From a virus, in IMG/VR virus record IMGVR_UViG_3300035698_033253: DNA of 36,816 bases; one strand, given 5' to 3'. Made by a program: the position numbers and the translations under genes. Every line of letters begins with the position of its first letter. The stretch's first letter is position 1. Below are positions 1 to 36,816 of this stretch, piece after piece. The notes beneath the pieces were generated by a model, which worked only from the letters and a program-made list of their open reading frames with translations, ran no database searches and was not told the origin of the DNA.

Positions 1-1317
1 GCAAAATGGTGCAATCAAAAATTAGGAGTTCCGTTTGTTCAAACTCGTTGGTTTGTTTTTGAGGATTTGCAAAAGATGGAAGATTATGTTGACAATCTCG
101 ATTATGAGGTTGATGGCATTGTTCTTTCTATTAACGATTTTGAAATCCAAGAACAAATGGGTCGATCTGGTGATTCCAAAACCGGAAATCCAAAAGGCAA
201 AATTGCTTGGAAGTTTCGAGAAGAAGAAGGACACCCTATTGTTAAGAATATCGTTTGGCAAATAGGGCGCACAGGAAAAGTTGTTCCTGTTGCTGAGTTT
301 GATCCGGTGCATTTGGCTGGGACAAATGTGTCGCGAGTTACGTTGCATAATGTTGGACAAATGAAAAAATGGGGAATTGTTGAAGGAACTAAAATTCGTG
401 TAATTAAAGCTGGCAAAATAATCCCCAAGGTTATCGGGGTGGTTTCTGGATCTTCCAAAAAGGCGAATCGTTGGATTCCCGATCAATGTCCAGTGTGTAT
501 GAGTAAATTAGAATTGGTAAGGGGAAAGGGTGCAAAAGTTAAAACAGAGGAATTGTATTGTAGAAATAGGGCTTGCCCTGCCAAGAATATCAGTGGACTC
601 CAACATTATTTAGACAATATTGGTGTATTGGGAATTGGCGAAAGCATCATTTCTTCATTGATATGTGGTAATGTTGTTAAAGATCCTTGTGATTTTTATG
701 GATTGGATCTTCAAGAAGTGAAGTCTTGTGGACTTAGTTCTCGTCAAGCTCTATTGGTATTGGCTTCTATATGGATGATTCCCAATCCGTCAAAAGAAAA
801 AGATGATGCCGCATTACTCAAGAGAATTGAAATAGCACAAAAGAAAAAAGTAAAGGTTCCTGCGTGGAAGTTATTCGCCGCCCTTGGCATATCTACAGCA
901 GGTAAGGCGGCGGGTAAAGCCTTAATGATTAAACTTCGTAGTTTTGATGCTGTCAGAAAAGCAAATGCCCAAGAAATGTCTCAAATTGAGGATATTGGAG
1001 ATCAGACAGCTAAAATCGTGGTTGGATATTTATCTATTCATGAGGAAATGATTGATTGTTTGCTCGAATATATTGAACCAGAACCACTCCAAGAAGGAAA
1101 ATTAAGTGGGAAAAAGTTTTGCCTTTCTGGAGGTTTTGATGAAGGTAAAAAACATTGGGAGAGTCTGATTGAAGCACAAGGTGGTAAGTGTAGTGGTAGC
1201 GTAAGTAAAAACACAGCCTATCTTGTTGCTGGTGATGGTTCTGGGTCTAAAACTGCAAAAGCCAAAGATTTAGGCGTAGCCATTATTGATGTGAATCAAT
1301 TGCAAAAATTGTTGTAA
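1..1317 (+). CDS. ligA: NAD+-dependent DNA ligase (LigA), C-terminal ~435 aa; 5' end cut by window edge
   Basis: Frame is open to position 1. Cys4 zinc finger (CPVCMSKLE...CRNRAC), HhH-type region and C-terminal BRCT-like domain (GKKFCLSGGF...AYLVAGDGSGSKTAKAKDLGVAIIDVNQL). OB-fold-like segment KIRVIKAGKIIPKV. Confidence 0.9.
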   Translation, partial: AKWCNQKLGVPFVQTRWFVFEDLQKMEDYVDNLDYEVDGIVLSINDFEIQEQMGRSGDSKTGNPKGKIAWKFREEEGHPIVKNIVWQIGRTGKVVPVAEFDPVHLAGTNVSRVTLHNVGQMKKWGIVEGTKIRVIKAGKIIPKVIGVVSGSSKKANRWIPDQCPVCMSKLELVRGKGAKVKTEELYCRNRACPAKNISGLQHYLDNIGVLGIGESIISSLICGNVVKDPCDFYGLDLQEVKSCGLSSRQALLVLASIWMIPNPSKEKDDAALLKRIEIAQKKKVKVPAWKLFAALGISTAGKAAGKALMIKLRSFDAVRKANAQEMSQIEDIGDQTAKIVVGYLSIHEEMIDCLLEYIEPEPLQEGKLSGKKFCLSGGFDEGKKHWESLIEAQGGKCSGSVSKNTAYLVAGDGSGSKTAKAKDLGVAIIDVNQLQKLL

Positions 1318-1391
1318 AACTCTCACAATTTTAATTAATTTATAGGAAAGAAGCAGCAGGTAAAAAATAATGACGGAGATTAAGTGAAAAA

Positions 1392-1826
1392 ATGGAAGTT
1401 AAGTGTAGTGTAGTTTCTACTCCAGAGATAATGCAGCAAGTAGCCAACGAGATGATTAATGTTGCGCGAGCTAATCCTGTAGATCGAGGTGGGTTAGAAC
1501 GTACAGCTTTACTTGCTAAACAAGCAGGCGATGCTGAAGTAGAAATGCATGGTCCGATGATGCGGGTTGTAGGCGGGCAAATTATGCCAGGGTTGGAGCG
1601 ATATGTAAAATTTATTTATGCGGCACAACCGTTACAAATCACATATTTTGAATACAGCTTAGACGACGACAAGGTTATTAGGCAGCTTGTGATTTCCGAT
1701 CTCAATAAAAACGAAGTAGAGCCAAGTGTTTGTTTGTTTGTTGCAGAAGGATTTCTTAATATAGACGACAGAGTGTTGGAAATGGAGTCTCCTTCTCACG
1801 TTAGAGTTTTGTTGCAAGCAGTGTGA
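1392..1826 (+). CDS. hypothetical protein (144 aa)
   Basis: ATG ORF with purine-rich leader; no recognisable motifs. Confidence 0.45.
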   Translation: MEVKCSVVSTPEIMQQVANEMINVARANPVDRGGLERTALLAKQAGDAEVEMHGPMMRVVGGQIMPGLERYVKFIYAAQPLQITYFEYSLDDDKVIRQLVISDLNKNEVEPSVCLFVAEGFLNIDDRVLEMESPSHVRVLLQAV

Positions 1827-1827
1827 A

Positions 1828-2811
1828 TTAATACAAAGATCCGTCACAAAATACTATTTTTTCAACTGGCGAATTCCAAGGAACATTATATATTTTTTTA
1901 ATTTCAACTGGTGGAATACCACCATACATTATTTTAATAGTTGATCCCAAAACATTGTTTAAATTTTGGTAATTTTTGTGGTTTACTTTTTGTACATTTT
2001 CGAGAGCGTACCGATGTCCACCGTACCAATGTAATCCAATTGAATCTTTAGTGTATTTGCTTATATCATTGTTTAGATGGATAGCTTTTATCATAAAAGC
2101 GTCATATGAATAGACTGTATCTAAGGATATGTTTTTAACTTGTCCAGTTAAAGAAGGAAAGGTATATTCTATATGTTGGACGGTGGGAAATTTTTTGTTA
2201 AATAAAAGAGCACCAAGGGTTTGATAATTGTTGTGATCGAATTTTTCAGGTTTTTTAATAATGTATTTAGATTTCTTAATAATATATTTGTAGTATGGCG
2301 TATCAGGGGCGGCTAACAAAAAACCAATAGAGTGTTTATATTTGGGATGTATAGAAATTCCAATTTTGGTTTCACAATTATCTATTGTATTGATGTCGAG
2401 ATGTGTTATTGGTCTGAAATATATAATATCCATATCAGACCACAATCCACCAATAGTATTTAATAAGTTCCATCTGAAGAAGTCAGACTTGTAAACTTCG
2501 CGGTGTTGGTAAAAATTATTGAATTTGAAGTCTAGATTGGTTTTTATAATTTCTATAGATTTGTTTGCTTTTAGAATTGGATAATAATCTTTGCCTGTGA
2601 ATTGAAATGTGGTTTGAGCATTCTCGCCCAATTCACTGGGCTGGTTGACTAAGGCTCCAACATATATATCTGTGGGGACGTGCAGAATGATACGCCAATC
2701 CGGATTGTATTTGCGGAAACTATACAAAGATAAATATCTTAAAAAAGGGAGTTTGTCATTCCCCCAATAAAAATGAGCCATCTTTGGTATGTAAGTGAGC
2801 AGCCACTTCAT
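1828..2811 (-). CDS. glycosyltransferase, DXD sugar-binding type (Gly_transf_sug/OCH1-like)
   Basis: N-terminal MAHFYWGNDKLP...YNPDW motif typical of DXD-containing sugar-binding glycosyltransferases; WSDMDIIYF (DxD). Likely true start is the internal Met (MAHFYWG, ~2781). Confidence 0.65.
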   Translation of the reverse strand: MKWLLTYIPKMAHFYWGNDKLPFLRYLSLYSFRKYNPDWRIILHVPTDIYVGALVNQPSELGENAQTTFQFTGKDYYPILKANKSIEIIKTNLDFKFNNFYQHREVYKSDFFRWNLLNTIGGLWSDMDIIYFRPITHLDINTIDNCETKIGISIHPKYKHSIGFLLAAPDTPYYKYIIKKSKYIIKKPEKFDHNNYQTLGALLFNKKFPTVQHIEYTFPSLTGQVKNISLDTVYSYDAFMIKAIHLNNDISKYTKDSIGLHWYGGHRYALENVQKVNHKNYQNLNNVLGSTIKIMYGGIPPVEIKKIYNVPWNSPVEKIVFCDGSLY

Positions 2812-3784
2812 TTATTCTCCATTCATTGTTGTTTAGGACTCCCCATTCTTTGTTTTGGTTACGTATGATAATTCCTTTATCTTTTTTGTATTCATATAGA
2901 TCTTTATTTTGGTCGTGTCTTTTTTGCAATTCTTTATTTTTAAATTCTCTACCTAATTTTTGATGTCGTTCATGAAATAAATGAACTACACAACAATCTA
3001 TTTTAACATATTTACATCCATTTTCTTGCAGACGATCAACAAGATCGGCGTCGTCGAATGCTATGCCTGCAAAATCTTCATCGTAACCTCCAATGTCTAC
3101 AAATTCCTTTGTATGTACTCCCAAAAAAAAGGGAAGGTTAGTGTGAAGTGAAGCCATAGTCATTTTGGAATTGTTATACATTATTTCATGTTTGGCATTT
3201 CCATACCGATCAGCGCTGGAACACATTAGATTTATAGAACCAGCAGGTGGTGTTGAACGTATGCAGTTTAAAAATTCTTCATGGATGTCATCATAACCAT
3301 AGGGAATAACTATGACTTTTTGACGTTGTTTAATTTCATAAATAGTTTTTTGTAAGATGTCATCGTTTAAATGGAAGATTTCTGGACCAGTTATAATAAG
3401 ATATTTGCCTTTTGCTTGTTTGGCTCCTATATTTAACGGGAATCCTGGGCATCGCCATTTGATTTCGTTGGGTTTGTTACGTTGTCCAGTGAAGATGTAT
3501 CGTATGTTTAGTATGTTTTCAAATTCTTTACATATGTATTTGGTATCATCTTCTAACCCATCATTTAAAACTAATATTTCACATGGATAAGAACAGTGAA
3601 TAATTGCTTTGGATAAAGAATTCAAACCTATCTTTAACAATTCCGCACGTTGAAAGCACGGAATTAAAATAGAACATATTGTGTTTTTATCTCTCATAAT
3701 GGTTGTATCCTGTAAAAATACAATATATTTATGGTTTAGGGTTGACATAATTTCGACACATGCTAAAATCACATAGTGTAACAT
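2756..3784 (-). CDS. family 2 glycosyltransferase (GT-A fold)
   Basis: ICSILIPCFQRAELLKIGLNSL...EILVLNDGLEDDT matches the GT2 N-terminal nucleotide-sugar binding pattern (IPxYN...L...S..Q...ExIVVDDGSxD); internal DDAD motif. Confidence 0.75.
   Translation of the reverse strand: MLHYVILACVEIMSTLNHKYIVFLQDTTIMRDKNTICSILIPCFQRAELLKIGLNSLSKAIIHCSYPCEILVLNDGLEDDTKYICKEFENILNIRYIFTGQRNKPNEIKWRCPGFPLNIGAKQAKGKYLIITGPEIFHLNDDILQKTIYEIKQRQKVIVIPYGYDDIHEEFLNCIRSTPPAGSINLMCSSADRYGNAKHEIMYNNSKMTMASLHTNLPFFLGVHTKEFVDIGGYDEDFAGIAFDDADLVDRLQENGCKYVKIDCCVVHLFHERHQKLGREFKNKELQKRHDQNKDLYEYKKDKGIIIRNQNKEWGVLNNNEWRINEVAAHLHTKDGSFLLGE
3742..3769 (+). promoter_or_regulatory. sigma70-type promoter (TTGACA - 16 nt - TAAAAT) for the + strand gene at 3806
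   Basis: TTGACA at 3742-3747 and TAAAAT at 3764-3769 with 16-nt spacer, ~35 nt upstream of the ATG. Confidence 0.55.
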
Positions 3785-3805
3785 TTACAAGAAAATAGGT
3801 GAAAT

Positions 3806-4333
3806 ATGAAAATTACTGGTTTCAAAATCATTGAGGTTCTTAAGCGAGCCAAGCGTAGAGTAAACACAATTGAGGGGCAGTTTAAAGAAAGCATATTTGC
3901 TTTTGCCGATGAAGAGAAATTAACCCCCCAACAGATTATTACTAATTTCACCAACGCGCAATTTCAACGGTGTAGATTAGAAGAACTCCAGCAGGCATTC
4001 AATAGTCAAACCATAGTTCAGGTTGGAGGGATGCCTATGTCAATGACTTTGGCCGTTAAGTTGGTTGGCATGAGTGATAAGGTTGTTGATTTTTGGCATT
4101 CGGCAGCGACTACTACTGGTAGAGACAGATGGTCCCCATCTGACCATCTTAAGAGAGATAAAGATTCCGAATATGCTCGTCGCGTAATTGATACAGTAAA
4201 GGCAACAGAGATGGCTGATAAAGCAGCAGAGTATTCTGCCTCACTTCGTTCTGCAATTTCAGAAGGTAATACAAATAAAATTTCTATTGGCGAAGGAACG
4301 GATTTTCCTAACGCATCCGAATTGTTTGAGTAA
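3806..4333 (+). CDS. hypothetical protein (175 aa)
   Basis: ATG with AGGTGA leader, directly downstream of a sigma70-type -35/-10 pair. Confidence 0.5.
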   Translation: MKITGFKIIEVLKRAKRRVNTIEGQFKESIFAFADEEKLTPQQIITNFTNAQFQRCRLEELQQAFNSQTIVQVGGMPMSMTLAVKLVGMSDKVVDFWHSAATTTGRDRWSPSDHLKRDKDSEYARRVIDTVKATEMADKAAEYSASLRSAISEGNTNKISIGEGTDFPNASELFE

Positions 4334-4515
4334 TGGAGTTGGTCAAAGAAATTTGACTTGATTCCCGGCAGGATTTCATTTACATGAATATCCTAGACCC
4401 TTTAAGGGCTGACTTTTGTTTTGGCTCAATGTCATTCAGCAAGTTAAGAATGACTCCAAAAAATCAAAAAGATCGGTAAAACTTAAGCTCTAGCTTGTCC
4501 TGCCGTTATAACAAA

Positions 4516-4548
4516 CCCCTCTCTAGAACTAGAGAGGGGTTTTCTTTA
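4516..4548 (+). terminator. rho-independent terminator
   Basis: CCCCTCTCTAG-AA-CTAGAGAGGGG followed by TTTTCTTTATT. Confidence 0.8.
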
Positions 4549-4578
4549 TTTAATGGACTTTACAATAATAAGATAATG

Positions 4579-4592
4579 GGCTATAATAGTAA
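4579..4592 (+). promoter_or_regulatory. promoter-like motif CTATAATAGTAATG upstream of the sigma-factor gene
   Basis: Shares the core TATAATAG(T/A)A with three other sites in the window. Confidence 0.4.
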
Positions 4593-4655
4593 TGTGAAAA
4601 GTGTAGCGCCATGGTTAAGCATCATGGATTATCCATAACTCCGTCGATGAATTAA

Positions 4656-5246
4656 ATGTCATTAATTTCAGCAGAAATTCCTGTTGTTGGTTTGCCTTTT
4701 CGTATTGCACAAGAAATTACATATGAGCAAGAATCCGTGGAAGAAAATCTTTCATTGGTTAAAATGGTTGTGTGTAGTGAATTTCCATCTAATATTCCAA
4801 TAGAAGATACTGAAGAATATGCTGATGGTTGTATTGGTTTGGTTCGAGCTTGTGAAAAATATGATTTCAGGGGTAAATTTTCCACCTTTGCTATTCCGCT
4901 AATTCGTCATGCTATAATTGAGGAAAAACGGAAACAAGGTTGTCGAAGAAAAACACAACTTAAAATTGAGCAATTGGGATATGATGATTGTAAAATAGAA
5001 GCACATTATAAAAACCCAACAGTGACGTTGGAGCAAATTAGATTGATGTTGGCTCCAAATCCTAGTGATACTTTAACGAATAAGAGAGATAAAAAGGCGG
5101 TGTATTTGCATTTTTTGGATCAAAAAAATTATGCCGAAATTGGAAGAAAAATGCGTCTTACTCGTGAAGCTGTGCGTCAAGCAGTAGAACGTGGGATTAG
5201 ATCATTAAGGACAAAATATTTAAAAGAGTTAGAGAATAATGGCTGA
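4656..5246 (+). CDS. sigma-70 family RNA polymerase sigma factor (regions 2 and 4)
   Basis: Region 2-like DGCIGLVRACEKYDFRGKFSTFAIPLIRHAIIE and region 4 HTH YLHFLDQKNYAEIGRKMRLTREAVRQAVERGIRSLR. Stop overlaps the next start (ATGGCTGA). Confidence 0.75.
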   Translation: MSLISAEIPVVGLPFRIAQEITYEQESVEENLSLVKMVVCSEFPSNIPIEDTEEYADGCIGLVRACEKYDFRGKFSTFAIPLIRHAIIEEKRKQGCRRKTQLKIEQLGYDDCKIEAHYKNPTVTLEQIRLMLAPNPSDTLTNKRDKKAVYLHFLDQKNYAEIGRKMRLTREAVRQAVERGIRSLRTKYLKELENNG

Positions 5247-6108
5247 ATCCGAACTAAAAAGACTATATCAATCTGTAATTAATAAAGTAATCACAGGTAT
5301 GCATGTTAGAGCGCAAAATGAAGTTAAAATTGTTGCCAAAAAATACATAGAAGAAACTCCGCCAATAATTTTACCTACGGGTACTTGTATTTATGATCCT
5401 GGAGAAGGAACAAGACAGTCTTCTATTGTTGTTGTAGATCCTCCGCGTGTTAGAACTTTGAATATTTGGCCTGTGATAGAATTAGATCCAGAGCAGGAAC
5501 TTGAAGATCGTCATTTTCCCTTGTGTTGTTCAAAAAAATATCATGTTGCTTTGCCATATGTGGCTTTTTTCTTCAAATTACTTAAGAAGCAAGACCGTTC
5601 GGGTAGTTGGTTTCATATTAGTTCTGTGAAAGTGGCGTTTTTGAAAAAACCGCTTATTTCTTACGATCAAGAGATATACAATCCTATTTTATCAAATATA
5701 GATTTTTCTTTGGACGTTTGTATGGGTGATTTTGATTATCGGCAAGATCGAACTTTACAAGAAAGTGTGGATGCTTGTCGTTTGAGTTTTTGGAATTCTG
5801 TTTTTACGCGCGATTATTCAACAGGATTTTTTGAAATATCACTAAGGGATTCAAACTTTTCATCACTTGCTAAGTGGGAAAGTTGGAGTAAAAAAACACC
5901 TCTTTATGCTTTGGCTGCCCCTTATCGTTATCGTTGTACACTTGGTGATTTTTTGATAAGATACGATTTTATTTCTTCGCCAGAATGGATACAAGGTAAC
6001 ATTTTAAAAAGAGTTGTTGATAGATTTGATACAAACTCCAGAGACACAATCATTGATTGGGCTGTGAATAAGCATAACAAAATCAACAAATCAAAAAAAT
6101 ACTTTTGA
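5239..6108 (+). CDS. hypothetical protein (289 aa), translationally coupled to the sigma factor
   Basis: ATG overlaps the sigma-factor stop. Contains HFPLCCSKKYH, a weak resemblance to an E2/UBC HPN-Cys active site that cannot be confirmed from sequence. Confidence 0.5.
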   Translation: MAESELKRLYQSVINKVITGMHVRAQNEVKIVAKKYIEETPPIILPTGTCIYDPGEGTRQSSIVVVDPPRVRTLNIWPVIELDPEQELEDRHFPLCCSKKYHVALPYVAFFFKLLKKQDRSGSWFHISSVKVAFLKKPLISYDQEIYNPILSNIDFSLDVCMGDFDYRQDRTLQESVDACRLSFWNSVFTRDYSTGFFEISLRDSNFSSLAKWESWSKKTPLYALAAPYRYRCTLGDFLIRYDFISSPEWIQGNILKRVVDRFDTNSRDTIIDWAVNKHNKINKSKKYF

Positions 6109-6132
6109 TTGAACTTTACAACAACAAAAAAC

Positions 6133-6147
6133 AAGAGTATAATAGTA
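6133..6147 (+). promoter_or_regulatory. promoter-like motif AAGAGTATAATAGTA upstream of the JAB-E1-Ubl operon
   Basis: AGAGTATAATAG core identical to the two copies at 17737-17750 and 17816-17829. Confidence 0.45.
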
Positions 6148-6159
6148 ACATCACTGTGA

Positions 6160-6191
6160 GAAAACTGGAAAACTGGAAAACTGGAAAACTG
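6160..6191 (+). repeat. 4 x tandem 8-bp repeat GAAAACTG in the leader of the JAB operon
   Basis: Perfect GAAAACTG x4 between the promoter-like TATAAT (6138-6143) and the ATG at 6224. Confidence 0.9.
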
Positions 6192-6223
6192 GAAAACTGA
6201 TCTTTTTCAAAGAGAGAGAACTA

Positions 6224-7318
6224 ATGTCTGAAAAGAAAAAAGTGCGTCCTGTATTGGCAATTCCGATTTATGTGTTGGTTGAGGACGATGCGTTGGTGCT
6301 TCCGACAGCTACGTTGGAGTACTGTAAGCCGAGCGAATTGCCTAAAGAAGGCAATTTCTATGTCCTGACCAGAGAAGGTCTTCAGGTCAATAAGGACACA
6401 AAGATCATTAAGGCTTTGTCGCCCGTCAAGGAAATTCCAGTTTTGGCTAGTTTTGCTGCTGCTGCCAAGCTGCGACTTCCAAAGATTCCGTCGCTTATTT
6501 TGGCGAGGGCTTGGAATTTTTTCGCTCAAATCTACAAGGAACATCACAGCGAGAGTGAGTTGATGATCCTATACAATTCGGACGAACGGTTGTATGATTT
6601 GTGGTGTCCCAAACAAGAGGTGTCGTTTGGTGGTGTAGAGTATGAGATGAGCGAGGAGTTGGCTGCCACTCCCAAAGAATGGAAAAATGTTGGAACCATT
6701 CATAGTCATGCTGATTTCGGTGCTTATCATAGTTCTACCGATGTTCATGACGAGAAGGATTCGGATGGACTCCATATTACGGTTGGACACGTTAACCAAA
6801 ATTGCTGTTCTCTAAGTTGTTCTGTGGCTATCGGTGGCGAGCGTTGGAAACTACCGCCAGAAAACATCTTGCTTGGGATCTCTCGTGGAGAGGGAGAAAA
6901 GAAGCAGTATTTGGTGAATGTTAAAAACCAAAACGAATACTTCTCCGTAGATTTATCTCCCGAAGAGCAGGTTCTTATGGACGGCGCATGTGCCGACCAA
7001 ATCGAAAACGATTGGTTCCCGCGTGTCGAAAAGAAAACCTATGGTTACCAACAAGGCAACTATAGTAGTGGCGGATATATGGGTTACCAAACTACTTGGA
7101 CTCGCGAAGAGGATGCAGACTTTCCAGAGGAAGAGGAAGCTGGAGAGTGGGTGTTGAAGATGGGATCGTGGGTATTTGTTGCTGACGAAGATGCCGAGAT
7201 TGCCGATGTTCCCGAGATTGCCGATGTTCCCGAGATTGCCGATGGCAAACTCATGCAACAAACAGATGACGAAGACAAGCGTAGCGATGATATCGCCAAA
7301 GCTGGAGGCAATGAATAA
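6224..7318 (+). CDS. JAB/MPN+ (JAMM) metalloprotease domain protein with acidic repeat C-terminus
   Basis: Canonical JAMM motif HxHx7Sx2D (IHSHADFGAYHSSTD) with upstream Glu (EYEMSEE). C-terminal AEIADVPEIADVPEIADGK tandem repeats. ATG with AGAGAGAGAA leader. Confidence 0.85.
   Translation: MSEKKKVRPVLAIPIYVLVEDDALVLPTATLEYCKPSELPKEGNFYVLTREGLQVNKDTKIIKALSPVKEIPVLASFAAAAKLRLPKIPSLILARAWNFFAQIYKEHHSESELMILYNSDERLYDLWCPKQEVSFGGVEYEMSEELAATPKEWKNVGTIHSHADFGAYHSSTDVHDEKDSDGLHITVGHVNQNCCSLSCSVAIGGERWKLPPENILLGISRGEGEKKQYLVNVKNQNEYFSVDLSPEEQVLMDGACADQIENDWFPRVEKKTYGYQQGNYSSGGYMGYQTTWTREEDADFPEEEEAGEWVLKMGSWVFVADEDAEIADVPEIADVPEIADGKLMQQTDDEDKRSDDIAKAGGNE
7196..7245 (+). repeat. 18-bp in-frame tandem repeat x2.8 (GAGATTGCCGATGTTCCC) in the JAB gene C-terminus
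   Basis: Encodes EIADVP-EIADVP-EIADG. Confidence 0.9.
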
Positions 7319-7320
7319 AA

Positions 7321-8064
7321 ATGGAGATTCCCCAAAAATTACGGGTGAAGGTGATTGGAGCGGGTGGTATTGGCGGTTGTTTGTTGGGAGTGCTTTGTCA
7401 ACTTCTTAATTATGGTTCGTCATTGTATAGTTTCGACGACGTTGATGTCGGACTTATTGATGGTGACGAATACGAAGAAAGAAATCGAGATCGTCAAAAC
7501 TTTTCTGAGCGAGGTAATAAGTCGGAGGTTACTATAAGGGGTTTGCAAGAAAGTTATCCCAACCTTTTTTTCAAATCTCATCCGACTTATATCACCGAAG
7601 AAAATGCGGGAATGCTAATTAATGATGGTGACGTGGTTTTTCTTTGTGTGGACAACCACAAAACCAGAAAATTGGTGTCTCGATATTGCGAGGACAATTT
7701 ACAAAACGTTGTTCTCTTGAGTGGTGGAAACGACCTGACAGACGGAAATGTTCAGGTATTCATTCGAAAAGATGGATGGAACCAAACCCTTCCACTTGAT
7801 AGCGTTTATCACCCGGAAATTAACGATCCCCAGGACGAACATCCTGATGAGGTCGAGGTAAGAGAGGGTTGTTTGGAACAAGCTGCAAGCACTCCACAAC
7901 TGCTCGTTGCCAACAATATGGCCGCCGCCGCAATGTTGAATTCATTCCACGGGTGGTTAACTGGCGTGTTCGATGGACCGTTCAGATACGATGAAGCGTT
8001 CTTCGATCTGGGCACTAACAAAGTACGACCTGTAAGTCGAGAAAAGAAAATAAGGAGTAAGTAA
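7321..8064 (+). CDS. E1-like (ThiF/MoeB/UBA family) activating enzyme
   Basis: Rossmann nucleotide loop VKVIGAGGIGG followed by DGDEYEERNRDRQ (equivalent of the D-x-D...N-R-Q adenylation motif). Starts 2 nt after the JAB stop with a GGAGG leader. Confidence 0.8.
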   Translation: MEIPQKLRVKVIGAGGIGGCLLGVLCQLLNYGSSLYSFDDVDVGLIDGDEYEERNRDRQNFSERGNKSEVTIRGLQESYPNLFFKSHPTYITEENAGMLINDGDVVFLCVDNHKTRKLVSRYCEDNLQNVVLLSGGNDLTDGNVQVFIRKDGWNQTLPLDSVYHPEINDPQDEHPDEVEVREGCLEQAASTPQLLVANNMAAAAMLNSFHGWLTGVFDGPFRYDEAFFDLGTNKVRPVSREKKIRSK

Positions 8065-8065
8065 A

Positions 8066-8419
8066 ATGGCTGGAAAAAAGCAACTTCCCCCGGATAAAAA
8101 ACCCGGCACTGGTGGTGGTGGTCCTGGTTTTGGTCAGGATGGCGAGGAAAAAGTCGAACGTACCGATGCTATGAAAGCGGTCAAGAAAGCCGATCAAGCA
8201 TTGGGAGCAGTGAACGTTGTTTATGGCGCTCACGATTTGGATATGGATTTGGCGGGACTCACCGTTGAAGAGATCCAAATGGCTCTTAAGGACGTGTTGA
8301 ATGTAGATGAGGGCGTTGAAGCATACGTCGATGGAACCCTCATTGAAAACAAAGGCGACTTCAAGTTGCAACACGGTCAGCGGCTTGAATTCATGAAAGA
8401 AGCCGGTCAAAAGGGGTAA
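8066..8419 (+). CDS. small Gly-rich protein with C-terminal beta-grasp (ThiS/MoaD/ubiquitin-like) segment
   Basis: Starts 1 nt after the E1 stop (AAGGAG leader). C-terminal VDGTLIENKGDFKLQHGQRLEFMKEAG-QKG resembles the ThiS/MoaD terminal strand pattern (V.G..I......L..GD.L.F...AGG) with a short extension. A hairpin follows at 8444-8474. Confidence 0.5.
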   Translation: MAGKKQLPPDKKPGTGGGGPGFGQDGEEKVERTDAMKAVKKADQALGAVNVVYGAHDLDMDLAGLTVEEIQMALKDVLNVDEGVEAYVDGTLIENKGDFKLQHGQRLEFMKEAGQKG

Positions 8420-8443
8420 CCTTTTCTGGTTGGGAAGGTAAAA

Positions 8444-8474
8444 ATCACCCCTGCGGGTTTTTCGCAGGGGTGAT
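8444..8474 (+). terminator. hairpin (12-bp stem) closing the JAB-E1-Ubl operon; weak U-tract
   Basis: ATCACCCCTGCG-GGTTTTT-CGCAGGGGTGAT, then TGATTTT. Confidence 0.6.
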
Positions 8475-8495
8475 TGATTTTAATGAGGTTGAAAT

Positions 8496-17745: not shown

Positions 17746-17830
17746 TAGAAGAGTTAAGACCAAAACAGGACAATAAATAGGAAACAGAAAGAGAGCTTTA
17801 CAAACTCCAGAGTTCAGAGTATAATAGAAG
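17711..17830 (+). repeat. 41-bp direct repeat (2 copies, 17711-17751 and 17790-17830, 2 mismatches), each carrying an AGAGTATAATAGAAG promoter-like motif
   Basis: Copy 1 includes the last codons and stop of the gene at 16768-17745; copy 2 lies 38 nt downstream, immediately before the ncRNA candidate. Confidence 0.9.
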
Positions 17831-17834
17831 AAAT

Positions 17835-18575
17835 TGGGAGGTTGCAAGTGAACGAACCTCAAGCGTCTATTAAAAGCCCATTGGGCTTATGATCTTTGAA
17901 AATTTGAAACATTAGAACCATCCCCTTTGTCGCCGGGGATGAAAAAATCTGTTTGCTTAGGACTGGGCAACAGACCGCAAGGATAGGCGAGAGGTCGTGA
18001 AGGACAGCCCTTCGGGGTTGAAAGGTTCATTCCTTTCTAACTACACAATGAGACCGCCAGATAAAGAGGTCGCACTCGGAAACTGGTAAGTAACCAAGGG
18101 CATGGGTCTCCATAAAGCGAATTGGAGAATTACTGTCTGGATGATAAGCGGATTGTGTGTGCTTATCGCATAACGGTCTAGGATATTATATTTATCCACA
18201 ATTTATGATAATAAATCTCCTGGAAAATGACCGAGATTCGTCAAGGTCATAAAGCATACGTGTGGGATAGTAGAAGTGCCTACGATAGACGGCGCAAGCT
18301 GTTTATGCTGCCCGCAAGGGGTTAGTTGGAGCAACTTCCAGGGTTGCGAAGATTGACGGGTTAGTGAAAAGTTAGCGACGGTTGACTTGATGCAAGCCTA
18401 GAATGCTACCTACACTACTACGTGCCGTTCCGTGATGGAGACATCGAGAACGGGGGTGAATACGGTGAAGGGGTTTAGATCCCGTGTGCAGACCAGATGG
18501 AGTTAGAAATAATGTTGATCTCTGGGGTCACCGTAGTAAGGAATAGATCTTGTGCTAACGCCTTACATTTTTTGG
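17835..18575 (+). ncRNA. candidate large structured non-coding RNA (~740 nt; class undetermined, possibly GOLLD/ROOL-like)
   Basis: Longest ORF-free stretch in the window and visibly GC-richer than its flanks. Multiple stable tetraloop hairpins (CCC-UUCG-GGG, CCC-GCAA-GGG, CC-GCAA-GG, AGCCC-AUU-GGGCU). Preceded by duplicated TATAAT-containing repeats and followed by a hairpin plus U-tract near 18536-18574. Confidence 0.45.
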
Positions 18576-18749
18576 GCTGGTCGTCCAAGTGCAGGACAAC
18601 TTCGCCGGGTGACGTTTATCTGCGTTTGCGTAAGAAAATCGTTTTCCATGAAGTAAATGGTGTCTCGCAAACACCCCAGCCTACTTTATCTCTTGTTGAG
18701 ATTACGCTTCGATGATTGTGACAAATTTTTAGGAGTAGGAGGTTGTGTG

Positions 18750-19217
18750 ATGGGGTATAAACTTGTGGCGGTAGTTGCTTTGTTATGGGGTGTTGGTGCT
18801 GCAATTGGATTTGCTGAGCCACCGAAGAAGTCTGAAACCAAAGTAAGTAAATCAGATGCCTCAGCCCAGCGGGTGAGGATGCATCGAAAGGAAATCAAAG
18901 TAAATAAATCAGATGCTTCAGCCCAGTTGCGGGTGAGGATGCATCGAAAGTTGGCAACTCTGATCGAGGCTCAAGCAGCCGCGAAACCCAACCAAACCAA
19001 GATCAACAAGTTGATCGTCCAGATTGATGATCTGCGTGCCAAGATTCGATCCGGTGGTCGTGGCGTTGGCGTTGGCGTTGGCGTTGGCGTTGGTGTTGGC
19101 TATGGTCGTGGTTACGGTGTCGGCGTCAGTTATGGTCGTGGTTACGGTTACGGTAATGGTCGTCGTGGTTATGGTTATGGTCGTGGTTACGGTTATGGTA
19201 ATGTTCGCGGTCGTTAA
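18750..19217 (+). CDS. secreted Gly/Tyr/Arg-rich repeat protein
   Basis: ATG preceded by AGGAGTAGGAGG. Signal-peptide-like MGYKLVAVVALLWGVGAAIGFA. Internal duplicated KSDASAQ(L)RVRMHRK units and a (GV)n/(GYGRGYG)n tail encoded by a (GGCGTT)n repeat. The ORF track start at 18657 is probably too far upstream. Confidence 0.5.
   Translation: MGYKLVAVVALLWGVGAAIGFAEPPKKSETKVSKSDASAQRVRMHRKEIKVNKSDASAQLRVRMHRKLATLIEAQAAAKPNQTKINKLIVQIDDLRAKIRSGGRGVGVGVGVGVGVGYGRGYGVGVSYGRGYGYGNGRRGYGYGRGYGYGNVRGR
19062..19100 (+). repeat. (GGCGTT)n hexanucleotide repeat encoding (GV)n in the Gly-rich secreted protein
   Basis: GGCGTT x5 then GGTGTTGGC. Confidence 0.9.
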
Positions 19218-19464
19218 AAGAAGTTTTTCGGTTGGTCGTCTAAACGCTAGGACACATCTCTTCGATGAAAATGGTGATCGAAAAACTCCTCGGCTTTCAT
19301 TGTGGATGTCGAAAATTAAATGCTTACCGTGTTGAGACCAACATGGTCGCTTACGAACGGTGTAGTTGTCGAGATTGGCGGTGTATAATAATGACTGGCT
19401 AAATGATGTGTTAGAAACCTTGCGGTGGTGAAATCAGCAAAAACCGTTTTACCTTAATTCAGCT

Positions 19465-19560
19465 TTTTAACTACGATCCCCGTGACCCCCCAGCTTTGAA
19501 TCCGTAAATCCCCCCAAATTACCGATTCCTAGCCAGGGGGTCTCGGAAATCGTAGTTAAA
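19465..19560 (+). other. long imperfect hairpin with 13-bp perfect terminal inverted repeat (TTTTAACTACGAT ... ATCGTAGTTAAAA)
   Basis: Arms at 19465-19477 and 19548-19560. Inner GACCCCCC...GGGGGTC pairing. Lies in the leader of a small membrane-peptide ORF (ATG 19572). Confidence 0.6.
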
Positions 19561-19699
19561 AAGGGGTTACGATGACGACAATTCTTATTATAACGTTTTG
19601 GGCGTGGGCGATGTATGCAGCCTCCAAGCAGTTTCAGATGACTGGATGGTCATGGCGTCTGCCAGTGTGTGCGGTGATTAATTTCGTGTTCTGTCCAAT

Positions 19700-20269
19700 A
19701 TGTATAATGATTCAGGGCGAATAGAGCCTGTAAAAATAGAAAGAGAGTCAGTCGTGAGTGTGAAAAGGAATCTTGCCCTTGGTTGTGGTGGATTGATAGG
19801 GCTTTGGACGGCCTCCATGCTCATGATGTTTGTTTTCTCATTAATCTTCGGTAATGGATATCAGAGGATGATGGATGAAGATGCCGAGCGGCAACAAGCT
19901 CAGGTTGCCCAGGTTGCCCATGCAGATCAGCTTTGGGAATCGGGCAAGAAGCCCGATGCTGTTGATGCCTATACATCGCTGCTCTACGGAACCAATACGG
20001 TATGGTTTACTCGTAGTAAGTTTATGGATAGCGAACTTCCAAGGATTTACCGACGAGTAATTGACCACAAGATCGAGCTTGGTGGCTCTGAAGCAGGTCG
20101 GGATGACATTATGAAGGCGCTGAATAATAAGGTTCCCTTGGCATTGAGTACCTCAGAGGCGAATGAGTTCGTTGCAAAGCTACGTCAGGAATACAAGCGA
20201 GAACAAGAACGAGAACAAGAGGCTGCCGTAAAGAGATATGAACTTGGAAATAATCTTTGGGTAAGATAA
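19700..20269 (+). CDS. hypothetical membrane protein (189 aa)
   Basis: One TM helix LALGCGGLIGLWTASMLMMFVFSLIFG, then a charged helical domain (EQEREQEAAVKRYE). Confidence 0.45.
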   Translation: MYNDSGRIEPVKIERESVVSVKRNLALGCGGLIGLWTASMLMMFVFSLIFGNGYQRMMDEDAERQQAQVAQVAHADQLWESGKKPDAVDAYTSLLYGTNTVWFTRSKFMDSELPRIYRRVIDHKIELGGSEAGRDDIMKALNNKVPLALSTSEANEFVAKLRQEYKREQEREQEAAVKRYELGNNLWVR

Positions 20270-20605
20270 ATGGCAGAAGACCAACCATTTCCATCTGAAG
20301 TGCTTGTCTCTGCACCTTGATCGCCGCCACCCAACCCACGACCATTCATCTTATCACCATGAATTTCTTAGGATAAATAGCCACATGCATACCAACCACT
20401 ATCGTAATGAACCCCTCTAAACATCCGAACTCCGTACCATCACTGGGCGGCTCATATCTTTTTTCGGGCTTGAACTGTTGCTTGTTCTTATTGCTGGTTG
20501 GAGCCGTTGTATGGTTTGTGGCTTCATGCTGGATGGCTTGTTTTTGAATTGGCAAAAAAGTAGTGAACCTTTTGGCGTTCTCTTACGTCTATAAAAATAC
20601 ATGAC

Positions 20606-20678
20606 GCGGGATGGAGCAGTCTGGCAGCTCGCAAGGCTCATAACCTTGAGGCCGGGGGTTCAAATCCCTCTCCCGCCA
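20606..20678 (+). tRNA. tRNA-Met/Ile2 (anticodon CAT)
   Basis: Acceptor GCGGGAT/ATCCCGC, anticodon loop CTCATAA, T-arm GGGGGTTCAAATCCCTC, encoded CCA. Confidence 0.8.
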
Positions 20679-20868
20679 CTTAAAAGTTTGTTTGTAAGGA
20701 ATTAAAAATGTTGTTACTTTGCAATAAGAATGTCCAGTCCTTGTGGCATAATAAATGCCAACAAGGAACCTGCGCTCCTACCACGATTTGTGGTAATGGA
20801 ACAAAGGATCGGACTCTCTGAGCAAAGATCAAAAATGCTCAGGGAAACCTGGGCCAAGGAAATAAGAA

Positions 20869-20899
20869 CCCTTCCCAGGTCACTGGGAAGGGTTTTTTT
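20869..20899 (+). terminator. rho-independent terminator
   Basis: CCCTTCCCA-GGTCAC-TGGGAAGGG followed by TTTTTTT; ends 7 nt before the radical-SAM ATG. Confidence 0.75.
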
Positions 20900-20905
20900 G
20901 TTGGA

Positions 20906-21880
20906 ATGACAATGAAATTAGAAAAAATTGGATTTTACACGCTGTCGGACAAACGTGCTGCACAAACTTGTAGCACGTCTCCTATGTGGCGTTGTGAAAT
21001 GATTGTAACCAATCGTTGTAATTTCAAGTGTCCATATTGTCGTGGATTGTTAGTGCTGAGTAGAGATTGTGAATCAGATATAGATTTTACAATGGCTTGT
21101 GATACATTAGATTTGTGGACAAAAGATAGATTAAAGAATATTCGTTTTAGCGGTGGTGAGCCAACTCTTTATCCACGTTTGTTGGATTTAGTAAAAAGAT
21201 GTAAGCAAGGTGGCGTAGAACGTATTGCGATCTCTAGTAATGGTTCTATGGATTTTAGAGTATATGAACAATTGATTGAAAATGGAGTAAATGATTTTTC
21301 CATTTCATTAGATGCTTGTTGCGCTACGTTTGGAGATCAAATGACAGGCACAACAGGTCAGTGGGAAAAGGTGGTTGAGAATATCAGAAGAATCTCTGCT
21401 CTTACTTATGTTACGGTGGGCGTGGTGCTGACAAAAGATAATGTAGATGATACTAAAAATATCGTAAGGTTTGCACATGAATTGGGAGTTGCTGATATTA
21501 GAATTATATCTGCTGCTCAATTCAATCAGTTGGTAAGTGGGCTAGAGGATATAGACGAATACATACTGGATGCACATCCCATTCTTAAATATCGAGTGCA
21601 TCATTTTAAAGAAGGTAGGAATGTAAGAGGAATTGAAGATTATGATACGCATAAATGCCATTTAGTAAAAGATGATAGTGTAGTGGCGGGGAAATGGCAT
21701 TTTCCATGTGTTATTCATATGCGAGAAGGTGGAGAACCTATCGGAGAAGTTAACTCTGATATGAGAAAAAATAGAATAAATTGGTTCGATCAACATGATA
21801 CACATGTTGATCCCATCTGTCGCCAAAATTGTTTGGATGTGTGTATAGATTATAATAATAAATGTGAAGTTGATCTTTGA
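20906..21880 (+). CDS. radical SAM enzyme (viperin/MoaA-like core)
   Basis: CNFKCPYC (C-x3-C-x2-C with aromatic residues). NIRFSGGEPTLYP glycine-rich SAM motif. ISSNGS and ISLDA motifs in the order typical of viperin/MoaA-type partial TIM barrels. Confidence 0.8.
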   Translation: MTMKLEKIGFYTLSDKRAAQTCSTSPMWRCEMIVTNRCNFKCPYCRGLLVLSRDCESDIDFTMACDTLDLWTKDRLKNIRFSGGEPTLYPRLLDLVKRCKQGGVERIAISSNGSMDFRVYEQLIENGVNDFSISLDACCATFGDQMTGTTGQWEKVVENIRRISALTYVTVGVVLTKDNVDDTKNIVRFAHELGVADIRIISAAQFNQLVSGLEDIDEYILDAHPILKYRVHHFKEGRNVRGIEDYDTHKCHLVKDDSVVAGKWHFPCVIHMREGGEPIGEVNSDMRKNRINWFDQHDTHVDPICRQNCLDVCIDYNNKCEVDL

Positions 21881-21897
21881 AAATTTGGAATTTATAT

Positions 21898-21970
21898 TGC
21901 GGTGGATCGCCATTGGTAGGGGAGCGTGTCTGTTAAACACGTCGTTGGAGGTTCGAATCCTCCTGCCGCA
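21898..21970 (+). tRNA. tRNA-Asn (GTT), irregular D-arm
   Basis: Acceptor pairs with two GU wobbles, anticodon stem CGTGT/ACACG with loop CTGTTAA, canonical T-arm GGAGGTTCGAATCCTCC. The D-stem does not pair canonically. Confidence 0.55.
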
Positions 21971-21976
21971 GCTTAT

Positions 21977-22054
21977 AGGTGGGGTGCTGCTGGGACAGCG
22001 ACGGGTCTCCAAAACCCGTGCGAAAGCTATGGGATTCGATTTCTCCCCCGCCTG
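21977..22054 (+). tRNA. tRNA-like, anticodon CCA (Trp) by fold; irregular T-stem, 78 nt
   Basis: Acceptor AGGTGGG/CCCGCCT, D-stem GCTG/CAGC, anticodon stem ACGGGT/ACCCGT with loop CTCCAAA; T-loop TTCGATT with only a 3-4 bp stem. Confidence 0.4.
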
Positions 22055-22059
22055 CTTAT

Positions 22060-22134
22060 TGCCGGGTAGATTGTGTTGGCACAATCGTGTGGCTCTGAAC
22101 CACAAATCCGTACGTTCGATTCGTACCCCGGCAG
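22060..22134 (+). tRNA. tRNA-Gln (CTG)
   Basis: U1-A72 acceptor TGCCGGG/CCCGGCA, D-stem GATT/AATC, anticodon stem TGTGG/CCACA with loop CTCTGAA, T-arm GTACGTTCGATTCGTAC. Confidence 0.75.
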
Positions 22135-22198
22135 CTTGGGATGGGTGATTAATTTTGCCTAAAAGGTTAGTCACTGGACCTCGGGCGACAGTGACATT

Positions 22199-22269
22199 GG
22201 TCCATAGGTGTTCCGGCAGCACACATCCTTGGTAAGGATGAAGATCGAGTTCAATTCTCGGATGGACCT
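22199..22269 (+). tRNA. tRNA-Thr (GGT)
   Basis: Acceptor GGTCCAT/ATGGACC, anticodon stem CATCC/GGATG with loop TTGGTAA, T-arm TCGAGTTCAATTCTCGG. Confidence 0.6.
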
Positions 22270-22342
22270 CTAGAAAAAGTTACTTCCTACTACTAAAAGT
22301 ACTAATGTGGTTCAACATATTTATGGAGCAATTGAGGAATAC

Positions 22343-22415
22343 TGGAGCATAGTGTAGTGGTTCTGCATATTTGGCTGATATCCAAAAGGTATAGGTTCGA
22401 TTCCTATTGCTCCGA
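22343..22415 (+). tRNA. tRNA-Ile (GAT)
   Basis: Acceptor TGGAGCA/TGCTCCG, anticodon stem TTTGG/CCAAA with loop CTGATAT, T-arm ATAGGTTCGATTCCTAT; D-stem imperfect. Confidence 0.6.
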
Positions 22416-22445
22416 CTTTACAAAAGAAGAAAAATAGGATATAAT

Positions 22446-22521
22446 AGCCGAGGGTCCGGTGTTGGTACTGGAGGGTGCCTTTGAAGCATCTTTGTCGCAC
22501 GTTCGATTCGTGCCTCGGCTG
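22446..22521 (+). tRNA. tRNA-Gln (TTG)
   Basis: Acceptor AGCCGAG/CTCGGCT, D-stem TCCG/TGGA, anticodon stem GGTGC/GCATC with loop CTTTGAA, T-arm GCACGTTCGATTCGTGC. Confidence 0.75.
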
Positions 22522-22525
22522 CTTT

Positions 22526-22597
22526 GGCTCGTTAGCAATCTAGTGATGCCGCACGCTGTTAACGTGCTCTAGCTGGGAGCGTAACCCAGGCGAGCCT
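22526..22597 (+). tRNA. tRNA-Asn(GTT)-like with aberrant T-loop (possible pseudo-tRNA)
   Basis: Cloverleaf proportions are good (acceptor GGCTCGT/GCGAGCC, anticodon stem GCACG/CGTGC, loop CTGTTAA, 72 nt), but the T-loop is AGCGTAA and lacks the conserved GTTC. Confidence 0.4.
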
Positions 22598-22639
22598 CTT
22601 TGTTTGAAAATTAAAATCATAACATAATGGAGTCCTTAT

Positions 22640-22990
22640 ATGATTTTTGCTTTTTGCACTTTGGGAGATATGAATTGCGGAGAAGTTAAGGAAGAGTTCC
22701 GTGAAGACAAATTTGTTTCATTACTTGTTTATGTTCACGAAGGGAAAAAGGTAATTCCTTATTTTTCCAGCGAAAAAGTATGTAAAGATTTTTGTCGTCG
22801 TAATCTTCCAAAAAAATGGTTAAGCGGATCAGTTAGTCTTGAAGAAGAAGAGTTGTCTAAAGTAGCGGCAGATCATAACATAGATGCTAAGATGTTTGAT
22901 TGGCCACGAAATATTAAAAAATTTGTAGAATGGGATATTGTAATCCACGAGTTGATAGAAGAACCAGATATTATATCTAAAAAAGTCTAG
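22640..22990 (+). CDS. hypothetical protein (116 aa) inside the tRNA array
   Basis: ATG ORF between tRNA genes with GGAG leader. Confidence 0.45.
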   Translation: MIFAFCTLGDMNCGEVKEEFREDKFVSLLVYVHEGKKVIPYFSSEKVCKDFCRRNLPKKWLSGSVSLEEEELSKVAADHNIDAKMFDWPRNIKKFVEWDIVIHELIEEPDIISKKV

Positions 22991-23038
22991 GAGAATATGA
23001 TGAATTTACGATTGAAACGCACGGCACCGACAATTTTT

Positions 23039-23113
23039 GGTGTCGTAGCAAACGTTGGCATTGCAACAGGCTTTTACCCTGTCTAAACGCTGGTTCGATT
23101 CCAGTCGGCATCA
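23039..23113 (+). tRNA. tRNA-Lys (TTT), copy 1
   Basis: Acceptor GGTGTCG/CGGCATC (two GU), anticodon stem ACAGG/CCTGT with loop CTTTTAC, T-arm GCTGGTTCGATTCCAGT. Confidence 0.6.
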
Positions 23114-23122
23114 CTTGAGCAT

Positions 23123-23196
23123 GATCTCGTAGCTCAATTGGTTAGAGCAACGGACTTTTAATCCGTAGGTTGTGGATTCGAGTTCCACCGGGATCA
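23123..23196 (+). tRNA. tRNA-Lys (TTT), copy 2
   Basis: Canonical: acceptor GATCTCG/CGGGATC, D-arm GCTCAATTGGTTAGAGC, anticodon stem ACGGA/TCCGT with loop CTTTTAA, T-arm GTGGATTCGAGTTCCAC. Confidence 0.85.
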
Positions 23197-23199
23197 CTA

Positions 23200-23496
23200 A
23201 TGGAAAGACTGAAATATATTTTTGACCACTGGAAACTAGGAGTTCATCTTATTCTTAGGACAAAGAGATTTGGGGTGAACAATGGTTGGTGGTTTGGGTC
23301 AGATTCAGTTTTGGGAGTTTCAACGATACAAATTATATGGGATGCAATTAGGATTTACCCCATAGTGAAGAATTATGAAATGATGAAGTTCAGAGCGACA
23401 AAAGTGTTTTTTTTAAGCACTGAAACATGTGCTATGCTCTGGCCAAGGGAATACAATGTACGAAATTACAATCAAAGGAGTAACCAGACAGTTTGA
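23200..23496 (+). CDS. hypothetical protein (start moved to the first ATG downstream of the tRNA)
   Basis: ORF track start at 23170 lies inside the tRNA at 23123-23196; the first ATG after the tRNA is at 23200 (MERLKYIF...). Confidence 0.3.
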   Translation: MERLKYIFDHWKLGVHLILRTKRFGVNNGWWFGSDSVLGVSTIQIIWDAIRIYPIVKNYEMMKFRATKVFFLSTETCAMLWPREYNVRNYNQRSNQTV

Positions 23497-23590
23497 GAGT
23501 GCGGCTAAAATGGCTGAATGGCAAGAGTCGATGCTTGCCATGCCTCGCAAGTTCAAAAAAGAAAAGAAAACTAAAACAAAAATTACAAAA

Positions 23591-23663
23591 GCCCCTTTAA
23601 CTCAGCGGCTAGAGTTCCTGGCTTTTAACCAGGGGGTCGAAGGTTCAAATCCTTCAAGGGGCA
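23591..23663 (+). tRNA. tRNA-Lys (TTT), copy 3
   Basis: Acceptor GCCCCTT/AAGGGGC, anticodon stem CCTGG/CCAGG with loop CTTTTAA, T-arm GAAGGTTCAAATCCTTC. Confidence 0.8.
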
Positions 23664-23675
23664 CTTAAATTAGGA

Positions 23676-23984
23676 TTGGTTATGAAATGTTGTAAAACAG
23701 CAAGAGAGCATAAATATCAAGGTGTTCGTCCACCACATTGTGATGGTGGTAAAGGATGTGATACTTGTCGTGAAATATTTCAAGATGTATGTTTACATCC
23801 TGTTGATTTTTTGCAACTTGAAGAAGGCGTACAATTTACACTCGTTTGCACGCGTTGTAGAGCCGATGTTACGGAACATTTGAGCAATTTTTTTACTATG
23901 CAGAAGTTGTTAGAACTGGATCGAAGAGTTAAAACTCTTGAAGACGAGTTGGGGGCAAGGGAGCCAAATTATTTTGGAGACTAG
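23676..23984 (+). CDS. Cys-rich hypothetical protein (102 aa)
   Basis: MVMKCCKTAREH...CDGGKGCDTC...C..C cysteine pairs. Confidence 0.4.
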   Translation: MVMKCCKTAREHKYQGVRPPHCDGGKGCDTCREIFQDVCLHPVDFLQLEEGVQFTLVCTRCRADVTEHLSNFFTMQKLLELDRRVKTLEDELGAREPNYFGD

Positions 23985-23996
23985 GATAAATAAATA

Positions 23997-24383
23997 ATGG
24001 GTTGTTGTCTTATTGGAAGTAGTAGTTCGTATGATGATGGTGGCGGGGATTCTTGCGTTAGCGCAAGTGGTGGCGGGGATTCTTGCGTTAGCGCAAGTGG
24101 TGGCGGGGATAGACCTCAGAATCCAGACCCAAAAAACTTTAGAATAGAGAACAGTTCTCAGGTGGGTCAGTGGTTAATTGTTATTGTAGAATATCCTAAT
24201 TGCACTAATTACGAGGGTTTAAAAATTTTGGTTTACGAGGACACAACTTTGGAGCAGCTTGAACAGCAAGGGCATATTGATCCTCATTTTGCGAAGAACA
24301 AGCGTTGGCGTACGCCGTTTGCGCGATTTGAGCCGACCATAAAGGGTTGGGATGCTGCTTATCGGTTTTGTAGAGGAAAATAA
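23997..24383 (+). CDS. hypothetical protein with N-terminal MGCC and GGGDSCVSAS tandem repeats
   Basis: A 30-bp in-frame tandem repeat encodes GGGDSCVSAS x2.5; AATAATGGG start context. Confidence 0.4.
   Translation: MGCCLIGSSSSYDDGGGDSCVSASGGGDSCVSASGGGDRPQNPDPKNFRIENSSQVGQWLIVIVEYPNCTNYEGLKILVYEDTTLEQLEQQGHIDPHFAKNKRWRTPFARFEPTIKGWDAAYRFCRGK
24039..24112 (+). repeat. 30-bp in-frame tandem repeat x2.5 (GGTGGCGGGGATTCTTGCGTTAGCGCAAGT)
   Basis: Perfect copies; encodes GGGDSCVSAS. Confidence 0.9.
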
Positions 24384-24389
24384 TTTTTA

Positions 24390-24462
24390 GCGGGTGAAGC
24401 TCAAGTGGACGAGTCCCAGATTTCCAATCTGGTTGCTGCCGGTTCGAGGCCGGTCACCCGCA
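24390..24462 (+). tRNA. tRNA-Gly (TCC)
   Basis: Acceptor GCGGGTG/CACCCGC, anticodon stem CCAGA/TCTGG with loop TTTCCAA, T-arm GCCGGTTCGAGGCCGGT. Confidence 0.8.
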
Positions 24463-24467
24463 CTTAC

Positions 24468-24553
24468 GCTGCCGTGCTCCGAATTGGCTAAGGAACCGGA
24501 TTTGTAATCCGGCGAGGGAAACCTCATTGTGGGTCCGAGTCCCACCGGCAGCC
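24468..24553 (+). tRNA. class-II-shaped tRNA (86 nt, long variable arm) with anticodon TGT (Thr) by standard fold
   Basis: Perfect acceptor GCTGCCG/CGGCAGC, anticodon stem CCGGA/TCCGG with loop TTTGTAA, variable arm hairpin GAGG-GAAA-CCTC, T-arm GTGGGTCCGAGTCCCAC. Identity is ambiguous. Confidence 0.6.
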
Positions 24554-24624
24554 CTGTAAAAAAATTACTTGAGTTTTCGAGTAAACTAAGCAGCACTTAC
24601 TCATATATACTTTAGGAGGTATAT

Positions 24625-25215
24625 ATGAGTAAATTAAGTCGAAGCGAAGCGGGTCGTTTAGGAGCCGAGAGAACTAAAGAAGTTTGGCGAGAAAGATATA
24701 GAAAGAATCCAAGTTTTTGCTATCATTGTAATAAGCAACTTCCTTATGAAAAAAGGAAGAATAAGTTTTGTAACCATTCTTGTTCTGCTTCTTATAATAA
24801 TTCTGTCGTGAACAGACGGAAAACCCCCAAGAGATATTGTTTTTATTGTTCGGGGGAGGTTAAGGGAAATGCTGTTAAATATTGTTCTATTTCTTGTTAT
24901 TTAAAACATTGTTGGGAAACGAGAAAGAAAATAATAGTTGAATCAGGGATGGTTAAGTCGCCTCGTATAGCCAAACGATATCTAACAGAGGAAAGGGGGC
25001 ATAGGTGTGAAAAATGTGGAATCACTGAATGGAATGGCGAAAAATTGGTAATGGTTTTGGATCATATAGATGGTAATTCGGATAATTGGAATCTTGATAA
25101 TTTAAGGTTACTTTGTTCAAATTGCGATTCGCAATTACCAACATATAAAAATCGTAATAAGGGCAATGGGCGTTATTGCCGCCGACAACGATACAAAAAA
25201 GGTAAAAGTTACTAA
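24625..25215 (+). CDS. HNH endonuclease (homing-endonuclease-like) embedded in the tRNA array
   Basis: AGGAGG leader. N-terminal Cys-rich Zn-binding region. HNH motif CEKCG...LDHIDGNSDNWNLDNLRLLCSNCD. Confidence 0.8.
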   Translation: MSKLSRSEAGRLGAERTKEVWRERYRKNPSFCYHCNKQLPYEKRKNKFCNHSCSASYNNSVVNRRKTPKRYCFYCSGEVKGNAVKYCSISCYLKHCWETRKKIIVESGMVKSPRIAKRYLTEERGHRCEKCGITEWNGEKLVMVLDHIDGNSDNWNLDNLRLLCSNCDSQLPTYKNRNKGNGRYCRRQRYKKGKSY

Positions 25216-25341
25216 ACCGATGGGTGTAAAATATCCAATTACTGCCCCGAACCGCAAATTTTGTAGTGATGGCACACCAAATCCGAATTACCGACCTGAA
25301 AGCAAACCGACATATCCGCCTGCACCACCCAAAAAGAAATC

Positions 25342-25887
25342 ATGACTTATAAATTAATTTTAGTTGAGACTGATGATTATTATGATCCTTACGATTACGA
25401 AGATGGTGGACATCCAGATCCACAACTAATAGTTCAAGAAGGAACTCTTAGTTCTATTTTGGCGGCAAAGAATTCGGAGTTGGCAACTGATTTTGGACAT
25501 GCTTTGAAGAAGTTGTTAGATGATAAGGATGAAAAAACAGTACAGGTATTAAAAAGTGCTGGTTGGGTAAATAAGGATACAGCTACCGCTCAGGAGAAGT
25601 TAGTTTTAAATAGGAAGTTTTGGTATGTTAGTCGTAATGGCGTTGTTGATTTTGACATAGATAATATGCCGACTAACACGATCCGTAATTTAGTCAATGA
25701 TGACACTAAAATCGGACAGGTTATTTCAAAGGCTTCTTTAAAGAAGTTGATGACTGAAGAACAGAGGGAAATATACGACAAAGAGAAAAAGAGATTGAAG
25801 ACCGCAGAAAAAATAGGGCTGCTACCAGAAAGAAGCGATTGTACGACCTTAAGAAGAAGCAGTTGGAAGAAGCCAGGAAAGTATTAA
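25342..25887 (+). CDS. hypothetical protein (181 aa), acidic N-terminus
   Basis: ATG ORF; no recognisable motifs. Confidence 0.5.
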   Translation: MTYKLILVETDDYYDPYDYEDGGHPDPQLIVQEGTLSSILAAKNSELATDFGHALKKLLDDKDEKTVQVLKSAGWVNKDTATAQEKLVLNRKFWYVSRNGVVDFDIDNMPTNTIRNLVNDDTKIGQVISKASLKKLMTEEQREIYDKEKKRLKTAEKIGLLPERSDCTTLRRSSWKKPGKY

Positions 25888-26094
25888 AAAAGGCTGGAGA
25901 ACTTTAATGGCAGTTGTTGCTCTTGTTGTTCTTGTTGCTTTTGTTGCTGTGGGATATGTGGCGATCTCAAGTTGGGGAAGAGATTCGGGTGAGGGAAAAG
26001 ATAGACACGTAACACCACCATGGAAAATTTAATGGAAAATTTAATGGGATATTCAACTGGTTTCCTTTAGTAAATTTTACTTAAGGAGACAAAA

Positions 26095-26289
26095 ATGTCG
26101 TATTTCAGTAATTGTTATCGTCGTCCCCACACTACACAGGAACGACGGGCTAACCAAGGTTGTAGTGATTTGTGGCGCACCAGAAGGAATAAGGCTAACT
26201 TGGTAGAAGCATGGGACGATCAACCTCGGTCTAACCAAAGACAAAGAAGTTGGAAGGATTATAGGAAAACGCAGTATAAGGGTTGGTAA
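26095..26289 (+). CDS. small basic hypothetical protein (64 aa)
   Basis: AGGAGACAAAAATG leader; Arg/Lys-rich. Confidence 0.3.
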   Translation: MSYFSNCYRRPHTTQERRANQGCSDLWRTRRNKANLVEAWDDQPRSNQRQRSWKDYRKTQYKGW

Positions 26290-26290
26290 G

Positions 26291-26494
26291 ATGAAACCAT
26301 ACGGAATGAACAGAATGCAGAGTGGCGATGATGATGTCGCTGGCTGTAAGTTTCATGGACGAGCTACCGGCGTCTATGCGTTGAATGGACGTAGCTACCG
26401 CAGCCTCCGAAATGGAAAGAAGGATAATTGTCGTCGCTGGATTAAGCGACAAGCAAGGAGTGAAGGAAAGAAACAGTGTAATGATTGTGGGTGA
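26291..26494 (+). CDS. small Cys-containing basic protein (67 aa); overlaps the alternative ORF 26385-26660
   Basis: C...C...C..C spacing; only one of the two overlapping frames is likely real. Confidence 0.25.
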   Translation: MKPYGMNRMQSGDDDVAGCKFHGRATGVYALNGRSYRSLRNGKKDNCRRWIKRQARSEGKKQCNDCG

Positions 26495-26660
26495 TAAAGT
26501 AAGATGTATTTCAGAAGACAACTTGTCTCATCGAGAAGGGATTATAATCGAGATAAGACAAGGGTTGGCTGAATTATTTATTGTTCGCTTTAGTGGTGTA
26601 ATTTACGAACAGTCATTCATATTTCATCGGCATGAATTGGAAAAAATAAGGAATAAATAA
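26385..26660 (+). CDS. small hypothetical protein (91 aa), alternative to the ORF at 26291-26494
   Basis: Overlapping frame; undecidable from sequence alone. Confidence 0.25.
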   Translation: MDVATAASEMERRIIVVAGLSDKQGVKERNSVMIVGDKVRCISEDNLSHREGIIIEIRQGLAELFIVRFSGVIYEQSFIFHRHELEKIRNK

Positions 26661-26982
26661 ATGGATATTCACAAAATGTCGATTGCGGAAATTGAGACAG
26701 TTTTACGGAAGAAAAAAGAGGAATCCGCACCAATGGTGCAAAGGATGGCGCAAAGTACGATTTCAAAAAAGGACGGTAAGGCTCCAAACAAACAATTTCC
26801 ATACTCGCAATGTAAAGTCTGCACGGAGATGTAACGGAGCAGCTCAATAAGAAACGGCACTGGAACTTAATCTTCATGGTTGGGGAGTCTGTTTGCAAAA
26901 CAGATAGTAAGCAGATCGTAACTGCCCGGTGCCTCTGAAACTTAGTGTCAAATTTTAGAAAACTTCCTCTATGTAAAAGTTC

Positions 26983-27054
26983 GCGGACGTAACTCAGTGG
27001 TAGAGTGCTTGCTTGCCAAGCAAGTTGTCGTGGGTTCAATTCCCATCGTTCGCA
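26983..27054 (+). tRNA. tRNA-Gly (GCC)
   Basis: Acceptor GCGGACG/CGTTCGC, D-arm with AGTGGTAG, anticodon stem CTTGC/GCAAG with loop TTGCCAA, T-arm TGGGTTCAATTCCCA. Confidence 0.85.
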
Positions 27055-27056
27055 CT

Positions 27057-27143
27057 GTGTATGAGCCGAATAGTGGTTTGTCGGGCCTGGCTGTGAACCA
27101 GGAGGTCATTGAGATCATGCGGGTTCGATCCCCGTCATACACC
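27057..27143 (+). tRNA. tRNA-His (GTG) with an unusual 16-nt variable arm; 87 nt, C73, -1 is T
   Basis: Acceptor GTGTATG/CATACAC, D-stem CCGA/TCGG, anticodon stem CCTGG/CCAGG with loop CTGTGAA, variable hairpin GGTC-ATTGA-GATC, T-arm GCGGGTTCGATCCCCGT. Confidence 0.65.
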
Positions 27144-27153
27144 TAATATAATT

Positions 27154-27384
27154 ATGAAAACATCCGATCCTAATCGTTATCGAAATAAGAAACACTATGT
27201 GTCCGATATATGTGTCACAAGATTTCTTACTAAAGAAACAATGGAGACATTAACTACAGAGAGATTATTGGCATATCGTGATTCATTGCTTAAGAGGTGG
27301 GATGACATAAAGGATATGAAATTGTGGAATGAAACTTATCGAGATGTCAAAGATGTTTTAAATAAAAGAGAGCATATTAAATAA
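27154..27384 (+). CDS. hypothetical small protein (start moved to the first ATG after tRNA-His)
   Basis: ORF track start at 27109 is inside the tRNA at 27057-27143; ATG at 27154 gives MKTSDPNRY... Confidence 0.35.
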   Translation: MKTSDPNRYRNKKHYVSDICVTRFLTKETMETLTTERLLAYRDSLLKRWDDIKDMKLWNETYRDVKDVLNKREHIK

Positions 27385-27469
27385 TCCTGTAGCGAAATGG
27401 CATCGCGTGTTAGTGGATATTGGGTCATACCTTCCAGACAAGACGTAGGTTCGATTCCTACCAGGATTA
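27383..27469 (+). tRNA. tRNA-like element (87 nt), anticodon arm not foldable; possible pseudo-tRNA
   Basis: Perfect acceptor AATCCTG/CAGGATT, D-stem GCGA/TCGC and canonical T-arm GTAGGTTCGATTCCTAC, but no 5-bp/7-nt/5-bp anticodon arm in the 37 nt between. Confidence 0.35.
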
Positions 27470-27473
27470 CAAT

Positions 27474-27545
27474 GCTACTATAGTGTAATGGCAGCACGCA
27501 AATTTCGTAATTTTGCAGAGTCGGGTTCGATTCCCACATGTAGCT
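27474..27545 (+). tRNA. tRNA-like (72 nt), weak acceptor and T-stems; anticodon loop contains CGT
   Basis: D-arm GTG-TAATGGCAG-CAC and T-loop GGGTTCGATTCCC are present; acceptor has only 5 bp, anticodon stem has a U-U closing mismatch. Confidence 0.3.
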
Positions 27546-27564
27546 CTAATACATCGACAAAAAA

Positions 27565-28130
27565 TGGGAATTAAAATGGATTGGCTGTTTCCACTAAAGA
27601 TGAATAAATTGGGAGCAACTGTTGACTCAATGTCTTTTCAGAATATCGACATTACTTCAGAAGTTGAGATTCCTATTGAATCACATGTTGGGGCTTTTGG
27701 TGCTGAGCGCCGACATGATGTGCATAAAGGAGTCGATCTTTATTGTCCCGAAGGTACAGAAGTTTTTGCAGTAGAAGATGGGATATTGTGTCAGGTCAGA
27801 CCATTCACCGGAGAGGCTGTTAATCAACCTTGGTGGAATGACACCTGGGCTGTGTCTGTTGCGGGGGAAAGTGGTATTGTTGTATATGGTGAAATAGATG
27901 ATGTCGGCATATATGAAAAGACTGGCAAACGACTAATCGAGGTGCGGCGAGGTGATTTGATTGGGTGTGTAATGAGAGTATTAAAAAAAGATAAAGGACG
28001 CCCTACTTCCATGCTACATTTAGTTCTTCACAAACATGGAGTTCTTAGTAATGGTGTGTGGGAGATTGGAAAACCACAACCTGATGGTTTATTAGATCCG
28101 ACTCAGTTTTTATTGGAAAGTGAGACATGA
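27565..28130 (+). CDS. M23-family (LytM-like) metallopeptidase
   Basis: HDVHKGVDLYCPEGTEVFAVEDGIL (HxxxD zinc motif and Gly-rich strand) and downstream HLVLHKHG (second His motif). Start moved to the ATG after the tRNA-like gene; the ORF track start at 27513 lies inside the tRNA. Confidence 0.75.
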
Positions 28131-28328
28131 CTTTATACAGATGGGCATATACAAGTCAGTGTTGGTTTGCTCGTTGGTGGACAGGCTCCTAAGCCGCTTG
28201 TACAGCATCAGTATTTGATTGATGAAGCGGAGTTTGATATGCGTTTGGGTATTGATCCGACACCAATTTATGAAGCAGTTTATGAGAAATTAAAGCGAAT
28301 TTGATTGTGGTTGTCTCGAAGGTTTGAT

Positions 28329-28401
28329 TGGCCGGTAGCGTAATGGTTAACGCACAAGACTTTGAATCTTGGGATTGTAGGTTCGAGTCCTACTCGGCCA
28401 T
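28329..28401 (+). tRNA. tRNA-Gln (TTG), second copy
   Basis: U1-A72 acceptor TGGCCGG/TCGGCCA, D-arm GCGTAATGGTTAACGC, anticodon stem CAAGA/TCTTG with loop CTTTGAA, T-arm GTAGGTTCGAGTCCTAC; followed by a terminator. Confidence 0.8.
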
Positions 28402-28408
28402 CTAAAAA

Positions 28409-28434
28409 GCCCCCGTAAGGGAGGGGCTTTTTTT
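28409..28434 (+). terminator. rho-independent terminator after tRNA-Gln
   Basis: GCCCC-CGTAAGGGA-GGGGC followed by TTTTTTT. Confidence 0.8.
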
Positions 28435-28489
28435 AATTATTTCATACTCATACATAACAATAGGAAAAATTATTTTTAGGATCATCAAC

Positions 28490-29962
28490 ATGCTTAGAAT
28501 TTCAGCGATTGTCATAACTCACAACTACGCCAGATTTTTGGCAGATTGTTTACAGAGTATTATCACTCAATCTTTACCACCGGATGAAATTATAGTTGTT
28601 GATGATGCATCGACTGACAATCCAGAAACTATTGTTGATTCATTTCCAAACATAAAATATTATCGAGTAGATTTTTCCAACATTGGGGACACGCGTCGAT
28701 TTGCGATTAACAAAGCCAAGTTTGACATAGTGTGCATGGTTGATGCTGACGACATATTGCAATTCAATTATTTTGAATCGGGCATGAAATATTTTAACGA
28801 TTCGCGAGTAGGAATTGTTTATAGCGACTTGATATATTTTGGCGATCAGATTGGGATAGAGAGTTTTCCAGAAGACGTAACGGACATAGTAGCAAAAAAT
28901 CAAATACATGCAGGCGCATTAGTTAGGCGAGATGCTTTAATTGTTTCAGACGCCACGGACATGAATTTTAATGTAAATTGTTATGAAGATTGGATGATTT
29001 GGAAGAAGGTGCTATCTATTGGGTATTTAGCCAAGAAACAGCAAGCCAAGTATCTTTATCGCAAGCACAGTGACAGTAGAAGTGCTTTATTACTGAATGA
29101 TCGTCGAAGTACTTATCACATTGACACAAATTTAGTGGAAGATAAGTTAACTTTATTTATTCCTTTATCTGGCAGAAGAGATTGTTGGGAGAAGCAATCT
29201 TGTTTTCTTCAAGACCAAACTTGGTCCCATGACAAAATCAATTTAATTTTGTTAGACACAAGTCAAGATGATGAATTTTCTAAAACTGTGAGAGAATGGA
29301 TGTGGAACTCAGACTACTTAGATGTTCATTATTTAAAACGTGTTGTAGGACCAAAGGGGCTTGCTAACAGAGACAGAAAAAATCCAGAAACTCTACAAAA
29401 AATAAATTTTGCAATTTCTAGGATTTACAATGAGTTAAAGGCATTAGCTGCCACGGACTATATTTGGATTCTTGAAGATGACATTATACCACCGACAGAA
29501 GTTGCTAGAAATTTAGTTAGTAGGTTTGACACAGAAACCGTAGCTGTAGCAGCCCCATACAATCACCGATTCAAAAAGGATTCTGTTATTTATAAAAACG
29601 GACATTCGGTAAATAAGGGTGTGGGCATTTTAGCAGCAGACATTGCCGGGTTGGGTTGTGTGATTGTGAGGAGAAATTTATTAGATCGTTGTGTATTTTC
29701 TTCTTTAGAAGCAAACAAACAATTATTTTCAACTGTTGAAAAGCACGAGTATGTTAAGGTAGATTGGTCGCAATTTTGCGAACACCTTTCAACCGAGTTT
29801 TCGGACGAGAAGATCGCTCAAGACAATTTTGACGAAGAGTTTTATTTACAAATTAATCCCGACGTTCGTCGAGCAGTAAACAAGGGTAGGATAAAATCTG
29901 GTTTTGAGCATTGGAAAAAATACGGACGATCCGAAAACAGATTAATTCACAAAAAGGCATGA
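28490..29962 (+). CDS. two-domain glycosyltransferase (N-terminal GT2 domain, second GT-A-like domain)
   Basis: SAIVITHNYARFLADCLQSIITQSLPPDEIIVVDDASTDNPETIV (GT2 signature). C-terminal half has a second set LFIPLSGRRDCWEK...WILEDDIIPP...GCVIVRRNLLD. Confidence 0.8.
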   Translation: MLRISAIVITHNYARFLADCLQSIITQSLPPDEIIVVDDASTDNPETIVDSFPNIKYYRVDFSNIGDTRRFAINKAKFDIVCMVDADDILQFNYFESGMKYFNDSRVGIVYSDLIYFGDQIGIESFPEDVTDIVAKNQIHAGALVRRDALIVSDATDMNFNVNCYEDWMIWKKVLSIGYLAKKQQAKYLYRKHSDSRSALLLNDRRSTYHIDTNLVEDKLTLFIPLSGRRDCWEKQSCFLQDQTWSHDKINLILLDTSQDDEFSKTVREWMWNSDYLDVHYLKRVVGPKGLANRDRKNPETLQKINFAISRIYNELKALAATDYIWILEDDIIPPTEVARNLVSRFDTETVAVAAPYNHRFKKDSVIYKNGHSVNKGVGILAADIAGLGCVIVRRNLLDRCVFSSLEANKQLFSTVEKHEYVKVDWSQFCEHLSTEFSDEKIAQDNFDEEFYLQINPDVRRAVNKGRIKSGFEHWKKYGRSENRLIHKKA

Positions 29963-30525
29963 AACTTTCACAAGTCACATTGATAGGCGCTGACGATGTA
30001 GACCCGATTGGACTTTATTCTGTATTTGAATTATGTTTATCTTATTGTGAGTTTGGCGATGTTAAGTTGCTGACTAGCAAGAAAATTAGTCTACCTTTCA
30101 TTATAGAATGTTCGCCTCTTAGAAGTTTAGAAGAGTATTCTAAATTTTGCATTCAGCAGATGCATGAGTATGTCGATACTGAATTTTGTTTAATTGTACA
30201 ACGTGATGGTTACATTAGAAATCCATTGGCTTGGAAGGATGAATTTTTAGAATGGGATTATATTGGTGGAATTTTACCAACGGGCATTGTCGGCAACGGA
30301 GGGTTTTCACTTCGATCCAAGCGATTGTTAAAAATGATAAGTCAAATGATTGATTTGGGAGAAGATCCGTTGTCATATAACCCAGAAGACCAGATTATAT
30401 GCGGGTATTTTCGGCATGAGTTACAAGCAGCCGGTATAAAGTTTTGCCCACCCGAATTAGCTTCCCAATTCGCAATTGCCAACGGCACATGGAAAAATGA
30501 GTTTGGTTTCCACAAAGAGAAATGA
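29959..30525 (+). CDS. hypothetical protein (188 aa), translationally coupled to the glycosyltransferase
   Basis: ATG overlaps the GT stop (ATGA). The ORF track gives a longer 29911 start in the same frame. Confidence 0.5.
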   Translation: MKLSQVTLIGADDVDPIGLYSVFELCLSYCEFGDVKLLTSKKISLPFIIECSPLRSLEEYSKFCIQQMHEYVDTEFCLIVQRDGYIRNPLAWKDEFLEWDYIGGILPTGIVGNGGFSLRSKRLLKMISQMIDLGEDPLSYNPEDQIICGYFRHELQAAGIKFCPPELASQFAIANGTWKNEFGFHKEK

Positions 30526-30622
30526 TTTCTTTACAAATTTCTTTTTTTGGGGTATCATATCATAGTTATTAGTCTTTTTTTTGTACTCTGGAGAATGAAG
30601 TGGAATATCGAAAAAACGTGAT

Positions 30623-30916
30623 TTGTTGGCTGGTGCGGGACAACCAGTGTTAGATCCAAATTGGGAGCCGGATTATGAAGCAGATTATGGTGAAGAAGGT
30701 GAAGAAGGTGAAGAAGGTGAAGAAGGTGGAAATGTAGAGGTAGTTTTGATATTAGAGAAGAATGCAAAAATTAGTTGTCGAGGCTTTGGCGTGGGATTTA
30801 CGAGCGATCATTGGCTTCTGATTCAAGAGGAAGGGGAGACAGAAGTCTGGGCGATATACAATGAACCACAAGACGTAACAATAAATCAACAAAACATTGT
30901 TTTGATGGTTAATTGA
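30623..30916 (+). CDS. small acidic protein with (GEE)n repeat
   Basis: The 9-bp repeat GGTGAAGAA x4 encodes EEGEEGEEGEEG. Confidence 0.35.
   Translation: MLAGAGQPVLDPNWEPDYEADYGEEGEEGEEGEEGGNVEVVLILEKNAKISCRGFGVGFTSDHWLLIQEEGETEVWAIYNEPQDVTINQQNIVLMVN
30689..30730 (+). repeat. 9-bp tandem repeat GGTGAAGAA x4 (encodes GEE repeats)
   Basis: Perfect copies inside the ORF at 30623-30916. Confidence 0.9.
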
Positions 30917-31299
30917 ACATGACAGATAAAGAAAAACTCATCATCCTTTATCAGAAAATGTACGAATTGACAGAACCGGAATGCACTAATAATTGTCGCA
31001 TTCCCAGGAGTTGCTGTGCCACAGAACATTGTAAAATGGCAATTGAGGCAGCTAAAGATTTTTGGGATGTAGACTTGGAGCCATTACAAACAGATCATCC
31101 GACAATTCCTTTTATGGGGAAGGATGGTTGTGTAATAGAGCCACACCTGAGACCTCATTGTACTGTTCACACTTGTGATATCAATGCTTTTGGATGCAAG
31201 ATGCGCCCGGCTCCGGACCCAGAGTGGGATAAAAAGTATTATAATCTCCGAGATGAAATATCGGAGATTGAGGACAAAATTTTGCGGAAAAGGATATAG
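30913..31299 (+). CDS. Cys-rich hypothetical protein (128 aa)
   Basis: Cysteines in CTNNC...CC...HC...C..C...C arrangement; start overlaps the previous stop. Confidence 0.45.
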   Translation: MNMTDKEKLIILYQKMYELTEPECTNNCRIPRSCCATEHCKMAIEAAKDFWDVDLEPLQTDHPTIPFMGKDGCVIEPHLRPHCTVHTCDINAFGCKMRPAPDPEWDKKYYNLRDEISEIEDKILRKRI

Positions 31300-31300
31300 A

Positions 31301-32011
31301 TTGTCTAAAATAAGCACCGCTATAAAAAATGCCACATCGGGTTTGCGCGTGGTGTGGAAAGGTCAGGTGTCTGATCTACCTATTCCGTCTTCTCCCATTA
31401 TAATGGCTAGGTGTTTTGGCGGTTGTAATGAGTGGACGGCAAATCAACGTGCTAGGTTATCGGGAGAGATGATTATTTTAGAATCTCGTCCACTTGTCAG
31501 AACCAGAAAAGTTATAACTTCTTATTCTAATATGAAAGGGATTTGTGAATGCGAAAGATTGGCTATTCCTTATGTGCAATATTTTGTACATGATAATAGT
31601 TATTGGCCTCTTGATTCTCATTTTAATGGCGTGCTTCATATTGGTTTTCGCAATTCTCCTCTTCCACAAAAATTCGAAAAAGAAAGTGTTTGGATTCCTC
31701 CTTTTTCTAGCATTGATTCCCATCACAATGTTTGTTTGGGAAAAATTGGAAGCAGGGAAGGAGATATTGAAGAATGGTCAAAATATATTGTGGGTTCTTT
31801 TTGGCAAACAACGTTCAGTAGAGATTGGAGTGCTGAAAGGATTTTAATTAAACATACTTCTCTTAGAAGTTTTAAAAATTGGAATAAACGTTCTAAAACT
31901 GAAAATTTGTCTTTTATTACTAAAATAAAATGGCCGGCCAAAACGCCAATTTATGATATTTTTGGTAATTTAAAAACATCTAAAGGACGCCCATGTTGTT
32001 TACACTCTTAA
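31301..32011 (+). CDS. hypothetical protein, member 2 of the 3-paralog family (probable TTG start)
   Basis: Shares VVWKG, IILESRP, LAIPYVQYFVHDN, NSPLP, VWIPPF, VCLG and IKWP blocks with 35128-35961 and 10860-11810. The frame reopens immediately after the previous stop; the ORF track start at 31175 overlaps the upstream gene. Confidence 0.5.
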   Translation: MSKISTAIKNATSGLRVVWKGQVSDLPIPSSPIIMARCFGGCNEWTANQRARLSGEMIILESRPLVRTRKVITSYSNMKGICECERLAIPYVQYFVHDNSYWPLDSHFNGVLHIGFRNSPLPQKFEKESVWIPPFSSIDSHHNVCLGKIGSREGDIEEWSKYIVGSFWQTTFSRDWSAERILIKHTSLRSFKNWNKRSKTENLSFITKIKWPAKTPIYDIFGNLKTSKGRPCCLHS

Positions 32012-32793
32012 ATAGATCCCCATTTTTCGTTTAAATTAGCTATAGTTTTATTGGCTGCGAGATTGTTTTTAATTCGTTGCGTGGTTTTATTGGTATGTTC
32101 TCTTAGTTGTTGGTCTGCATCATCTGAAAATCCGGGTAAGCGTTTTGCTCGTTCGTAATTAGAATGTTCTAAGGTTCTTAAAAAACCCAATGGGCAATCT
32201 ATTAATTTTATATCAAAATGCTGAGCGGCGCGTTTTGCTAAGTCGGTATCTTCTCCACTCCAGGTGGTAAGTCTTTCATCATATCCATTAATGGCGTAGA
32301 AGTGTTTTTTCTTAAGGGCTATTCTTCCATAAGTTCCCACATGGTTGTTTACATCGGAGCCTCTGGATCTCATTACCACATCTTGTTGAAATAATTCATT
32401 AAGATATTCAGCGAACCCAGGAACGACAAAATTATCGGCATCTATATTACAAAGAATATCTCCAGTAGCTAATTTGTGGGATAAATTTTTGGCGTGTGCG
32501 GGAAGCCAATGGGTTGGTTTTGTGGTTTTTTGGTATATAACTAATCCTTCTTTGATTAACGATTGGAGGTTGTTTTTTACCCACTTATCCAATTCATCAT
32601 TGCTGTTATAGTTTATTAGGGTGAATTCACGGTATGGATAGGATTGGCTTTTTTTGATGTTTTTGAGCAAGGTTTGCTTAATGTGGTGCAATCGCCCCAT
32701 ACAGGTGGTGCAAAAGGATATTTTACGATAACAGTCAATTTCTTGGGGTTTTTTTACTAACAATTTCACAATGTATAAGAGTATATTGTCCAT
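32008..32793 (-). CDS. GT-A fold glycosyltransferase (GT2/GT7-like)
   Basis: ISFCTTCMGRLHHIKQTL...FTLINYNSND, DxD-type CNIDADNFV and a WSGEDTDL motif resembling the galactosyltransferase-family GGEDDD loop. Confidence 0.65.
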   Translation of the reverse strand: MDNILLYIVKLLVKKPQEIDCYRKISFCTTCMGRLHHIKQTLLKNIKKSQSYPYREFTLINYNSNDELDKWVKNNLQSLIKEGLVIYQKTTKPTHWLPAHAKNLSHKLATGDILCNIDADNFVVPGFAEYLNELFQQDVVMRSRGSDVNNHVGTYGRIALKKKHFYAINGYDERLTTWSGEDTDLAKRAAQHFDIKLIDCPLGFLRTLEHSNYERAKRLPGFSDDADQQLREHTNKTTQRIKNNLAANKTIANLNEKWGSI

Positions 32794-32933
32794 CGGATGG
32801 GGTTGATTTGTTTTGGAATTCTGCTATATTGTTGGTGGGTTGGTTTTACTGTTGGGTGAGGTTTTAGACCGAACGAGCAGATGGTAATATTAAAAATTTA
32901 AAGATTTAAGTTTAAAATTTAGTGAAGTTTTAC

Positions 32934-32970
32934 CGGCGAAAGGTTCCTGCCGGGCCAACCTGTTTTTTTA
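32934..32970 (+). terminator. terminator-like hairpin with U-tract in a divergent intergenic region
   Basis: CCGGC-GAAAGGTTCCT-GCCGG...CTGTTTTTTT. Confidence 0.5.
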
Positions 32971-33093
32971 TTTTGGAGAAAAAATGCTCCACATGCCAGA
33001 GGAAGAAGTTAATTGGTTATTGCTCCGGGTTCAAAGTTGCAACCAAATAAAAAATTAGCAAAGGCAAAAAAGACTAGCTAATTTTGATGGTTT

Positions 33094-33345
33094 TTGAGGG
33101 AGAGGGATATGGAATTGGTAAGTATTTCGAAGGATCGTAGTGGAAAACTTATTTTAGAAACTTGTGATGTGGAAAAAAGTCGAGCCAGAGAACTAAGAAA
33201 GTCAGCAGTTATTTCCGATAATGAATTGCAGAAGAGAATTAAAATAGAACAAAGTCATGATTCTGAAGTTGTAGTAGCAACAGATAAACGCGACAAACGC
33301 AAACACAATTACTATAAAACAATTGATTTTTCACGTAAGGATTAA
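33094..33345 (+). CDS. hypothetical small protein (83 aa)
   Basis: GAGGGAGAGGGATATG leader; Lys/Arg/Asp-rich. Confidence 0.35.
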   Translation: MRERDMELVSISKDRSGKLILETCDVEKSRARELRKSAVISDNELQKRIKIEQSHDSEVVVATDKRDKRKHNYYKTIDFSRKD

Positions 33346-33369
33346 AAATATAGCGTAGTTTGTGATGCG

Positions 33370-36816: not shown

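Follow-up and report, generated by a model that had tools for sequence, protein, structure and literature searches.

Two tRNA genes in a phage tRNA array combine the anticodons UGU (Thr) and GUG (His) with long, hairpin-forming variable arms, and both are members of recurrent phage tRNA families as evidenced by their structure, by covariation, and by identity nucleotides that are consistent with the anticodon. Judging from their sequences, it seems fairly probable that they encode functional, cognately charged phage tRNAs on a class-II-like body that arose by identity change in such arrays.

Inventory of the tRNA array

The window (the whole scanned stretch of 36,816 nt, IMG/VR virus record IMGVR_UViG_3300035698_033253) belongs to the genome of a large uncultured phage. 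Small ORFs and one HNH endonuclease gene are interspersed in the tRNA array region at positions 20605-28402, and the only other copy of this array segment (locus L060) is identical. ARAGORN, Rfam, and a custom scan for perfect 12-bp acceptor/T branches together revealed 20 tRNA-like genes, all on the + strand, with 19 inside the array region and one at 36314:

20605-20678, + strand: tRNA-Met(CAU), 1:72 unpaired (initiator-like); ARAGORN, Rfam 59.7 bits
21898-21971, + strand: tRNA-Asn(GUU), weak D-stem; ARAGORN, Rfam 39.5 bits
21977-22054, + strand: tRNA-Trp(CCA), 78 nt, of a long-arm phage Trp family; ARAGORN, Rfam tRNA-Sec 38.6 bits (below the cutoff of 47)
22060-22134, + strand: tRNA-Gln(CUG); Rfam with laxer filters, perfect 7/5 branch, cloverleaf minimum-energy fold (z=-3.4)
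22199-22269, + strand: tRNA-Thr(GGU); ARAGORN, Rfam 45.5 bits
22343-22415, + strand: tRNA-Ile(GAU); ARAGORN, Rfam 61.1 bits
22446-22521, + strand: tRNA-Gln(UUG), 76 nt; ARAGORN, fold, Rfam tRNA-Sec 30.8 bits (below cutoff)
22526-22597, + strand: putative Asn(GUU)-like tRNA; ARAGORN only
23039-23113, + strand: tRNA-Lys(UUU), copy 1; ARAGORN, Rfam 49.0 bits
23123-23196, + strand: tRNA-Lys(UUU), copy 2; Rfam 74.8 bits, blastn
23591-23663, + strand: tRNA-Lys(UUU), copy 3; Rfam 70.8 bits
24390-24462, + strand: tRNA-Gly(UCC); Rfam 50.8 bits
24468-24553, + strand: long-arm tRNA-Thr(UGU), 86 nt; ARAGORN, Rfam 45.6 bits (E=9e-7), family alignment, T5 homologue
24625-25215, + strand: HNH endonuclease ORF within the array; PHROG HNH families (E=4e-20)
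26856-26934, + strand: Cys-like tRNA gene, anticodon GCA, U73; custom branch scan, perfect cloverleaf fold (z=-4.3)
26983-27054, + strand: tRNA-Gly(GCC); Rfam 72.2 bits
27057-27143, + strand: long-arm tRNA-His(GUG), 87 nt; ARAGORN, Rfam 41.1 bits (E=2e-5), Ser-like body, long His relatives
27383-27469, + strand: tRNA-like element; Rfam 49.6 bits, ARAGORN Met(CAU) with a 10-nt intron only, constrained fold
27474-27545, + strand: tRNA-Thr(CGU); ARAGORN, Rfam 35.7 bits
28329-28401, + strand: tRNA-Gln(UUG), canonical; Rfam 69.5 bits
36314-36385, + strand: tRNA-Gly(CCC), array outlier; ARAGORN, Rfam 54.3 bits

ARAGORN called 17 tRNAs on the + strand (16 in the array region and tRNA-Gly(CCC) at 36314), and Rfam RF00005 matched 15 at the gathering threshold, 27383-27469 among them; laxer Rfam filters added tRNA-Gln(CUG) at 22061-22132 (36.6 bits). 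The original prediction of about 19 tRNA or tRNA-like genes, all on the + strand, holds in strand and inventory, with the count now at 20 through the addition of 26856-26934 from the custom scan and the array start corrected from 20606 to 20605. Its three Lys(UUU), two Gln(UUG) plus one Gln(CUG), and Gly UCC, GCC, and CCC genes were all recovered by ARAGORN/Rfam calls. The discriminator is followed by C in 19 of the 20 members and by CU in 18; the long His gene is the sole exception to the C, and the long Thr gene and most irregular members share the CU flank.

That multicopy Lys-UUU and Gln-UUG tRNAs fit an AT-rich codon bias is borne out by codon use, with AAA as the commonest codon (5.6% of 9,080 codons), CAA making up 72% of Gln codons, and a GC3 of 0.31. 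The suggested link of these tRNAs to a Ubl/E1 sulfur carrier, however, is unsupported: No tRNA thiolase was matched among the approximately 25 larger ORFs scanned, and the only NCBIfam match of the JAB ORF, PRTRC system protein A, scored 33 bits against a cutoff of 101.8.

A family of long-arm tRNA-Thr(UGU)

The 86 and 87 nt lengths of the two long genes, their intact arms, and their UGU and GUG anticodons were as originally described, with ARAGORN calls and Rfam tRNA matches above threshold for both. The anticodon stems had not been misplaced either, since ARAGORN, Rfam, and unconstrained folding all drew them in the same way; the minimum-energy fold of each gene is a five-arm cloverleaf with every stem fully paired.

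The long Thr gene has the anticodon loop UUUGUAA, a variable arm with a 4-bp stem-loop (GAGG-GAAA-CCUC), a 3-bp D-stem with an 11-nt D-loop, the T-loop UCCGAGU, G1-C72, C2-G71, and C73. We aligned it with tRNAs from two T5-like phages and eleven IMG/VR variants (n=14) and found standard pairs in 97.4% of pair cells. Both sides have changed in 18 of 22 pairs, including all three variable-arm pairs, so that compensatory changes occur in all five helices, extra arm included. None of 500 shuffles reached the observed values, and slid controls paired at 29-48%. All sequences have G1-C72 and C2-G71, and 13 of the 14 retain UGU; in one member (L016/L067), the anticodon loop is 6 nt long. The window gene stands apart by C73, where the rest of the family has U73 or A73, and by C in its T-loop in place of the almost invariant U at position 55.

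A family of long-arm tRNA-His(GUG)

The long His gene has the anticodon loop CUGUGAA and a variable arm that likewise forms a 4-bp stem-loop (GGUC-AUUGA-GAUC). With A8 and a G49:U65 pair, an 8/4 branch is also possible. Among 154 viral loci picked for other reasons, 7 of 24 distinct tRNA-His(GUG) had hairpin variable arms (82-90 nt), i.e., the window gene and six relatives from different viral contigs. Two of these relatives (L141 and L162) have A8, the D arm, and the T arm in common with the window gene, and G49:U65 is kept in 6 of the 7 long tRNAs, also in those with U8. Across the family, 14 of 21 pairs covary, with a score that none of 500 shuffles reached.

The acceptor stem is GUGUAUG/CAUACAC with C73. 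Among 172 distinct tRNAs from the earlier loci, a GUG start with a CAC-C end was found only in the five His(GUG) tRNAs, that of the window included. Position -1 is U in the window gene, which rules out the G-1:C73 pair on which HisRS of the E. coli type depends. G at -1 is encoded in five of the six long relatives and absent from the His tRNAs of T5-like phages and locus L001. The nearest bodies to the long His gene are Ser(GCU/GGA) tRNAs of L010/L011 (73-77% core identity).

The acceptor ends of both long genes agree with their anticodons and lack the GGAGG/GGAAG...G73 end of Ser tRNAs in related phages, which speaks against the odd identity elements that had been proposed for them.

Irregular members and long arms in phage arrays

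Four members (21977, 22526, 27383, and 27474) had been singled out as potential pseudo-tRNAs. Three of them do look irregular or decaying: At 22526, all stems are perfect, the T-loop (AGCGUAA) is noncanonical, the D-loop lacks GG, and no Rfam match was obtained at E<=10. The element at 27383 has intact acceptor, D, and T arms without a usable anticodon loop; 38 nt separate its D and T arms, compared to about 22 nt expected for anticodon arm plus variable loop, the Rfam alignment shows a 27-nt stretch replacing 11, and ARAGORN calls it only when introns are allowed. The gene at 27474 has normal loops and roughly four mismatches where the acceptor and T stems meet (two in each stem), is absent from the perfect-branch scan, and may be decaying. 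By contrast, the tRNA-Trp(CCA) at 21977 has intact loops (CUCCAAA and UUCGAUU), A1-U72, G73, and an 11-nt variable region (GC-GAAA-GC+UAU) and belongs to a widespread long-arm phage family. Its odd look comes solely from a branch whose one perfect partition is 8/4, not 7/5.

Further unusual members include tRNA-Gln(CUG) at 22060, which obtained neither an ARAGORN call nor a gathering-mode Rfam match and whose D arm may pair over 7 bp around a UUGG loop; tRNA-Gln(UUG) at 22446, with a long D-stem, a UUGG loop, and a branch that fits 7/5 or 8/4; and the Cys-like gene at 26856, called by neither ARAGORN nor Rfam, with an 8/4 branch (8-bp acceptor stem, 4-bp T-stem), the T-loop AUCGUAA, and a 6-bp anticodon stem.

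The view that long variable arms are restricted to Ser, Leu, Tyr, and Sec tRNAs fails for phages, as seen with Thr and Asn of T5-like phages, Lys of phiCbK, and Trp(CCA). For Trp(CCA), at least 60 distinct tRNAs came from the first 80 IMG/VR loci, and in most of them the variable region can form a hairpin. Phage arrays repeatedly contain long-armed tRNAs for Trp, Lys, Asn, Gln, and Glu, whereas bacterial genomes seldom have the Trp type. In line with identity switching in such arrays, the body of tRNA-Lys at 23123 matches a tRNA-His of the related locus L001 over 65 nt with 86% identity (blastn).

Proposed function and alternative explanations

We infer cognate charging and translational use of both long tRNAs: The Thr tRNA would read ACA/ACG after charging by ThrRS, and the His tRNA would read CAU/CAC after charging by HisRS, both on a class-II-like body with Ser-type D arm and stem-loop variable arm. 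They probably originated by duplication of an array tRNA and subsequent identity change in which acceptor end and anticodon were rewritten and the body was kept. Their role is probably to supply decoding capacity for the AT-rich genome during infection. Consistent with a working tRNA, co-expression of T5 tRNA-Thr(UGU) and T5 tRNA-Lys restored E. coli growth under PARIS toxicity (PMC12409363). More speculatively, they could possibly also evade host defence nucleases that cleave tRNAs by being poorly handled copies, as the extra arm adjoins the 3' strand of the anticodon stem and might shield it.

It appears unlikely that the two genes instead produce tRNA-shaped, non-decoding RNAs acting as regulators or as decoys or competitive inhibitors of host tRNA-cleaving or -modifying defence enzymes. 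The authors of the PARIS study raise that rescue by T5 tRNAs might work via nuclease competition, not decoding (PMC12409363). Some irregular tRNAs of soil bacteria are charged yet unused in translation, as described by Mukai et al. 2017 (PMC5389517), and the element at 27383 without usable anticodon loop would also suit such a role. Yet both genes have canonical anticodon loops (U33, purine 37), the anticodon is conserved in both families, and nucleotides for recognition by the cognate synthetase, which a pure decoy would not need, are kept. Decoy function, aminoacylation mimicry, or decay, as initially considered for the two genes, are not favoured in view of families with compensatory base changes.

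SerRS reads the long arm and ignores the anticodon, so some serylation of the long tRNAs is conceivable. It is nevertheless quite improbable that they are Ser-type tRNAs with changed anticodon that insert serine at Thr and His codons. Such an identity could draw on the Ser(GCU/GGA) bodies nearest to the His gene, on the resemblance of the Thr variable arm (CGAGGGAAACCUC) to that of Ser(UGA) of L011 (CGAGCGAAAGCC), on allo-tRNAs with non-Ser anticodons that insert serine in E. coli (PMC5389517), and on the parallel of nev-tRNAs charged with Leu (PMC3333845). However, both genes lack the GGAGG/GGAAG plus G73 end kept by every Ser tRNA of related phages, and their acceptor ends are Thr- and His-specific. 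The long Thr gene is also the window's only tRNA for ACA, which accounts for 30% of Thr codons and would make mischarging costly, and the homologous T5 tRNA helps rather than harms E. coli growth (PMC12409363).

Decaying Ser, Tyr, or Leu tRNA duplicates with anticodons drifted by point mutation are the least probable source of the two genes, although UGU and GUG are one substitution from UGA (Ser) and GUA (Tyr), neighbours look degenerate (27474 with four mismatches, 27383 in the anticodon arm, 22526 in the T-loop), and the L016/L067 family member has its 6-nt anticodon loop, because all stems are fully paired, the acceptor stems have new sequence on either strand, which drift does not produce, all helices tested in both families show compensatory changes with conserved anticodon, and the long Thr gene has the N73-C-U flank of canonical members.

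Comparison with known systems

The closest counterparts of the long Thr gene are annotated tRNA-Thr of T5-like phages (Tequintavirus; LR597659.1 30133-30219 and OK143207.1 77406-77492; 87 nt with CCA), which align and covary with it. They share anticodon UGU, the anticodon arm CCNGA-UUUGUAA-UCNGG, G1-C72, C2-G71, a 3-4 bp variable arm closed by a GNRA tetraloop, and a length of about 84-86 nt before CCA. The T5-like tRNA region also resembles the window array in its small ORFs and HNH endonuclease; phage Lindwurm has an HNH gene between tRNA genes and the long type as its only Thr tRNA. The T5 tRNA differs by encoded CCA and A73 (compared to C73 then C-U without CCA in the window), by its T-loop (UUCGAAU versus UCCGAGU), and in acceptor stem sequence from position 4 on.

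Lys(CUU)/Lys(UUU) of Caulobacter phage phiCbK (NC_019405.1 50139-50323) similarly combine a class-II-like body and hairpin variable arm with a class-I anticodon. With the long Lys(CUU), the window Thr gene shares 88% identity over its positions 38-79, a segment that runs from the 3' side of the anticodon stem through the variable arm to the T arm, again in line with identity switching. The phiCbK tRNAs differ in anticodon, acceptor stem, encoded CCA, and discriminator (U73).

For the His gene, Mukai et al. 2017 report (8/4) tRNA-His and (8/4) tRNA-Ser in tRNA clusters of alphaproteobacterial phages (PMC5389517). Compared by description, the window gene shares with this type of tRNA-His the anticodon, the phage tRNA cluster, a 12-bp branch that can be drawn as 8/4, and the lack of G-1, and it shares its body with Ser tRNAs of related phages that have the same A8/U65. 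Unlike the A73 or U73 described there, it has C73, and a 7/5 branch with G49:U65 is equally possible.

More broadly, allo-tRNAs (Mukai et al. 2017) and nev-tRNAs (Hamashima et al. 2012, PMC3333845) resemble the two window genes in joining a long variable arm to an anticodon for a class-I amino acid. The 8/4 or 9/3 branch and long D-stem of allo-tRNAs have counterparts in 21977, 22446, and 26856. However, allo- and nev-tRNAs retain the identity elements for Ser or Leu and receive an amino acid that does not correspond to their anticodon, whereas in the window genes the Ser-type acceptor end has given way to ends in agreement with the anticodons.

A tRNA array on a piece of a large phage genome

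ARAGORN called 17 tRNAs in the window, every one on the + strand. The Rfam tRNA model placed 15 above threshold, contributing 27383-27469 beyond the ARAGORN set and, with laxer filters, Gln(CUG) at 22061-22132. A custom scan for a perfectly paired 12-bp acceptor/T branch recovered nearly all of these calls and added one element, 26856-26934, which brings the total of tRNA-like genes to 20. Both long genes are indeed as originally drawn: tRNA-Thr(UGU) at 24468-24553 (86 nt) and tRNA-His(GUG) at 27057-27143 (87 nt) have their anticodons in ordinary 7-nt loops and carry 4-bp stem-loop variable arms, and ARAGORN drawings as well as unconstrained folds confirm the placement of their anticodon stems. 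Other features of the window are the following:

4656-5246, + strand, sigma-70-family factor, upstream of the array
6224-7318, + strand, JAB-domain ORF, directly 5' of the E1 ORF
7321-8064, + strand, ThiF-family (ThiF-type) E1 ORF
9265-10503, + strand, full-length SAM synthetase, upstream of the array
12665-15238, + strand, 857-aa ORF with a major vault protein shoulder domain (E=5e-23) plus vault repeat
20906-21880, radical SAM enzyme
downstream of the long Thr gene, HNH endonuclease
elsewhere in the window, NAD-dependent DNA ligase, M23 peptidase and family-2 glycosyltransferase

Genes in the window share one strand and are densely packed; Shine-Dalgarno-like sequences and stem-loop-plus-T-run terminators accompany them, and promoter-like sites are in no excess (18 observed, 19.8 expected from shuffled background). 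Since M23 peptidase homologues come from IMG/VR contigs with lengths of 6.5-578 kb, the majority above 85 kb, and no close cultured phage was found (a blastn search of cultured phages with the entire array hit single tRNAs only), the window is a piece of a large uncultured phage genome. An exact-protein look-up for closer relatives with the array ORF 22640-22990 gave no match. A JGI contig of 1,621 bp (Ga0075116_10055827, L060) is identical to the window at ~26856-27143, a stretch with the long His gene, Gly(GCC) and element 26856; that metagenome therefore contains this very phage and offers a route to its full genome and habitat.

The vault-type ORF is of a kind uncommon in phages. A small ORF at 23997-24383, just 5' of Gly(UCC) and the long Thr gene, contains the 30-nt unit GGTGGCGGGGATTCTTGCGTTAGCGCAAGT in ~2.4 tandem copies (24038-24110, + strand), which encode GGGDSCVSAS repeats at its N-terminus. 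The multicopy Lys(UUU) and Gln(UUG) tRNAs had been connected to a Ubl/E1 sulfur-carrier function, a link that found no support: the JAB/E1 pair shows no tie to tRNA thiolation, and the sole NCBIfam match of the JAB ORF is PRTRC system protein A at 33 bits, far below cutoff. The radical SAM ORF was considered as a tRNA-modification enzyme and set aside because its matches are just generic or MoaA-like and far below cutoffs.

The long tRNA-Thr as a member of a conserved phage family

The variable region of the long Thr gene spans 16 nt with a 4-bp stem (GAGG-GAAA-CCUC), a class-II architecture, and its D arm is likewise of class-II type, with a short 3-bp stem and an enlarged GG-bearing loop of 11 nt (GAAUUGGCUAA). 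Comparable long Thr genes are found in L016 and L020, two related viral loci traced via the M23 peptidase, and an IMG/VR scan that used their acceptor and D arm as its seed yielded 30 loci with 12 distinct long tRNAs among them, 11 with UGU and one (L067) with a 6-nt loop. When one IMG/VR Thr variant was searched by blastn against cultured phages, it matched 96 records, mostly Escherichia and Salmonella phages; among the matches listed, most are annotated as tRNA-Thr, and both records that we fetched are Tequintavirus. These T5-like phages, T5_ev212 and Lindwurm, have a long tRNA-Thr annotated at 87 nt with CCA and the variable arm GGA-GUAA-UCC, which in Lindwurm is the sole Thr tRNA.

Across 14 aligned family sequences, standard pairs fill 97.4% of pair cells, and both-sided changes occur at 18 of the 22 pairs, including all three variable-arm pairs (95% of cells paired); none of 500 shuffles attained the observed values, and slid controls paired at 29-48%. 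G1-C72 and C2-G71, the acceptor-stem identity pairs of E. coli ThrRS, are invariant (14/14) and UGU is present in 13/14. The window gene, with its acceptor end GCUGCCG...C73, carries all three, together with the family-type variable-arm hairpin of 3-4 bp and usually a stable tetraloop. It departs from the family at T-loop position 55, which is C, and at the discriminator, where it has C73 as opposed to U73 in the IMG/VR members and A73 in T5. The long Thr gene is a member of a conserved phage tRNA family of the T5 type. A metagenome scan with a pattern of the Thr variable and T arms gave zero matches, and a viral scan for a Ser-like body with UGU returned one false match only (L013).

The long tRNA-His on a serine-like body

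In the long His gene, too, the variable region measures 16 nt and contains a 4-bp stem, again a class-II architecture; the gene has a class-II D arm (4-bp stem, 11-nt loop AUAGUGGUUUG) that aligns with the D arm of Ser(GCU/GGA). Its body comes nearest to Ser(GCU) and Ser(GGA) of the most closely related phages, at a core identity of 73-77%, and it has A8, U65 and both the D and T arms in common with them. Unlike these bodies, it ends in GUGUAUG...C73, and the combination of a GUG start and a CAC-C end was found in 5 of 172 distinct tRNAs from the loci fetched by then, all of them His(GUG) and 27057 included. A tRNA-Ser identity of either long gene is unlikely, as the Ser-type acceptor end is absent; the Ser tRNAs of related phages L010, L011 and L012 all begin with GGAGG or GGAAG and all have G73.

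Long His tRNAs recur: in 154 further viral loci that had been fetched for unrelated reasons, 7 of the 24 distinct His(GUG) tRNAs have a hairpin variable arm (82-90 nt in length), and those of L141 and L162 are of the same subtype as 27057. When the window gene was aligned with six of these seven, both-sided changes were seen at 14 of the 21 pairs, and the score of the real alignment was reached by none of 500 shuffles. 27057 shares GUG and C73 with bacterial-type tRNA-His but lacks the G-1:C73 pair, the base before G1 being U; G-1 is encoded by 5/6 long relatives, and the His tRNAs of T5-like phages and of L001 likewise have U at -1. Its 12-bp branch pairs perfectly both as 8/4 (acceptor/T-stem pairs, with A8-U65) and as 7/5 (with G49:U65), and A8 and U65 are invariant among close relatives, hence covariation does not separate the two.

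By blastn of the long His gene alone, no match was found among cultured phages, and a metagenome scan with its D arm and anticodon pattern gave four matches, namely three non-tRNA sequences and the identical copy in L060. Viral scans with two anticodon-arm seeds recovered ordinary short Thr and His tRNAs with an identical anticodon arm. The tRNA-His genes of L008, L009 and L162 carry two or three U:U mismatches halfway along the acceptor stem (4-6 vs 67-69) and keep the GUG...CAC-C end; these positions are fully paired in 27057, unlike in those three.

Irregular members and a shared 3' flank

A pseudogene reading of the two long genes fails because all their stems are paired, their scores are above threshold and their loops are canonical save for C55 in 24468. 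Pseudogene traits are partly present in three other elements: 27474 has four mismatches at the acceptor/T junction; 22526 has paired stems, a T-loop AGCGUAA and no Rfam match; and 27383 keeps three arms with 38 nt in place of the expected 22, for which no convincing anticodon hairpin or intron model was found.

Related phages have tRNAs with short anticodon-loop inserts (L011 7715-7810, L011 11788-11912 and L012 6899-7022). A hairpin insert of 22 nt sets the Phe tRNA of L011 apart from the otherwise near-identical Phe tRNAs of L010 and L012, and the L011 Asn and L012 Arg tRNAs agree closely in the core of their inserts (uugcacgaNgccgaaaggcucauaguuacc). None of the inserts is long enough for a group I intron. 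Element 27383 may be related to such insert-bearing tRNAs.

Element 21977 had been counted among the broken members as well, yet its loops are normal and its branch pairs perfectly, but as 8/4 only. A tRNA-Sec reading of 21977 and 22446 was dropped because RF01852 scores (38.6 bits at 21976-22054, 30.8 bits at 22445-22521) stay below the cutoff of 47 and the anticodons are CCA and UUG, respectively, not UCA. The element at 26856-26934 (+ strand), absent from the original prediction and from the ARAGORN and Rfam calls, folds into a clean cloverleaf (z=-4.3) with an 8-bp acceptor, a 4-bp T-stem, a 6-bp anticodon stem, anticodon GCA and U73. Its T-loop AUCGUAA retains U55 and C56 and has A54/U58 in place of the usual U54/A58, and a similar T-loop is present in the L016/L067 phage; 26856 may be an irregular tRNA-Cys.

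The discriminator is followed by C in 19/20 tRNA-like genes and by CU in 18/20, and CCA is encoded in none; only the long His gene lacks this C, its own C discriminator being followed by U. The single C is also found in L001-L020, whereas CCA is encoded in L031, L033, T5 and phiCbK. The C or CU may be a common 3'-processing signal, and its near-constancy argues that most elements are kept and processed alike.

Long-arm class-I tRNAs across phages

In reviews, long variable arms are reserved for the Ser, Leu, Sec and bacterial Tyr isotypes, nematode nev-tRNAs excepted (PMC4033280), a rule on which the original prediction relied and which fails for the phage tRNAs of T5, phiCbK and IMG/VR arrays. 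In loci anchored on the M23 peptidase alone, about 11 of 108 distinct tRNAs are at least 83 nt long with a class-I anticodon (Lys x4, Thr x2, Asn, Gln, Glu, Val and Trp), and such long class-I tRNAs often adjoin a normal-length tRNA of the matching amino acid. T5 has two of them, Thr and Asn (in T5-like tRNA-Asn(GUU) with the arm GUC-GAAA-GAC), and the Caulobacter phage phiCbK has tRNA-Lys genes of 88 and 91 nt in RefSeq with anticodons CUU and UUU according to ARAGORN.

A Trp(CCA) pattern composed of the anticodon arm and a distant T-loop matched at least 120 IMG/VR loci, the first 80 of which gave 73 tRNA-Trp(CCA) calls. The 60 distinct sequences among these, almost all 78-92 nt, have a hairpin of at least 3 bp in 40/60 cases, often closed by GAAA, and G73 in 52/60, and element 21977 belongs to this long-arm family. 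In bacteria (one genome per species), the same pattern matched mostly non-tRNA DNA, and a long Trp tRNA was found in 4/80 loci, each on a MAG contig and within an array that comprises 4-12 tRNAs. Stem length does not set the phage arms apart from the arms of genuine Ser/Leu/Tyr tRNAs, which were suspected to be longer: 3-5 bp prevail in both groups. Long-arm class-I tRNAs are thus a general phenomenon of phage arrays, and this wider pattern is barely described in the literature that we searched, where Mukai et al. alone described such tRNAs in phages. In the Escherichia phage Lindwurm (L094 10781-10857), a tRNA-Leu(UAA) is annotated at 77 nt and would be the reverse case of a class-II amino acid on a short arm.

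Discussion

The most likely reading of the two class-II-length genes is that they are working Thr and His tRNAs from recurrent phage families, presumably charged by their cognate synthetases, and neither Ser/Leu/Tyr tRNAs with a misread anticodon nor decoys or wrecks. The suggestion that the multicopy tRNAs fit the codon bias stands for Lys and Gln, with AAA as the commonest codon and CAA dominating Gln, but does not extend to GAA and GAT, which are equally common yet have no Glu or Asp tRNA in the part of the array that the window carries.

Three E. coli tRNAs, Lys(UUU), Thr(UGU) and Asn(GUU), are substrates of the PARIS nuclease AriB, and cells are rescued by the T5 version of each; the cut in tRNA-Lys(UUU) falls between 40 and 41, a D-loop contact was modelled, and the variable arm goes unmentioned (PMC12409363). 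All three anticodons are present in the window, as Lys(UUU) x3, the long Thr(UGU) and Asn(GUU) x2. The variable arm emerges at 44-48, just past the AriB cut and beside anticodon-stem positions 40-41, and T5 tRNA-Thr retains the site sequence U36AAUCA41 and departs from a standard tRNA mainly in the arm and D-loop. From this geometry, we infer that the extra arm might be linked to tRNA-cleaving defence. That a stem-loop arm on class-I tRNAs (Trp, Thr, Lys, His, Asn, Gln and Glu) would be a general phage-specific design, selected for escape from such host defence with normal synthetase charging and avoidance of SerRS, seems to us rather unlikely.

The textbook long-arm rule needs a caveat for phages, given that ~1/10 of the distinct tRNAs in the arrays of this clade are long-armed class-I tRNAs. 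This raises the question of how SerRS is avoided and how ThrRS, HisRS, LysRS and TrpRS tolerate the extra arm. The defence link is testable: the known PARIS targets are Lys(UUU), Thr(UGU) and Asn(GUU), of which Thr and Asn are long-armed in T5. The wider pattern would repay a systematic survey and direct trials with the nucleases of tRNA-cleaving defence systems. Annotation pipelines may label long-arm class-I genes as mistyped or as pseudogenes, and long-arm phage tRNAs may be natural scaffolds for orthogonal tRNAs.

Lys(UUU) at 23123-23196 and the His(GUG) tRNA of L001 (7254-7330) are 86% identical over 65 nt and differ mainly in the acceptor stem and anticodon loop, which is direct evidence for identity switching of tRNA genes within these arrays. 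The long Lys(CUU) of phiCbK is 88% identical to the 3' half of the window's Thr gene, and tRNA bodies are reused under new identities in these arrays.

According to Mukai et al. (PMC5389517), 8/4 tRNA-His and tRNA-Ser occur together in tRNA clusters of alphaproteobacterial phages. Compared with this description, 27057 would fit, with its branch drawn as 8/4, apart from C73 (A73 or U73 in the published tRNAs) and resembles the 8/4 tRNA-His described there in lacking G-1. The HNH endonuclease gene lies 3' of the long Thr gene across a 70-nt gap, and T5-like phages similarly have an HNH gene inside their tRNA region. A recent study on T4/T6 reports that anti-defence tRNA loci are amplified through the action of a homing endonuclease from the tRNA region (PMC13096335).
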